From Candidatus Eiseniibacteriota bacterium (GTDB taxonomy: Bacteria; Eisenbacteria; RBG-16-71-46; SZUA-252), in the NCBI GenBank assembly GCA_031370645.1, contig JANMQV010000151.1, positions 10,416 through 74,415 of the forward strand: DNA of 64,000 bases. Reading direction: 5' to 3'. Positions within the stretch are counted from its first letter, which is position 1; every line of letters begins with the position of its first letter. Shown here piece after piece: positions 1 to 64,000 of this stretch. Under the pieces are notes generated by a model. It was not told where the DNA came from. It saw only the letters and a program-made list of their open reading frames with translations, and made no database searches. The translations under genes and the position numbers were made by a program.

Positions 1-2
1 GG

Positions 3-317
3 AGACGAACGAAGCCGCTCCTCCGCGACTACGCGCGTGGAAGGATCCCGGCCGCCGTGCTCCGCGCGCCGAAGCAGGGATTTCAACTTCCGCTCGAGGC
101 GTGGCTTCGCGGCCCGCTCCGCGGCTGGTCCGAAGCGCTCCTTCGCGACCCTCAGGCCACCGGGACGCTCTATCGAGAGGGAGCCACCTCGCGTCTTCTC
201 GACGCGTTTCACGCGGGAAGCGCGGACGTGATGGCGCCCCATCGCATCTGGTCGCTCGCGGTACTGGAGCTCTGGGCGCGCGAATTTCACGTGGCGATGC
301 CTCGGGACATGGGATGA
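3..317 (+). CDS. Asparagine synthase (glutamine-hydrolysing) family amidotransferase, C-terminal part (5' end outside the window)
   Basis: APKQGFQLPLEAWLRGPL...RIWSLAVLELW is the typical AsnB-family C-terminus; lies upstream of glycosyltransferases. Confidence 0.8.
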   Translation, partial: RRTKPLLRDYARGRIPAAVLRAPKQGFQLPLEAWLRGPLRGWSEALLRDPQATGTLYREGATSRLLDAFHAGSADVMAPHRIWSLAVLELWAREFHVAMPRDMG

Positions 318-321
318 GGGC

Positions 322-1362
322 ATGACGGCGAACGTCCCCGATCCCGCTTCGACGCACGCGCGCCTCGATGCGCTCCGGCACTCGGCCCTCACGCCGCTCG
401 TGAGCGTGCTCCTCTCGACGCGGAACGGATCGCGTTACCTCGAAGAGGCGCTCGGGAGCCTGGCGGCGCAGACGTATCCGGAACTCGAGATCGTGGCGGT
501 CGACGACGGATCAAACGACTCCACGCCCGACATCCTCGCTCGGTTCGTCGCGCGCCATCCCCGCACTCGCCTCCTCCGGACGGAGGGTGTCGGGCTCGCG
601 GCCGCGCTCCACCGCGCGGCGGGCGAAGCAACCGGCGCCTACTTGGCGAGGCAGGACGACGACGACCGTTCCCACCCCGAGCGAATCGCGCGACAGATCC
701 GATTCTTTCAAGCGCACCCCGAGGTCGGCGTGCTCGGAACGGCGGCGACGCGGATCGATGAAGGCGGGAAGGCAATCGGCCCCTACCCGGTGCCGAGCAC
801 GCGCGCCGAAATCGCCGCCGCGCTTCGGCGTGGGACGCCGTTCGTTCATGGTTCGGTCATGATGCGCCGCGAAGTCTACGACGCCTCGGGAGGGTACCGC
901 GCGGCGTTTCAGGCGGCCCAGGATGTCGATCTCTGGCTTCGAATCCCCAAGGGGATCGGATTCGTCAACCTCCCCGAGCCGCTCTATGAATGGCGAGAGC
1001 ACCCGGGCGGAGTGTTCGCGAGAGCGCGCAACCGGCAGCTCTTCTTCGCCGCGGTCGCCCGCGTGTTCGCGGAGGAGCGCCGCGCGAGCGGCGCCGATTC
1101 GATCGCGCTCCTGGCATCCGCGGAATCTCCGGAGGATTTCTTCGCGCGCTACCCGCGCGCCGACCGCGCGCTCCTTCGCCTCGGCGAACTCCAGGTGCGC
1201 GAAGGACGCACCACCGAAGCGCGCGAACTCTTGCGGCGCGCCATGCGCTCGCCCCGCTCACTGGCCCCATCGCTCCTTTGGTGGGCGCTCTCGGTTCCCG
1301 TCGCCTGGTCGCCTCGGGGAAGACGCGCGGCGGCCGCTTCGAAGGGCGAGCGAGCCCGATGA
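322..1362 (+). CDS. GT2 family glycosyltransferase
   Basis: PLVSVLL..RNG...LEIVAVDDGSND, YLARQDDDD (DxD), AQDVDLWLR motifs. Confidence 0.92.
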   Translation: MTANVPDPASTHARLDALRHSALTPLVSVLLSTRNGSRYLEEALGSLAAQTYPELEIVAVDDGSNDSTPDILARFVARHPRTRLLRTEGVGLAAALHRAAGEATGAYLARQDDDDRSHPERIARQIRFFQAHPEVGVLGTAATRIDEGGKAIGPYPVPSTRAEIAAALRRGTPFVHGSVMMRREVYDASGGYRAAFQAAQDVDLWLRIPKGIGFVNLPEPLYEWREHPGGVFARARNRQLFFAAVARVFAEERRASGADSIALLASAESPEDFFARYPRADRALLRLGELQVREGRTTEARELLRRAMRSPRSLAPSLLWWALSVPVAWSPRGRRAAAASKGERAR

Positions 1363-2414
1363 ATGTCCTTCTCGTCGCGGGGGTCGACCTCTCGCTCCCG
1401 GGCGGGCTCGAGACGCACGTCCTCGAACTCGCTCACGGGCTCGGAGCGCGCGGCCATCACGTCGACATCCTCGCCCGCGCGAGTCGGGAGCTCCCCGGCC
1501 CGGCGCTTCGGCTCGTCGATCGCTTCGGCGATGGGGCCTACGACATCGTCCACCATCACGGCGGCCTGTGGGTGTCCGCATGGAACGCGGCGATCGACAC
1601 GACAGCGGCCACGGGCCGCGCGCGCTATCTCCGCACCTTCCATTTCTCGGTCGCGGCGAAGATGGGCGTCTACCTCCGCATGGGGCGGATCCGCACGCTC
1701 TTCAATCCGGGGAATCATCGCGCACTCCGCGACGAGCGGACTTCGCTCGGGCGCGGGCCGCTCCACATCGCCGTCTCCCGCGCGCTCCGCGATGAATTGG
1801 TGCGCTACCACGGCGCGCCGAGGGAACTCTTCGAGTCGATTCCGAACGGCGCCTCCTTCGCGCAGCCCCGTCTCGGCCGCGCGGCTTGGCGGGAGCGAAA
1901 GGGAATTCCACCGGAGGCGCCGCTCCTCCTCACGATCGGCCGCGACGACTACGTGAAGGGGTTCGACCTCCTCGCGCGGGCGTGGTCGGCGCCGAACGCT
2001 CACCCGCCCGGCGCTATCTGGGTCTCGGTGGGTGGTGCCAAGCCAGGGCGTTCGGGCGATCGGATCTCGACCGGACCGATCGCCCCCTCCGAAGTAACCG
2101 AATGGATCCACGCCGCCGACCTCGGCGCGTTTCCTTCGTACTACGAAGGGGGAGGGATCGCCCTCGCCGACATGCTCGCGGGCGGCCTTTACGTGCTGAC
2201 TCATGCGGTCGGCGTGGCCCCGGAGGCCGTCCGCCCCGGCGAGAACGGGGAATTCGTGCCGCGGAGGCCCGATGCGTGGAGCGCGGCCCTCGCCCGCACG
2301 TTGGCAGCGCCTCCGCGCCCGACCGGGCCGGGACTCCCGCCCGAATGGAGCTGGGAATCGATGGTGGAACGGGTGGAGCGCGTCTACCGGAGGCTCCGCC
2401 CCGATTCCGCGTAA
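1359..2414 (+). CDS. GT4 (GT-B) family glycosyltransferase
   Basis: ATGA overlap with upstream stop; MNVLLV..PGGLETHVLELA, IAVS, IPNG, KGFDLL, PSYYEGGG. Confidence 0.88.
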   Translation: MNVLLVAGVDLSLPGGLETHVLELAHGLGARGHHVDILARASRELPGPALRLVDRFGDGAYDIVHHHGGLWVSAWNAAIDTTAATGRARYLRTFHFSVAAKMGVYLRMGRIRTLFNPGNHRALRDERTSLGRGPLHIAVSRALRDELVRYHGAPRELFESIPNGASFAQPRLGRAAWRERKGIPPEAPLLLTIGRDDYVKGFDLLARAWSAPNAHPPGAIWVSVGGAKPGRSGDRISTGPIAPSEVTEWIHAADLGAFPSYYEGGGIALADMLAGGLYVLTHAVGVAPEAVRPGENGEFVPRRPDAWSAALARTLAAPPRPTGPGLPPEWSWESMVERVERVYRRLRPDSA

Positions 2415-2436
2415 CCGCGCCCGCCGAGCCGGTTTC

Positions 2437-2445
2437 TGCTAGACT
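2437..2445 (+). promoter_or_regulatory. Extended -10 element (TGcTAGACT), 9 nt before ATG 2455
   Basis: TGnTAnnnT match; no Shine-Dalgarno between it and the ATG. Confidence 0.5.
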
Positions 2446-2454
2446 CAGAACGCG

Positions 2455-3693
2455 ATGCGCATCCTATTTCTGACCTCTCGGATGCCGTCCCCGCCTGTGG
2501 GGGGCGACCGATTCCGCGTTTATCATTTGCTCCGCACGGCGGCCGAAGCGGGCCACCGCATCGACCTCGTCACGTTCGATGACGGCCGGAGCGACGTCTC
2601 CGCGTTGGAGCCGCTTCGCCGCTTCACCTCGAGCTATGAAATCGTGCACCAGCCGAAGCTCGTCTCGTGGTGGCGCGCCGCGCGCGCGCTTCCGACGCGC
2701 CTCCCTCTTCAGGCTGCCTACTACCGTTCCGAAGCGATGAGCCGCCACGTGGCCCGGGCGTTCGACCGAAATCCTCCCGACGTGGTCTACACGCACCTCT
2801 TTCGCATGGCGCCCTACGCGCTCGCCGAGCGGGAACGCCGTGACGCGCGCTGGATCCTCGACCTGACCGATGTCATTTCGGCGGGGATCGAGCGCTCGCT
2901 TCCCTACCGGAGCGGACCGCAGCAGTGGCTCTACCGGGAAGAGGGAAGGCGGATCGCTCGCTATGAGGCGCTGGTGGCACCGCGCTTCGACGACTGCTGG
3001 GTGATCAGCGAAGCCGAGGCACGCGCGCTCGGCGCCATCGCGCCGCGTGCGTCGATCCGCGTCGTCCCGAACGGATTCGAGCCGGAGCGAAACATCGTTC
3101 CACCAGCGCGCGATTCGGCCTCGCTCCTCTTCTTCGGAAATCACGACGTGCTCCACAATCGCGACGCGGCGCGGTTCCTCGCCATGGACATTCTCCCACG
3201 CGTGCGCGCCTCCGTTCCCGGCGCCACGCTCGATATCGCCGGAAAGGGGGCCGAGGGGCTCGGCGGCTGGGTGCGCCGTCCCGGCGTCCGCGTCCTCGGA
3301 TTCGTTCCCGATCTCGACCGTGAATTGCGGCGCGCCGCTCTGTTTGTGGCGCCGCACCGCTTCGCAGCCGGCGTTCAGAACAAAGTGCTCCAGGCTCTAT
3401 CCGCCGGCACTCCGGTCGTGACGACACCGGTCGTCCACCAAGGTCTCGCTCCAGCGCCCGACGACGTTCTCTGCGTCGCCGAGGGCGCCGCCGCGATCGC
3501 CGATCGGGTGGTGGCGCTCCTCCGCGATCCGGTCGAGGCGGCGCGCCTCGGAGAGCGAGGGCGCGTCTGGGCATGCTCGCGTTTCAACTGGCGCGAGTCG
3601 CTTGCGGCGTTCGAGGAGGGGAGTTCCGCCGCGGCTTCGGAAGAGGGAGGGCCTGTCGCGGCGCCCGTTGCGGTCGCCGGCTCGCTCGCTTGA
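2455..3693 (+). CDS. GT4 family glycosyltransferase (polysaccharide-locus sugar transferase type)
   Basis: MRILFLTSRMPSPP.GGDRFRVYHLLR, VVPNG, AGVQNKVLQALSAGTPVV. Confidence 0.9.
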   Translation: MRILFLTSRMPSPPVGGDRFRVYHLLRTAAEAGHRIDLVTFDDGRSDVSALEPLRRFTSSYEIVHQPKLVSWWRAARALPTRLPLQAAYYRSEAMSRHVARAFDRNPPDVVYTHLFRMAPYALAERERRDARWILDLTDVISAGIERSLPYRSGPQQWLYREEGRRIARYEALVAPRFDDCWVISEAEARALGAIAPRASIRVVPNGFEPERNIVPPARDSASLLFFGNHDVLHNRDAARFLAMDILPRVRASVPGATLDIAGKGAEGLGGWVRRPGVRVLGFVPDLDRELRRAALFVAPHRFAAGVQNKVLQALSAGTPVVTTPVVHQGLAPAPDDVLCVAEGAAAIADRVVALLRDPVEAARLGERGRVWACSRFNWRESLAAFEEGSSAAASEEGGPVAAPVAVAGSLA

Positions 3694-4700
3694 CCGGAGC
3701 GCCGCCGTTCCTCCTCGTCGCGCCCCTCTCCTTCGGCGCGGCGCTCCTCTTCACTCCGCTCGTCCGCGCCCTCGCGCGGCGGACCGGCTATCTCGATCAT
3801 CCAGACGAGCGAAAACCCCACCTCGAGCCGACGCCGCTCCTCGGCGGCTTGGCCGTCTTCGGCGCGCTCGTGGTCGGTCCGCTCCTCGCGCGGCTCCTCG
3901 TGGGAGCGCCGATCGGGATGCCGGCGCCGGGCGTCCTCCTGGGCGGCGCGCTCTCGCTCCTCCTCGGCCTCGTGGACGATCGCCGGCCGATGCGCCCTCT
4001 CGGCAAACTGATCGGACAGCTCGCCGTCGCGATTTCGCTCGTCGTGTGGGGCGGCGCGCCGCACATCGTGGCGGAACAGCCGCTCCTCGCGCTGGCCGCC
4101 ATCGTCGCCGTCGTGTCGCTTTTGAACGCGGTCAATTTCCTCGACGCCATGGACGGCATCGTGAGCGCACTCACTCCGGTGACGGGACTCGGATTCGTGG
4201 CCTTGGCGCTCGTGCACGGGGCCGCCGTCGATCTGGCGCTCGCCTGGGGCGCTGTGGGAGCGGCCGCGGGATTTCTCGTCTACAACGCGCCTCCGGCGCG
4301 CATCTTCCTCGGTGACGCGGGGAGCCACGTGCTCGGCTTCGTCCTTGCCACGCTCTCCCTCCAAGCGCTCGATTCCAGCATCTCGTGGCCCCACGTCGCG
4401 GCCCTCCTCGTGCTGCTCGCCTACCCCCTGTTCGACGTGATCTTCGTCATCGTCACCCGCCTTTTGGCGAGGCGTCCCATCCATGTGGGAGGGGTGGACC
4501 ACACCACGCATCGACTTGGAAGGATTTGTGGACGGTGGGGGACCGTCGCGGCGATTACCGCCGCGGGGGTGCTCAGCGCGGGGCTCGGAACGTGGCTTTG
4601 GGGGGTGAAAAGCGACCTCATCGCATTCCTCGCAGTCTCAATTTTTGGGCTTGGATACGCGGTTTTTGGGGTCTGGCTGGGACGAACAAGTCCCACCTAG
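3690..4700 (+). CDS. MraY/WecA family polyprenyl-phosphate sugar-1-phosphate transferase
   Basis: TTG start overlapping upstream stop; DHPDERKPH..PTPLLGG, LGLVDD, NAVNFLDAMDG, IFLGDAGS, DHTTHRL. Confidence 0.9.
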   Translation: MTGAPPFLLVAPLSFGAALLFTPLVRALARRTGYLDHPDERKPHLEPTPLLGGLAVFGALVVGPLLARLLVGAPIGMPAPGVLLGGALSLLLGLVDDRRPMRPLGKLIGQLAVAISLVVWGGAPHIVAEQPLLALAAIVAVVSLLNAVNFLDAMDGIVSALTPVTGLGFVALALVHGAAVDLALAWGAVGAAAGFLVYNAPPARIFLGDAGSHVLGFVLATLSLQALDSSISWPHVAALLVLLAYPLFDVIFVIVTRLLARRPIHVGGVDHTTHRLGRICGRWGTVAAITAAGVLSAGLGTWLWGVKSDLIAFLAVSIFGLGYAVFGVWLGRTSPT

Positions 4701-4711
4701 CGGTTCGACAC

Positions 4712-4740
4712 TTGACAAACAAGTTTTACAGATGTACCTT
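4712..4740 (+). promoter_or_regulatory. Sigma70-type promoter
   Basis: TTGACA-N17-TACCTT in an AT-rich intergenic stretch. Confidence 0.65.
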
Positions 4741-4802
4741 TCATTTTCGTAATGGCCACACGGCACTACCTGCCGGGCGAGAACGAGCGAGGCAAGGACG
4801 CG

Positions 4803-6482
4803 ATGTCGCCACTTCCCGACCCCCTTCGAGAACCTGAAGCCTCTGGCGGCCGTATCGAGCAGGATCCGCTCGATCGGTTGAACGACGGGCTGACGCAATG
4901 GGAGCGCGAGCTCCTGGCGGAGCCGTCCACCCAGTCGCGGCCCCGCGCGCCCCATCTCGGACGCTACAAAGACCTTCTCGATGCCAGCCGCTCCGTTACC
5001 GGCACGCTCGACCCGAACGAACTCCTCCTCCGCGTGGTGGACGCCGTCATTCGCATCGCCGGCGCCGACCGCGGCTTCCTCATGCTCATGCACGAGGAAG
5101 GAAAGCTCCAATTCGAGATCGCCCGTAGCAAGGACGAGACGACGCTCCCGCCGAGCGAATTCCAAATCTCCTTCGGCATCGCCGAGGAAGCCGCGCATCG
5201 CCGCGAGACCGTCTGGGTTCCCGACGCCGTCGGCTCCTCGCTCTTCCAGGACCGGAAGAGCGTCCGCGCGCTTTCGCTCCGCACGGTCGTCGCCATTCCG
5301 ATTCTGAATTCGGGGCGCGTTCTCGGCGTCCTCTACATCGACTCCCATTCCATCACGCACGAATTCTCGACCGAGGACATCGCGCTTCTCGAAGGGTTCG
5401 CCGCTCAGGTGGCGATCGCGCTCGAGAACGCCCGCGTCCACGAGTCGCTCCGCGACACGAAGAACCGCCTCGAGATCGAAAATCTGAATCTGCGCCGAGC
5501 GCTGAAGGAAGACGTCCGGTACGGATTGCTCGTCGGGCGGAGCCCCGCCATGGGGCAGGTCGTGGATTTGATTGAAAAGGTGATTCCGACGCAAGTCACC
5601 GTGCTGATCCACGGCGAGACCGGAACCGGTAAGGAAGTCGTGGCGCGCGCCATTCACCTGAACGGTCCGCGGAAGGACGAGAACTTCATCGCCGTGAATT
5701 GCGGCGCCGTACCCGAGGCGCTTCTCGAAAGCGAGCTCTTCGGGTACAAGAAGGGAGCCTTCACCGGCGCCAACGAAGACCGCGTCGGACTCTTCGAGGC
5801 GGCCGACAAGGGGACGCTCTTCCTCGACGAGGTCGGGGAGATGCCGGCGAGCCTTCAGGTGAAGCTTCTCCGCGTGCTCCAGGACTCTCACATTCGGCGC
5901 GTGGGCGACACCGTCTCGCGGAAGGTCGACATCCGGCTCATCGCCGCGACGAATCGCGATCTCCGCGCCGAGGTCGACGCCGGTCGCTTCCGTCAGGACC
6001 TCTTCTACCGCATGAACGTCGTGCCGGTCACGCTGCCGCCGCTTCGCGATCGCGGCGACGACATTCTCCTCTTCGCGCAGCATTTCCTGGAGGCGTCGGC
6101 CAAGCGCCAGCGGAAGTCGATCGTCAGTTTTACGCCCGAGGCGCGCGAGCTTTTGCTCCGGCACCCGTGGCCGGGAAACGTTCGCGAGTTGGAGAACGCC
6201 ATGGAACGCGCGGTCGCCCTCTCCGACGACGGCGTGGCCCTCGAGCCGCATCTCTTCGGACTCGGCGCATCCGTTGCGCGCCGCTGGGACGGGCAGCACT
6301 CGCTCCGCGAGACGATGGAGGCCGTCGAAGCCGAAACGATTCGCGAGGCGCTTCGCCAGAGCGAATCGAACGTCTCTCGCGCGGCGCGCGCCCTCGGCGT
6401 GAGCCGCCAGCATCTTCACAACCGGATGAATTTCCACGGCATCCGGCGTTCGCGAATTTTGAACGAGTCCGGGGGTAAGTGA
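4803..6482 (+). CDS. GAF-domain sigma54 enhancer-binding protein (GAF-AAA+-HTH)
   Basis: GAF (ADRGFLML...GVLYIDS...AIALENA), [33 protein letters not shown]; alternative start at 4752. Confidence 0.93.
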   Translation: MSPLPDPLREPEASGGRIEQDPLDRLNDGLTQWERELLAEPSTQSRPRAPHLGRYKDLLDASRSVTGTLDPNELLLRVVDAVIRIAGADRGFLMLMHEEGKLQFEIARSKDETTLPPSEFQISFGIAEEAAHRRETVWVPDAVGSSLFQDRKSVRALSLRTVVAIPILNSGRVLGVLYIDSHSITHEFSTEDIALLEGFAAQVAIALENARVHESLRDTKNRLEIENLNLRRALKEDVRYGLLVGRSPAMGQVVDLIEKVIPTQVTVLIHGETGTGKEVVARAIHLNGPRKDENFIAVNCGAVPEALLESELFGYKKGAFTGANEDRVGLFEAADKGTLFLDEVGEMPASLQVKLLRVLQDSHIRRVGDTVSRKVDIRLIAATNRDLRAEVDAGRFRQDLFYRMNVVPVTLPPLRDRGDDILLFAQHFLEASAKRQRKSIVSFTPEARELLLRHPWPGNVRELENAMERAVALSDDGVALEPHLFGLGASVARRWDGQHSLRETMEAVEAETIREALRQSESNVSRAARALGVSRQHLHNRMNFHGIRRSRILNESGGK

Positions 6483-7477
6483 CCGACCTCGCCTCGCTCC
6501 GCCTCGCGTCGCTCCGGGCCATCCTGATGCAAAGCGACGCGGAACTCCGCGCGCATCTTCCCGAGTATTTCCTCACCTACTACAAGCATCTCAACATCCT
6601 CCGAAATCCCGCCCGCATCGAGCACGTCTTCCAGAAGGGCCGGGAGATGTTCGAGTACCTGGAGGCGGACGGAAAGGAGATCCTCGACCTCGGCGCCGGG
6701 TTCGGCATCGAGGCACTCCTCGTCGCGATTTACGGAGCGAAGAAGGTGATCGCGACCGAGATCGATCACGACATGGTGGCGGTCGGCACCTACCTCGCCG
6801 GCGCGATCACGCCCAAGGTCGAGCACTTCGAGTCGCGCTACGGCGACGGCATCGCCATGGAATTTCCCGCCGCCTCCTTCGACGGCGTCATGGCGAACTG
6901 CGTCATCTCGCACGTGCGCGACCTGGAGGGATTCCTGAGCGAGGCGCACCGGCTCCTCCGGCCGGGCGGAATCTTTTTTCTCAGCGACGAGAACAATTCG
7001 CTCTACCTCCCGGCTCGGTCGCGGCGCCGGAGGGGGTGGAACGACATGGAGCGGGAGCCGGGCGGTCCTTATTTCGCGGCCCGCTTGGCCATGGTGAAGG
7101 AACGCTTTCCCGAGCTGAAGGGCGCCGCGCTCTTCACCGCCGTGCGGGCGACCCGCGGCCTCTGGGGCGATACGGTGGCGGAGGGAGTGCGCGAACTCCA
7201 GGCGAAGGGGCGGCTCTCGGCTCCTCCGGAGTTCCTCTATCGCGACCCGCGGGACGGGCAGTATCCAGAACGGGAGTTGAATCCCTTTTGGATGATGGAA
7301 CGATTCCGGGCCGCGAAGTTGGAGCCAGAACTCCTCCCGGCCTTTTTCTCCCGGGGAATCGAAGTCCATCTTCGCCAGGTGGTGAAGGACGTGCTCCGCT
7401 TCTTCTGCAGCCGCTGGCCTGTGCTCTCCGTCTATGTTTGGCCCATTATGAGGCTTCGGGGCCGAAAAGCCCGTTGA
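6479..7477 (+). CDS. Class I SAM-dependent methyltransferase
   Basis: ILDLGAGFG motif I, SFDGV, HRLLRPGG; start overlaps upstream stop. Confidence 0.85.
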   Translation: MTDLASLRLASLRAILMQSDAELRAHLPEYFLTYYKHLNILRNPARIEHVFQKGREMFEYLEADGKEILDLGAGFGIEALLVAIYGAKKVIATEIDHDMVAVGTYLAGAITPKVEHFESRYGDGIAMEFPAASFDGVMANCVISHVRDLEGFLSEAHRLLRPGGIFFLSDENNSLYLPARSRRRRGWNDMEREPGGPYFAARLAMVKERFPELKGAALFTAVRATRGLWGDTVAEGVRELQAKGRLSAPPEFLYRDPRDGQYPERELNPFWMMERFRAAKLEPELLPAFFSRGIEVHLRQVVKDVLRFFCSRWPVLSVYVWPIMRLRGRKAR

Positions 7478-7502
7478 CACCCTCGTAGCACCCGCCTAGG
7501 CT
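7474..7502 (+). promoter_or_regulatory. Sigma70-type promoter, 8 nt before GTG 7511
   Basis: TTGACA-N17-TAGGCT. Confidence 0.7.
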
Positions 7503-7510
7503 CCGCTTCC

Positions 7511-8704
7511 GTGCGACTGACCGCGTCGAGCCTAGCCGTCCTGACGCTTCTGGTGCTCGCGAGGCCCGCCGGGGCTGTCGCGCCCGTCACAACACCACCT
7601 CCACCTCCCGAACTTCCTGCCCCCACCGACTTCGCCGCCGTTGACCGGCCCGGAGACGGCGGCGGCGCGATCCTCCTTACCTGGAAGGACCCCGAAGCGC
7701 TCCCTGCGGGAACCGTGCTCGAAGTCCGGCGCGCGGAGCCGCCCGCCGATGAGTTCACGGCACTGAAGACCGTGGCCCCCGGGGCGCAGCGCTACGTCGA
7801 TACCTCGGCGAAGGACGGGATGACCTACCGCTACGAACTCCGCGTTCGGGGCGAAGAGACGCCCGATTCGCTCGGCATTGCGGGCGCCGTCGGCCCCGCG
7901 CTCGTGAGCGAACCGATCTCGCCGCATGACAATTGGTTCCGCAACGAGCGGATGAACTCGCTCATCGCCTCGATCCTCTTCATCACCTTCATCCTGGCCT
8001 CGATCGCCTACGCTCGCTCCGGAAAGCCGATCTTCATTCGCCGCATCGCCGGCTTGAATGCCATCGATGAAGCGATCGGCCGCGCCACCGAGCTCGGGAA
8101 GAAGGTGCTCTACATTCCCGGCATCCAGAGCATGGACGAGATCCAGACGATCGCGAGCATCGCGATCCTGGGGCACGTGGCGCGCGCCACGGCCCGATAC
8201 GGCACCGACCTCGACGTTCCCAATAAGGACCCGCTCACCTTCGTCTCGGCGCGCGAGGCGGTCCAGTCGGCCTATTTGTCCGAAGGTCGGCCCGACCTCT
8301 TCCGCGACGACATGGTCCATTACGTCACCTACGATCAGTTCGCCTTTACGGCCGCCGTCTCCGCGCAGATGACGCGCGAGAAACCGGCGGCGATCTTCCT
8401 GGTCGGGTACTTCTTCGCGGAATCGCTCATCCTAGCCGAGACCGGGCAGTCGACCGGCGCCATCCAGATCGCCGGGCAGGCGGATCCGACGCAGCTCCCG
8501 TTCTTCGTCGCCACCTGCGACTACACGCTCATCGGCGAGGAGCTCTACGCCGCGAGCGCTTATCTTTCGCGGGAGCCGGTGCTCCTCGGCTCCATGCGCG
8601 GGCAGGATATCGCCAAGGCGGTGCTCCTCGCGGTGGGGATCCTCGGGATCATCGCGGTCAGCTTCGGCGCCACCTGGGTCCTCGATCTGGTGAAGACCCA
8701 ATGA
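7511..8704 (+). CDS. Fibronectin type III plus DUF6754-like membrane protein
   Basis: Signal peptide, Pro-rich linker, FN3-like segment (AILLTW...YVDT..DGMTYRYEL), TM helix, IRRIAGLNAIDEAIGRATE and DYTLIGEELYAASAYLSREP motifs. Confidence 0.75.
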   Translation: MRLTASSLAVLTLLVLARPAGAVAPVTTPPPPPELPAPTDFAAVDRPGDGGGAILLTWKDPEALPAGTVLEVRRAEPPADEFTALKTVAPGAQRYVDTSAKDGMTYRYELRVRGEETPDSLGIAGAVGPALVSEPISPHDNWFRNERMNSLIASILFITFILASIAYARSGKPIFIRRIAGLNAIDEAIGRATELGKKVLYIPGIQSMDEIQTIASIAILGHVARATARYGTDLDVPNKDPLTFVSAREAVQSAYLSEGRPDLFRDDMVHYVTYDQFAFTAAVSAQMTREKPAAIFLVGYFFAESLILAETGQSTGAIQIAGQADPTQLPFFVATCDYTLIGEELYAASAYLSREPVLLGSMRGQDIAKAVLLAVGILGIIAVSFGATWVLDLVKTQ

Positions 8705-9501
8705 ACCTCGAATTCGGCCGCGTGACGCTCGTCGTTCTCTTCGCGATCATCCCCATCGTGGGGATCGTGCTCGGGATGCGCGCGCCGGCGCTTCGAAGCA
8801 AGATTCCGCTCCTCGTCGCGTTCTTCGCCGGCCTCATCCCGATCTTCTCGATGTACATCCCGAAGAAATTCCTCTCCGGCGAAAGCGGCATGAGCCCTCG
8901 TCTCGATCAGTGGCTCATCATCGTGGCCGGCTTCGCGCTCCTGCTCGGAATCACAAACGTCATCTCGAACGGCGCTCGAAAAATTTCCCGCCGGGACCGC
9001 GGCTGGCCCTACGCCATCGTGCTCTTGACGGGACTCTTCGTCATGGGTGGGTTCGGGATCTACGCGGCCGTCTCGGGGCAGGGGATGGGGTTCCTCCCGA
9101 ATGGAACGCCGACACCGTTTCGCTGGGTGGAGAGCACGGTGTTCCAGCCGCTTCAGTCGACCATCTTCGCGCTCCTCGCCTTCTTCATGGCGAGCGCCGC
9201 GTTTCGCGCCTTCCGCGCTCGGAACACCGAGGCGACGATTCTCCTCATCGCAGGCGCCATCGTGATGACGGGCCGCGTGCCGCTTCTCGAGTTACTGGCC
9301 GCACCGTTCCCGCCGCTTCAGCCCGCGGCGGCCGCCGCGAGCCAGTTCATGGGGAAGGCGACGGAGTGGATCATGGACACGCCGAACGGGGCCGCCCAGT
9401 CGGGAATCATCATCGGCGCCGCACTCGGCGCCGGCTCCATGGCGATCCGCGTGATTCTCGGCATCGAACGCGGCTACCTCGGCCTCGGGAAGGGGGAGTA
9501 G
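8701..9501 (+). CDS. Uncharacterised polytopic membrane protein
   Basis: About 7 hydrophobic segments; LLAFFMASAAFRAFRARN; ATGA overlap with upstream gene. Confidence 0.8.
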   Translation: MNLEFGRVTLVVLFAIIPIVGIVLGMRAPALRSKIPLLVAFFAGLIPIFSMYIPKKFLSGESGMSPRLDQWLIIVAGFALLLGITNVISNGARKISRRDRGWPYAIVLLTGLFVMGGFGIYAAVSGQGMGFLPNGTPTPFRWVESTVFQPLQSTIFALLAFFMASAAFRAFRARNTEATILLIAGAIVMTGRVPLLELLAAPFPPLQPAAAAASQFMGKATEWIMDTPNGAAQSGIIIGAALGAGSMAIRVILGIERGYLGLGKGE

Positions 9502-9502
9502 C

Positions 9503-10381
9503 GTGCAAGCCTTCTTCCGGTTCCTTCTCGCGCTCGACCGTCGCTGGATCTTTCTCCTCGTTCTCTTGAGCGTGACGATCCCGATCGTCGTCCCGATCGG
9601 GCTTCCCGTCACGACAACTTCCTCCACGCGAAACGCCTTCGAGTTCGTGGAGGCGCTGAAGCCCGGAGATCTCGTCTGGCTCTCGATCGATTACGGTCCG
9701 TCCTCGGCGCCGGAAAACGATCCGATGGCGGAGGCGTTTCTCCGGCAGTGTCTGCTCAAGAAGGTCCGCGTCATCGTGACCGCCCTCTATCCGCTCGGCG
9801 GCCTCGGTCTCGCGAACGCGGTGGTGGCGAAGATCACGGCCGAGTATCCGGAGGCGAAATACGGCGTCGACTACATCAACCTCGGATATAAGGACGGTGC
9901 CGCGGCGGTGATGCGGACGCTGGGGCAGGACATCACGTTGTCGTTTCCGACCGACGTGAACGGGCGCCCCGTCTCCGAATTTCCGATCATGCAGGGCCTT
10001 CGCACGATCCGACAGCTCGACCTCGTCTTCACCGCGGCGACCGGCCTCATCGGGGAGTGGTGGATCACGCAGGTCCACTCCCAGTTCGGCACGCCCGTCA
10101 TCATCGGGCCGACCGCCGTGAGCGCGCCGAAGTACTACGCCTTCATCAATTCGGGGCAGCTGGTCGGGATGCTGGGCGGGATGAAGGGCGCGGCCGAGTA
10201 CGAAAAACTTCTCGCGGCCAAGCACGAATCGCTCGGGAGGTTCTACCGAGGCACACACGCCTTCACGGCCACGAAGGGGATGGACGGGCAGACCGTGCTC
10301 CACGGCGTCATCCTGGCGCTCATCGTGCTTGGGAATCTGGCGTTCTTCATGACGCGCGGCAAGAAGGCGGGGGCGGCGTAA
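9503..10381 (+). CDS. Uncharacterised membrane-anchored protein with a soluble alpha/beta domain
   Basis: N- and C-terminal TM helices; DYGPSSAPE, DYINLGYKDG, GMLGGMKGAAEYE; 1 nt after upstream stop. Confidence 0.8.
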   Translation: MQAFFRFLLALDRRWIFLLVLLSVTIPIVVPIGLPVTTTSSTRNAFEFVEALKPGDLVWLSIDYGPSSAPENDPMAEAFLRQCLLKKVRVIVTALYPLGGLGLANAVVAKITAEYPEAKYGVDYINLGYKDGAAAVMRTLGQDITLSFPTDVNGRPVSEFPIMQGLRTIRQLDLVFTAATGLIGEWWITQVHSQFGTPVIIGPTAVSAPKYYAFINSGQLVGMLGGMKGAAEYEKLLAAKHESLGRFYRGTHAFTATKGMDGQTVLHGVILALIVLGNLAFFMTRGKKAGAA

Positions 10382-10383
10382 CG

Positions 10384-11016
10384 ATGGAATTCGTCGGAAT
10401 CGGGACCTGGTTGGCCGCCTTCCTCACGCTGGCCGCCCTCTCCTTCCTCTACAAGGACAATCCGTTCTTCCGTTTCGCCGAGAGTCTTTTCGCCGGCGTC
10501 TCGCTCGGCTACTACGTGGGAATCGTGCTGAACCAGACGCTCGTCCCGAATCTCTTCGAGCCGCTCGCGAAGGACTTCAAGACGAACTGGGATCTGTTGG
10601 TTCCCGGGCTCTTGGGGCTGATGCTCTACGTGCGGTCGGTGCCGCGCATCGGTTGGATCTCGCGCTACGCGCTCGGGATCTACGTCGTCTACTACATCGG
10701 GGTCGATTTCACGCGGCGGATCCATGGGGAGGTGATGCCGCAGATCGCGCGGACGATTCGGCCGCTCCAGGCCTTCGACGGGCCGACGCTCGTCTCGCTC
10801 ATCTTCATCATCGGGGTCTTCAGCGTGCTGATCTACTTCTTCTTCTCGAAGGAGCAGAACGCGGTCACGCGGCCGATCGCCCGGCTCGGGACGTGGTTCC
10901 TCATGGTCTCCTTCGGCGCCGCCTTCGGGTTCACCGTCATGGGGCGCGTGGCGCTCCTGATCGGCCGGCTCAACTTCCTCATTCAGGACTGGATTTACCC
11001 GACGATCGGTCGGTAG
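10384..11016 (+). CDS. Uncharacterised polytopic membrane protein
   Basis: About 6 TM segments; LSFLYKDNPFFRFAE, FLMVSFGAAFGFTVMGR; ATG 2 nt after upstream stop. Confidence 0.8.
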   Translation: MEFVGIGTWLAAFLTLAALSFLYKDNPFFRFAESLFAGVSLGYYVGIVLNQTLVPNLFEPLAKDFKTNWDLLVPGLLGLMLYVRSVPRIGWISRYALGIYVVYYIGVDFTRRIHGEVMPQIARTIRPLQAFDGPTLVSLIFIIGVFSVLIYFFFSKEQNAVTRPIARLGTWFLMVSFGAAFGFTVMGRVALLIGRLNFLIQDWIYPTIGR

Positions 11017-11770
11017 TCCCCCTCGGTTTCACGCCGTCCTTCTCGCCCGCCGCCTCCGCCCGGTTGCGCGTTTCGTCCGTTTCGAAAAGCTCCGACGACG
11101 CCCGGAGATTCACCATCGGGACCGTCATCTTGTTTCCGGCCGGGTAGTCGGTCGTCACCACGTCTCGCAGGGCCGAGACGCGGTGGGTGAGGTTCGCGAT
11201 CGCCTCGGTCGCGGCGCGGATCCGCTGGACCTTGTCCCGGACTTCGGGCGCCAGGTTCGGCAGGACGTGCAGGAGTTGCGCGTTCCCCTGAATCACCTGG
11301 AGCGGGTTGTTGATCTCGTGGTTCAAGGCCACGGCCATGGCCGAGACGGCCTTCATCCGCTCCGTGCGGAGCCGTTCTTCCGAAGCCTGATGAAGCGCGA
11401 GGGCGTTTCGGACCTTGATCGGCAGCTGAAAGCGGATGTCCCAGTCCGTGAGCGGCTTCATGAAGTAGTCGACCGCGCCCAATTCCAGACTCCGCTCCAC
11501 GTCCTCCGGGGAGGTCGAGGCGCTCGCCACGATGACCGGAAGGTCGCGAAGCCGTTCGTTCGCGCGCATGGAGGTGAGAACGTCGAATCCATTCGGAGGC
11601 GGCATCATGAGATCGAGGAGAACCAGATCGATCGCTTCTCCGGCCAGGTGCCGCAGGGCCTCGTGGCCGTCGTCCGCCTCGAAAAACTCGTAATCGCCCT
11701 TCCGGAGAACCATCCGGAGGAGCTTCCGGTGGTGCGGCTCGTCGTCAACGAGCAGGATGCGATGCAGCAT
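10979..11770 (-). CDS. Receiver domain fused to a HisKA dimerisation/phosphoacceptor domain, no HATPase domain
   Basis: ILLVDD, LVLLDLMMP, DYFMKP, then LNHEINNPL H-box; ORF ends without N/G1/G2 boxes. Confidence 0.85.
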   Translation of the reverse strand: MLHRILLVDDEPHHRKLLRMVLRKGDYEFFEADDGHEALRHLAGEAIDLVLLDLMMPPPNGFDVLTSMRANERLRDLPVIVASASTSPEDVERSLELGAVDYFMKPLTDWDIRFQLPIKVRNALALHQASEERLRTERMKAVSAMAVALNHEINNPLQVIQGNAQLLHVLPNLAPEVRDKVQRIRAATEAIANLTHRVSALRDVVTTDYPAGNKMTVPMVNLRASSELFETDETRNRAEAAGEKDGVKPRGTTDRSSGKSSPE

Positions 11771-12173
11771 GGCTTCCCTTCCCGATGAGGGCCTTCACCC
11801 GGTCGATCAGATCGTCCGCGCTCAGGATCGGCTTGGAGACGTAGTCGTTCGCGCCGGAGTCGGCGAGGAATTTTTCCCGCGACCCCTTCATGGCGTGCGC
11901 CGTGGCCAAGATCACCGGAACCCGGCTCGCTCGCGGGTCGCCCTTCAATATCCGGGTGATCGCGAGGCCGTCCACGGGCGCTCCTTGATACGTGCTGTTC
12001 GAGAGCGAGACATCCATGATCACGAGATCCGCGCGGCCCTCGCGCGCCTCCTCGATCACGTAAGCGGGGTCCTCGGTCACGACAACTTCGAAGCCGGCCT
12101 TCCGAGCGAGAATCAGTTGGAAGAGCTTCGCGTTCATCGGATCGTCTTCGACGACGAGGATGCGCGGTTTCAT
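11745..12173 (-). CDS. Single-domain response regulator (DivK-like)
   Basis: ILVVEDD, VIMDVSL, TAHAMKG, YVSKP. Confidence 0.92.
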   Translation of the reverse strand: MKPRILVVEDDPMNAKLFQLILARKAGFEVVVTEDPAYVIEEAREGRADLVIMDVSLSNSTYQGAPVDGLAITRILKGDPRASRVPVILATAHAMKGSREKFLADSGANDYVSKPILSADDLIDRVKALIGKGSHAASHPAR

Positions 12174-12186
12174 GGTTTCCTCCTGG

Positions 12187-14175
12187 TTACGCCTGCGATC
12201 CGGCCGCCTCGGCGGCCGGAGGCGCGGGGGCGCTTTCGACGGGGAAGGAGAGGCGAACCCGAGTTCCGCGGTTCGCCCCGTCGCTTTCGACGCTGATCGA
12301 ACCGCCCATCTTTTCGACGAGTCCCTTCGAGATGGCGAGGCCGAGACCGGTGCCCGGCCTTCGCCGCGAGTACGACTCCTCGCGCGACGCGTATTTGGTG
12401 AAGAGCTTCGACTGGCGGTCGAGCGGAATGCCGATGCCGGTGTCGGCCACGACGACGCAAACCTCCATGCGATCGTCGTCCCGCCACGCGCGAACCGAGA
12501 CCTCGCCGCGATCGGTGAACTTCACCGCGTTTCCGACGAGGTTCAGCATGACCTGGCGGAAGCGAGCGGAGTCGTGCGGGAACGTGAGGTCGCTCTCGGG
12601 GAGTTCGATCCGAACTTCCAGCCCCTTCCCGTCGGCCTCCGGCGCCACGGCGGCGACCGCCGCGCGCACCGCGTCCCGCCCGTCGCCCCGTTCCACGGTC
12701 AGGTCGAGACGCCCGGCCTCCATCTTGGCGAGATCGAGGATGTCGTTCAGGAGCCCGAGGAGATGCTCCGCGCTCAGCCGCACCGAATTGGCGAAGGAGC
12801 GGACCTCTTCGGCCGATTCGGCCGACCCCTGTTCCAGAAGCGAGGCGAAGCCGATGACGCTGTTGAGCGGCGTGCGAAGCTCGTGCGACGTGTTCGCGAG
12901 GAATTGCTGCTGCGTCTGTCGCGCTTCCTCGAGTCGCGTGTTCGCTTGCCGCAACTGATCGTTCAGATGGCGCTGGGCCTGGGCGTTCACGCGGAGCGCC
13001 TCTTCTCGCTCGCGGCGCTCGGTGACGTCGCGGGCGATCACGAGGCAGGCGCTTCCCCCGCTCTCGGGATGGGCGACCGCCGTGACCATGGCGTCGCACG
13101 GGACCTGCCGGCCGTCGGACGCGCGCAGACGAATGGCGACTTGCACCGATTTCCCGTCGGCGACGAGGTTCCCCGGCAGGAACGGCCGGCCCGAAGCCTC
13201 CTCGATCGCGAACTCGGAAAGGGCGCGCCGCCGAAGCGTTCCGGGTGCGGCGCCGATCGCGCGCTCCGCCGTCTCGTTCGCGTCGGCCACGCGCCCCTCT
13301 TCGTCGAGCAGGAGAACAAGCTCGCTGCTTCCGCGGAGGTAGGTCGCAAGCATCCGGTCGCGCCGCTCCATCTTCAGTCGCTTGAGTCCCACGGCGAGTT
13401 GCGAGGCCGTCCACCGAACGAGCGCCAGCTGGTCCCCCTCGAAGCCCCTCCGTCGCGGCACGAAGCACTGGAGCACCCCCACCGCCTCGCCGCGATCGGT
13501 GAGCGGTACGGAGACGACGATCGGATCGGCGCCGAGTCCCACCGTCGATGCGGGGAACGCGTAGCGGGGGCCCGAGCCGGGATCGCGCGAGACAATCGTA
13601 TCGACGAGCCAGGCGGCGCGCGTCGCGGGGGAGTGGGCGTTCGGTCCGATCGGATCGGGCGCCAACTCCGCCGTCGCGCCGTCCGGAAGCCCGCGCGTGG
13701 CGGTGAGGCGGAAGGCGCCGTCCCGCTCATCCCTCCGATAGATGGCCCAGAACGACAGGCCCGTTCCCTCGGCAATGACGTCGAGCGCGCAGCGGACGAG
13801 CTCATCCTCGCGATCGAGGCGCTCCAGCGTTTCGCCGACGCGGTAGATCGTGAGCTGCGCGCGGAGGTTTCGGATCCGTTCCATCTCGGCGAAGCGGCGA
13901 CGGAAGGCGAAGAGGCCGAGAAGCGCCGTGGCCGCGACGACGGCGGTCCCGAAAAAGATCCTCGCGTGGTGGCGAACTTCGACGGGGACGCCGAGCGCCT
14001 CTCCCGGCGTGAGCTGATACGCCGTGTAGCCGAGTACGGCCATGAGGAACGCGACGCCGAACGCGTAGCGTCGCGCGAGGGAATAGCGAAGTTGCTCTCG
14101 GCTTTCGGCCGCCGACGGCAGCGGGGCCTGAATCGACTTCTTCTGCTTCGTCGGACGCGCCAAGTACCCCTCCAT
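12187..14175 (-). CDS. Membrane sensor histidine kinase (2TM-GAF-PAS-HisKA-HATPase)
   Basis: SHELRTPLN, NLVGNAVKFT, DTGIGIP, GTGLGL; PAS ending in RDVTER. Confidence 0.93.
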   Translation of the reverse strand: MEGYLARPTKQKKSIQAPLPSAAESREQLRYSLARRYAFGVAFLMAVLGYTAYQLTPGEALGVPVEVRHHARIFFGTAVVAATALLGLFAFRRRFAEMERIRNLRAQLTIYRVGETLERLDREDELVRCALDVIAEGTGLSFWAIYRRDERDGAFRLTATRGLPDGATAELAPDPIGPNAHSPATRAAWLVDTIVSRDPGSGPRYAFPASTVGLGADPIVVSVPLTDRGEAVGVLQCFVPRRRGFEGDQLALVRWTASQLAVGLKRLKMERRDRMLATYLRGSSELVLLLDEEGRVADANETAERAIGAAPGTLRRRALSEFAIEEASGRPFLPGNLVADGKSVQVAIRLRASDGRQVPCDAMVTAVAHPESGGSACLVIARDVTERREREEALRVNAQAQRHLNDQLRQANTRLEEARQTQQQFLANTSHELRTPLNSVIGFASLLEQGSAESAEEVRSFANSVRLSAEHLLGLLNDILDLAKMEAGRLDLTVERGDGRDAVRAAVAAVAPEADGKGLEVRIELPESDLTFPHDSARFRQVMLNLVGNAVKFTDRGEVSVRAWRDDDRMEVCVVVADTGIGIPLDRQSKLFTKYASREESYSRRRPGTGLGLAISKGLVEKMGGSISVESDGANRGTRVRLSFPVESAPAPPAAEAAGSQA

Positions 14176-14200
14176 GGTTCAAATTCGCTCGCGTTGGAAG

Positions 14201-14229
14201 GTATCGGCAGCGGGAAGGCGGAACTGGAG
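14201..14229 (-). promoter_or_regulatory. Sigma28-like promoter motif upstream of the histidine kinase
   Basis: Minus strand reads CTCCAGTT-N13-GCCGATAC. Confidence 0.4.
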
Positions 14230-14302
14230 CCGAGAGAGGCGGTTTTAGGGGGAAATGCCTTTCTCTAGCGTGCGCAGCGACAACGGATTATCATGGGCGG
14301 CC

Positions 14303-15493
14303 ATGCGTCCGGCCCGGCTTCCCTTTTCCATTCCCGCGATCCTCTTCGCCCTCCTCGCCTTGGGGGCGTTCGGCTGCTCCAAGAAGGATGGTCGGCTCCT
14401 CGGCAACGAGCGACTCCTCCGCGGCCCGAACGGCTTCGGAACGACCACCAGTGAAGCCCTCTTTCCCGATCGCGATACCTACGTCTCGCCGGGGGCGGCC
14501 AATTTTTCACCGACGCTTCTCGTCGGGAACGACGGGGTCTTTGAATCCCGCGCGTTCTTTCGCATCCCGGCGTGGTCGCTCCCCGATACGACCGCGGCGG
14601 GATTCGCCGTCTCCTCGATCTTTCTCGAGGTGCCGTACGACACGTTCACCGCCACTCCGTTCTCGCTCGTCCTGAATTTCGCCACCGCCTCGGCGTACGA
14701 TTCGCTCGCCGCGTTTCCGGGAGCGGCGCCGATTCAATCGCTCGGAACGGCCGATGCGGGGATCGTGCTCCCGTTCGTCGTCCCCATTCCGACCTCGACG
14801 TTCAGCCCGATCAAGGACTGGGCGCACGCCCCGGCGTCGTTGCCGGGTCTCATGCTCTACACGGTGGGCGGCACCGGAGTCACGGCGCTCCGGGCGGGGC
14901 AGGCGAGGCTGAGAATCGGCTACGACCACATCGTTTCGAACGCGAGCCGGCGCGACACCATTTCGACCGCCATCCCGCTCGACTTCACGCTTCACACGCC
15001 GGGGACGCCGGCTCCCACGGGAACCGATTCAACGTTGATTCTCGGCGGGATCTACGATTGGAGGGTTCCCCTCCATTTCGCGCCGCTCGCGGTTCCGGCG
15101 GGTTCCACCGTGAACGAGGCCACGCTTCGGCTCCGCGTGGAATCCGCGAACGCCGTCTTCACGGCCAATCGCGGAGTCGACTTGGAAGTGCGGCGAATTC
15201 GTAACACGTGGCTCGAATCGGAGAACTCCCTCACGCCGCTCGGCACCGATTCCACCACCATCGTGACCACGAAACGGATCGCCTATGGCGGTACAGCCGA
15301 CAGCGTCATCATTGTGACACTGCCGCAGTCGCTCGTTCGGGAGTGGACCGCGGCCGGGGGTGTGAACGAGGGACTTCTCCTGACGCTGAAGAGCAACAAC
15401 ACGCTCCCGGAACTTCGCCTTCGTTCGCGCGAATCGTCGAATCCGATCGAACTGCGCGTCAGCATCACGACACCGCCGCCGGGGAGATTCTGA
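14303..15493 (+). CDS. Secreted lipoprotein of unknown function
   Basis: Signal peptide with lipobox LGAFG-C; Thr/Ser-rich, beta-rich body; TATCAT 8 nt upstream of ATG. Confidence 0.7.
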   Translation: MRPARLPFSIPAILFALLALGAFGCSKKDGRLLGNERLLRGPNGFGTTTSEALFPDRDTYVSPGAANFSPTLLVGNDGVFESRAFFRIPAWSLPDTTAAGFAVSSIFLEVPYDTFTATPFSLVLNFATASAYDSLAAFPGAAPIQSLGTADAGIVLPFVVPIPTSTFSPIKDWAHAPASLPGLMLYTVGGTGVTALRAGQARLRIGYDHIVSNASRRDTISTAIPLDFTLHTPGTPAPTGTDSTLILGGIYDWRVPLHFAPLAVPAGSTVNEATLRLRVESANAVFTANRGVDLEVRRIRNTWLESENSLTPLGTDSTTIVTTKRIAYGGTADSVIIVTLPQSLVREWTAAGGVNEGLLLTLKSNNTLPELRLRSRESSNPIELRVSITTPPPGRF

Positions 15494-15497
15494 TCGA

Positions 15498-16739
15498 ATG
15501 AACTCTCGTCGCCGGAAGTCGCTCGCGCTGACGATCGCCGTCGCCTTCGCCATCGCTCTTCCGGCGCTTCCTCCGTCCGCCGCCCGGGCCACCTCCGTCT
15601 ATTCCATCGGAGGACTCGGGGAGCCGCAGCTCGACGAAGGGGCGCGAGTCCGCGCGCTCGGCGGTGCGGGTGTCGCGGAGTTCGGGGTCGATCTCTTCTC
15701 CCAGGTGAACCCGGCGTCGACGGCCGGCGTGCGCCATCTTCTCCTCCAGGGAACGATCGTCCCCGCCTACCGCCGCGTGAGCGGGCTCAATGGAGATTCC
15801 GAGAACGCCAGCGAGACCGAGGTTCCCCTGCTCCGGGCGCTCGTGAGGCTTCCGGCCCGATTCGTTCTCGGCGCCTCCTACGGCGTCGGCACCGACGCGC
15901 AATTCCGCGTCGAACGAGCCGACACCGCCGGAGCGCTCTCCACCACCCGCATCGACGGGACGGGTGGCATGCAGCTGATTCGAATTACCGCGTCGCGGGA
16001 GTTCGGCCCGTCGCTTCGCTTCGGGATCGATCACGAGATCGTGGCTGGCTATTACCGCGAGGAGTGGACGCGCGATTTCGCCGACACGAATCTCGCGACG
16101 TCTCGCGACACGCTGGAAAGCCGCTACGAACGGCTCGGACGGTGGCGCCTCGGCGTGCAGGGAACCGTTCGCGGCTGGACCCTGGGCGGCGTCTTCGAGA
16201 CGAAGCGGCGTCTACCGCTCACCTCCTTCCAGCGCGCTTCCGGCACGACGGTGGAGGCGGGCGGCACGAGCCTCACGATCCCTTCCGGATTCACGCTCGG
16301 CGCGAGCACGCCGGTCTTCTCCCGCTGGCGCGCCACGGCGCAGTATCGCCGCGCGAACTGGGAGCGCGCTTCGCTCGCGAGCGACCTCGTCGATCTTCAG
16401 GCGCTCGAGCGCCTGTCGTTCGGAGTCGAACGGCGCGGAAAGAAGGCGGAGGAGTCGCACTCCTGGCGCGAGCGCTTGCCGCTTCGCGTCGGAGTCAGTT
16501 ACCTCCAGTGGCCCGATCTCCTTCCGGTCGCCGGCGCCTCCACCATCGCGGGGGGCACGGCCGGCGTGAAGGAGTGGGCGGTCTCGCTCGGGACGGGAAT
16601 CGTCACGCAGGACAAAGGTGGGACGATCGACTTCTCGCTGGAGGCGGGATCGCGGGGGAACAAGGACGACCTCGGCGTGAGCGAGCGCTTCGTGCGCGCC
16701 GCCTTTACGCTACAGGTCGGCGACGACTCCTGGAAGTGA
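15498..16739 (+). CDS. Outer-membrane beta-barrel protein (FadL/PorV-like)
   Basis: Signal peptide; SVYSIGGLGE, RALGGAGVA, QVNPAS hatch-like motif; alternating beta strands; Trp next to the C-terminus. Confidence 0.7.
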   Translation: MNSRRRKSLALTIAVAFAIALPALPPSAARATSVYSIGGLGEPQLDEGARVRALGGAGVAEFGVDLFSQVNPASTAGVRHLLLQGTIVPAYRRVSGLNGDSENASETEVPLLRALVRLPARFVLGASYGVGTDAQFRVERADTAGALSTTRIDGTGGMQLIRITASREFGPSLRFGIDHEIVAGYYREEWTRDFADTNLATSRDTLESRYERLGRWRLGVQGTVRGWTLGGVFETKRRLPLTSFQRASGTTVEAGGTSLTIPSGFTLGASTPVFSRWRATAQYRRANWERASLASDLVDLQALERLSFGVERRGKKAEESHSWRERLPLRVGVSYLQWPDLLPVAGASTIAGGTAGVKEWAVSLGTGIVTQDKGGTIDFSLEAGSRGNKDDLGVSERFVRAAFTLQVGDDSWK

Positions 16740-18761
16740 TCCGGCGCGCAGTGCGGGCGCCCCGGCCCGCCGCCGTTCCCGCCTCGCGGGGGAAGGCTCG
16801 CCGCATCGATCGCAGCGCGTGAGGAGCCGCACCCGCTCGCTGTAGTCGATCGCCGTCTGCACGAACCACGCATGCGCCGCGAGCGACGGCGCCGGGCCCA
16901 CCGTTCTTCCCCGATACGGATGAAGCCGTTCCGGCAGGAGTCCGATCCCTTCCGCGCGTGCCGCCGCCCAGAAGAGAATCGTCCGCGCCGGCTCGAGGTC
17001 TTGAAGCCGCCGCGCCGCGCGAATCGCGTGAAGCGCGAGCCAAAGGGTCGCCGCGACATTCGGACTCCCCGGAACGTCCGTCGGGGCGGTCACGTCGCCG
17101 CCCACGCTTCCGACGCGATCGCCTTCGTAGCGCGCCAGCCCGCCCGTCCCGGTTCTCACCCAGAGGCGCTCCTTCGTCTCGGCCACCGTCGCCCGAACGC
17201 GCGGATCTTCCGGTTCGAAATCGTCGAGCAGACCGAGGAGAAGGAGCGACGCGTCCGCGGTTCCGTCCAAGCGCCATTCGCCTTCCGTCTCCGAGAGACC
17301 GCGGTGGAAGGGAGCCGTCGCACCCGGCGAGAGCGTCGCCGTCATGCCACGCGCGATCCGGTCGGCCGCGGCCGACCACGCGCGCGCGCGCCCCGCTTCG
17401 CCGAGGGTGGCCGCGATGCGCGCCGCGCCGCGGAGCCCGCCGCGCACCGCGCCCGCGACGGGCGCATGGATGCCGCGGCGCTCGTTCCACCAATCCGTCG
17501 AAGCGGGGAGCCCGGTGCGCGCGTCGATGGAGCCGACCAAGCGCTCGGCGGCCGGTACCAGGAGCGTTTCCCACATCGGAGAGAGAAACTCGACGTCGCG
17601 ATCGCGCTCCACGTGCCTCGCCGCCGCCCAGAGATGGAGCGCCGTTCCAAGAAGTGACCCGGCCTGCTCGCCGTCGATCATCACCGCTTCTCCCGATGTC
17701 TCGTAGGCGGAGGCGAGCCGACCCGCGCGCCGCGCCGCGTCGGCTACGAAACCGAAGTAGCGCCGCGCCGCGCCGAGATACCCCGCGCGACCGAGCGAAT
17801 CGGCCGCGATCGCCGCATCGGCTAGCCAGCACCAGCGTGACTCGCCTCCAGCCACCGCCGAGTGACCCTCCTCCATGCCGGAGACGATCGCGCCCTCCGG
17901 AGTCTGGTGGAGCCGAAGCGCGAGGAGACTCTGCCCGTAGATCGTGCCGACCGCTTCCGGGAGATCGGCGAAGTCGCGCGCTCCCTCGCTCGACCAGAGA
18001 TTCCAATGACCGCGCGTTCGCGTGAGCGAAGCCGCGATCCCTTCGCGCCGGAACGCCTGATCGAACGCGCGCGCTTCCTCGGGAGATGTCGCGCAGGCGA
18101 GCCACGCGGTCACCATGGCGGAGCCACCCGCGGGAAGCGAGAGCGCCACGCCTGCGACCGAATCGGCGAACCCGGAGGCCTCCGCCTGCGGCTTCGCGTG
18201 GCCTTCGAGCGCTTCCGCGTCGGCGCCGGCGGACGACTCCGAGGCGCGCGAGGAGATCCGAGCAAGGGGAACACCCACACCCTCCGGTCCCTCGAGGTTG
18301 AAGAGAATCGCGCGCCGCCCGGAGACGTGGAGGAGTCCGCCGGACTCGGCGTCGCGCCGCACGCTTTCGTGCGGCCGGCCGGCGGCGAGCCGGAGATCGT
18401 GATGGAAGGCGAGTGTCGCCGCGCGGTGGACGTCGCTTCGATTCGTCACCTGCACCCGGCGGACCACGATCGGCATTCTCGCGTCGATGTAGCTTTCGAT
18501 CCAGAGTTCGACTCCGAGCGCGGGATCGGTGGGTAGAAGTGTCAGGTCGGCGATCGGAGCGTCGCTCGCTTCGCCCGCCCGTGCGTCGAATCCGTCGGGG
18601 AGCCAGCGAAGCGCGCCGTCGATGGCGAGCCCGAGCCGCGCGGGGCGCCGAATCAATTGTGTCTCGGGGGAGAGTGCCGGTGCGTAGAGTTCGTGAAGCG
18701 CGCCGCTTCGGTCTCCCAGGGCCGTCACGGAACCGTTTCCGATGAGAAACGCGCGCGCCAC
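16710..18761 (-). CDS. GH15 glucoamylase-like protein with divergent active-site motifs
   Basis: LIGNG N-terminus, GAIV, DASLL, GGLARYEGD, GLLPE; GGAGG RBS before GTG. Confidence 0.8.
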   Translation of the reverse strand: MARAFLIGNGSVTALGDRSGALHELYAPALSPETQLIRRPARLGLAIDGALRWLPDGFDARAGEASDAPIADLTLLPTDPALGVELWIESYIDARMPIVVRRVQVTNRSDVHRAATLAFHHDLRLAAGRPHESVRRDAESGGLLHVSGRRAILFNLEGPEGVGVPLARISSRASESSAGADAEALEGHAKPQAEASGFADSVAGVALSLPAGGSAMVTAWLACATSPEEARAFDQAFRREGIAASLTRTRGHWNLWSSEGARDFADLPEAVGTIYGQSLLALRLHQTPEGAIVSGMEEGHSAVAGGESRWCWLADAAIAADSLGRAGYLGAARRYFGFVADAARRAGRLASAYETSGEAVMIDGEQAGSLLGTALHLWAAARHVERDRDVEFLSPMWETLLVPAAERLVGSIDARTGLPASTDWWNERRGIHAPVAGAVRGGLRGAARIAATLGEAGRARAWSAAADRIARGMTATLSPGATAPFHRGLSETEGEWRLDGTADASLLLLGLLDDFEPEDPRVRATVAETKERLWVRTGTGGLARYEGDRVGSVGGDVTAPTDVPGSPNVAATLWLALHAIRAARRLQDLEPARTILFWAAARAEGIGLLPERLHPYRGRTVGPAPSLAAHAWFVQTAIDYSERVRLLTRCDRCGEPSPARRERRRAGAPALRAGSLPGVVADL

Positions 18762-18855
18762 GGCGGATGCCCTCCCTGGGTGAACAGCAACTCCTTGCCT
18801 GGCGGCACGTTAGCAGACCGTTACCCTCGCGGTCAATTCATCCGGGCGGGCGCGG

Positions 18856-18883
18856 TTGACAGGTCGCGTGGGACCGATAGGAT
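18856..18883 (+). promoter_or_regulatory. Sigma70-type promoter
   Basis: TTGACA-N16-TAGGAT; suggests the real start codon is ATG 18894 or 18897. Confidence 0.55.
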
Positions 18884-18893
18884 GAGCGCCCCG

Positions 18894-20384
18894 ATGATGC
18901 TCCCGATTCTTCTCCGTTCGCCTCTGGCCGGCGACCTTCTCCTCACGCTCTATCTCCTCGTCTGGGTCGTACTCGCCGCGTTCGGAATTCATCGCCTCCA
19001 TCTCGTTCGCCTCTACCGCCGCGGAGAGCGTGAGCGCCTTGTGGCGCCGCCTCCCGCGCCGCCGCGCGAATGGCCGCTCGTCACCGTGCAGTTGCCGGTC
19101 TACAACGAGCAGTACGTGGTGGAACGCCTGCTCGACGCCGCGGCTTCGCTCGACTATCCGCGCGACCGATTGGAAATCCAGCTGCTCGACGACTCGACCG
19201 ACGCGACGACCGAGATCGCCGCCGCGCGAATCGCCGCGTGGCGAGCGCGCGGGACGAACGTCGTCCATCTTCGCCGGCCCGATCGCGCCGGCTTCAAGGC
19301 GGGTGCGCTTCAGGCCGGACTCGAATGCGCGTCGGGAGATCTCCTCGCCATTTTCGACGCCGACTTCGTGCCGCCCCCCACGTTCCTGCGCTCGCTCGTT
19401 CCGTATTTCCAGGACGGCGGGGTCGGCATGGTGCAATCGCGGTGGGAGCACCTGAACGAAACCTACTCGCTCCTCGCGCGCGCGCAGGCCATCTCCCTCG
19501 ACGGTCATTTCCTCGTGGAGCATTCGGCGCGCATGGCGGGAGGTTCGTTCTTCAACTTCAACGGCACGGCCGGCATTCTTCGAAAGGCGTGCATTCGCGA
19601 CGCGGGCGGCTGGCAGTCCGACACGCTGACGGAGGATCTCGATCTCTCCTACCGCGCGCAATTGAAGGGGTGGCGTTTCGTCTTCGCGCCGCACGTCGCC
19701 TGCCCGGCCGAACTCCCGGTTGAGATGAACGCCTTCAAGGCTCAGCAGCACCGCTGGGTGAAGGGCTCCATTCAGGTGGCTCGAAAACTCCTCCCGGTGA
19801 TCTGGCGATCTCCCGCGCCGCTCTCCGTGAAGGTCGAAGCGACGTTTCATCTCACCTCCAACGTCGCCTACGTGGCGCTCCTCCTTCTCTCGATCATCGT
19901 CTATCCGGTCGTGCTCGAGCGCTACGAGAGCCGGAGCCTCTTCTTCACGATCGCCGACGCGCTCCTCTTTCTCACCGCCACCACCTCCACGCTCGTCTAT
20001 TTCGGCGTCGCGCAGAACGATCTCCGCGGCGGCTGGAAGAAACGAATCCAGTACTTGCCGTTCGTCATGTCGCTCGGGATCGGGCTGGCGGTGAATAACA
20101 CGCGGGCGGTGCTCGGAGCCTTGTTCGGGACGCGAGGCGCCTTCATCCGGACGCCCAAATTCCGGATCGCGTCGCGGAGCGATTCGTGGCGGAAGAAGCG
20201 CTATCGGGCGCCGGTTAACGGATGGGCGCTCCTCGAACTCGGGCTCGGCGGCTACTTCGCGTGGGCCATGGTGTCGCTCTACCACGCGGCCCGCTTCGCT
20301 TCGATTCCGTTCTTCTTTCTCTACCTCTTCGGATTCCTCTACGTCGGCGTGCTCTCCGTGACGCACGCCTCCGTCCGCCGGTAG
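18894..20384 (+). CDS. Processive GT2 (cellulose-synthase-like) membrane glycosyltransferase
   Basis: VTVQLPVYNE, LDDSTD, GFKAGAL, FDADF, TEDLD, QQHRW (QxxRW); C-terminal TMs; alternative start 18882. Confidence 0.92.
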   Translation: MMLPILLRSPLAGDLLLTLYLLVWVVLAAFGIHRLHLVRLYRRGERERLVAPPPAPPREWPLVTVQLPVYNEQYVVERLLDAAASLDYPRDRLEIQLLDDSTDATTEIAAARIAAWRARGTNVVHLRRPDRAGFKAGALQAGLECASGDLLAIFDADFVPPPTFLRSLVPYFQDGGVGMVQSRWEHLNETYSLLARAQAISLDGHFLVEHSARMAGGSFFNFNGTAGILRKACIRDAGGWQSDTLTEDLDLSYRAQLKGWRFVFAPHVACPAELPVEMNAFKAQQHRWVKGSIQVARKLLPVIWRSPAPLSVKVEATFHLTSNVAYVALLLLSIIVYPVVLERYESRSLFFTIADALLFLTATTSTLVYFGVAQNDLRGGWKKRIQYLPFVMSLGIGLAVNNTRAVLGALFGTRGAFIRTPKFRIASRSDSWRKKRYRAPVNGWALLELGLGGYFAWAMVSLYHAARFASIPFFFLYLFGFLYVGVLSVTHASVRR

Positions 20385-21634
20385 CGCTCCGCCCGGAGCG
20401 CCAGGGCCGCGCCAAGGGAGGCAGCCGCCCATCCACCGTACTCGACCCACGGAATCCAGGCCGGGAGCTCCCAGACGCCGGTGGCTCGCGAGGCGCCGAG
20501 CGCCGCGTAGGAGAGCGCGACCAATCCGCTGAAGAGAAGAAGGCCCGCCTCGGCGTGAAGCGGCAGGAGCGCGACCAATAACACGAGATACCAGGGATAG
20601 ACGGTGGGGCTCGCGAGAATCCACGCGGTCAAGAGAAGGAGTGCCGCGCCCGTGAGAGTTCGCGCCCGCCAGGCGACGACAAGCGCCGCGACCGCGAGGA
20701 GTGCTAGGAGAATGGCGCGGGGAGACTCTCCCGTTTCGAAGTGCGGCCGGAGGAGCGCGTAGAGCGAGCCGTTGAATTCCCAGTTGCGGAGGTACGTCGC
20801 GAGCCCTGTCCAGAGCGCGCTGCCGGCGGAGAGGAACGGCACGAAGAGCGCGGCCGCGGCAACCGCCGCCACGGCAAGCGTCCGGAAAGCACGGCGCCGG
20901 ATGAGCGCCGGGACGAGGAGGAGGGGCATATACTTCACGAGTACCGCCGAAGCGAACGCCGCGCCTGAGAGCCCCGGCCGTCCGCGCTCGTGAAGCGCGA
21001 GCGCGAAGAGAAGGAAGGCGGCGGCAGCCAGGTCGACGTGCCCGCTCCCAAAGCTCTCGACGATCACGAGCGGATTCCAGAAGTAGAGAAGGAGCCGCTC
21101 GGTGGGAAGTCCCCGCGCGCGCAGGAGCGAAGCGAGCGCGAGGAGAAGCAGCGCTTCGAGCGCCAGGAGCGTCGCCTTCCACGCCCAGGGCTCCGCGGCA
21201 AGCCGGGCCGTCGCGCCGAAAAGGACCTGCGCCATCGGCGGGTAGATCGTCGGGACGTCGGCGTGATTGAGGCGGGAGAGGAGCGCGTCGTGGTAGCGTG
21301 CAAGCGAGGGATCGGAGGGCGCATGCGGGAAGGGATTCACCCCTTCCGCCACGAGGCGCCCGTCCCAGAGGTAGCGATAGACGTCTTCAGAGAGTTTCGG
21401 TTCGAGCGGGAGCAAGAGGAGCCGCGGCAAAAGCCCGACCGCGAGGAGAAGCGGGAGCCTCAGGCGCGCGCCGCGCCGCAAGACGAGCCAAGCGCCGACA
21501 AGATAGAACGCATGCGCCGCCAGCCACGGAACGAGGAGCTGGGCCGCGCGTGAACCGTCCGCGAGTCCGGCGGCGGCCGTGAGGGCCGCCGAGGCGACGC
21601 CGACGAAGAGGAGCGTCCGTTCAAGATGACTCAA
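20339..21634 (-). CDS. GT-C fold membrane glycosyltransferase (GT87/DUF2029-like)
   Basis: LSEDVYRYLWDG, TIYPP, WNPL, GHVD, WEFNGS, YPWY; many TMs; start uncertain. Confidence 0.82.
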   Translation of the reverse strand: MSHLERTLLFVGVASAALTAAAGLADGSRAAQLLVPWLAAHAFYLVGAWLVLRRGARLRLPLLLAVGLLPRLLLLPLEPKLSEDVYRYLWDGRLVAEGVNPFPHAPSDPSLARYHDALLSRLNHADVPTIYPPMAQVLFGATARLAAEPWAWKATLLALEALLLLALASLLRARGLPTERLLLYFWNPLVIVESFGSGHVDLAAAAFLLFALALHERGRPGLSGAAFASAVLVKYMPLLLVPALIRRRAFRTLAVAAVAAAALFVPFLSAGSALWTGLATYLRNWEFNGSLYALLRPHFETGESPRAILLALLAVAALVVAWRARTLTGAALLLLTAWILASPTVYPWYLVLLVALLPLHAEAGLLLFSGLVALSYAALGASRATGVWELPAWIPWVEYGGWAAASLGAALALRAERYRRTEACVTESTPT

Positions 21635-22747
21635 TCAGGCCGCGATTCTAAGAAGCGCCCGCCCGCGGGTCAACGCGCTCCGGCGGAGCTCGCTTCGACC
21701 GACCCGGAGGTGCGAGGCCTCTGGGAGTTCGATTCCGCGGGCCCCGAATCGACGGAGGAGGCGCGCGCCCGAAAGCGCGAGGTCGCCCGGGAGCGGCGGT
21801 CGGTCGTCCAGAATCTCATCGGCGTGAGCGCTCGGATGCAGCGGGTCTTCCGATTGATCGAGAAGGTCGCGCCCACCGACAGCTCGGTGCTCCTCACGGG
21901 CGAGAGCGGAACCGGGAAGGAAATGGCCGCCGCCGCCATCCACCTCTCGAGCCACCGCGCGCACCGCCCCTTCGTGACCGTGAACTGCGCTGCCATCACC
22001 GAATCGCTCTTCGAAAGCGAACTCTTCGGGCACGTGCGCGGCGCCTTCACGGGCGCCGTCTCGGATCGCGTCGGTCTCATGAAACAGGCCGACGGAGGCA
22101 CGCTCTTCCTCGACGAGGTGGCGGAGATGGTGCCGGGGGTCCAGGTAAAGCTCCTCCGGGCGCTCCAGAATGGAGAGGTTCGCCGCGTGGGGGGAACCGA
22201 GACGTTCCGTGTCGACGTTCGGATCGTCGCCGCGACCAACGTCGACGTGCGAAAAGCGCTCGCCGACGGGAAGCTGCGCGAGGATCTCTACTACCGGCTC
22301 AGCGTCTTTCACATCGAATTGCCGCCGCTTCGGGAGCGTCGCGAGGACATTCCGATCCTGGCGAACTTTTTCCGCGAACGAGCCGCCGCGAGGTTGGGGA
22401 AGAGAGTCGAGCGCTTCAGCGAGCGGGCGCAGTACTACCTCCTCCACTACGACTATCCCGGCAACGTGCGGGAATTGCTGAACGGCGTCGAACGGGCCAC
22501 GGTCCTGGCCGACGGGCCCGAGATCAGCCACCTCGACCTCCCTCCTTCATTTCGGGAGGCACCGATCCAACTACTTCACGAGGGGACCGCCTTTCCGTAC
22601 GCGGAAACCATGACGCTCGCTCAGTTGGAGAGGGAGCACATCTCCCGCGTCCTCGTTCACCACGCCGGCAACAGCACGAAGGCAGCCAAGAGCCTCGGGA
22701 TTTCACGTTCCACTCTCTGGCGAAAAATGAGAGACTATCGAATATAG
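21626..22747 (+). CDS. Sigma54 enhancer-binding protein lacking an N-terminal sensory domain
   Basis: GESGTGKE, ESELFGH, GAFTGA, YPGNVREL, HTH AAKSLGISRSTLWRK; only about 60 aa before the AAA+ core; start uncertain. Confidence 0.9.
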   Translation: MTQSGRDSKKRPPAGQRAPAELASTDPEVRGLWEFDSAGPESTEEARARKREVARERRSVVQNLIGVSARMQRVFRLIEKVAPTDSSVLLTGESGTGKEMAAAAIHLSSHRAHRPFVTVNCAAITESLFESELFGHVRGAFTGAVSDRVGLMKQADGGTLFLDEVAEMVPGVQVKLLRALQNGEVRRVGGTETFRVDVRIVAATNVDVRKALADGKLREDLYYRLSVFHIELPPLRERREDIPILANFFRERAAARLGKRVERFSERAQYYLLHYDYPGNVRELLNGVERATVLADGPEISHLDLPPSFREAPIQLLHEGTAFPYAETMTLAQLEREHISRVLVHHAGNSTKAAKSLGISRSTLWRKMRDYRI

Positions 22748-22748
22748 G

Positions 22749-22807
22749 TGATCCATATTGAAACTATAATGCGCTTCGAAATGGAACAATTGATACGGTT
22801 TGGAACA
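22749..22807 (+). promoter_or_regulatory. Three 17-bp imperfect palindromic boxes, putative enhancer (UAS)
   Basis: TGATCCA-TAT-TGAAACT (22749), CGCTTCG-AAA-TGGAACA (22772), TGATACG-GTT-TGGAACA (22791). Confidence 0.5.
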
Positions 22808-22873
22808 GCCTCTAGCGCGCGATATAATCCGCTAAATCGCTGTTAATATTACAAATAATCAATGCCAAGAGAG

Positions 22874-22890
22874 TGGCACGTTGGGTGCAA
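22874..22890 (+). promoter_or_regulatory. Sigma54 (-24/-12) promoter
   Basis: TGGCACGTTGGGTGCAA, GG-N10-GC spacing, preceded by an AT-rich tract. Confidence 0.8.
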
Positions 22891-22962
22891 TACCCCTCCA
22901 GCGAGTTACCGGCGAGGCCACGATGGCCGCGCCCTAGTCACCACCACGCAGGAGGAATTACC

Positions 22963-23406
22963 ATGACGCTCGTACGCTGGAACCCGGTCCGGGAAATGCT
23001 CACCCTCGAAAGCGAAATGGGTCGCCTCTTTCACGGTCTCCCCGGCGGCACTCCCGAAGCCGAGACTTCGGCGCCCTGGTCGCCCCGCGTCGATATCGAA
23101 GAGGGGCGCGAAGGATATGTCGTGAAGGCGGAGCTCCCGGGCATCAAGCTCGAGGACATCAAGATCACGGTCGCCGACAATCGCCTCGTCATTCAGGGCG
23201 AGAGGCGGCGCGAAGCCGAAAAGAACGACACCGCCTATCATCGCGTGGAGCGGATCTACGGCGCCTTCGAGCGCGCGTTCACCCTCCCGAAGGCGGTGGC
23301 CGCGGACAAGATCGAGGCGATCTACCGCGAGGGCGTCCTCGAGGTTCGCGTTCCGAAGGCCGAGGAGGCCAAGGCCCGCGAGATCCAGATCAAGATCGAG
23401 AAGTAA
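22963..23406 (+). CDS. Hsp20/alpha-crystallin small heat-shock protein
   Basis: AGGAGG RBS; LVRWNP, PRVDI, AELPG, ERIYGAFERAFTLP, GVLEVRVPK. Confidence 0.95.
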   Translation: MTLVRWNPVREMLTLESEMGRLFHGLPGGTPEAETSAPWSPRVDIEEGREGYVVKAELPGIKLEDIKITVADNRLVIQGERRREAEKNDTAYHRVERIYGAFERAFTLPKAVAADKIEAIYREGVLEVRVPKAEEAKAREIQIKIEK

Positions 23407-23500
23407 CGGAATCGACCGCGGCTCGGCATCGTGCCGGCCGCGAGATGAAGTCTGACGCGCGGAGGGGCCCTGGGCCCCTCTGCGTGCAACGGAGGGAGCA

Positions 23501-25450
23501 ATGGGAAAGATCATCGGCATTGACCTTGGCACCACGAACTCGTGCGTCGCCGTGATGGAAGGCGGAGAGCCGGTCGTGATCGCAAACGCCGAGGGAAATC
23601 GCACGACTCCCTCCATCGTGGCGTTCACGAAGAGCGGCGAGCGGCTGGTGGGACAGGTCGCGAAGCGGCAGGCGGTCACCAATCCGCAGAATACCGTCTA
23701 TTCGGCCAAGCGCTTCATGGGCCGGAAGTACTCGGAGATTTCGACCGAGGCGAAGAACGTCCCCTACACGGTGAAGGACGCGAAGGGCGGCGGCGTTGAA
23801 ATCCCGCTCGGCGACAAGTCGTACAGCCCGCCCGAGATCTCCGCGATGATTCTCCAGAAGATGAAGCAGACGGCGGAAGACTATCTCGGCGAGCCGGTGA
23901 CCGAAGCGGTCATCACGGTCCCGGCCTATTTCAACGACGCGCAGCGGCAGGCCACGAAGGATGCCGGGCGGATCGCGGGCCTCGAGGTGAAGCGAATCAT
24001 CAATGAGCCGACCGCGGCGGCGCTTGCCTACGGGCTCGACAAGAAGAAGGACGAAAAGATCGCCGTCTACGACTTGGGCGGCGGCACCTATGACATTTCG
24101 ATTCTCGAACTCGGAGACGGCGTCTTCGAGGTGAAGTCGACCAACGGCGATACGCACCTAGGCGGCGACGACTTCGACAAGAAGGTCATCGACTGGCTCG
24201 CCGCGGAGTTTCAGAAGACGGAGGGAATCGACCTTCGGAAGGACCCGATGGCGCTCCAGCGGCTGAAGGAGGCCGCGGAGAAAGCGAAGATCGAGCTTTC
24301 GACCGTCATGCAGACCGACGTGAACCTGCCGTTCATCACGGCCGACGCGACCGGTCCGAAGCATTTGAACGTGACGCTCTCGCGCGCCAAGTACGAGGCG
24401 CTCGTCGACGACCTGATCGAGCGGACGATCGGCCCCATGGAGCGGGCGCTGGCGGACGCGGGGATCAAGGCCTCTGAAGTCGACGAGGTGATCCTGGTCG
24501 GAGGCGCGACGCGCACGCCGAAGGTGCAGGAGATCGTGAAGAAGTTCTTCGGCGGGAAAGAGCCGCACCGCGGCGTGAATCCCGACGAGGTGGTGGCGAT
24601 CGGCGCGGCCATTCAGGGCGGCGTCCTCGGCGGCAGCGTGAAGGACGTGCTCCTTCTCGACGTGACGCCGCTTTCGCTCGGCATTGAAACGCTGGGCGGC
24701 GTGGGCACGAAGCTGATCGAGCGAAACACCACGATCCCGACCAAGAAGAGCGAGACCTTTTCGACCGCTTCGGACAGCCAGCCGCAGGTGGAAATCCACG
24801 TGCTGCAGGGCGAGCGTCCAATGGCGATCGACAACAAGACGATCGGCCGCTTCCAACTGACCGGCATTCCGCCGGCGCCGCGGGGCATTCCGCAGATCGA
24901 GGTGACGTTCGACATCGACGCGAACGGCATCCTCCACGTCTCGGCCCGCGACAAGGCGACCGGCAAGGAGCAGAAGATTCGCATCGAGGCCTCGAGCGGA
25001 CTCTCCGAGCAGGAGATCCAGAAGATGGTGAAGGACGCCGAGTCGCATGCGGACGAGGACAAGGAACGCCGCGAGCAGATCGAGGTGAAGAACCGCGGCG
25101 ATGCCCTGGCCTGGGAGACCGAGAAGCAGCTGAAGGAACTCGGCGACAAGGTGGACGCCGAGTCGAAGGCGAAGGTCGAAGGCGCGCTCGAGACGCTGAA
25201 GAAGGCGCTCGAGCGGAACGACACGGCCGAGATCAAGTCGGGGAGCGAGGAGCTCTCGACGATCTGGAATGACGTCTCGGCGAAGCTCTATGCCGACGCG
25301 GCGAAGGCCGGCGGCGCGGGCGGTCCCGAGATGGGCGGCCCGGAAGGCCCCGGCCCCGGTCACAATCCGGCCGGCGAGCCGGGCGCGTCCGGAAAGAAGG
25401 ACGGCGGCGAGGACGGCGCGGTGGACGCGGATTACGAGGTGGTGAAGTAG
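23501..25450 (+). CDS. dnaK: Chaperone DnaK (Hsp70)
   Basis: [32 protein letters not shown]-terminal DADYEVV. Confidence 0.99.
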
Positions 25451-25487
25451 GGACGCCGCCGATCCAGCCATTGAGAATCGAGATATC

Positions 25488-25522
25488 CCGCCCCGGCAGG
25501 GAAACCCGCCGGGGCGGTCTTG
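25488..25522 (+). terminator. Intrinsic terminator-like hairpin after dnaK
   Basis: CCGCCCCGGC...GCCGGGGCGG stem followed by TCTT. Confidence 0.6.
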
Positions 25523-25690
25523 CATTCAAGTCCCACCGGCTCCGCGAATTCGTAATTCAAACGAGATTCAAACGAGCGGAGACAAACCTCTCGAAAAACC
25601 CGAACCCGGACGCCGCGGCACGGCGTCCAACCTACGTCGGAGTCGTCGCCGCCGCGCGGGAACTCCGGTCCTCGAAAGGAGCCGAATTCC

Positions 25691-26176
25691 ATGAAGGCCG
25701 TCACCCTCCAAAAAGCAACCTTCGCCGCCGGCTGTTTCTGGGGTGTCGAAGAGACGTTTCGCCAGACCCGTGGCGTCATCGGCACGGCGGTCGGCTACGT
25801 CGGAGGCAAATCGACCGAGCCGACGTACGAGCAAGTCTGTTCGGGACGGACGGGACACGCCGAGGCCGTCGAGGTGACGTTCGACCCGTCGGTCGTGACC
25901 TACGAGGCGATGCTCAAAATCTTCTGGGAGAACCACGATCCGACGACCCTCAATCGCCAGGGTCCGGACATTGGGGAGCAGTATCGTTCCGCCATCTTCG
26001 TACATTCGCCGGAGCAGGAAGCCTCGGCGAAGATTTCGAAGGCGAGCCTGGAAGCGTCGGGGCAATTCCGACGGCCGATCGTGACGCAGATCGTGCCGGC
26101 CACGACCTTCTGGCGCGCCGAGGAATACCATCAGCAGTATCTCGCGAAGCGAGGTGCCCGCTCCTGTCACATCTAG
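25691..26176 (+). CDS. msrA: Peptide methionine sulfoxide reductase A
   Basis: [32 protein letters not shown]. Confidence 0.97.
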
Positions 26177-26368
26177 GAGCGGTTTGAAGGAGTGAGTATT
26201 GAAGTAGCGGTACAAGGGGCGAAAACGCGGCGCCTGCTCAGGCACTCCCCATCTTTAGTACAGCGCCGCGTCTAGCCCCGTCCAATTTCCCGAAGCCGAT
26301 TCCCTCCCCACGTCGTCCTCGCCGGCAGCCCACCGGCTCACGACCGATCGCCTCATCGCCTCCGCGCC

Positions 26369-27427
26369 TCATCGCCGTCGCGGAATCTTGTGGGCGGTGA
26401 CGGGGAGGCGTCTGCGCCCGGCGAACGGCATCTGGACCAGCGCCACGGCGAGCACGAGCGCGATGTGCGCGGCGAAATAGCGAAGAAGGATCGACAGGGC
26501 GGGGGCAGGGTGCTCGGCGTTCGACCCGAAGAGGTATTGAATGACGGAGATGACGTATCCGTTTCGAACGACGTTCGACGTGGTTCCCAGCGTGAAAGCC
26601 CAGAGGCCGAGTGGAAGGCCGAGCGTGACCACGATCGCCACGCCCACGAGATTCGCCCGAACGCGCATCGCCGCGGCGAGACTCGAAGCGCTGGTCGAGA
26701 GGTTCAGGAACCAGATGCCGAGCCAGAAACTCGAAAGAAGGGTTCCGCCTCCCGCCATCAGGTCGACGATGCTGTCGGTGGGCGCCCGGCGGATGACGAA
26801 GACGTGCGACAAACTCAGAAGGAGTGCCGCCGCCACGCACCAGCGGGCCAGCGCCTCGCGGTCGGGGTCCACCTGCGGTCCGACAATGGAAGCGGCGAGA
26901 TGCGCGCCCCCGACGAAGAGCACGGAGACGCAGCCGAAGAGCGCGAGGAAGCGTCCCATGATCTCGAGATCGCCGCCCCAGTGAAAGATCGGCGTTCCGA
27001 CGACGTGGTGGATCGTCTCCAACGGTGCGGTGGCGCTCAATCCCGACCAGACGACGAGCGCGTGGCTGAAGACGAAGAGGGGAAGGAGGAAGGTTCGGTC
27101 CCACCCTCCACGGGAGCACCAACGAGCAAAGAAGATCGGCGGGGCGAACGCGGCGAAAACGCCGAGGGGGAGGCCGAACACCACGAGGGCGCCGCCCCTG
27201 GCGAAGAAGTCGTGCACGTAGGGGGGAACCGCTTTCGTGGTAGCGGCGAGCATCGAAGCCCCTAGAAGGAGCGCGTAGACCAGAAACGATCGGAAGAACA
27301 TCTTCCCGATCTGGTTCGACCGCCTCGATCGAGAGTGACGCCGTCCCAACGCCGCGCTGACGGGGGACTGCGCCGCTGGATCCGCGGCTACCGGCTCCCC
27401 ACTCACCCCTGTCGAATCCATCGACAT
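26369..27427 (-). CDS. Uncharacterised polytopic membrane protein
   Basis: GGAGG-type RBS before ATG 27427; about 8-9 hydrophobic segments. Confidence 0.6.
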   Translation of the reverse strand: MSMDSTGVSGEPVAADPAAQSPVSAALGRRHSRSRRSNQIGKMFFRSFLVYALLLGASMLAATTKAVPPYVHDFFARGGALVVFGLPLGVFAAFAPPIFFARWCSRGGWDRTFLLPLFVFSHALVVWSGLSATAPLETIHHVVGTPIFHWGGDLEIMGRFLALFGCVSVLFVGGAHLAASIVGPQVDPDREALARWCVAAALLLSLSHVFVIRRAPTDSIVDLMAGGGTLLSSFWLGIWFLNLSTSASSLAAAMRVRANLVGVAIVVTLGLPLGLWAFTLGTTSNVVRNGYVISVIQYLFGSNAEHPAPALSILLRYFAAHIALVLAVALVQMPFAGRRRLPVTAHKIPRRR

Positions 27428-27566
27428 CCGCCCGCCCTCCAATTCCGTGGCCGCATCCCGCCCCTCGCGGTGCCGCCGACCGGGCGCATGCCCCGGAAGT
27501 GACGCCGCCGCCGCCGCATGGAAGCACAACCAGGCCCCCGGACGCCAGCCCCGGGCTTCTTTTCCG

Positions 27567-27595
27567 CTAAGCAATCGGCTGAAACGGGCCGATAT
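27567..27595 (+). promoter_or_regulatory. Sigma28-like promoter motif
   Basis: CTAAG-N16-GCCGATAT upstream of a sigma54 activator gene. Confidence 0.4.
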
Positions 27596-27670
27596 CCCTC
27601 ACGTCACGGCGGGTCGCCATCGGCGGCCTGGCGCCACGGGGGCGCCGCCGCCGTAGGGGGTAACTGCTCG

Positions 27671-29146
<1,476 letters not shown>

Positions 29147-29203
29147 ACCCCCCCTCGCCCCGCCGTTACCCCGAAGAGGCCGAACTCCTCGCGGGGGCTT
29201 CGC

Positions 29204-29232
29204 TTGACACGATTCGGCCCCGCCCGTAGCCT
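29204..29232 (+). promoter_or_regulatory. Sigma70-type promoter
   Basis: TTGACA-N17-TAGCCT. Confidence 0.65.
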
Positions 29233-29299
29233 TTCTCGGTAGCCTCCAAAGAATAGCGAACCCAATCCCACCCCCGACGCGTCTCTAATCGAGGCAACA

Positions 29300-29911
29300 G
29301 TGGCCCAGGAGCTGAAAGCTGTTCCGGACGAAATGCTCGTGCGCCGCTCCCAAGCGGACGACGATCGGGCATTTGGCGAACTGCTGGAACGGTACGAGAC
29401 GAAGGTCTACAGCCTGGCCCTGAAGATGCTGCGCAATCCCGAGGACGCCGAGGACGTGCTGCAGGACACCTTCCTCCGGGCCTACCGCGGCATCAAGTCG
29501 TTCAAGGGGAATTCGACGTTTTCCACCTGGATCTACCGCATCACCGCCAACTCGGCGTTGATGAAGCTCCGGAAGAAGCAACTCCCGACGGTCTCGATCG
29601 ACGACGCGGACGAGCGCGAGACGCCGATCAACATCGCGGACTGGGCCCCCGGCCCGGTGGAGCAACTCTTGAACGAGGAGACGCGGCAAGCCATGAGCGA
29701 CGCGATCGACGCCCTCCCCGCTGAATTCCGACAGGTATTCGTTCTGAGGGATGTGGAGGGGTTGTCGAACGCGGACGCCGCCGAGATTCTCGATCTCTCC
29801 GTGGCGGCGGTGAAGTCCCGTCTCCATCGCGCGCGGCTGAAGGTGCGGAATCACCTCGCTCACTTCTTCAACGACACGCGCGGTCGGCGGACGATGGGAG
29901 CCCGCTCATGA
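29300..29911 (+). CDS. ECF RNA polymerase sigma factor
   Basis: AFGELLERY, DAEDVLQDTFLRAY, FSTWIYRI, AVKSRLHRAR. Confidence 0.95.
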   Translation: MAQELKAVPDEMLVRRSQADDDRAFGELLERYETKVYSLALKMLRNPEDAEDVLQDTFLRAYRGIKSFKGNSTFSTWIYRITANSALMKLRKKQLPTVSIDDADERETPINIADWAPGPVEQLLNEETRQAMSDAIDALPAEFRQVFVLRDVEGLSNADAAEILDLSVAAVKSRLHRARLKVRNHLAHFFNDTRGRRTMGARS

Positions 29912-30180
29912 TGTCGTGCAAGGACGTCCTCGATTCGATGTCTCTCTACCTGGACGAGGAACTGAAGCAGGACATCGTAGTCGAGATGCAGCGTCACATC
30001 GGGAAGTGCTCCGACTGCAGAGCCGAGTTCGATACCCTCACGATGACGCTCAAGCTCTACCGACACGACGAAACCCCGCAGATGCCCGCCGGATGCCACG
30101 ACCGCCTCATCAAGGTCCTCCAGATCGAGACGATGCGGGAGAAGCAGCCCGACGTGGACCCGGACCCGACGAAGGCCTAA
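29908..30180 (+). CDS. Zinc-binding (zf-HC2) anti-sigma factor, soluble
   Basis: C..V...SLYLDEEL...HIGKCSDC (HxxxCxxC); ATGA overlap; no TM. Confidence 0.88.
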   Translation: MMSCKDVLDSMSLYLDEELKQDIVVEMQRHIGKCSDCRAEFDTLTMTLKLYRHDETPQMPAGCHDRLIKVLQIETMREKQPDVDPDPTKA

Positions 30181-30187
30181 CCTCCCC

Positions 30188-31174
30188 GTGACGGTGGACG
30201 CCGCTCCGAGCCGCATCCACCTCTACCGTCCCCACAATCAGTTCGGCGATCTCCTCTTGAACGTGCCGGCCATCCGGGCCGTGCGCGAGCGCTTTCCCGC
30301 CGCGCACCTGACACTCGTCGTGGGAAGGCAGAATGCCGCCGCCGTCGTGGGGCAAGCGTGGGCCGACGAGGTCCGCGTCGTCGACACGAAGAACTTCATC
30401 GGCGTCGCGCGCGCGGCGCTTCGCCGCGGGCCGCGCCCCGACCTCGCGATCTCCTTCACGACCGTCTCCTACTCCCGAAGCGGATCTCTCCTCGTCGCCC
30501 TCTCGGGCGCCCGCGAGCGGCTGGGGTTCAATGCGAGCCGCTGGAACGAGCGCGATGCCGCGCGGCTGACGCGCGTCGTTCCGTATCCGGAAGGGACGCC
30601 GCATCAATCGGAAGTCTCGATGGCGCTCGCGCGCGCGGCCGGCGCGGAGCGGAAACCGCCGCCTCCCTATTTCGTCGCCGACGCCGCTTCCGTTGCGCTC
30701 GCGCCGGAGGGCGCCGTCTACCTTCACCCCGGCGCCGGGAAGTTGAAGAACCGCTGGCCGGCCGATCGCTTCGCCGCGCTGGCGCGGGAACTCCTTCATC
30801 GCGGCCGGGAAGTCTGGCTGCTCGAGGGGCCGCAGGACGGCGGCACGGTGGAGGCGGTGCAGGCGTCGCTCGGCCGGGCGCTTCCGGTGGTGCGGGGCGA
30901 ATCGATCTCGCAACTGGCGGGGCGGTTCGCGCGTGCGTCGCTCTACATTGGAAACGACACCGGCCCGCTCCATCTCGCGGGCGCGGTCGGTGCTCCAACG
31001 GTCGGGATTTACGGCTGGAGCGATCCGCGCGAGTGGGCCCCTGTCGGGCGCCTGGTCCGCACGGTTCGCGCGGCCGATGCTTCGCTCGATTCGATCGATC
31101 CTGTGTCGGTGCTCGACGCCGCGCTCCCGCTTCTCGCCATGGAAGGAACGGAGGAACGATGCGCCACGAAGTGA
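30188..31174 (+). CDS. GT9 (heptosyltransferase-like) glycosyltransferase
   Basis: GDLLLNVPAIRAVRERFP, HPGAG..RWP, GNDTGPLHLA.AVG.PTVGIYG. Confidence 0.9.
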   Translation: MTVDAAPSRIHLYRPHNQFGDLLLNVPAIRAVRERFPAAHLTLVVGRQNAAAVVGQAWADEVRVVDTKNFIGVARAALRRGPRPDLAISFTTVSYSRSGSLLVALSGARERLGFNASRWNERDAARLTRVVPYPEGTPHQSEVSMALARAAGAERKPPPPYFVADAASVALAPEGAVYLHPGAGKLKNRWPADRFAALARELLHRGREVWLLEGPQDGGTVEAVQASLGRALPVVRGESISQLAGRFARASLYIGNDTGPLHLAGAVGAPTVGIYGWSDPREWAPVGRLVRTVRAADASLDSIDPVSVLDAALPLLAMEGTEERCATK

Positions 31175-33180
31175 GAATCGCGGGAGCCCGGTTGGCCCGG
31201 TTGGGGGCGGGGTTCGCGCTGGCCGTTTGCTGCACCGGGGTCGCCATCGCGATTGCCATCACCATCACCATCACCGTCGTCCCGTCCGCGGATGCGGCCG
31301 CCCTGCTCACCCTGTCCGCGTCCTCCGAAGCGGCATTTCTCAAATCGGAAGGGAGCCGCGACACGACCGGCCTCGCCTCCCTCGCTCGGCATGACGCGAA
31401 GCCTGCGGTTCGGGCCCGCGCCGCTCGGGCTCTCGGGCACATCGGGAGCCGCGGAAGCCGCGCGCCTCTCGAGGCAGCGCTTCGCGATCCTTCCGCACTC
31501 GTTCGGCGGGAGGCGGCGTTCGCACTCGGCCTCGTCGCCGACTCCCTCGCCGCGCCGGCGGTCGTGGAGCGCCTGGCCCGCGAGCCCGACCCCGCCACGC
31601 GCGTCGCCCTCGTGACAACGCTCGGAAATCTCGGTGCGCGTTCGGGCGGCGGCGTCGGGAGGGTGCTCGCCTCATCGCTCCGTTCGCCGCGCGCACCGGA
31701 GCGATGGGCCGCCGCGTTCGCGGCCGCCCGGCTTCGCGACTCCTCGGTCGTCGAGCCGCTCACTCGCGCGACACGCGATCCACGCCCCGATCTCCGCTGG
31801 AGGGCGGCCTACGCTCTCGGGAAAATCGGCGATCGCCGTGGCGCGACGGCGCTTCGCACCCTCTCCTTCGACCGCGATCCCATGGTTCGGGCCATCGCGG
31901 CCCGCGCGATCGGGGAAGTGGGCGACTCGACCGCGACCGCACGGCTGGGGGCGCTCCTCCACGACGAGGCGTGGCGCGTGCGCGTGAACGCCGCGGCTTC
32001 GCTCGGCACGCTCAAGATCGCGCGCGAGTCGCGCACGCTCCTTCCGCATCTGGACGATCCGCATGCCCACGTCCGCTGGCAGGTGGCGATCTCGCTCGGA
32101 GCGCTCCGCGATTCGCTCGCCGTGCCGGCGCTTCTGAAAGCGCTCGGCGATTCCTCGACCGGCGTCGTTCAGGCGGCGGCCATCTCGCTCCTCAAGATCC
32201 AGGGCGATCGAGCCGTCCCGGCGATCGCGCCGGCGCTCGATTTGCTTCCGGCCTTCCTTCGCGGCGGTCTGGCCGAGGCGCTCGGCGACACGGAGGGACC
32301 GTCCGCCCGCGAGCTGATGCTCGCCCGCGCGGCACAGAGCGGAGATCCTTCGCAGTCGGCGGGAGCCGCATCGGCGCTCGCGAAGCGCCCGGAGGCGCGC
32401 GACGCATCGATTCCGGTGCTCCGTCCGCTCCTTCAAGATCGCGACTTCAGCGTCGTCTGTTCGGCCGCCGAGGCGCTCGGGACGCTTCGGGATTCAGCCT
32501 CGGTTCCCGCGCTCACGGCGCTCTTCGCGAGGCGCACAACACCGCAGGACGCCGACGTCCGCTCCTCCGCCGCCACAGCACTCGCCTCGCTCGCGACACG
32601 TGACGCGCTCGCTGCGCTCCGCGGTGCGCTCCACGATCCCGACCGGCGCGTCCGCGAGATCGCCGTCCACGCGCTCGAACTTCCGGCCGACTCGATCGTT
32701 TCTGGGGGCGCCCCGTCGCCGCCGCTCAAGACCCGCGCCACGCCGGCGACGGAGGGGCGGCGCTTGACCGCCGTCGTCACGACGGAGCGGGGCGCCATCA
32801 CGATTGCGCTCGATCCCGCCGCGGCGCCCGAAAACGTGGAGAACTTCGCTTCGCTCGCGCGGGCCGGCTTCTTCGACGGGATTCAGTTTCACCGCGTCGT
32901 TCCGAACTTCGTGATTCAGGCGGGCTGTCCGCGCGGCGACGGCTGGGGCGGACCAGGGTACGCCATCCCCTGCGAGTACGACGATCGTCCCTACGAAATC
33001 GGCACGGTTGGAATGGCGCTCTCGGGGAAGGACACGGGCGGGAGCCAGTGGTTCGTAACGCTCTCCCCGCAACCGCGGCTCGAAGGGCGCTACTCGATCC
33101 TCGGCAAGGTGACGCTGGGGCTCGACGTGGCGGAACGGATCATGCCGGGCGACCGGATCGTGAAGATCACGATCCGATAA
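31159..33180 (+). CDS. Secreted HEAT-repeat protein fused to a cyclophilin-type peptidyl-prolyl isomerase
   Basis: GGAGG RBS; signal peptide; many VR..AA.ALG repeats; FHRVVPNFVIQAG, GMALSGKDTGGSQWF. Confidence 0.9.
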   Translation: MRHEVRIAGARLARLGAGFALAVCCTGVAIAIAITITITVVPSADAAALLTLSASSEAAFLKSEGSRDTTGLASLARHDAKPAVRARAARALGHIGSRGSRAPLEAALRDPSALVRREAAFALGLVADSLAAPAVVERLAREPDPATRVALVTTLGNLGARSGGGVGRVLASSLRSPRAPERWAAAFAAARLRDSSVVEPLTRATRDPRPDLRWRAAYALGKIGDRRGATALRTLSFDRDPMVRAIAARAIGEVGDSTATARLGALLHDEAWRVRVNAAASLGTLKIARESRTLLPHLDDPHAHVRWQVAISLGALRDSLAVPALLKALGDSSTGVVQAAAISLLKIQGDRAVPAIAPALDLLPAFLRGGLAEALGDTEGPSARELMLARAAQSGDPSQSAGAASALAKRPEARDASIPVLRPLLQDRDFSVVCSAAEALGTLRDSASVPALTALFARRTTPQDADVRSSAATALASLATRDALAALRGALHDPDRRVREIAVHALELPADSIVSGGAPSPPLKTRATPATEGRRLTAVVTTERGAITIALDPAAAPENVENFASLARAGFFDGIQFHRVVPNFVIQAGCPRGDGWGGPGYAIPCEYDDRPYEIGTVGMALSGKDTGGSQWFVTLSPQPRLEGRYSILGKVTLGLDVAERIMPGDRIVKITIR

Positions 33181-33196
33181 GCGCGGCAGCGACCGC

Positions 33197-34081
33197 TCAG
33201 ACGATCGCGACCACCAGCCGTTCGAGCATCGACTTGAGCGGTACCGCGGCACCGGCGACCGCTTTCGTGACGTCGTCGTGGGAGAGGGGCGTGGCGGAGC
33301 GACCCGCGGCCCAGTTCGTGACGCAGGAGATGGCGACGCAGGGAAGCCCGAGCGTCGTAGCCTCCGCGGCTTCGGCACCGGTCGACATGCAGACCACGTC
33401 GGCGCCGAGCCGTTCCAACATGTCGATCTCCGCGGGCGTTTCGTAGGAGGGTCCGAGCATCACGCCGAGGACGCCCCGTTCGAGTCGCACGCCCGCCACG
33501 CCCGCCGCGCGCGACGCTTTCCCTTTCAGATCGGCATCGTAGACGGGGCGATGCGTCAGTCCGCGGCCGAGACCCGCTGCGCTCTCTTCCGATTCCGGCG
33601 CGAACGCCCCCACGCCTCGAAGGGGCGATCGCCACTGCAGATTCACCTGATCCTCGATCAGGACGAGGGCCCCGGGCGACATGCAGGGAGCGATCCCTCC
33701 CGCGGCGTTCGTGAGGACGAGCCCCTTGGCGCCGAGCGCGGCCAAAAGCCGCGTCATTCGCGTGACGACCTCCGGTTCGTACCCCTCGTAGAGATGCAAG
33801 CGCCCTTGCGCGATCGCGACCGCGCGTCCCGCCCACCTTCCAAGAAGCAGCCGCCCCGCGTGACCCGCCACCGAGGATCGGGGCATTCCCGGAATATCGC
33901 CGTAGGGGATCGCCGCCTCCCAGGCCGTTCCTTCCGCGAGCACGCCGAGACCGCTCCCGAGGACCAGCGCCGCGCGCGGCACGAGCGGAGTGCGGCGGCG
34001 GACGACGGCGAGCGCTTCGTCGAGCGGAAAGGGAAGACTTGCGGGATCGGCGGTGAGCGACGGTTGGCGACGCGTCGACAT
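33197..34081 (-). CDS. Purine nucleoside phosphorylase (PNP-I type)
   Basis: VLGSGLG, GHAGRL, GRLHLYEG, TNAAGG, GPSYETPAE, MST, SCVTN. Confidence 0.92.
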   Translation of the reverse strand: MSTRRQPSLTADPASLPFPLDEALAVVRRRTPLVPRAALVLGSGLGVLAEGTAWEAAIPYGDIPGMPRSSVAGHAGRLLLGRWAGRAVAIAQGRLHLYEGYEPEVVTRMTRLLAALGAKGLVLTNAAGGIAPCMSPGALVLIEDQVNLQWRSPLRGVGAFAPESEESAAGLGRGLTHRPVYDADLKGKASRAAGVAGVRLERGVLGVMLGPSYETPAEIDMLERLGADVVCMSTGAEAAEATTLGLPCVAISCVTNWAAGRSATPLSHDDVTKAVAGAAVPLKSMLERLVVAIV

Positions 34082-34089
34082 CGGGCCCC

Positions 34090-34974
34090 TCACAGCGTGT
34101 CGGGGTCGAGCCGCGACTGCCGCGTGGCGGTGATGCGGAGCGCCCGGCGCGACAGGAAGATCAGATAGACGAGCGCCAGGAGAAAAGGCGCGATCTCAAA
34201 CGAAACCGCGGCGGGGCCGGAAACGCCGGCGTAGGGCCGAAGAGTACGCAGGAGCGCGATGCCCGCTGCAAGCAGGAGCGAGGGCGCGAACGCCCACCGC
34301 CCGGCGACCGCGCACGCGAGCGCCAGGAGCCCGATCGCCACCGGGGGCGAGGGCCCAGACTGCCGGAGGAGAAGGGCCGCCCCGGGAACGACGAAGAGCG
34401 ATCCGGCGGCGATTCCGAGGAGCCGCGTTCGGACGGCGCTCGCGCCCGGCACGCGAAGGCTCGGCGTTTCGCCGAAGGCGCGAAGACGAAGTCCGAACGG
34501 AGTCCGCCAGTAGATCCACGACGCGAGCGCGACCAAAAAGGGCGCCGCCACGAGCCAGGGGCTCCCGATCAGATCCTCCGCGTAGGTCCCGTCGAAAATG
34601 GTTCCGCGAATGAGTCCCGGCGCCGGCTGCTCGGTGAGGAGCGCGTGCGTGCCGCTCCGCGTGAGAAGTCCGAGACCGCAGGCGGCGACGAGGCTCGCCG
34701 CGAAGGCGCCGATGGCGCGGTCGGTTCGAAGGAGTTGGAGCATGGTCCCGGTCGCGAGCGCGAAGAGCACGGCCGCCCCGGCGGCGATACCGGAAGCCGC
34801 GGCGTAGGAAGCGGTGGCGTCGTAGCCGGCGATGAAGCCGATCATCGCCGCGGCGATGCTCCCCTCCACGCCGAGTCCCGTGAAGCCGGCGCGCTCCCAG
34901 TAGAGGCAGGCGACGACGAAGAGCGCGAGCGCCCCCCACTCGATCGGGAAGCGGAGGAGCGGAATCCAGTTCAT
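34090..34974 (-). CDS. Nucleoside/sugar ABC transporter permease (divergent)
   Basis: ERAG..GLGVEG, RTPFGLRLRAFGE, about 8-9 TMs. Confidence 0.75.
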   Translation of the reverse strand: MNWIPLLRFPIEWGALALFVVACLYWERAGFTGLGVEGSIAAAMIGFIAGYDATASYAAASGIAAGAAVLFALATGTMLQLLRTDRAIGAFAASLVAACGLGLLTRSGTHALLTEQPAPGLIRGTIFDGTYAEDLIGSPWLVAAPFLVALASWIYWRTPFGLRLRAFGETPSLRVPGASAVRTRLLGIAAGSLFVVPGAALLLRQSGPSPPVAIGLLALACAVAGRWAFAPSLLLAAGIALLRTLRPYAGVSGPAAVSFEIAPFLLALVYLIFLSRRALRITATRQSRLDPDTL

Positions 34975-34985
34975 GCGCGTGGGGC

Positions 34986-35621
34986 TCAGCGCTTCTCGGC
35001 GAGTAGCGCCCGGATCTTGGTCTTCAGGAGGTCGATGGCGACCACGTTATAGCCGCCCTCCGGAATGACGAGGTCGGCATAACGCTTGGAGGGCTCCACG
35101 AATTGAAGATGCATGGGGCGCACGCTCGACTCGTATTGGCGAATGATCGAGTCGAGGGTGCGCCCCCGCTCGGTCAGGTCGCGCTTCAAGCGGCGGATGA
35201 AGCGTATGTCGGGGTCGGCGTCGACGTAGAGCTTGATGTCCATCAGCTGGCGGATCGCCGGATCCTCGAGGATCAGGAGTCCGTCGAGAATGATGATCGG
35301 GCGAGCCTTCACGCGGACCGGCTCGGGGAGCCGCGTGTGGGTGCGCATGTCGTAAACCGGCATCGCGATTTCGCCGCCGTTCAGGAGCGTCTCGATGTGC
35401 TGGCGCAAGAGTTCGCGGTCGAAGGCGTCGGGATGGTCGAAGTTGTGATTCTCGCGCTCTCCGAGCGGGATGCTCTGGAGATCGCGGTAGTAGGAGTCCT
35501 GCTCGATCAGGAGGACCTTGTCCTGCCCCAGGTCCTGCGCGATCGACTGCGCCACGAGCGTTTTCCCCGCCCCGGTTCCCCCCGCGATCCCGATCAGGAT
35601 CCCGCGCCCGCGCGCCGGCAT
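34986..35621 (-). CDS. udk: Uridine kinase
   Basis: IGIAGGTGAGKT, QDSYY, NFDHPDAFD, RRLKRD..ERGR, FVEPSKRYAD. Confidence 0.96.
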   Translation of the reverse strand: MPARGRGILIGIAGGTGAGKTLVAQSIAQDLGQDKVLLIEQDSYYRDLQSIPLGERENHNFDHPDAFDRELLRQHIETLLNGGEIAMPVYDMRTHTRLPEPVRVKARPIIILDGLLILEDPAIRQLMDIKLYVDADPDIRFIRRLKRDLTERGRTLDSIIRQYESSVRPMHLQFVEPSKRYADLVIPEGGYNVVAIDLLKTKIRALLAEKR

Positions 35622-35623
35622 CG

Positions 35624-36172
35624 CTACGCCACCTCTTCGTGACGGCCTTCCGCCTCGATCTCGGCGGGGCTCAGCGCGGCGATGTAGGGGAGGTGGCGGA
35701 AGCGTTAGGCGAAATCGAGTCCGTAGCCCACGAGGAAACGGTCGGGAACCTGGAATCCGACGTAGTCGAGCGGCACCTCGCGCTCGCGACGGTCCGTCTT
35801 GTCGAGCAGCGTCGCGATGCGAAGCGACCGCGGCGATCGCCCGAGAAGCGTTTCCCGGAGGAAATGGAGCGTGTGCCCGCTATCGACGATGTCCTCCACG
35901 AGGATCACATCGCGTCCGGCGATGTCCCGCTCGAGGTCTTTCACGAGGCGTGGGTCGCGGCTCGATTGGGCGGCGGTGCCGTAGGAAGAGACGCTCACGA
36001 AATCGAGTTCATGCGGAATGGCGATGGCCTGCATCAGGTCGGAGATGAAACAGATGCAGCCGTTCAGCACTCCGACGAGGAGCGGGGTGCTGTCGGGATA
36101 GTCGCGGGCGATCTGATTTCCAAGCTCGCAGACGCGGCGCCGGATATCCGCCGATGCGATCAGGACTTCCAT
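35624..36172 (-). pseudogene. hpt: Hypoxanthine phosphoribosyltransferase with an in-frame TAA at 35705-35707 (nonsense allele or sequence error)
   Basis: VGVLNG..FISDL, SSYG, VILVEDIVDSGHTL, FLVGYGLDFA*RFRHLPYIAAL; frame continues to TAG 35624-35626 next to the udk start. Confidence 0.85.
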
Positions 36173-36206
36173 GAGGCGTGGCACCTCCCGAGGGGTCGTT
36201 TCGCGC

Positions 36207-36235
36207 ACTCTAGCACCCCCCCCGGGGGGTGTCAA
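36207..36235 (-). promoter_or_regulatory. Sigma70-type promoter of the hpt-udk-permease-PNP operon
   Basis: Minus strand TTGACA-N17-TAGAGT with extended TG. Confidence 0.75.
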
Positions 36236-36242
36236 ATCAGGC

Positions 36243-36269
36243 GCAAGTTCCAGGCGCATAGGCCGATAT
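36243..36269 (+). promoter_or_regulatory. Sigma28-like promoter motif
   Basis: GCAAGTT-N12-GCCGATAT, divergent from the hpt promoter. Confidence 0.5.
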
Positions 36270-36316
36270 ATGCCGAGACGATTGGCACGTGACAGACATG
36301 CCGGGAGGGGACGATC

Positions 36317-36709
36317 GTGGCGGCGACGACAACGGTTGCAGAGCGGCGGGGTGTGAAGCGGCGGCGGACCGATCGCCGGGCGGCGGGCCGGCTGGAACGG
36401 CGGATGTATTTTCTGCTCTGGGGGGTCGGGATCCTCAACTACGCCGACGCCGCGCAGACCATCTACCTCCTGAACGTGAAATTCATGGTCGAGGCGAACC
36501 GCTTCATGGCGTTTCTCCTCGACCATTCGCCGTACGTCTTCTGGATGTACAAGACGCTCGTGCCGACGCTCGGCTGCGTCCTCCTCTGGCGCTTCCGCAA
36601 CAAGGTGAAGTGGCTCCCCGGCGCCGTCATCACGGTCTTCGCCGTCTACCTGACGGTCGTGATCCGGAGCTTCCTCTACATGCTCCTCCCCACCGTTCCA
36701 CCGGCCTAA
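36317..36709 (+). CDS. Small membrane protein (DUF5658-like)
   Basis: GGGAGGGG RBS; ERR/DRR N-terminus; LNYADA.QT..LL...VEANRFM; 3 TMs. Confidence 0.7.
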   Translation: MAATTTVAERRGVKRRRTDRRAAGRLERRMYFLLWGVGILNYADAAQTIYLLNVKFMVEANRFMAFLLDHSPYVFWMYKTLVPTLGCVLLWRFRNKVKWLPGAVITVFAVYLTVVIRSFLYMLLPTVPPA

Positions 36710-36721
36710 GGGATTCGGAAC

Positions 36722-37546
36722 ATGGGCGAGCACTATCTCAGGCTGGCGTCGATCGGGGGCGAAGGGGGCGCGCCGCCTCCGGCGGGCCCCGCCACGCGCG
36801 AGGACGTCGGATACTTCTTCATCAATTCGTTCCTCCTCTCGCGCATCGATTCCGACATGCCGTCTGACTTGAAGGAATACGACGAGGACGTGAACGTCTA
36901 CACGGCCTCGCTCTTGGCCGGCATCGTGACGGGGCGCGAGGATCTCCTCCGCGCCGACCTCGTGTCGCCGCGGGACACGGATGTCTTCGCCCGCGTGCAG
37001 GAGAGCAAGGACCGCCGCTATCGCTACCAGGTCTACAAGGCGAACGCCGATTTCATCTACGTCTCGCTCGGCATCTTCAGCGGCGGCGCGGCGCCACGCG
37101 GCCCCGTGGCGGAGGACCTGGAAGAGCGCGAGCAGCACCAGACCGGCCGCGGGAAGTCGTACTACCACTTCGCCGCCGCGTACGCGGAACGGCTCTACGG
37201 AAGCCGCGCCGGCGTGGCCGAGGTCATGGACAAGCTGTCGCGGAATTTCGAGTGCTACACGAAGGTGATGGCGTGGATGAGCGGCGAATATCTTCACCTC
37301 CTTCGGCGGATCAGCGACGGCGAGGTCTACCACCTGAACCGCGACGCGCAGAGCCGCTTCGAAGTCGCGCACAAGACGCACATCTGGGACGAACTCCTCG
37401 ACTCGTATGTGACGTGGCAGAAGACGCACGCCGCCGAGGCGCGCCGTCGCCTCCACCGCGCCGCGCGCGAGCTGCGAAAGATCGATCCCGACTTCTCGTT
37501 CCGCGCGTTCCGCGAGCGCTGGAACGACCGCCGACCCTCCGTTTGA
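36722..37546 (+). CDS. Hypothetical soluble protein
   Basis: Codon usage matches neighbouring genes; helical-looking; DEDVNVY..SLL, YKANADF, GKSYYHFAA. Confidence 0.75.
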   Translation: MGEHYLRLASIGGEGGAPPPAGPATREDVGYFFINSFLLSRIDSDMPSDLKEYDEDVNVYTASLLAGIVTGREDLLRADLVSPRDTDVFARVQESKDRRYRYQVYKANADFIYVSLGIFSGGAAPRGPVAEDLEEREQHQTGRGKSYYHFAAAYAERLYGSRAGVAEVMDKLSRNFECYTKVMAWMSGEYLHLLRRISDGEVYHLNRDAQSRFEVAHKTHIWDELLDSYVTWQKTHAAEARRRLHRAARELRKIDPDFSFRAFRERWNDRRPSV

Positions 37547-37572
37547 CGGGCCGGCGGCCGCTGCCGTAGGCT
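37543..37572 (+). promoter_or_regulatory. Sigma70-type promoter, 8 nt before the hom ATG
   Basis: TTGACG-N18-TAGGCT. Confidence 0.65.
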
Positions 37573-37580
37573 CCGGGCTC

Positions 37581-38885
37581 ATGTCTTCCACTCCGGTTCG
37601 CGTCGGACTTCTCGGTTGTGGTGTCGTGGGGAGCGGTCTCCTGGGTCTTCTGGGAGCGCGCGAGCGCGCCGTCGCAGAGGCGGCCGGAGGGCCGATCCGC
37701 GTCACGCGAATCGCCGTGCGCGAGCCGGGGAAGCGCCGCGAACTCGATTTGCGCGGGATTTCCCTCGGTGACGATTCGATGGCGGTGGTGAACGCCGACG
37801 ACGTCGACGTGATCGTGGAGTTGATGGGCGGGCTCGACCCGGCGTATCCCGCCGTTCGCCGCGCGCTCGAGCGCGGACTCCCCGTCATCACCGCGAACAA
37901 GCACCTGATCTCGGTACACGGCCCGGAACTCGAAGTGCTCGCGGCGAAGAGCGGCAGCGTGCTTCGTCACGAGGCCTCGGTGGCCGGGGTGATTCCGGTG
38001 CTCCAGTCGCTCGACCAGGGTCTCCGCACGGAGCGCTTCTCGCTTCTCGTCGGCATTCTGAACGGCACGACGAATTTCATTCTCTCCACGATGGAGCGGG
38101 AAGGGCGCGATTTCTCCGAGGCGCTCGAGGCGGCGCGCGCGCTCGGGTTCGCCGAGGCCGATCCCTCGCTCGATCTCTCCGGCGCCGACACGGCCCAGAA
38201 ACTGACGCTTCTCGCGCGCCGCGCCTTTCGCACCGACGTTCCCCACAACTCCATTCCGACCGAAGGGATCGTCGGCATGGAGTTGGAGGATCTCCGGCAG
38301 GCCGAGCGTTTCGGCTACGTGGTGAAACTCCTCGGCATCGGCCAACGGACGACGGAGGGGCTCGATCTTCGCGTCCACCCGGCCTTCATTCCGCGCCGCT
38401 ACCTCCTGGCGTCGGTCCGGGACGAATTCAACGGCGTCTATCTCCGGGGCGAAGCGTCGGGCTCCATGCTTCTCTACGGAAAGGGCGCGGGAGCGCTTCC
38501 GACCGCGCAGGCGGTCCTCGGCGACCTGATCTCGATCGTCCGCGAGAAGCGCCTTCGCGGGAGCGCGGCCCCGGCGCCTCAGCCGCCGCCGCCGGTGCCC
38601 GATCCCGAAGCGAGGCTCTCCCTCGACGACGTCCGGACGAAGTACTACGTCCGCCTTCTGGTGGACGACAAGCCGGGCGTGCTCGCCCAGATCTCGCAGC
38701 GGCTCGGCGGCGCGCGGGTGAGCGTGGCGCAGATGTTCCAGGAACCGGGCACGCGCGGGGAGGCGTCGATCACGCTGCTCACGCACGAGGCGCGCGATCG
38801 GGACCTGCGCGACGCGGTCGCGGCGATCGGCTCCCTCGCCACCGTCCGACACACGCCGCGCGCCATCCGGATCTTCGACCGATGA
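37581..38885 (+). CDS. hom: Homoserine dehydrogenase with ACT domain
   Basis: [42 protein letters not shown]-terminal DKPGVLA. Confidence 0.96.
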
Positions 38886-39943
38886 CGCCGCTTCCCTGGC
38901 GCGGGATCTGCCGCGAATTTCGCGAAATCCTTCCGCCGATTCCCGACGTCGCGGTCGTGACGCTGCTCGAAGGGAACACGCCGCTCGTGCCGGCGCCGCG
39001 GCTGGCCGCGCGCATCGCCCCCGGGTTCTCTCTCTATCTCAAAGTGGAAGGGGCGAACCCCACCGGCTCCTTCAAGGACCGCGGCATGACCGTGGCGGTC
39101 TCCCGCGCCGTCGCCGCCGGAGCGAAGGCGGTGATCTGCGCGTCGACCGGAAATACCTCGGCCTCCGCTGCGGCGTACGCGGGGCGGGCTGGGCTTCGCT
39201 GCGCGGTGGTCATTCCGGACGGGCAGATCGCGCTCGGCAAACTGGCGCAGGCGATGGTGCACGGCGCCAAGGTCGTCGCGGTGCGGGGGAATTTCGACCG
39301 GGCGCTCGAACTCGTCCGCCTCCTGGCCGAGGATGGGACGGCGGTCGTGGTCAATTCCATCAATCCCGATCGGATCGAAGGGCAGAAGACGATCGCCTGG
39401 GAGATCGCCGCGGCCCTCGGGCGCGTCCCCGAACTCCACGCGCTCCCCGTGGGGAACGCCGGAAACATCACGGCGGCGTGGAAGGGATGGACGGAACGCG
39501 ACGCCCGCGACGGGGGCGGGCGTCCGCGCATGCTCGGCTTCCAGGCGGAGGGGGCGGCGCCGATCGTGCGCGGCGAGAAGATCGCCGATCCGAAGACGAT
39601 CGCCACCGCCATCAAGATCGGAAACCCCGCCTCGTGGAAGGGAGCCACCGACGCGCGCGACGAATCGGGCGGCGCGATCGAATCCGTGACGGACGAGGAG
39701 ATCCTCGACGCCTACCGTCTCCTCGCCTCCATCGAGGGCGTCTTCGTCGAACCCGCGTCGGCGGCGGGAATCGCGGGACTCCTGAAGCTTGGCGCGCGCG
39801 GGGCGCTAAACGGCCGGATCACCGCGGTCTGCACCGTCACGGGACACGGGCTCAAGGACCCGGAGCGCGCCGTGAAGGTCTCCGGCGGGTTCGAAACGGT
39901 CGATGCCGAACCGGACATGCTTCGCCGGGCCATTCTCGCGTGA
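38882..39943 (+). CDS. thrC: Threonine synthase
   Basis: [41 protein letters not shown]. Confidence 0.97.
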
Positions 39944-40908
39944 AGCGCCGAGCGCGCCCCGGGGCGAAACGCGGCCGGCCGTTTCGGTGGCGCGCCGTCG
40001 CCCCCGCGTCCACCTCGAATCTCGGGCCCGGGTTCGATTGCCTCGGCATGGCCATGGCGCTCCCGCTTTCGGTCACGGCCGAGCGCATCGCCGACGGATT
40101 CCGCATCGCGCGCCGCGGCGAAGGGAGCGACCTCGCGTTCGATCCTCACCGCGATCCGGTCCTCCACGCGTTTCGCCACCTCTGCCGCGCCGCGCACGAG
40201 CCCGTTCCGACCGTGGCGCTCACGATCCGCTCGGCGATTCCCGTCGCGCGCGGACTCGGAAGCAGCGCGGCGGCGATCGTGGCGGGACTCACGCTGGCGA
40301 ATCACTGGCTCGGCGGACGATTCGGCGGCGAGGAACTCCTGGCGCAGGCCGTCCGCCTGGAAGGACACCCCGACAATGTCGCGCCGGCGCTCCTCGGCGG
40401 GCTCATTCTCTCCATGCCACTTCAGCGCGGCGGCTTTGAAGCGCTCCGCCTGGCGCCGCCGCGCGGACTCGGCATCACGCTGCTCGTTCCCGATCTCCGC
40501 GTGAGCACGAAGAGGGCGCGGGCGCTCCTCCCGAGGACCATCGCGCTTCACGACGCGGCCGCGAACACGGCGCGGGCGCTCGCGCTCCTCACCGTCCTCG
40601 CGGAACGCCGCTTCGATCTCTTGGCCGACGCCCTCGTGGACGTGTACCATGTGCCGCACCGCGCGCGTCTCATCCCCGGATACGTTCGGGTCGTCGCGGC
40701 GGGCCGGCGCGCCGGCGCCTACGGCGTGACGATCAGCGGAAGCGGACCGACGCTCCTCGCGTTCCACGCGCCGGGAGCGGGGGGCCGCGTCGGCGCGGCG
40801 ATGGTTCGCGCGTTCCACCGCGAAGGCATCGCCTCCCGGGCGCTTCCCGGCCGGATCGCGGCCAAGGGCGCCTCCGCGCACACCCTGCTTGAAACTCGGA
40901 ACCGCTGA
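39940..40908 (+). CDS. thrB: Homoserine kinase
   Basis: [35 protein letters not shown]; GTGA overlap. Confidence 0.95.
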
Positions 40909-40909
40909 C

Positions 40910-42127
40910 ATGGGTTTGTTGGTTCAGAAGTATGGCGGGACGTCCGTCGGCACGCCGGAGCGAATCCAGCGCGTGGCGGATCGCATCGTGGGAACGCGTC
41001 GATCGGGAACCGACCTCGTCGTCGTCGTCTCGGCGATGGGCGACACGACCGATGAATTGGCTGATCTCGCGCGTCAGGTGTCTACGGAGGAGCATCCGCG
41101 GGAAATGGACATGCTCCTCACCTCGGGAGAGCGCATATCGATGGCGCTCGTCTCGATGGCGGTGAACGACCGGGGCCAGGAGGCGGTCTCCTTCACCGGC
41201 TCGCAGAGCGGGATCGTCACCGACACGTCTCATACGCGGGCGAAGATCGTCGAGATCAAGGGCGACCGCATCCGCGAGGAGCTGGCGAGGGGTCGCGTCG
41301 TGATCGTCGCCGGATTCCAGGGTGTGAGCAAGGATCGCGAAGTGACGACGCTCGGCCGCGGCGGTTCCGATACGACGGCGGTGGCCCTCGCGGCCGCGCT
41401 CGGCGCGGAGGAATGCGAAATCTATACCGACGTGGACGGCGTCTACACGGCCGATCCGCGCATTGTCCCGGACGCGAGAAAACTTCCGGCCCTCACGTAC
41501 GACGAGATGCTGGAGCTGGCGTCGCTGGGGGCGAAGGTTCTCCACAATCGCTCGGTCGAGATCGCGCGGCGCTTCGGCGTCCCGGTCCACGTCCGCTCGA
41601 GTTTCAACGGGAACGAGGGCACGCGTATTCGAAAGGGTGGAGCGATGGAACAGGTCGTCATTCGCGGAATCGCGCACGACGCGGACATAGCGAAGATCGC
41701 CTTGCTGGGCGTTCCCGACCGTCCCGGCGTCGCCGCGGAGATCTTCCGCGGCGTCGGAGGGCATGGCGTGAACGTCCGCATGATCGTGCAGGCGAGCGGC
41801 GAGGGCGGGAAGAACGACGTCACCTTCGCCGTCGGCTCGCACGACGTGAAGACCGTGCTCCCGATCGTCGAGGAGATGCGAAAGCACCTGAACGCCCGAG
41901 CGTTCGTCTACGACCCCGACGTGGCCATCCTCTCGGTCGTGGGCGAGGGGCTTGCCACGTCGCCCGGTACGGCCGGAGCCGTCTTCGACGCTCTCGCGAA
42001 GGCCGACGTGAACATCGAGTTGATCTCCACCTCGTCCATCACGATCACCTGCATGATGCGCCAGCAAGACGTGGAGCGGGCCGTCCGGTCGCTTCACCAG
42101 GCGCTGCAACTGGAGCAGGGGCCCTAG
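40910..42127 (+). CDS. lysC: Aspartate kinase (alpha/beta type)
   Basis: VQKYGGTSV, VVSAMG, TLGRGGSDTTA, YTDVDGVYTADP, two ACT domains. Confidence 0.96.
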   Translation: MGLLVQKYGGTSVGTPERIQRVADRIVGTRRSGTDLVVVVSAMGDTTDELADLARQVSTEEHPREMDMLLTSGERISMALVSMAVNDRGQEAVSFTGSQSGIVTDTSHTRAKIVEIKGDRIREELARGRVVIVAGFQGVSKDREVTTLGRGGSDTTAVALAAALGAEECEIYTDVDGVYTADPRIVPDARKLPALTYDEMLELASLGAKVLHNRSVEIARRFGVPVHVRSSFNGNEGTRIRKGGAMEQVVIRGIAHDADIAKIALLGVPDRPGVAAEIFRGVGGHGVNVRMIVQASGEGGKNDVTFAVGSHDVKTVLPIVEEMRKHLNARAFVYDPDVAILSVVGEGLATSPGTAGAVFDALAKADVNIELISTSSITITCMMRQQDVERAVRSLHQALQLEQGP

Positions 42128-42152
42128 CGGCGGGCCCGGGAACGCACCCGCC

Positions 42153-42899
42153 ATGGAATGGCGCGAGAAACCATCGGTTCTGCGCCGCGGAGCGGCACCC
42201 CCGGACGAACGTACCTCGGCGATCGTGGTCGCGATCGCCTGTATCCTCCATCTGATCTTCCTTCCGTTCTTCTTCTACAAGGTCCGGCCGGCCACCGAGA
42301 TCTCGCTGCCGGCGAGCACGGGGGCGAGAACGCGCTCGCAGCTCGTCCGCCTCTCGCCGCTTCGCACCCTTCCAACGCCGGAGGCGGCCCCCGCCGCCGC
42401 GAAGGCGAAGCCGAAGCCCGCGCTCCTGAAAAAATACCAGCCGGGATCGAAGATCACGATCCGCGACGAGCGGGCGCCGAACAAGAAGGGAAAGGCCGCG
42501 GAGACGAAGCCCGCGCCGAAGGACGCCGACGCGCCGGCCGCGACCGACCTGACGCCGCGCTGGTTTTCCTCCGACTCTTCGCGCGTCACGAGCGCGAAGA
42601 CCGACGGCGACTTCCGATTCGCGTACTATCTCGCCACGCTCCGGAACAAGATCGGTTCCCGCTGGGTACCTCCCCCGGGAGTCGACGCCCGCGGGCGTCC
42701 GGTGAAGACCACCGTTTATTTCCGCGTTCACCGCGACGGCCAGATCTCGCAGGCGACGATCGAATCATCTTCCGGGTACGCGTTCTTCGATCAGACCGCG
42801 ATGCGGGCGCTTCTCTCGGCGACGCCGCTTCCGCCGCTTCCGGCGGGATTCACGGACAACTACCTGGGGGTTCACTTTGGCTTCGAATTCGAACAGTAG
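42153..42899 (+). CDS. tolA: TolA/TonB-family protein
   Basis: TM with conserved His (CILHLIF), Pro/Ala/Lys linker, TonB_C-like SSG..FDQTAMRA..PLPPLP; upstream of tolB. Confidence 0.75.
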   Translation: MEWREKPSVLRRGAAPPDERTSAIVVAIACILHLIFLPFFFYKVRPATEISLPASTGARTRSQLVRLSPLRTLPTPEAAPAAAKAKPKPALLKKYQPGSKITIRDERAPNKKGKAAETKPAPKDADAPAATDLTPRWFSSDSSRVTSAKTDGDFRFAYYLATLRNKIGSRWVPPPGVDARGRPVKTTVYFRVHRDGQISQATIESSSGYAFFDQTAMRALLSATPLPPLPAGFTDNYLGVHFGFEFEQ

Positions 42900-44169
42900 G
42901 CTCCTCGCCCCTGGCGCGGTCGCGGGGCTCGTCGTTCTGGCGCTGGCGCTGACGGCTCGCCCCGCGAGGACGCAGACCGACGTCCGGATCGGCGTGCAGA
43001 CGTCGGGCAGCACCAAGTCGCCGCTCCTCCTCGCGACGTTTCGCGGTCCGGGCGTGGCCGATGGGGTCCGGGACGTCCCGCGCGGCGATTTCGAACTCTC
43101 GGGACTCTTCAACGTGCGCGACGTGCCGCCCCTGGAAACGAAATTGAGCCCCGACGCCTCGCTCTCCGGGGGCGTTCGTGTCGAGGGGCTCGTGGAGGCG
43201 GAGGGCGCGGGCTGGAAATTCACGGGGGAAGTGTTCGACCTCGGCACCGCGGAGTCGGTCTTCCGCCGCGCTTACACGTTCGATCGCGGGTCGCTTCGCG
43301 CCACCCTCCATCGCTTCTCCGACGACGTCATCGAGGCGCTCACCGGAGAGCGGGGCATCTGCGAGACCTCCGTCGCGTTCGTCCGGCAGAGCGGAAGAGT
43401 GAAGGAGGTCTGGGTGATGGACTACGACGGCGAGAACCAGCGGCAGGTGACGCACGACCGGAGCATCGCGCTCTCGCCGGCGTGGGCCCCGTGGGGAAGC
43501 GAATTCGCGTTCACCACGTTCAAGCGCGGGAATCCCGACATCTATCTCTTCGATCTTCGCCGCGGCGCCTCCTTCCCCTTCTCCACGCGCCCCGGGCTCA
43601 ACACGGCGCCCTCCTATTCGCCCGACGGAAAGTGGATCGCCTGCACCCTGTCGCGCGACGGGAACGCCGAGATCTACCTCGTGAGCCGCGATGCGCAGAC
43701 GGCCCGGCGCCTCACGCGAAACCCGCGCATCGACTCTTCGCCCTGCTTCAGCCCGACGGGGCGAGAGATCGTCTTCACGTCGGACCGTGGCGGATCGCCG
43801 CAGCTCTACGTGATGGACACCGAGGGCCTGAACCAGCGCCTCCTCACGCTCGAGGGGAAGTACAATGATTCGGCCCAGTGGTCGCCGAAGGGAGAGAAGA
43901 TCACCTACGCCGCGCGCCACGACGGGACGTTCGACGTCGTCATCATCGAATCGGACGGCCAGAACGCCGTGCAGGTCACGTCCGAAGCGGGCCAGAACGA
44001 GAATCCCCGGTGGTCGGCCGACGGCCGTAAGATCTACTTCTCTAGTTCCCGCACCGGGCGCCGCCAGATCTACCTGATGAATCCCGACGGGAGCGACGTC
44101 GTTCAATTGACGAAGAACGACGAGAACTACAATCCGTCGGCGGGCCCACAGGTCCGGAAGAAGGGATAA
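42877..44169 (+). CDS. tolB: Tol-Pal beta-propeller protein TolB
   Basis: HRFSDDVI..LTG.RG, MDYDG, repeated P.WSPDG blades, SDRGGSPQLY. Confidence 0.92.
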   Translation: MASNSNSRLLAPGAVAGLVVLALALTARPARTQTDVRIGVQTSGSTKSPLLLATFRGPGVADGVRDVPRGDFELSGLFNVRDVPPLETKLSPDASLSGGVRVEGLVEAEGAGWKFTGEVFDLGTAESVFRRAYTFDRGSLRATLHRFSDDVIEALTGERGICETSVAFVRQSGRVKEVWVMDYDGENQRQVTHDRSIALSPAWAPWGSEFAFTTFKRGNPDIYLFDLRRGASFPFSTRPGLNTAPSYSPDGKWIACTLSRDGNAEIYLVSRDAQTARRLTRNPRIDSSPCFSPTGREIVFTSDRGGSPQLYVMDTEGLNQRLLTLEGKYNDSAQWSPKGEKITYAARHDGTFDVVIIESDGQNAVQVTSEAGQNENPRWSADGRKIYFSSSRTGRRQIYLMNPDGSDVVQLTKNDENYNPSAGPQVRKKG

Positions 44170-44183
44170 TCCCTCCGCGCGGG

Positions 44184-44213
44184 TTGACGCTCGCCGGCAG
44201 GCTGTGCTACGGT
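44184..44213 (+). promoter_or_regulatory. Sigma70-type promoter of pal
   Basis: TTGACG-N18-TACGGT with extended TG. Confidence 0.6.
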
Positions 44214-44269
44214 TTGAAATTGGCCGGAAGTCCTTGTCTGACAACACTCTGACCCAAACGAGGGATCGA

Positions 44270-44800
44270 ATGATGCGCCATACACCACGGATGGTCAGGT
44301 TAGCGATGGCGGGCTTGCTCGCCGCGCTCCTCATGGCTCTCGGATGTGCTTCGCGGAAGCAGGTCTCGACGTCGCAAGTGGAGCCGCCTCCGCCTCCGCC
44401 GACCTCGCAGCAGGACACGCCGACGCCGCCTCCGTCGTCTTCGACGGAGACGCAGGACGAGCCGGAGACGCGGTCGGCCCTCAGCGATGCCTTCTTCGAC
44501 TTCGACGAAGCCTCGCTTCGCGCCGACGCGAAGAGCGCGCTCGAAGGCAACGCCAAGTGGATGGAGAAGCATAGCGGGAGCGTGATCGTCGAGGGGCACT
44601 GCGACGAACGCGGCTCCGTGGAATACAACCTGGCGCTCGGCGAGAAGCGCGCGAAGGCGGCGAAGGAATATCTCGTCTCCTACGGCATCGCCGCGAATCG
44701 TCTGACGACGATTTCCTACGGCAAAGAGCGGCCCTTCGATCCTGGCCACGACGAGAACGCCTGGTCGCAGAACCGCCGGGCCCACTTCGTCTCCAAGTGA
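44270..44800 (+). CDS. pal: Peptidoglycan-associated lipoprotein
   Basis: Lipobox ALG-C; FFDFD, VEGHCDERGS.EYNLALGEKRA, SYGKERP, NRRAHF. Confidence 0.96.
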   Translation: MMRHTPRMVRLAMAGLLAALLMALGCASRKQVSTSQVEPPPPPPTSQQDTPTPPPSSSTETQDEPETRSALSDAFFDFDEASLRADAKSALEGNAKWMEKHSGSVIVEGHCDERGSVEYNLALGEKRAKAAKEYLVSYGIAANRLTTISYGKERPFDPGHDENAWSQNRRAHFVSK

Positions 44801-45594
44801 TCTCGTCGCGCCGTCCTCCGCGCGCTACCGGGGCGCTTCGGGCGCCGGCCGCTGCCCTCGCGCTCGCCGCCTTCGTGACGGCGGGCGCTTCCGGCTGCGC
44901 TCCGAGCGGCTACTACCGTTCGAGCCAGTCGTCGCTCGATAGCCTGCTCACCACGCAAGCGGAACTCATGAAGCACGTGAATGCGCTCGACCGGAAGGTG
45001 GAGACGACGCGAGAGTCGGTTCAAGCGACCCGCGCGAGCAGCGAGAACCGGATGAACGACCTCTCGGCGCGCATGGAAGTGATCGAGGGCAAGGTGGACG
45101 CCTCGGGCGAGCGATTCAGCCGTGTCGCCGATAAGATCGACAACGTGAAGGAGCGGCTCACTCGCGCCGATAGCGTCCGGGACGCGGGCGGCTCGATGGT
45201 CCGCGATTCCACCGCGATCCTCGACCCCGAGAGCGCTTACAACGCCGCCTACGCGGATCTTTCGGCGGGGCGCTACGATTTGGCGCGGCAGGCGTTCGTC
45301 GAGTACCTGAAGCACTATCCCAGCACCGAGCGCTCCGACAACGCGCAGTACTGGGTCGGGGAGTGCCTCTACGCCACCGGCGATTTCGACGGCTCGATCG
45401 TCGAGTACGCGAAAGTCGTGGAGCGTTACCCGAAAGGGGACAAGGTGGCCGCGGCGCTTCTCAAGTCGGGCTACGCGCACGCTCGGATGAACCGGCCGGA
45501 AGAGGCGAAGAAGTCGTTCCGGCTGGTCGTGCAGCGTTTTCCGAAGAGCGACGAGGCGCGTCTCGCGCGGGAGCGTTTGGCCGCCAAGTCGTAG
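44797..45594 (+). CDS. cpoB: Tol-Pal coordinator CpoB (YbgF)
   Basis: Coiled coil plus TPRs (YNAAY, DNAQYWVGE, ALLKSG); follows pal. Confidence 0.9.
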   Translation: MISSRRPPRATGALRAPAAALALAAFVTAGASGCAPSGYYRSSQSSLDSLLTTQAELMKHVNALDRKVETTRESVQATRASSENRMNDLSARMEVIEGKVDASGERFSRVADKIDNVKERLTRADSVRDAGGSMVRDSTAILDPESAYNAAYADLSAGRYDLARQAFVEYLKHYPSTERSDNAQYWVGECLYATGDFDGSIVEYAKVVERYPKGDKVAAALLKSGYAHARMNRPEEAKKSFRLVVQRFPKSDEARLARERLAAKS

Positions 45595-45650
45595 ATTTCA
45601 AGTCGCCCCATCGTTCGTCGCCGGGGAACGCCCCGGCGCGGTAGAACCAG

Positions 45651-48296
<2,646 letters not shown>

Positions 48297-48394
48297 CGCC
48301 CTCGCGGACCGGCGGCTAGCGTGGCGGTTCGCGTTTCAGGAACCCGATCGAAGTCCACATCACCCCGCCGAGGACCATGACGGTCGGTCTATTC

Positions 48395-48859
48395 ATGCGC
48401 CTTTCCGAGCTATTGAACGAGCAATCGATCAGTCTGTCTCTCACGGCTCGCGACAAGGAGTCGTGTATCAAGGAGTTGGTGCAGCTCCTCGAGACGGCGC
48501 ATGGCGTGAACACGAAGGGGGAGATCCTCAGTAAGGTTTTGCAGCGCGAGTCGATGATGTCGACCGGCATCGGAAACGGTGTCGCCATTCCCCACGGCAA
48601 GACCCGCCTCCTCGATCATCTGGTGGCCGCGTGCGCCGTCAGCCCCGCCGGCGTGGAGTTCGACACGATGGACGGGGAGCCGGCGACCCTCTTCATTCTC
48701 CTGGTCTCCCCCGAAAGCCTCCGCGGTCCCCACGTGAAGGCATTGGCGAACGTGTCGCGCCTCCTGAAAGAGGAATCGATCCGAACAGCCCTTCGCCAAA
48801 GCGCCACGCCGCAGCAGTTTCTCGAGGTCCTTCGGGACGCCGAGAGCCGGTTTCTGTAG
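48395..48859 (+). CDS. PTS IIA (fructose/Ntr-type) component
   Basis: RE..MSTGIGNGVAIPH phospho-His motif; alternative start 48377; TTGACG-N18-TAGCGT at 48293-48322. Confidence 0.9.
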   Translation: MRLSELLNEQSISLSLTARDKESCIKELVQLLETAHGVNTKGEILSKVLQRESMMSTGIGNGVAIPHGKTRLLDHLVAACAVSPAGVEFDTMDGEPATLFILLVSPESLRGPHVKALANVSRLLKEESIRTALRQSATPQQFLEVLRDAESRFL

Positions 48860-48955
48860 GGATTTCCGCCGAACGGCCGTGTTGACGTCGGGGCCGCCCC
48901 CCTGGTACCGTTCCGCCATCACCTGCCGTCCCCCAGAAAGGAGTCAATCCCTTCC

Positions 48956-50296
48956 ATGAAGTCGTTTCATGGCCTATTGGTGGGCGCCCTTTTGCTTGCG
49001 GCGTTCGCCGGTTGCTCCCCCAAAGATAAGAGGGTCAACAGCGTAGGTTCCTACGCTCCCATCATCACGGGGATGAAGAACACCACCGGAGAGCCGGCGA
49101 TTCGCGGCATTCCGAACGAACTCCAGGTCCTCATCACGAACGTCAACAATCTGACGCTGACCATTCACTGGAAGGCGACCGCCGGGACGCTATCGGACTC
49201 CACCGGCACTACGGCCGTCTGGACCCCTCCCAACGCGGTCGAGACCGACACCATCGTTGTCTCCGTCGAGGCGAACGACGGCACGCAGTCCTTCTTCAAG
49301 ACGACGACCTTCCCGATGTACGTGGACAACCGCTACGAGCGGTGGACGAGGGACATCGGGATTCAGTACGACCTCGCGCCTACGACGAGCGGTGCGCTGG
49401 TCTACGCGCAGCTCCGGAACAACCTCACCGGGGAGGGGGACGTCTACCGCGTCACCTCGCCTCTTGGCCTCACCGAGAAGCTGACGACCGACTTCTTCTC
49501 CGTCTCGTCGCCCACTCCGCGAGGGGACGAGCAGATGGTCGCCTTCGCCGGACGCCGGCGCACGACCGATGCGACCTCGATCTGGCTGACCCCGTGGGCG
49601 GGCGCCGACACCTTGACGGCCACCCTGCTGACGTCCACCAACACGATCTTCCAGCGATACGTCTCGAACCCGCGCTTCTCCTGGATCGGCGGCTTCCTCA
49701 TGTACGCCTCCGATTCGCTGCTGACGGGTTTTCCGAAACTCCGGTACCGCGACATCATCAACAACACGTCGCCGGTGAACATCATGGACATCACGATCAA
49801 CGCCAATCTGATCTTTAATTCCTATTTCCCGGCCAACTGGGGGCCGGGCGGCACGAACACGACCCCGCCGGATTCGGTGGTCACTCCGTCCGTTTTCTCC
49901 TTCAACGCGGTCGGACAGACGGCGCGGGGAACGTTCAAGTTCCAAACGCCGCGCTTCATCGATCCCCCGCCGCTCGACGACCAAGTCTGGATGGCCGACA
50001 CAACGATGGCTGAGCCCGATTGGACGTTCGACGGAAACTACATCGTCTACTCGCGGCGCGATCCGACGCGCACCGACCGCGATATCTGGATCATCGCGAC
50101 GAACGCGACGAGTCTCGCTCAGGCCAAGCAGGTCACGCGCGGCCCCGCGGACGACTCGCACCCGCGCTTCTCGAAGGACGGGACGAAGATCTTCTTCGTC
50201 TCGAATCGACAGGACCGATACGGGCTGAATGGAATCTTCGCCAGGGAACGGCGCGGAACTAATCTCTGGAGCGTCCAGCTCTACGACTTACCCTAG
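48956..50296 (+). CDS. Lipoprotein with TolB-like (PD40) propeller repeats
   Basis: AAAGGAG RBS; lipobox FAG-C; PDWTFDG, HPRFSKDG.KIFFVSNR; TTGACG-N18-TACCGT at 48882-48911. Confidence 0.75.
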   Translation: MKSFHGLLVGALLLAAFAGCSPKDKRVNSVGSYAPIITGMKNTTGEPAIRGIPNELQVLITNVNNLTLTIHWKATAGTLSDSTGTTAVWTPPNAVETDTIVVSVEANDGTQSFFKTTTFPMYVDNRYERWTRDIGIQYDLAPTTSGALVYAQLRNNLTGEGDVYRVTSPLGLTEKLTTDFFSVSSPTPRGDEQMVAFAGRRRTTDATSIWLTPWAGADTLTATLLTSTNTIFQRYVSNPRFSWIGGFLMYASDSLLTGFPKLRYRDIINNTSPVNIMDITINANLIFNSYFPANWGPGGTNTTPPDSVVTPSVFSFNAVGQTARGTFKFQTPRFIDPPPLDDQVWMADTTMAEPDWTFDGNYIVYSRRDPTRTDRDIWIIATNATSLAQAKQVTRGPADDSHPRFSKDGTKIFFVSNRQDRYGLNGIFARERRGTNLWSVQLYDLP

Positions 50297-50349
50297 GGAA
50301 ATCGATCGGGGGACCGGACGGCCCGCCCGGTTCCCCCGATGAGGTCCCC

Positions 50350-51549
50350 ATGAAGCAGCGAGATCCCTCTCGCCTGTCGTTCAACACCCTCTGCGTGCAC
50401 GGCTCCGGCGGCGCCGACCCGGCGACGGGGGCCATTTCCACTCCCATCTACCAGAGCAGCACCTTCGCCTTCGAGAGCGCCGAAGCCGGCGCCGCCATTT
50501 TCGCGGGCGAGCGCGAAGGCTATTTCTACACGCGACTCGGGAATCCGACCCAGGCGGCGTTCGAACGGGAAATGGCGTTCCTGGAGCGGGGAGAAGCCGC
50601 GCTCGCCACCGGAAGCGGCATGGCCGCCACGACGACCGCGGTCCTCACGCTCGTCCGCGCGGGCGAGAATATCGTGGCCGCCCACACGCTCTACGGCGGA
50701 ACGCACAAGCTCTTCAACGAGCTTCTCCCTCGCTTCGGGGTGGAGGCTCGCACGGTCGACGCCAACGACCCTGAAGCCATCGCGCGCGCCGTCGACGGAA
50801 AGACGCGCCTCCTTTTCGTCGAGACGCCCGCCAATCCGACGCTCTCGATCATCGACCTCCGGCTCTGCGTCCGCGAATGCCGCCGGCACGGCATTCCGCT
50901 CATCGTGGACAACACGTTCGCCACGCCCTACTACCAGCGCCCGCTCGAGCTCGGCGCGGACGTCATCATTCACAGCGCGACGAAGTACATCGGCGGCCAC
51001 GGCGACACGGTGGCGGGCGTGATCGTCGGCAAGAAGGATTTCATCCGGAAGGCGCGCTTCGAGATGATCCGCGATCTCGGAGGCATCTTGAGTCCGTTCA
51101 ACGCGTGGCTTCTGCTGCGCGGGCTGAAGACGCTTCCGGTGCGGATGGAGCGGCACTCCGAAAACGCCATGCAGATCGCCCAGTTCCTCAATTTTCATCC
51201 GAAGGTGTCGCGCCTCTGGTATCCGGGTCTTCGAACGCATCCGCAGCATGAGATCGCGGTGAAGCAGATGAGCGGGTTCGGCGGCATGCTGGCGTTCGAG
51301 CTGAAGGGTGGCCGTGCGGCGGGTGTCACGCTCCTCAACTCCGTCGAGCTCATGACTCTCGCCGTGAGTCTCGGCGACTGCGACACGCTCATCGAGCACC
51401 CGGCCTCGATGACGCACTCCACCTATTCCTCGGAGGAACTGGCGGCGGTCGGAATCACCGACGGTCTGGTCCGGCTCTCGGTTGGAATCGAGGGTGTTCA
51501 GGATCTGATCGCCGACCTCGACCAAGCCCTGGCCCGGGTGGCCGCGTGA
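50350..51549 (+). CDS. PLP-dependent trans-sulfuration enzyme, probably methionine gamma-lyase
   Basis: YTRLGNPT, SGMAA, ETPANP, VDNTF, HSATKYIGGHGD, AVSLG, HPASMTH, RLSVG. Confidence 0.92.
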   Translation: MKQRDPSRLSFNTLCVHGSGGADPATGAISTPIYQSSTFAFESAEAGAAIFAGEREGYFYTRLGNPTQAAFEREMAFLERGEAALATGSGMAATTTAVLTLVRAGENIVAAHTLYGGTHKLFNELLPRFGVEARTVDANDPEAIARAVDGKTRLLFVETPANPTLSIIDLRLCVRECRRHGIPLIVDNTFATPYYQRPLELGADVIIHSATKYIGGHGDTVAGVIVGKKDFIRKARFEMIRDLGGILSPFNAWLLLRGLKTLPVRMERHSENAMQIAQFLNFHPKVSRLWYPGLRTHPQHEIAVKQMSGFGGMLAFELKGGRAAGVTLLNSVELMTLAVSLGDCDTLIEHPASMTHSTYSSEELAAVGITDGLVRLSVGIEGVQDLIADLDQALARVAA

Positions 51550-52001
51550 CCGCCGCCCCGGGCAGTCCCGCCGGGGCGAACGTACCGTCGTTCGCCGCGG
51601 TCTTCTTCCGCTATTGGTTTCCGGTCTTCGCCTACATCGGACTCATCTTCTCCCTCTCGTCCATCAAGGGGAGCGATATCCCCGGCGGCTTCCCGAATAT
51701 GGACAAGATCGCGCATCTCTTGGAGTATTCGCTGCTCGGACTCCTGATCGGGCGCGCCATCCGGTTCACCATGGCCGGCAGGGGGCTGAAGGTCGCTGCC
51801 GTCGTGACGGTGTTGCTCGGGGCGGCGATCGGAGTGGCCGACGAACTTTATCAGCGGCGCGTGCCGGAACGGACCAGCGACGTGCGGGATTGGATCGTCG
51901 ATGTGACGGCGGTTGCGTTCTCCGTCCTCTTCACCCAATGGGTGACAACGCGGGCGCTCCGAAAGCGCGCCGCGCGCGAAACTCCGGAGGCGAATCGATG
52001 A
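51546..52001 (+). CDS. VanZ-family membrane protein
   Basis: DKIAHLLEY, DELYQ..VP.R...VRDW..D. Confidence 0.85.
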   Translation: MTAAPGSPAGANVPSFAAVFFRYWFPVFAYIGLIFSLSSIKGSDIPGGFPNMDKIAHLLEYSLLGLLIGRAIRFTMAGRGLKVAAVVTVLLGAAIGVADELYQRRVPERTSDVRDWIVDVTAVAFSVLFTQWVTTRALRKRAARETPEANR

Positions 52002-53293
52002 AATTCCAGGTGCCGCGCGGGACGCGCGACATCGTGCCTCCCGATTCGGAGCGATGGGCCGAGATCGAGGAACAGGCGCGGCGGATTCTCGGGAGTTACG
52101 GCTACCGGGAAGTTCGCACGCCGATCTTCGAGGCGACGGAACTCTTCGTGCGAAGCGTCGGGGAATCGACCGATATCGTCCGGAAGGAGCTCTACACCTT
52201 CGTGGACAGGAAGGGGCGCTCCCTGTCCCTCCGGCCCGAGGGCACGGCGGCGCTCGTGCGGGCCTACCTCGACAGTCCCGTGCTCCGGCAGGAATCGCCC
52301 GCGCGCCTTTCCTACCTGGGACCGTTCTTCCGCTATGAGCGGCCGCAGGCGGGGCGCTACCGGCAGTTCTGGCAGATCGGCGCGGAGCTTCTGGGTTCGA
52401 AGGATCCTTCGGCGGACGTGGAGATGATCGATCTCTTCGTCTCCATCATGCGCGCGGTGGGCCTTCCGGACGTGAAGGTGCTCTTGAACTCACTGGGCGA
52501 CGCCACCTGCCGGCCCATCTATCGCGAGAGCATCCGCGAGTACTTCGGCCGCCACCTCGACCAACTCTGCGAGGACGACCGCGAGCGCATCAAGACGAAC
52601 CCGCTTCGGATATTGGATTGCAAGATTCCGTCCTGCCAGCCGATCCTGGCGGGGGCGCCGAGCGTGCTCGACGCGCTCTGCGACGATTGCCGCGCGCACT
52701 TTACCGCCGTCCAGGAGGGGCTCCGCGTGCTCGGCATCGAGGTGGAAGTGGCCCCGCGCCTCGTCCGCGGTCTCGACTACTACACGCGCACCGTGTTCGA
52801 AGTGCACGCTTCGAATCTCGGCGCGCAGAGCGCCGTCGGAGGCGGAGGGCGCTACGACCAGTTGGTGCAGGAGCTGGGCGGCCCCGAAACGCCGTCGATC
52901 GGATTCTCGATCGGGACCGACCGCCTCTTGATCGCCACCGCGAGCCCGCGCGCCGAGGGGGCGCCGGCCGAGCCCGATGCGTTCGTGGTCGCGCGCCAGC
53001 CCGAGGCGGCCTCCGAGGCCCTCTCGGCCGCCCGCGCGCTTCGCGGCGTGCTCGATCCGGGCGAAGGCCGTCCGCTTCGCGTCATGACCGACGTGCAGGG
53101 ACGGAGCGCCTCATCCCAGATGAAAGTCGCCTCGCGCATCGGCGCCAAACACGCCGTTTTCGTACCGCGCGAGGCAGATGGATACGCCGTTCGCGACATG
53201 ATCTCCGGAAAGGACGAAATGAAGCAGCCCGACCTCGACACGCTGCGCGCCTGGCTCCGTGCCCGCCGCGCGACCGCGGGGACCACGCGATGA
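51998..53293 (+). CDS. hisS: Histidine-tRNA ligase
   Basis: PRGTRD, LRPEGTA, FRYERPQAGRYRQF, RGLDYY, GGGRYD. Confidence 0.98.
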   Translation: MKFQVPRGTRDIVPPDSERWAEIEEQARRILGSYGYREVRTPIFEATELFVRSVGESTDIVRKELYTFVDRKGRSLSLRPEGTAALVRAYLDSPVLRQESPARLSYLGPFFRYERPQAGRYRQFWQIGAELLGSKDPSADVEMIDLFVSIMRAVGLPDVKVLLNSLGDATCRPIYRESIREYFGRHLDQLCEDDRERIKTNPLRILDCKIPSCQPILAGAPSVLDALCDDCRAHFTAVQEGLRVLGIEVEVAPRLVRGLDYYTRTVFEVHASNLGAQSAVGGGGRYDQLVQELGGPETPSIGFSIGTDRLLIATASPRAEGAPAEPDAFVVARQPEAASEALSAARALRGVLDPGEGRPLRVMTDVQGRSASSQMKVASRIGAKHAVFVPREADGYAVRDMISGKDEMKQPDLDTLRAWLRARRATAGTTR

Positions 53294-55086
53294 CCTCGAT
53301 CGATCCGCTCCTCCAACGCCGGCGGTCGCATCGCTGCGGCGATCTCCGCCCCGAACAGGCCGGGACGCACGTCCGCCTCATGGGCTGGGCCCACCGCGTC
53401 CGCGACCACGGGGGGGTTCTCTTCCTCGACCTCCGCGATCGGTACGGTCTCACGCAGGTCGTCTTCCGCCCCGAGAAGTTGAACACGAAGACGCTCGAGC
53501 GCGCCCGGGAGATCGGGAGCGAATTCGTCGTGCTGGTGGAGGGGACCGTCCTTCGCCGACCGCCCGGGAGCGAGAATCCCGATCTCCCGACCGGAGGCAT
53601 CGAAGTCGAGGCCGACGCGCTCGCGATCCTCAATACGAGCAAGACGCCGCCCTTCCCGCTCGACGACACGAACACGGCGTCGGAGGACGTGCGGCTGCGG
53701 TATCGCTACCTCGACCTCCGCCGCGAGCCGCTCAAGCGAAATATCATCTTCCGGCACGACATGGTCCGCTCCGTGCGTGACTTTCTGTCGGACCAGGGAT
53801 TCTTGGAGATCGAAACGCCGCTCTTGGTGAAGCCGACGCCCGAAGGGGCGCGCGACTACATCGTCCCTTCCCGCGTGCATCCGGGGCGCTTCTTCGCGCT
53901 GCCGCAATCGCCGCAGCTCTACAAGCAAATCCTCATGGTCTCGGGCTTCGATCGCTACTTCCAGGTGGCGAAGTGCCTCCGCGACGAGGATCTCCGCGCC
54001 GACCGCCAGCCCGAGTTCACGCAGATCGATCTCGAGATGAGTTTCGTCTCCGAGGAGGACGTCTTCGGCGTGGTGGAGGGGATGCTCGAATCGGTCTTTC
54101 GGCGGAACATGGGGCGCGAGTTGAAGATTCCGTTTCCGCGGATGACCTATCGCGAATCGATGCATCGCTACGGAAGCGACAAGCCCGACCTTCGCATTCC
54201 GTTCGAGATCAAGGACGTGACCGCCGCCGCGGGGGGCGGGACGATGGAAAAATTCCGCGAGGCCGCGGCCGATCCCGTGGCACTCATGACCGGTGTTCTT
54301 CCGGTGCCCGGGCAGGCGACCGCGTCGCGCCGGGAAATCGAAGGGTGGGAGGCCGCCGCGAAGCTGATGGGCGCGACCGGGCTCGCCTGGGCGCGCGTGA
54401 AGAGCGGCGCCCTCGACGGCGGGATCGCGAAATTCTTCGCCGACGGAGATTCGGCGGCGAAGCTGATCGCGGCGGCCGGCGCCAAGGAGGGAGATCTGCT
54501 TCTCCTCGCCTCCGGCCCGCGCGCCGTGGTGCTCCGTTCGCTCGGCACGGTGCGGACGCAGATCGGGAATCAGAAATTCACGCTCGACCCGAAAGACTTC
54601 CGCTTCGTCTGGGTGCACCAGTTTCCGCTCTTCGAGTGGGACGAGGGGCGAAACGCGTGGGCGCCGGCGCATCACATCTTCACGATGCCGCTCGACGAAC
54701 ACCTCGCCTACTTGGAGTCCGACCCCGGCAAGGTTCACGCTCAACTCTACGATCTCGCCGCCAACGGGAACGAACTCGCCTCGGGGAGCATCCGAATCCA
54801 CCGGAAAGACATTCAGGAGCAGGTGCTTCGCGTGATCGGGATGAAGTCGGAGGAGGCGCACCACAAGTTCGGCTTCCTGCTCGAATCGTTCGAATACGGC
54901 GCGCCGCCGCACGGCGGGATCGCGCTCGGCCTCGATCGCCTCGTCGTTCTCTTCAACGGCGGCGATTCCATCCGGGACGCGATCGCCTTCCCCAAGACCG
55001 CCAGCGCCACGTCTCTCATGGACGGCGCTCCCGCCGTGGTCGACCCGGCAGACCTCCGGGAACTGAAACTCCGGATCGACGCGTAG
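53290..55086 (+). CDS. aspS: Aspartate-tRNA ligase, probably non-discriminating
   Basis: RDHGG..FLDLRD, RYRYLDLRR, LPQSPQ, RDEDLRADRQPEFTQ, GAPPHGG. Confidence 0.97.
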   Translation: MTSIDPLLQRRRSHRCGDLRPEQAGTHVRLMGWAHRVRDHGGVLFLDLRDRYGLTQVVFRPEKLNTKTLERAREIGSEFVVLVEGTVLRRPPGSENPDLPTGGIEVEADALAILNTSKTPPFPLDDTNTASEDVRLRYRYLDLRREPLKRNIIFRHDMVRSVRDFLSDQGFLEIETPLLVKPTPEGARDYIVPSRVHPGRFFALPQSPQLYKQILMVSGFDRYFQVAKCLRDEDLRADRQPEFTQIDLEMSFVSEEDVFGVVEGMLESVFRRNMGRELKIPFPRMTYRESMHRYGSDKPDLRIPFEIKDVTAAAGGGTMEKFREAAADPVALMTGVLPVPGQATASRREIEGWEAAAKLMGATGLAWARVKSGALDGGIAKFFADGDSAAKLIAAAGAKEGDLLLLASGPRAVVLRSLGTVRTQIGNQKFTLDPKDFRFVWVHQFPLFEWDEGRNAWAPAHHIFTMPLDEHLAYLESDPGKVHAQLYDLAANGNELASGSIRIHRKDIQEQVLRVIGMKSEEAHHKFGFLLESFEYGAPPHGGIALGLDRLVVLFNGGDSIRDAIAFPKTASATSLMDGAPAVVDPADLRELKLRIDA

Positions 55087-55128
55087 CACGCCCCGAGGGG
55101 GCCTTCCCAAGGCTCCCGGGGCGCTGCC
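55086..55128 (+). terminator. GC-rich hairpin after aspS (no U-tract)
   Basis: CGCCCCG..GGGGCCTT-CCC-AAGGCTCC-CGGGGCG inverted repeat. Confidence 0.45.
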
Positions 55129-55139
55129 GCCCCACCCGT

Positions 55140-55155
55140 TGGCACCCTTCGTGCG
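55140..55155 (+). promoter_or_regulatory. Sigma54-like -24/-12 motif
   Basis: TGGCACCCTTCGTGCG, GG-N10-GC. Confidence 0.5.
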
Positions 55156-55181
55156 TTCCAAACTCCCGACGGGAGGGGGCC

Positions 55182-55210
55182 TTGACTTCCATTCCGGCGA
55201 GCCCTACCGT
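55182..55210 (+). promoter_or_regulatory. Sigma70-type promoter
   Basis: TTGACT-N17-TACCGT. Confidence 0.55.
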
Positions 55211-55309
55211 CGAAGCACAGGCGGGGGTGCCGGACGGGGTCCTTGCCGACGATATAACTTGAATAATCACAATAACTTAAAAGCCAAGCATCGCGCCCCG
55301 TTCCGCGGG

Positions 55310-55663
55310 GTGCGCCCCGACGGCCTCCTGGCGCCGACCAGCGTCCGTCCGGTCGGTTTCTGGCCGCGCTCCCATTCCAGCCCCCCCTGGATCCGCCTTT
55401 CAGGCGCGCTAATTATCACGGCTACAGTTGCTTGCGGGTGCGGTGGAGCGGTAGTTCCTTGCCCGACGCCGACGACCGAACTGGACCGGCATCGGGAAGA
55501 ATCGACGGATGCGGAGCGAAGCGCCTCCCGGGCCGCCGCCGAGGCGAGGGCCGGGGAAGCGAAGCGAGGCGAAGCCGAGCGCCGGCTGGCCGCGGCGCGC
55601 GCCGCCTATGACTCTCTGGCGATCGACGCGGCCGGGCAACCGGTGCGGCCGTCGAAGCCGTGA
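55310..55663 (+). CDS. Small putative lipoprotein with a coiled-coil tail (start uncertain)
   Basis: Hydrophobic stretch ending VACG-C, then Ala/Glu/Arg coiled coil; GTGA overlap with the next gene. Confidence 0.5.
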   Translation: MRPDGLLAPTSVRPVGFWPRSHSSPPWIRLSGALIITATVACGCGGAVVPCPTPTTELDRHREESTDAERSASRAAAEARAGEAKRGEAERRLAAARAAYDSLAIDAAGQPVRPSKP

Positions 55664-56259
55664 GGCGCGGCACTTCGCACGCTCGAGCCGCGGCCGTCGT
55701 GATCGTCATCGGGCTCGGGCTCGGCTCGATCGCGGGATGCGGGAAGCCCGTATTGCGGATCTCCGACGCGTCGCTCGGTGACTACTATTCGGAAAAGGAA
55801 TTCAAGAAACTGAGGGAAGAGCAACGATTGGAATACTGCGAGGGGTTGGCCGAGCAGGACTCCATCTTTCGAGAAGAGATCGCCGACGCCCGATCGGCGG
55901 CGGGGCGCTACGGGCGCCGCTCGTCGGCCGCCCGCGCCGCGGCCGATTCGCTGGGGCGACTGGCCGATTCGCTGGAAGCGAAGGTGGCGAAAGTTCGTGA
56001 ACTCGGATCCTCGCCGGCCAAGCAGACGGCGCCGGGCTCGAAGGTCCAGGGAAGCATCCCGCGCCGCGGCGAAACGGTTGCCACGGGCGACGGAAACGCG
56101 ATCCAGGTGCGCCCCGGAGACTCGCTCTGGCGGCTCGCCGCGCGCGAGACGATTTACGGCGACGGACGTCGCTGGCACGACCTGTACGAGGCGAACCGGG
56201 ACCGGATCCGGGACGCCGATCGAATCTATCCGGGACAGGAGTTGACGGTACCGCGATGA
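55660..56259 (+). CDS. LysM-domain lipoprotein
   Basis: Lipobox IAG-C; coiled coil; VRPGDSLWRLA...YG...W..LYEANR..I.D.DRIYPGQELTVP. Confidence 0.9.
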   Translation: MRRGTSHARAAAVVIVIGLGLGSIAGCGKPVLRISDASLGDYYSEKEFKKLREEQRLEYCEGLAEQDSIFREEIADARSAAGRYGRRSSAARAAADSLGRLADSLEAKVAKVRELGSSPAKQTAPGSKVQGSIPRRGETVATGDGNAIQVRPGDSLWRLAARETIYGDGRRWHDLYEANRDRIRDADRIYPGQELTVPR

Positions 56260-57254
56260 CGACCCCCACGACCGAAACGACCCGCACCGTCGCGCTCGAC
56301 TCCGTCGATCCGCTCGCGCTCTTCGGGCGAAACGACGCGAATCTCCGCCTTCTCGAGCGGAGCTATCCGGTATCGCTCACCTATCGCGACGGGAAGATCG
56401 CCGTGAAGGGCGAAGGCCCCGCCGTGGACGAGGTGAGCGCCATTCTCTCGTCGCTCGCCGAACTCGTCCGGCGCGGCGCCGTGCTCGAGGAGCACGACGT
56501 CCACAACTTCGTCGGCATCACCGACCCGGCCGATCGCGAGGCGTCGCAGGCGCTCTACGAGCGCCCGATTCTCTTCACCTTCGACAAGCGCTCGATCCGC
56601 GTGAAGACGCTGGGGCAGGCGCGCTACGTCCAGGCGCTCCTCAAGCACGACATCGTCTTCGCCATCGGCCCCGCCGGGACCGGGAAGACCTACCTCGCCG
56701 TCGCCGCCGCGGTGAACGCGCTGAAGGCGCGACAGGTGGAGCGAATCTTCCTCGTGCGTCCGGCCGTGGAAGCCGGGGAGAATCTCGGATTCCTTCCGGG
56801 CGACATGAAGGACAAGGTCGATCCATACCTCCGTCCGCTCTACGACGCGCTGAACGATCTCCTCTCCTACGAGAAGATCCGCCGCTTCCTCGACCTCGGC
56901 GTCATCGAGGTGGCGCCGCTCGCCTACATGCGCGGGCGGACGCTCAACAATGCCTTCGTGATCCTCGACGAGGCGCAGAACACGACGGTCGGCCAGATGA
57001 AGATGTTTCTCACGCGCCTCGGCTACGGCTCGAGGGCGGTCATCACGGGGGACGTCACGCAAATCGACCTCGCGACGCAGACGCAGTCGGGCCTCGTGGA
57101 GGCGCAGTCGATTCTGCACCGCGTCCCCGACCTCGCCTTTGTCTACTTGAACGAACGCGACGTCGTGCGGCATCACCTCGTGCGGGAGATCATTCGCGCC
57201 TTCGACGAGCACGACAAGGCGACCGGAAACGACCGGGGACGACATGGCCGCTGA
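56256..57254 (+). CDS. phoH: PhoH-family ATPase (YbeZ-like)
   Basis: GPAGTGKT, RPAVEAGE.LGFLPG, AYMRGRT, DEAQN, GDVTQIDL. Confidence 0.95.
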   Translation: MTTPTTETTRTVALDSVDPLALFGRNDANLRLLERSYPVSLTYRDGKIAVKGEGPAVDEVSAILSSLAELVRRGAVLEEHDVHNFVGITDPADREASQALYERPILFTFDKRSIRVKTLGQARYVQALLKHDIVFAIGPAGTGKTYLAVAAAVNALKARQVERIFLVRPAVEAGENLGFLPGDMKDKVDPYLRPLYDALNDLLSYEKIRRFLDLGVIEVAPLAYMRGRTLNNAFVILDEAQNTTVGQMKMFLTRLGYGSRAVITGDVTQIDLATQTQSGLVEAQSILHRVPDLAFVYLNERDVVRHHLVREIIRAFDEHDKATGNDRGRHGR

Positions 57255-59538
57255 GAATCTCCGCGTCCTGGAACCGCGCCGGCGCGAACGCGCCCCCTGG
57301 AGGAACGCCGTCGCGGCGATCTTCGGGCCGCGGTTCCGCCGGATCACCCTCTTCGTGGGGTTCCTGGCGTTCGCGTGCCTTCTCTTCCCGAGGGATCCCT
57401 CCTTCGAGGTGATGACCCTCCGCGAGGGCTACCCCGCGAAGCGGGACCTGATCGCGCCGTTTCAGTTCTATCTCTTGAAAGAGAAGTCGCAGTACCGCGC
57501 GGAGCAGGGGATCGCCGCCCGCCGCGTCGCGCCGGTCTACTCCGTCGACGCGGCCGTGACCGGCTCGACGCTCTCGCTGCTCGACTCGCTCCGCTCCGCG
57601 GCCTCGGAGAGCGGAGGGCTCGCGGCGCGCGTGCGCGCCCTCGGGCTCACGCCCGAAGCCACGCGAACGCTCTCGGGAGTCGACGCCCGGCGCATTCTCC
57701 CGATCGCGACCCGGCTCGCGGCGCAGGCGCATGGCGCGGGGCTCATCCCGGACGTGGAGAGCGCGCGGCTCGACACGGAGTCGCCGGTCGCGATGATCGA
57801 GAAGGACGGCATGCGGCTGAAGACGCCGTGGGAAGGACTCCTCGACCTCAATCAACTGCGGGACGCCGCCTGGGACGAAGGGGTGCGCGCGTTCCCCGGG
57901 CGTCCGGAGGCCGCGCAGGCGTTGCAGGAACTCGTCCTCGCGACGACGCAGCCGAATCTCCATTACGAAGCCTCCACGACCGAGCGGCTCCGGGCCGAGG
58001 CGAGAACCGCGGTGAATCCCTATGACGGACTCGTTCGGAAGGACGAGAAGATCATCGGGAGTCACGAGATCGCGACCGCGGAACACCTCCTGAAGCTCGA
58101 ATCGCTCCGCGCGTGGGGGATCCACCAGAAGCCGGCTCCCGACTGGAAGCGCGACTTCCCGCCGGTCCTCGGGCGGCTCGTCCTGATCGCGTTCTTGATT
58201 CTCGGATTCTCGACGTACCTCAAATTGCACCATCCGAGCGTCTATGCCGAAACGCCGCCGCTTCTTCTCCTCGCGATCCTCTCGGCGCTCGTCATGGGAG
58301 CCGGCTGGCTCGTGGTGAATCAGCTCCGCGGCTACGAAATGCTGATTCCGATGACGATCCTCTCGCTCACGGTCGCGCTCCTCTTCGGAAACGCGCTGGC
58401 GTTCGCGGCGACGCTCGTCGCGTCGCTCCTCACCGGCGTGGTCTTCGGCCTCGGTCTTCCCTTCCTGACCGGAAGCGCCCTCGCGGGAATCGCCGCGATC
58501 GCCACGGCGACCGGCGTGCGCCGCCGCCGCGACTTCTACCGCCCGATGCTCACCGTCGCGATCACCTACGCGCTCGCCATCGCCGCCATGGGACTCGTCG
58601 ACGGCGCGCGGCTCGACATCCTGGTGCGCCGCATGGCGTGGGGGATGGGAGCGGGGCTCGCCTCGGTGCTGGCCGTCACGATTCTCCTCCCGCTCCTCGA
58701 GGGTATCTTCACGGTCACCACCGACATCACGCTCCTCGAACTGGCGGACCTGAACCGGCCGATCCTCCGCCGCCTCATGCTCGAGGCTCCCGGGACCTAT
58801 CACCACAGCATCGTCGTCGGCACGCTCGCCGAGTCGGCGGCGGCCGCTATCGGCGGAAATCCGCTCCTCGCGCGCGTCGGGGCCTACTATCACGACATCG
58901 GGAAGATCGACAAAGCCGAGTACTATGTGGAGAATCAGTCGAGCGCGCGGAACCGCCACGAGAAGCTATCGCCGACGATGAGCAGCCTCATCATCCAGGC
59001 GCACGTCCGCGAGGGCGCCGAGATCGCGCGGAAGGAAAAACTGCCGAAGGCGATCGTGAACGCGATCCTGGAACACCACGGAACGACGATCCTCACGTTC
59101 TTCTACGCGAAGGCGCAACTCGAGCTGAAGAAGAAGGGGGAACAGAAGAAGGGGAGTCCCTCGGAGATCGAGGTGCCGGAGACCGAGTTCCGCTATCCGG
59201 GACCGAAGCCACATTCCAAGGAGACCGCGGTGCTGATGCTCGCCGACGCCGTCGAGGCGGCGGCGCGATCGCTCAACGAACCGACGCCCGGGCGCATCCG
59301 CGGCGTCGTCAACCGCATCCTCGAGGCGCGCGTCAAGGATGGCCAACTGGATGAAAGCCCGATCACGTTCGAAGACCTCGCGAAGGTCCGGGACTCCTTC
59401 ATCCCGATCCTCACGGCGCTCTTCCATGCGCGCGTCCACTACCCGGGCGTCTTCGCCGAAGAGCCCCGCATCGTTCGTCCCACGGACGACCGTGGCCAGG
59501 CCCGCGAAGGATCCCGGCTTAAGATCGACAACTCTTAA
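57244..59538 (+). CDS. 7TM-HD phosphohydrolase (PgpH-like cyclic-di-AMP phosphodiesterase family)
   Basis: Extracytoplasmic domain, 7 TMs, APGTYHHS, YHDIGK, EHHGT, RYPGPKP, LADAVEAA. Confidence 0.92.
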   Translation: MAAENLRVLEPRRRERAPWRNAVAAIFGPRFRRITLFVGFLAFACLLFPRDPSFEVMTLREGYPAKRDLIAPFQFYLLKEKSQYRAEQGIAARRVAPVYSVDAAVTGSTLSLLDSLRSAASESGGLAARVRALGLTPEATRTLSGVDARRILPIATRLAAQAHGAGLIPDVESARLDTESPVAMIEKDGMRLKTPWEGLLDLNQLRDAAWDEGVRAFPGRPEAAQALQELVLATTQPNLHYEASTTERLRAEARTAVNPYDGLVRKDEKIIGSHEIATAEHLLKLESLRAWGIHQKPAPDWKRDFPPVLGRLVLIAFLILGFSTYLKLHHPSVYAETPPLLLLAILSALVMGAGWLVVNQLRGYEMLIPMTILSLTVALLFGNALAFAATLVASLLTGVVFGLGLPFLTGSALAGIAAIATATGVRRRRDFYRPMLTVAITYALAIAAMGLVDGARLDILVRRMAWGMGAGLASVLAVTILLPLLEGIFTVTTDITLLELADLNRPILRRLMLEAPGTYHHSIVVGTLAESAAAAIGGNPLLARVGAYYHDIGKIDKAEYYVENQSSARNRHEKLSPTMSSLIIQAHVREGAEIARKEKLPKAIVNAILEHHGTTILTFFYAKAQLELKKKGEQKKGSPSEIEVPETEFRYPGPKPHSKETAVLMLADAVEAAARSLNEPTPGRIRGVVNRILEARVKDGQLDESPITFEDLAKVRDSFIPILTALFHARVHYPGVFAEEPRIVRPTDDRGQAREGSRLKIDNS

Positions 59539-59944
59539 GGCGCTCGCCGTCGCGGCGCTCCGGCTCCTCGAGCGGCCGCGCGCCTCCCTCTCCATCGTTC
59601 TCGCCGACGACGCCCTCCTCCGCACGCTCAACCGCGATTACCGAGACGCGGACAAGTCGACCGACGTTCTCTCGTTCTCCTTCATTTCGCCCGCCGCCGT
59701 GCCCGATCCCGCCGCGCGCGTCTTCCTGGGGGAGATCTACCTCTCCGTCGAAACGGCCCGCCGGCAGGCTCGCGCGGCCCGCCGCCCTTATCACCGCGAA
59801 ATCGCGCATCTCACGATTCACGGCATTCTTCACCTCTTGGGACACGACCATGCGAAGGCGGCCGAGCGGCGCCGGATGCGGGCCGCGGAACGAAGCTTGA
59901 TGCGCCGTCTGGCCCCGCGCATTCGAGCGCTCCAAGTGCTATAA
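59492..59944 (+). CDS. ybeY: rRNA maturation endoribonuclease YbeY
   Basis: LNRDYR..DKSTDVLSF, LGEIYL, HGILHLLGHDH; probable GTG start overlapping upstream gene. Confidence 0.9.
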   Translation: MARPAKDPGLRSTTLKALAVAALRLLERPRASLSIVLADDALLRTLNRDYRDADKSTDVLSFSFISPAAVPDPAARVFLGEIYLSVETARRQARAARRPYHREIAHLTIHGILHLLGHDHAKAAERRRMRAAERSLMRRLAPRIRALQVL

Positions 59945-59945
59945 T
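59937..59945 (+). promoter_or_regulatory. Consensus extended -10 (TGcTATAAT), 6 nt before ATG 59952
   Basis: Perfect TGnTATAAT overlapping the ybeY stop; no SD. Confidence 0.7.
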
Positions 59946-59951
59946 CTCCGC

Positions 59952-60635
59952 ATGTTGCGCCGCATTCGCATGTACTTCCTGACGGGCCTTCTCGTGCTCG
60001 CGCCGCTCGCGATCACGGCGTATATCGTCTACCGCCTCTTCATCTGGGTCGACCACCTGCTCGGCACGACGCTCCGCGGCGGCTACATCCGCCCGGGCGG
60101 TGTTCCGGGGCTCGGATTCCTGACGGTGCTCCTCATCATCACGATCACCGGCGCGCTGGCGAACAACTTCCTCGGGCGTCAGCTCGGCACGCTGTTCGAA
60201 TCGATGCTCCTTCGCGTGCCGCTCCTTCGTGGCGTCTACGGCACGCTGAAGGAGATCGGCGAAGCGATCCTGAGCGACCGGAAGAATGCCTTTCAGCGGG
60301 TCGTGCTCGTGGAGTATCCCCGTCCCGGTCTCTACAGCATCGGCCTCGTCACGAACGACGCGCCGAGCACGTTTGACGAGGCGTCGGGGAAGACGCTGAA
60401 GGGCGTGTTCATTCCAACGACCCCCAATCCGACGACCGGGCCTCTGATCTACTGTGTCGAGGATTTGATGATCCCGACGACGCTCCGCGTCGAGCAGGCG
60501 ATCAAGATGGTGGTCTCGGGCGGCGTGGTCGTCCCTCCGAAGGGAGGGGCGAACGGTTCCGACGGGAACGGCGGCGGCCCTGAAGGGGGCGAAGCCGAAG
60601 CCGACGCGGCCGCGGCGCCCCGGAGCACGGACTAG
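59952..60635 (+). CDS. DUF502 membrane protein
   Basis: YFLTGLLVLAP..IT, VLVEYPR.G, VFIPTTPNPTTG, VVSGG. Confidence 0.9.
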   Translation: MLRRIRMYFLTGLLVLAPLAITAYIVYRLFIWVDHLLGTTLRGGYIRPGGVPGLGFLTVLLIITITGALANNFLGRQLGTLFESMLLRVPLLRGVYGTLKEIGEAILSDRKNAFQRVVLVEYPRPGLYSIGLVTNDAPSTFDEASGKTLKGVFIPTTPNPTTGPLIYCVEDLMIPTTLRVEQAIKMVVSGGVVVPPKGGANGSDGNGGGPEGGEAEADAAAAPRSTD

Positions 60636-60639
60636 CCGC

Positions 60640-61419
60640 GTGGCGATCGTCGAGACCGACGCGCTCGTCATCCGTTCCCATCGCCTCGGGGAGACGAGCC
60701 TCATCGTGAGTCTCTTCACGGCCGATTTCGGACTGCTCCGCTGCGTGGCCAAGGGGGCGCGAGGGCCGAAGAGCCGATTCGGCGCGGCGCTCGAGCCGGG
60801 CGTGCGACTTCGGGCCGTCGTCTACCGGAAGCTGAACCGAGACCTTCAACTCCTTTCGAAAGCCGACGTGATCTCGTACTGGCCCGCGCTCTGGGAAGAT
60901 CCCGATCGTTTTGCCTGCGCCGGCGCCGTCCTCGAATTCCTCGAGCGCGCGGCCTACGGGGAAGTGGAAGACCCCGGGCTCCTGGAACTCGCGGCCGACA
61001 CGCTCGCCGCCATGGGCCAGGCGCCACTCCCTGCCACCGAGGCGATGCTTCGCGCGTTCGAGGTGCAAGCCTGCCAGCGTCTCGGGTACGCTCCCGAGCT
61101 CACGGTCTGTTTGGAATGTCGCCGCCCGCTCGAGGGAGGCGGCCTATTTCACCCCGTCCGCGGGGGCCTTCTCTGCGGCTCACCGTGCGGGGACGACGCG
61201 GGGGCCTTCCGGCTCTCGGCGAGGGCGCGGCTCACGCTCGTGGCGTTGGCCGAGCGTCCTGTCGCCGGAATCGCGGAATGGATCATGGAACGATATCCGG
61301 GGCCGGAAGTGGCCCGGGCGATCGAACGATTCCTCGCGGCGCATCTGGAGCGCTTCGAGGGTTTGCGTGCGCTGAAGGTGGGCGAACAGCTCGCGCGTTA
61401 CGCGGGAGGAACGAGATGA
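60640..61419 (+). CDS. recO: DNA repair protein RecO
   Basis: ETSLIV.LFT..FG...VAKGAR..KSRFG, GYAPEL..C..C zinc motif. Confidence 0.93.
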
Positions 61420-62342
61420 GCGACGCACGGGACGACCGCGCGCCGTCGATGGTGTTTCAGGAGACGTTGCTCCGCTTGGAGCAATTCTGGTCGAAGCAGG
61501 GGTGCGTTCTCCTCCAGCCCTACGCGGGCGAGGTTGGCGCGGGGACATTCAACCCCGCGACCTTCTTCCGCGTCCTCGGGCCCGAGCCGTGGAAGGCCGC
61601 CTACGTGGAGCCGTCGCGCCGGCCGAAGGATGGCCGCTACGGCGAGAATCCGAACCGCCTGCAAAATTTCTATCAGTACCAGGTGGCGCTGAAACCGGCG
61701 CCCGAGAACGTCCTGGAACTCTATCTCGAGAGCCTCCGCCACATCGGCATCGAGATCGAAAAGCACGATGTCCGCTTCGTGGAGGACGATTGGGAATCGC
61801 CGACGCTTGGCGCGTGGGGTTTGGGGTGGGAAGTCTGGCTCGACGGCCAGGAGATCACCCAGTTCACCTATTTCCAGCAAGCCGGAGGGTTCGACCTCGA
61901 CCCGATCACGGCCGAGATCACCTACGGCATCGAGCGGATCGCCTGCTACCTGCAGGGCGTCGACCGGATCATGGACCTCCAGTGGTCGCGCGACCTCCGT
62001 TGGGACGACCTCTTCTTGCAAGCCGAACGCGAGTGGTGCGTCTTCAACTTCGAGCAGTCGGACGCGGCGCTCCTCTTCGAAATCTTCGAGAAATACGAGA
62101 AGGAAGGGACACGTCTCCTGAAGGGGGGCTTGGCGCTTCCCGGCTACGACTACGCGGTGAAGTGCTCCCATGCGTTCAATCTGCTGGAGGCCCGGGGAGC
62201 GATCAGCGTCACCGAACGCGTCTCCTACATCGCGAGGGTTCGAAAACTCGCTCGCATGGCGGCGGGGGTCTATTTGAAACAGCGCGAAGCGCTGGGGCAC
62301 CCCCTGATCGCGGCGGCCGCGAGGGGAGGCGCGCGTGCCTAA
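61416..62342 (+). CDS. glyQ: Glycine-tRNA ligase alpha subunit
   Basis: [45 protein letters not shown]. Confidence 0.98.
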
Positions 62343-64000
62343 GCACCTCCTGCTCGAGATCGGCTGCGAGGAACTCCCCGCTTCGTTCATCCCGCCGGCC
62401 CTCGAGGAATTGGAGCGGCTGGCGCGGGCGGGACTGAGCGAAGCGCGTCTGGCGCACGCGTCGCTCCGCGTGTTCGGCACGCCGCGTCGCCTGGCGCTCC
62501 TGGTGGAAGGGCTCGCCGAACGCCAGGAGGACCGAACGCGCGAAGTGCTCGGCCCGGCCATCAAGGTCGCCTACGACGCGGAGGGGAAGCCGACCAACGC
62601 CGCGAAGGGCTTCGCCAAGGGCGCCGGCATCGCGGTCGAAGCGCTGGAACGCGCCGAGACGCCGAAGGGCGTCTACCTCCTCGCGCGGGTGCACGACACG
62701 GGGAGGGCCGCGGCCGAAGTGCTTCCGGAGCTTCTCCGAGGCTGGATCATGGGCCTTCATTTCCCGAAGACGATGCATTGGAACGGCACCGGTCGATTCG
62801 CGCGCCCCGTGCGGTGGATCGTCGCCCTTCTCGACGGTGAGGTTCTTCCGGTCGAGTGCTTCGGCGTCGCGGCGGGCTCGTCATCGCGCGGGCATCGAAC
62901 GATCGCGCCGGGGCCGGTCTCAATCGAACGCCCCGAACGCTACGAGGCGGCGCTCCTCGACGCCGGCGTCGTGGCCGATCCGACCGAGCGTCGGCGGCGG
63001 ATCGAGGCGGCGCTCGTCGCGGCCGCCGGACCGCTCGGAGGACGCGCGGTGGACGACCCCGAGCTTCTGGAGGAGGTGACCCACCTCGTCGAGTGGCCCG
63101 AAGCCGTGGTCGGCTCCTTCGACGTCAAGTACCTCAAGCTCCCGCGGCCCGTCATCGTGACCGCGATGCGCGCGCATCAGCGCTACTTCGCCGTCGAACG
63201 ACCCGACGGCTCGCTCCTCGAGAACTTCGTCATGATCCGAAGCGGCCGCGGCGAAGGGGCCGATCAAGTACGTCGCGGGACGCAGGTGGTTCTCCGCGCC
63301 CGGCTCGAGGACGCGCGTTTCTACTGGGAGAATGACCTCAAGGGCGGATTCGAATCGAAGGTGGAGACTCTGAAGGGAATGGTCTGGCACGAGCGACTCG
63401 GCTCGATCTACGACCGGACCCAGCGGCTCGGTTACCTCGTCGAGGAACTTGCCCGAGCGCTCGCACCCCAGGCTCGCGCCGCCGCGGCTCGCGCCGCGCG
63501 ACTCTGCAAAGCCGACCTCGCCACCGAAATGGTTCGCTCGGGGAAGGAGTTCGCCACGCTCCAGGGGATCATCGGAGCGGAGTACGCGGCGGCGACGGGT
63601 GAGCCCGACGCCGTCGTTAGGGCGATCCGCGAACATTACCTGCCGCAGGGGCCGTCCGATCCGCTCCCCTCGACGATGGAGGGGACACTCGTCAGTCTCG
63701 CCGATCGCCTCGAAGCCGTCGTGGGTGGGCTCCGCGCGGGACTCGAAGTGACCGGCTCGCAAGATCCCTACGGCCTTCGCCGCGCGGGGAACGGCGTCGT
63801 TCGGATTCTCCTCGAGAAAAAGCTACGGATCGACATCCTCGCCGTGGCCGAGCGTCTCTCGGCGTTCTTCGAAAAGTCGGGAGTGGCCGCCGATCCGAAG
63901 GCGGGAGATCTAACGCTCTTCTGGGCGCAGCGATTGGAGAGCGCCCTCGAGGAGCTCGGCGTCTCGCACGATAGCGCGGCCGCGGCGTTGGCGGTTCGCC
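62335..64000 (+). CDS. glyS: Glycine-tRNA ligase beta subunit (runs off the window)
   Basis: GTG start; [48 protein letters not shown]. Confidence 0.96.

Follow-up and report, generated by a model that had tools for sequence, protein, structure and literature searches.

The locus studied here can be compared with several described membrane systems. The TRAP and TTT transporters combine several membrane subunits with an extracytoplasmic alpha/beta domain, use no ATPase and occur as several paralogous sets per genome. GldF/GldG-type ABC-2 systems pair a six-helix permease with a second protein, whose large periplasmic domain is flanked by a helix on either side; in some cases the two are fused. 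Mannose-family PTS permeases contain two mid-sized polytopic subunits and a cytoplasmic alpha/beta domain. RCK/KTN domains (TrkA, KtrA) are cytoplasmic parts of K+ transporters.

The window (the whole stretch of 64,000 nucleotides that was analysed) carries a module of four co-directional plus-strand genes, g1-g2-g3-g4, called as ORFs at 7511-11016 (Table 1). The module shares with TRAP and TTT transporters all the general features listed above. However, g1-g4 and 32 members each of the g2 and g4 alignments gave no match to DctP/DctQ/DctM or TctABC at E <= 1 in Pfam and NCBIfam. Moreover, the predicted outer domain of the module is a single Rossmann-like lobe with helices at both ends, whereas theirs is a two-lobed free binding protein, and the module has a fourth subunit with a putative cytoplasmic domain. 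Unlike ABC and ECF transporters, the module has no Walker A motif, and neither EcfT/CbiQ nor an ABC membrane-domain family was matched. The permease/partner pair of GldF/GldG mirrors g4 with g3. However, these systems work with an ABC ATPase and the module encodes none, nor was an ATPase gene found adjoining it within the window. No ABC-2 or auxiliary-component family was matched, and in the three natural g3-g4 fusion proteins found (P0177, P0197 and P0238) g3 precedes g4 and an additional helix separates them. The mannose-family PTS permeases resemble the module in subunit types, and in some phyla the module lies directly after genes for HPr, EI and an isomerase; however, there is no sequence or profile similarity, and the module also occurs in genomes with no detected EI. 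In contrast to the cytoplasmic RCK/KTN domains, the g3 domain is probably periplasmic.

Features of the four proteins

Table 1. Features of the four-gene module (positions in the window)
Feature	Position	Strand	Basis
Promoter-like pair: -35 TTGACA (7474-7479), 17-nt spacer, -10-like TAGGCT (7497-7502)	7474..7502	+	sequence
g1, 397 aa, GTG start	7511..8704	+	ORF; Pfam; AlphaFold model; hydropathy
FN3-like beta-sandwich of g1, residues 32-138, probably periplasmic	7604..7924	+	
DUF6754 region of g1, residues 139-392: TM helix and alpha/beta domain	7925..8686	+	Pfam
g2, 266 aa, polytopic membrane protein	8701..9501	+	ORF; hydropathy; alignment A4
g3, 292 aa	9503..10381	+	AlphaFold; invariant columns; fold search
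g4, 210 aa, polytopic membrane protein	10384..11016	+	translation; hydropathy; alignment A5

The g1 protein consists of a signal-like N-terminus (residues ~1-22), an FN3-like domain, a TM helix (147-171), DUF6754 and a C-terminal TM helix (364-395). This order, drawn from Pfam, hydropathy and the AlphaFold model (mean pLDDT 75.4), was also that of the sequence-only reading (signal peptide, FN3-like domain, TM, alpha/beta domain, final TM). The N-terminal domain is a seven-strand beta-sandwich that fits the fibronectin type III fold. It is called FN3-like here because the fn3 sequence model was not matched (no Pfam match at E <= 1; best E 0.21 in the PDB profile search). The DUF6754 assignment (PF20539) scores 379.6 bits against a cut-off of 27 and covers profile positions 2-255 of 257. 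The alpha/beta domain of DUF6754 is predicted to be cytoplasmic. Its invariant residues in 32 sequences include E304, S305, E310, Q319, Q328, C336, D337, Y338, T339, E343 and E344. The most conserved part, residues 277-332, is modelled at pLDDT < 50, so its predicted fold is tentative; in the fold search the FN3 domain occupied both match lists and the DUF6754 part was barely probed. Some g1 homologues have long N-terminal extensions, in which no Pfam domain was matched, and at least one extended ORF, overlapping a neighbour gene, is probably over-called.

The g2 protein has seven hydrophobic segments by hydropathy, in line with the roughly seven TM helices of the sequence-only reading; the first segment is absent from homologues of 204-242 aa. 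Its invariant residues include R169 (alignment A4). A weak Pfam match to 7TMR-DISM_7TM occurred in just 4 of the 32 family members and was rejected. The g2 variant P0394 carries an FN3-like module akin to the N-terminus of g1 (BLASTP E 0.002; hhalign E 3.5e-4, probability 37%). The insert of P0394 superficially resembled carbohydrate-binding modules, but no Pfam domain was matched in it. Three longer g2 forms were found in one search, and no fusion to g1 or g3 was among them.

The g3 protein was modelled alone with high confidence (pLDDT 95.8, pTM 0.91). The model shows a helix at 13-29, a Rossmann-like alpha/beta domain at ~40-250 and a helix at 256-291, the same TM, alpha/beta domain and TM layout as first read from the letters. 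Both ends of the protein have basic tails, and the C-terminal TM helix bears invariant Q263, H267 and N278. A natural g3-g4 fusion was passed over for modelling because alignment A6 assigned the second helix of all separate g3 rows to the g4 part. The fold search returned generic matches, with RCK/KTN tied with many other Rossmann-like folds, and no GxGxxG motif was found in g3. The domain in P0235 contains inserted CARDB repeats (29.2 bits vs a cut-off of 22.7). Public data contain 3446 clusters of the g3 family at 50% identity; ESM Atlas searches matched g3 to unnamed clusters only and gave no usable named match for g2.

About six TM helices had been proposed for g4. The hydropathy scan shows four strong hydrophobic segments, and two weaker ones were judged by eye, which makes a count of about six plausible. 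Invariant g4 residues include D25, N26, E33 and R188 (alignment A5). A weak Pfam match to CrgA, present in 3 of 32 family members, was rejected.

Pfam and NCBIfam gave no accepted family for g2, g3 or g4. No characterised transporter family, ATPase or redox protein was matched by g1-g4 in Pfam, NCBIfam, PADLOC or PDB sequence profiles. The PDB profiles gave weak FN3 rows only for all four proteins, and the PADLOC anti-phage models gave 0 families at E <= 0.1. The motif scan found no Walker A, CxxCH, CxxC or redox-cofactor motif, in agreement with the earlier reading; g1-g4 contain only 2 Cys in total. No homology was detected between the four proteins (hhalign probability <= 2.2% for all six pairs). 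A full-text literature search found no paper mentioning DUF6754 or PF20539, and the module is the subject of none of the listed papers on Eisenbacteria membranes and operons, judging by their titles or the start of their abstracts.

Conservation and genomic context of the module

The g1/g2 junction is a 4-nt overlap (ATGA at 8701-8704), the g2/g3 junction a 1-nt gap (TAG-c-GTG at 9499-9505) and the g3/g4 junction a 2-nt gap (TAA-cg-ATG at 10379-10386), each re-read exactly as originally described. The order g1-g2-g3-g4 on one strand was found in 74 of the 80 related loci surveyed, from several phyla; the other 6 are truncated where their contig ends. The genes thus co-occur elsewhere, as the sequence-only reading had supposed. 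More than 560 loci exist overall, and every record comes from a metagenome-assembled genome. In the 68 loci that allowed all four ORFs to be called, most junctions fall between -4 and about +60 nt. The module is known from Eisenbacteria, Zixibacteria, Ignavibacteria, WOR-3, Stahlbacteria, Cloacimonadota and their neighbours. The idea that DUF6754 clusters recur in uncultured bacteria therefore held; as for archaea, no archaeal record was seen among the 80 loci.

Shared ancestry inflates the remaining measures of cohesion: pairwise distances of the four families correlate with r 0.82-0.95 (66 sets), an ancestry-inflated range, and g1 and g3 are either both present or both absent in 148 of the 151 genomes sampled from the window's phylum, a tally likewise inflated. 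The module was found in 137 of these 151 genomes. Matches to g1 and g3 number 1-9 per genome; they are equal in 128 of the 151 (r 0.98, again raised by common descent), and the agreement persists at 5-9. The source genome of the window holds three paralogous module sets. Together, these sequence comparisons support the view that the four genes form one conserved unit, for which a stoichiometric membrane complex is the natural reading.

A single strong promoter had been proposed upstream of g1. In its favour, TTGACA and TAG[G/T]CT are equally spaced in 13 of 15 orthologous loci compared, with a variable spacer sequence; the remaining 2 were out of register in the comparison. However, a strict consensus scan found 0 sigma-70-type sites in 7000-11500, having missed the promoter-like pair because TAGGCT fits TATAAT at only 3 of 6 positions. 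The -35 hexamer shares bases with the stop codon of the methyltransferase gene upstream. The -10-like hexamer ends 8 nt before the GTG start of g1, so the module transcript may have little or no leader. A sigma-54 promoter was considered and rejected: 13 pattern matches were found vs 10.3 expected, none convincing upstream of g1.

The neighbours of the module vary by lineage. In Eisenbacteria they are a sigma-54 activator, a methyltransferase and a response regulator, and the activator and the response regulator adjoin the copy in the window. In WOR-3 and Stahlbacteria, a DUF4388 protein gene adjoins the module, and in Zixibacteria a kinase or STAS gene is inserted in it. Envelope-stress-type (LiaF-like) genes separate g2 from g3 in L045 and L058, and a GDP-mannose-dehydratase-type gene lies downstream in L085. 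A bifunctional phosphoglucose/phosphomannose isomerase is encoded by the nearest upstream ORF in 16 of 36 loci outside the Eisenbacteria-type group. This linkage belongs to Ignavibacteria and Zixibacteria, and in 4 of the 11 such loci with junctions inspected the isomerase gene ends 4 nt into g1. Nine of these 11 have a downstream ORF, and in six of the nine (L041, L054, L059, L064, L071 and L077) a sugar-1-phosphate nucleotidyltransferase is encoded there, as the first ORF or, in 2 of the 6, the second. The genes for HPr, EI and the isomerase precede the module in loci of the Ignavibacteria and Zixibacteria types, where the gaps measure 0 to -4 nt. The source genome holds a block running from HPr-EI through the nucleotidyltransferase to AdoHcy hydrolase that does not contain the module. 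Its paralogue B lies between genes for a 680-aa TPR-bearing protein and a 710-aa protein, both polytopic by eye, the latter with a weak, sub-threshold match to an F5/8 type C domain. Upstream of paralogue A is a 376-aa gene that adjoins the module in only 3 other loci and has no family or PDB relative.

Possible functions of the module

We consider it highly probable (roughly 0.85) that g1-g4 form one inner-membrane assembly. The sequence-only reading had pictured a complex of two membrane-tethered globular subunits and two integral ones. The tethered subunits are real and the four-gene unit is conserved, but the globular domains of g1 and g3 appear to lie on opposite sides of the membrane. 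In such an assembly, g2 and g4 would provide roughly twelve membrane helices. g1 would be held by two helices, with its optional FN3 module on the periplasmic side and the DUF6754 alpha/beta domain on the cytoplasmic side, and g3, also held by two helices, would place its Rossmann-like domain in the periplasm. It is improbable that the four are independent membrane proteins kept together solely by co-regulation. No g1-g2 or g2-g3 fusion appeared in the one search for longer g2 forms, which would fit this explanation; however, the invariant order across phyla, the overlapping junctions, the g3-g4 fusions and the agreement of g1 and g3 numbers even at 5-9 per genome all speak against it.

A new PTS permease, with DUF6754 as a divergent EIIB-like domain, is more improbable still. 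Its position immediately after HPr, EI and the isomerase fits, as do the domain counts in five such genomes (HPr 5/5, EIIA_2 5/5, PTS_EIIC 0/5 and EII-Sor 1/5) and the one invariant Cys in DUF6754. However, a short stretch resembling EIIB-sorbose was lost on profile comparison: against 30 EIIB-sorbose domains, DUF6754 reached an hhalign probability of 0.1% (E 0.55). No invariant His, the phospho-acceptor criterion, is present among the g1 columns. Furthermore, the three modules of the source genome are far from its mannose-type PTS cluster (EIIA, EIIB, EIID, HPr and EI by Pfam), and g2 and g4 are unlike the ORF at the EIIC position of that cluster, which itself has no Pfam match. The EI N-terminal domain was also not found in 2 of 5 other module-bearing genomes, of which one is titled as a chromosome and the other is a draft, where absence is weaker evidence.

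Among the alternatives to the translocator described below, a membrane complex that makes and exports an envelope glycan or glycolipid is unlikely, but the least so. The cytoplasmic DUF6754 would draw on an activated sugar, the product or a lipid-linked intermediate would move through g2 and g4, and g3 with the FN3 or CARDB parts would process it or hand it on. This is consistent with the isomerase and nucleotidyltransferase operons, the GDP-mannose-dehydratase-type gene in L085, the proteins flanking paralogue B, the LiaF-like genes in L045 and L058, and the invariant acidic cluster of DUF6754. On the other hand, g1-g4 matched no glycosyltransferase, acyltransferase or flippase family, the nucleotidyltransferase is also found in the same block of a genome region that has no module, and 1-9 matches per genome would be unusual for a single biosynthetic machine. 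We give a little less credence to an energy-transducing or signalling module, which would use an ion gradient or sense a periplasmic cue and pass force or signal between DUF6754 and the periplasm, with FN3 or CARDB repeats as spacers toward the wall or outer membrane. The globular domains on both faces, each with two helices, the invariant Q263, H267 and N278 in the second g3 helix, the variable periplasmic extensions on g1, g2 and g3, and the regulatory neighbours (sigma-54 activator, response regulator, DUF4388, kinase or STAS) point in this direction. However, no similarity to MotA/ExbB, MotB/ExbD, GldL/M or sensor kinases was found in Pfam or NCBIfam, no output domain is fused to any of g1-g4, and no outer-membrane partner was identified.

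The working mode that we tentatively prefer, at rather less than even odds, is an ATP-independent, ion-gradient-driven translocator for a carbohydrate-type substrate. Physical assembly, the side of the membrane on which each domain lies, the kind of substrate, the direction of transport and the energy source are all putative here. The 1-9 matches per genome and the three paralogous sets in the source genome are consistent with a transporter, as are the lack of Walker A and redox motifs and the charged or polar residues that are invariant and lie in or close to membrane segments. We suggest a sugar because of the operon links to the isomerase in Ignavibacteria and Zixibacteria and the FN3/CARDB add-ons. 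The downstream sugar-1-phosphate nucleotidyltransferase and the sub-threshold F5/8 type C match beside paralogue B are further hints of this kind. In this translocator, the substrate would be handled outside by the g3 domain together with the FN3 or CARDB modules, g2 and g4 would form the membrane path, and the invariant acidic and polar cluster of DUF6754, on the inner side, could bind the substrate or couple or gate the path. The isomerase and nucleotidyltransferase context may also be an inherited neighbourhood rather than a sign of function, and the neighbours change with lineage.

Implications

A further step, possible but doubtful, would be to regard the module as a new class: an ATP-independent four-subunit translocator unrelated to TRAP, TTT, ECF and PTS permeases (set apart by sequence families), with globular domains on both membrane faces and 1-9 versions per genome, and possibly a main carbohydrate route in these uncultured phyla. 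Three of the four module proteins have no family name, and the fourth is a domain of unknown function. Beyond the window's phylum, the module occurs in several candidate phyla with metagenomic records only. Experiments could start directly from the natural g3-g4 fusions and the few invariant residues. As a transporter, the module would represent a new architectural class and close a gap in how the metabolism of these phyla is modelled; as an envelope or energy machine, it would be an undescribed, lineage-wide piece of their cell biology.

Four genes kept together across phyla

A scan with the g3 alignment, taking one genome per species, found at least 564 stretches encoding relatives, from which 80 loci were retained for the synteny survey called for by the sequence-only reading. 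In 74 of them, g1, g2, g3 and g4 are found by tblastn in that order on a single strand, and in the other 6 (L008, L022, L024, L036, L067 and L073) the absent genes would fall past the contig end. Calling all four ORFs was possible in 68 loci, and there the junctions are mostly -4 to about +60 nt; the exceptions are g2-g3 spacings of 571-2106 nt in 6 loci and g3-g4 spacings of 353-1121 nt in 4. Four of the six g2-g3 inserts, in some Zixibacteria, carry a gene named by Pfam: LiaF-like (L045, L058), Ser/Thr protein kinase (L062) and STAS (L064). An exhaustive g3 search gave 3446 clusters at E <= 0.001, and three g3-g4 fusions are present among the best 150 of these 3446 matches. Longer g2 forms were searched for as well: none with a fusion to g1 or g3 came up, three variants (P0392, P0393 and P0394) have inserts of about 380-410 residues in a g2 loop, and the P0394 insert opens with a module weakly matching the g1 FN3-like N-terminus (BLASTP E 0.002; hhalign E 3.5e-4, probability 37%). 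Moreover, the pairwise distances of the four families correlate with each other (r 0.82-0.95, 66 complete sets). On comparative grounds, the proposal that the four proteins form one complex is well supported.

Of the 151 genomes sampled from the window's phylum, 137 have a DUF6754 match (108 of the 118 that are high-quality) and 138 a match to the g3 profile. The presence of g1 (DUF6754) and g3 agrees in 148 of the 151 genomes, and their match numbers, which are not strictly copy numbers and come from related genomes that are not independent, lie between 1 and 9 per genome and coincide in 128 of 151 (r 0.98). One unpublished genome (G015), with one match per search, is included in these tallies and in the 81-genome EIIB-sorbose tally below; no claim hangs on it. 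The window's own genome (3.0 Mb, 95% complete) carries three full module sets, the window copy and those on contig 32 and contig 203, with mutual identities of 36-51%. Judged by identity, the g3 proteins of the contig 32 and contig 203 sets resemble those of loci from other phyla more than that of the window copy.

According to the labels in the records, the module is present in Eisenbacteria, Zixibacteria, Ignavibacteria, WOR-3, Stahlbacteria, Cloacimonadota, Latescibacterota and others, and all module-bearing records are metagenome-assembled genomes. The statement that DUF6754 clusters recur in uncultured bacteria and some archaea stands for several bacterial phyla, but no archaeal record is among the 80 loci. 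None of 14 well-known control genomes gave a DUF6754 match. A full-text literature search for 'DUF6754' or 'PF20539', which does not extend to subscription journals or to some 1.7 million articles in PubMed Central, returned no paper.

Gene layout, promoter and neighbours

The junction sequences agree with the tight coupling first noticed: g1 and g2 share an ATGA overlap, followed by gaps of 1 nt (g2/g3) and 2 nt (g3/g4). Position 7474, where the sequence-only reading began the operon, is the first base of TTGACA, which overlaps the TGA stop of the methyltransferase gene. Both TTGACA and TAG[G/T]CT are conserved, at a distance of 17-18 nt and with a variable spacer sequence, in 13 of 15 orthologous loci compared, the other 2 being out of register. 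One strong promoter had been claimed; the conserved pair speaks for a promoter, but a strict scan of 7000-11500 calls no sigma-70 promoter. The -10-like hexamer ends 8 nt ahead of the g1 GTG start, and 6-8 nt ahead of the conserved start codon in the orthologues. Therefore, the g1 mRNA is likely near-leaderless, starting inside the 33-nt intergenic gap between the methyltransferase gene and g1, with the start predicted around 7509-7511. No terminator-like site was found in a scan downstream of g4, whose 3' end overlaps the convergent response-regulator gene by 38 nt.

Features of the module region in window coordinates
Feature	Position	Strand	Remark
GAF/sigma-54 activator gene	4752-6482		overlaps SAM methyltransferase gene by 4 nt
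SAM methyltransferase gene	6479-7477		directly upstream of g1
g1	7511-8704	+	ORF, 397 aa
g2	8701-9501	+	ORF, 266 aa
g3	9503-10381	+	ORF, 292 aa
g4	10384-11016	+	ORF, 210 aa
Response regulator with HisKA-like region	10979-11770	-	adjoins module in 9 Eisenbacteria-type loci
Receiver-only gene	11745-12173	-	next after response regulator
GAF/PAS histidine kinase ORF	12187-14175	-	beyond receiver-only gene

The neighbours, named by Pfam or NCBIfam scans of the ORFs called in this analysis, vary with lineage. Orthologues of the window copy have the GAF/sigma-54 activator and SAM methyltransferase upstream and the convergent HisKA-domain response regulator downstream. In L007, L009 and L012 the activator and methyltransferase are a single ORF of 859-893 aa, with GAF, sigma-54-interaction and methyltransferase domains in that of L012. 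In WOR-3/Stahlbacteria, a DUF4388-domain protein follows g4 with an overlap of a few bases in 5 loci (L055, L057, L060, L065 and L072); in L072, the sole one of these examined further, four small family-less ORFs come next. The Ignavibacteria-/Zixibacteria-type order is HPr, EI, bifunctional phosphoglucose/phosphomannose isomerase, g1-g4, sugar-1-phosphate nucleotidyltransferase, SAM synthetase and AdoHcy hydrolase. Outside the Eisenbacteria-type group, 16 of 36 loci have the isomerase as the first ORF upstream; junctions were inspected in 11 of these, and in 4 of the 11 the isomerase stop and the g1 start overlap.

The two other sets of the window's genome have flanks of their own. Directly upstream of paralogue A (L004) lies a 376-aa protein (4303-5430, +) that has neither a family nor a PDB relative, seen beside the module only in L079, L089 and L069. 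Paralogue B (L005) is flanked by genes for two large proteins (3892-6021 and 8967-11006, both -), polytopic by eye from translation; one has C-terminal TPR repeats and the other a sub-threshold F5/8 type C domain (25.1 bits, cut-off 28.2).

The four proteins and their probable membrane sidedness

g1 matches Pfam DUF6754 over residues 139-392 (E 7.4e-114), with a long helix (145-169), an alpha/beta region and a last helix (356-384). Its invariant residues are E304, S305, E310, Q319, Q328, C336, D337, Y338, T339, E343 and E344, most of them within 277-332, where the model has pLDDT < 50. In the g1 fold search, FN3 took up both hit lists, leaving the DUF6754 part all but out of the comparison. 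The g3 model (pLDDT 95.8, pTM 0.91, 45-row alignment) consists of a helix (13-29), a Rossmann-like domain (about 40-250) and a helix (256-291) bearing invariant Q263, H267 and N278, as the proposed TM, alpha/beta domain, TM arrangement had it. A hydropathy scan likewise gives the expected seven hydrophobic segments in g2. For g4, about six had been proposed; four are strong in the scan, but the two weaker ones rest on reading by eye. Conserved without exception are also D63, E71 and D123 in g3, R169 in g2, and D25, E33 and R188 in g4. Walker A, CxxCH and CxxC motifs are absent from all four proteins, as first noted, and the combined cysteine count is 2. Pfam and NCBIfam scans assign g2, g3 and g4 to no family, the alignments of g2 and g4 (32 members each) give no consistent one, searches of g1-g4 against PDB sequence profiles and PADLOC returned nothing, and the four families show no detectable relationship to one another.

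Given its signal-like N-terminus, the FN3 domain of g1 should be periplasmic, and DUF6754 would be cytoplasmic, since basic residues follow the first helix in the translation. In the g3 family the N- and C-terminal tails are both basic (mean 3.4 and 3.8 Lys+Arg), one extra helix is required in the linker of the natural g3-g4 fusions, and P0235 holds about 540 aa of CARDB-type repeats within the g3 domain; from these we infer that the g3 domain is on the outer side of the membrane. Therefore, the two membrane-stapled globular domains, of g1 and g3, appear to lie on opposite faces. P0149 is a g3 with a C-terminal extension beyond a third helix. The additions in P0235, P0149, P0394, P0392 and P0393 are large and extracytoplasmic.

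Possible functions of the module

The presence of HPr, EI and the isomerase ahead of g1-g4 in Ignavibacteria-/Zixibacteria-type loci led us to test whether the module is the permease of a phosphotransferase system (PTS). In five genomes with such loci, HPr and EIIA_2 are present, PTS_EIIC is found in none and EII-Sor in one, which is consistent with this reading. However, DUF6754 shows no similarity to EIIB-sorbose in a profile comparison (probability 0.1%), and of 5 other genomes with the module, 2 (including one recorded as a chromosome) gave no match to the EI N-terminal domain. Moreover, in the window's genome a mannose-type PTS cluster (L096, contig 106, 27000-45000) lies far away from the three modules, with co-directional rpoN, hpf, hprK, EIIA-man, EIIB-sorbose, an unnamed 251-aa ORF, EIID, HPr, EI, nucleotidyltransferase and AdoHcy hydrolase, of which EIIA, EIIB, EIID, HPr and EI were named by Pfam. 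The ORF at its EIIC position, itself without a Pfam match, is not similar to g2 or g4. All of the 81 genomes sampled from the phylum gave an EIIB-sorbose match. Since the EI, nucleotidyltransferase and AdoHcy hydrolase block follows this cluster without a module, the link of the nucleotidyltransferase to the module is probably an inherited neighbourhood, and the specific link is that between isomerase and module only.

A PTS permease is the least probable reading, and a very improbable one; that the four products do not assemble at all is scarcely more credible. An energy or signalling module, which the sequence-only reading had also considered, is doubtful, and an envelope glycan enzyme and export complex is unlikely though somewhat ahead of it. 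Together with the favoured reading, these leave part of the probability unassigned. The reading ranked first, tentatively and at about 0.4, is that the module may be an ATP-independent translocator for a carbohydrate-type substrate.
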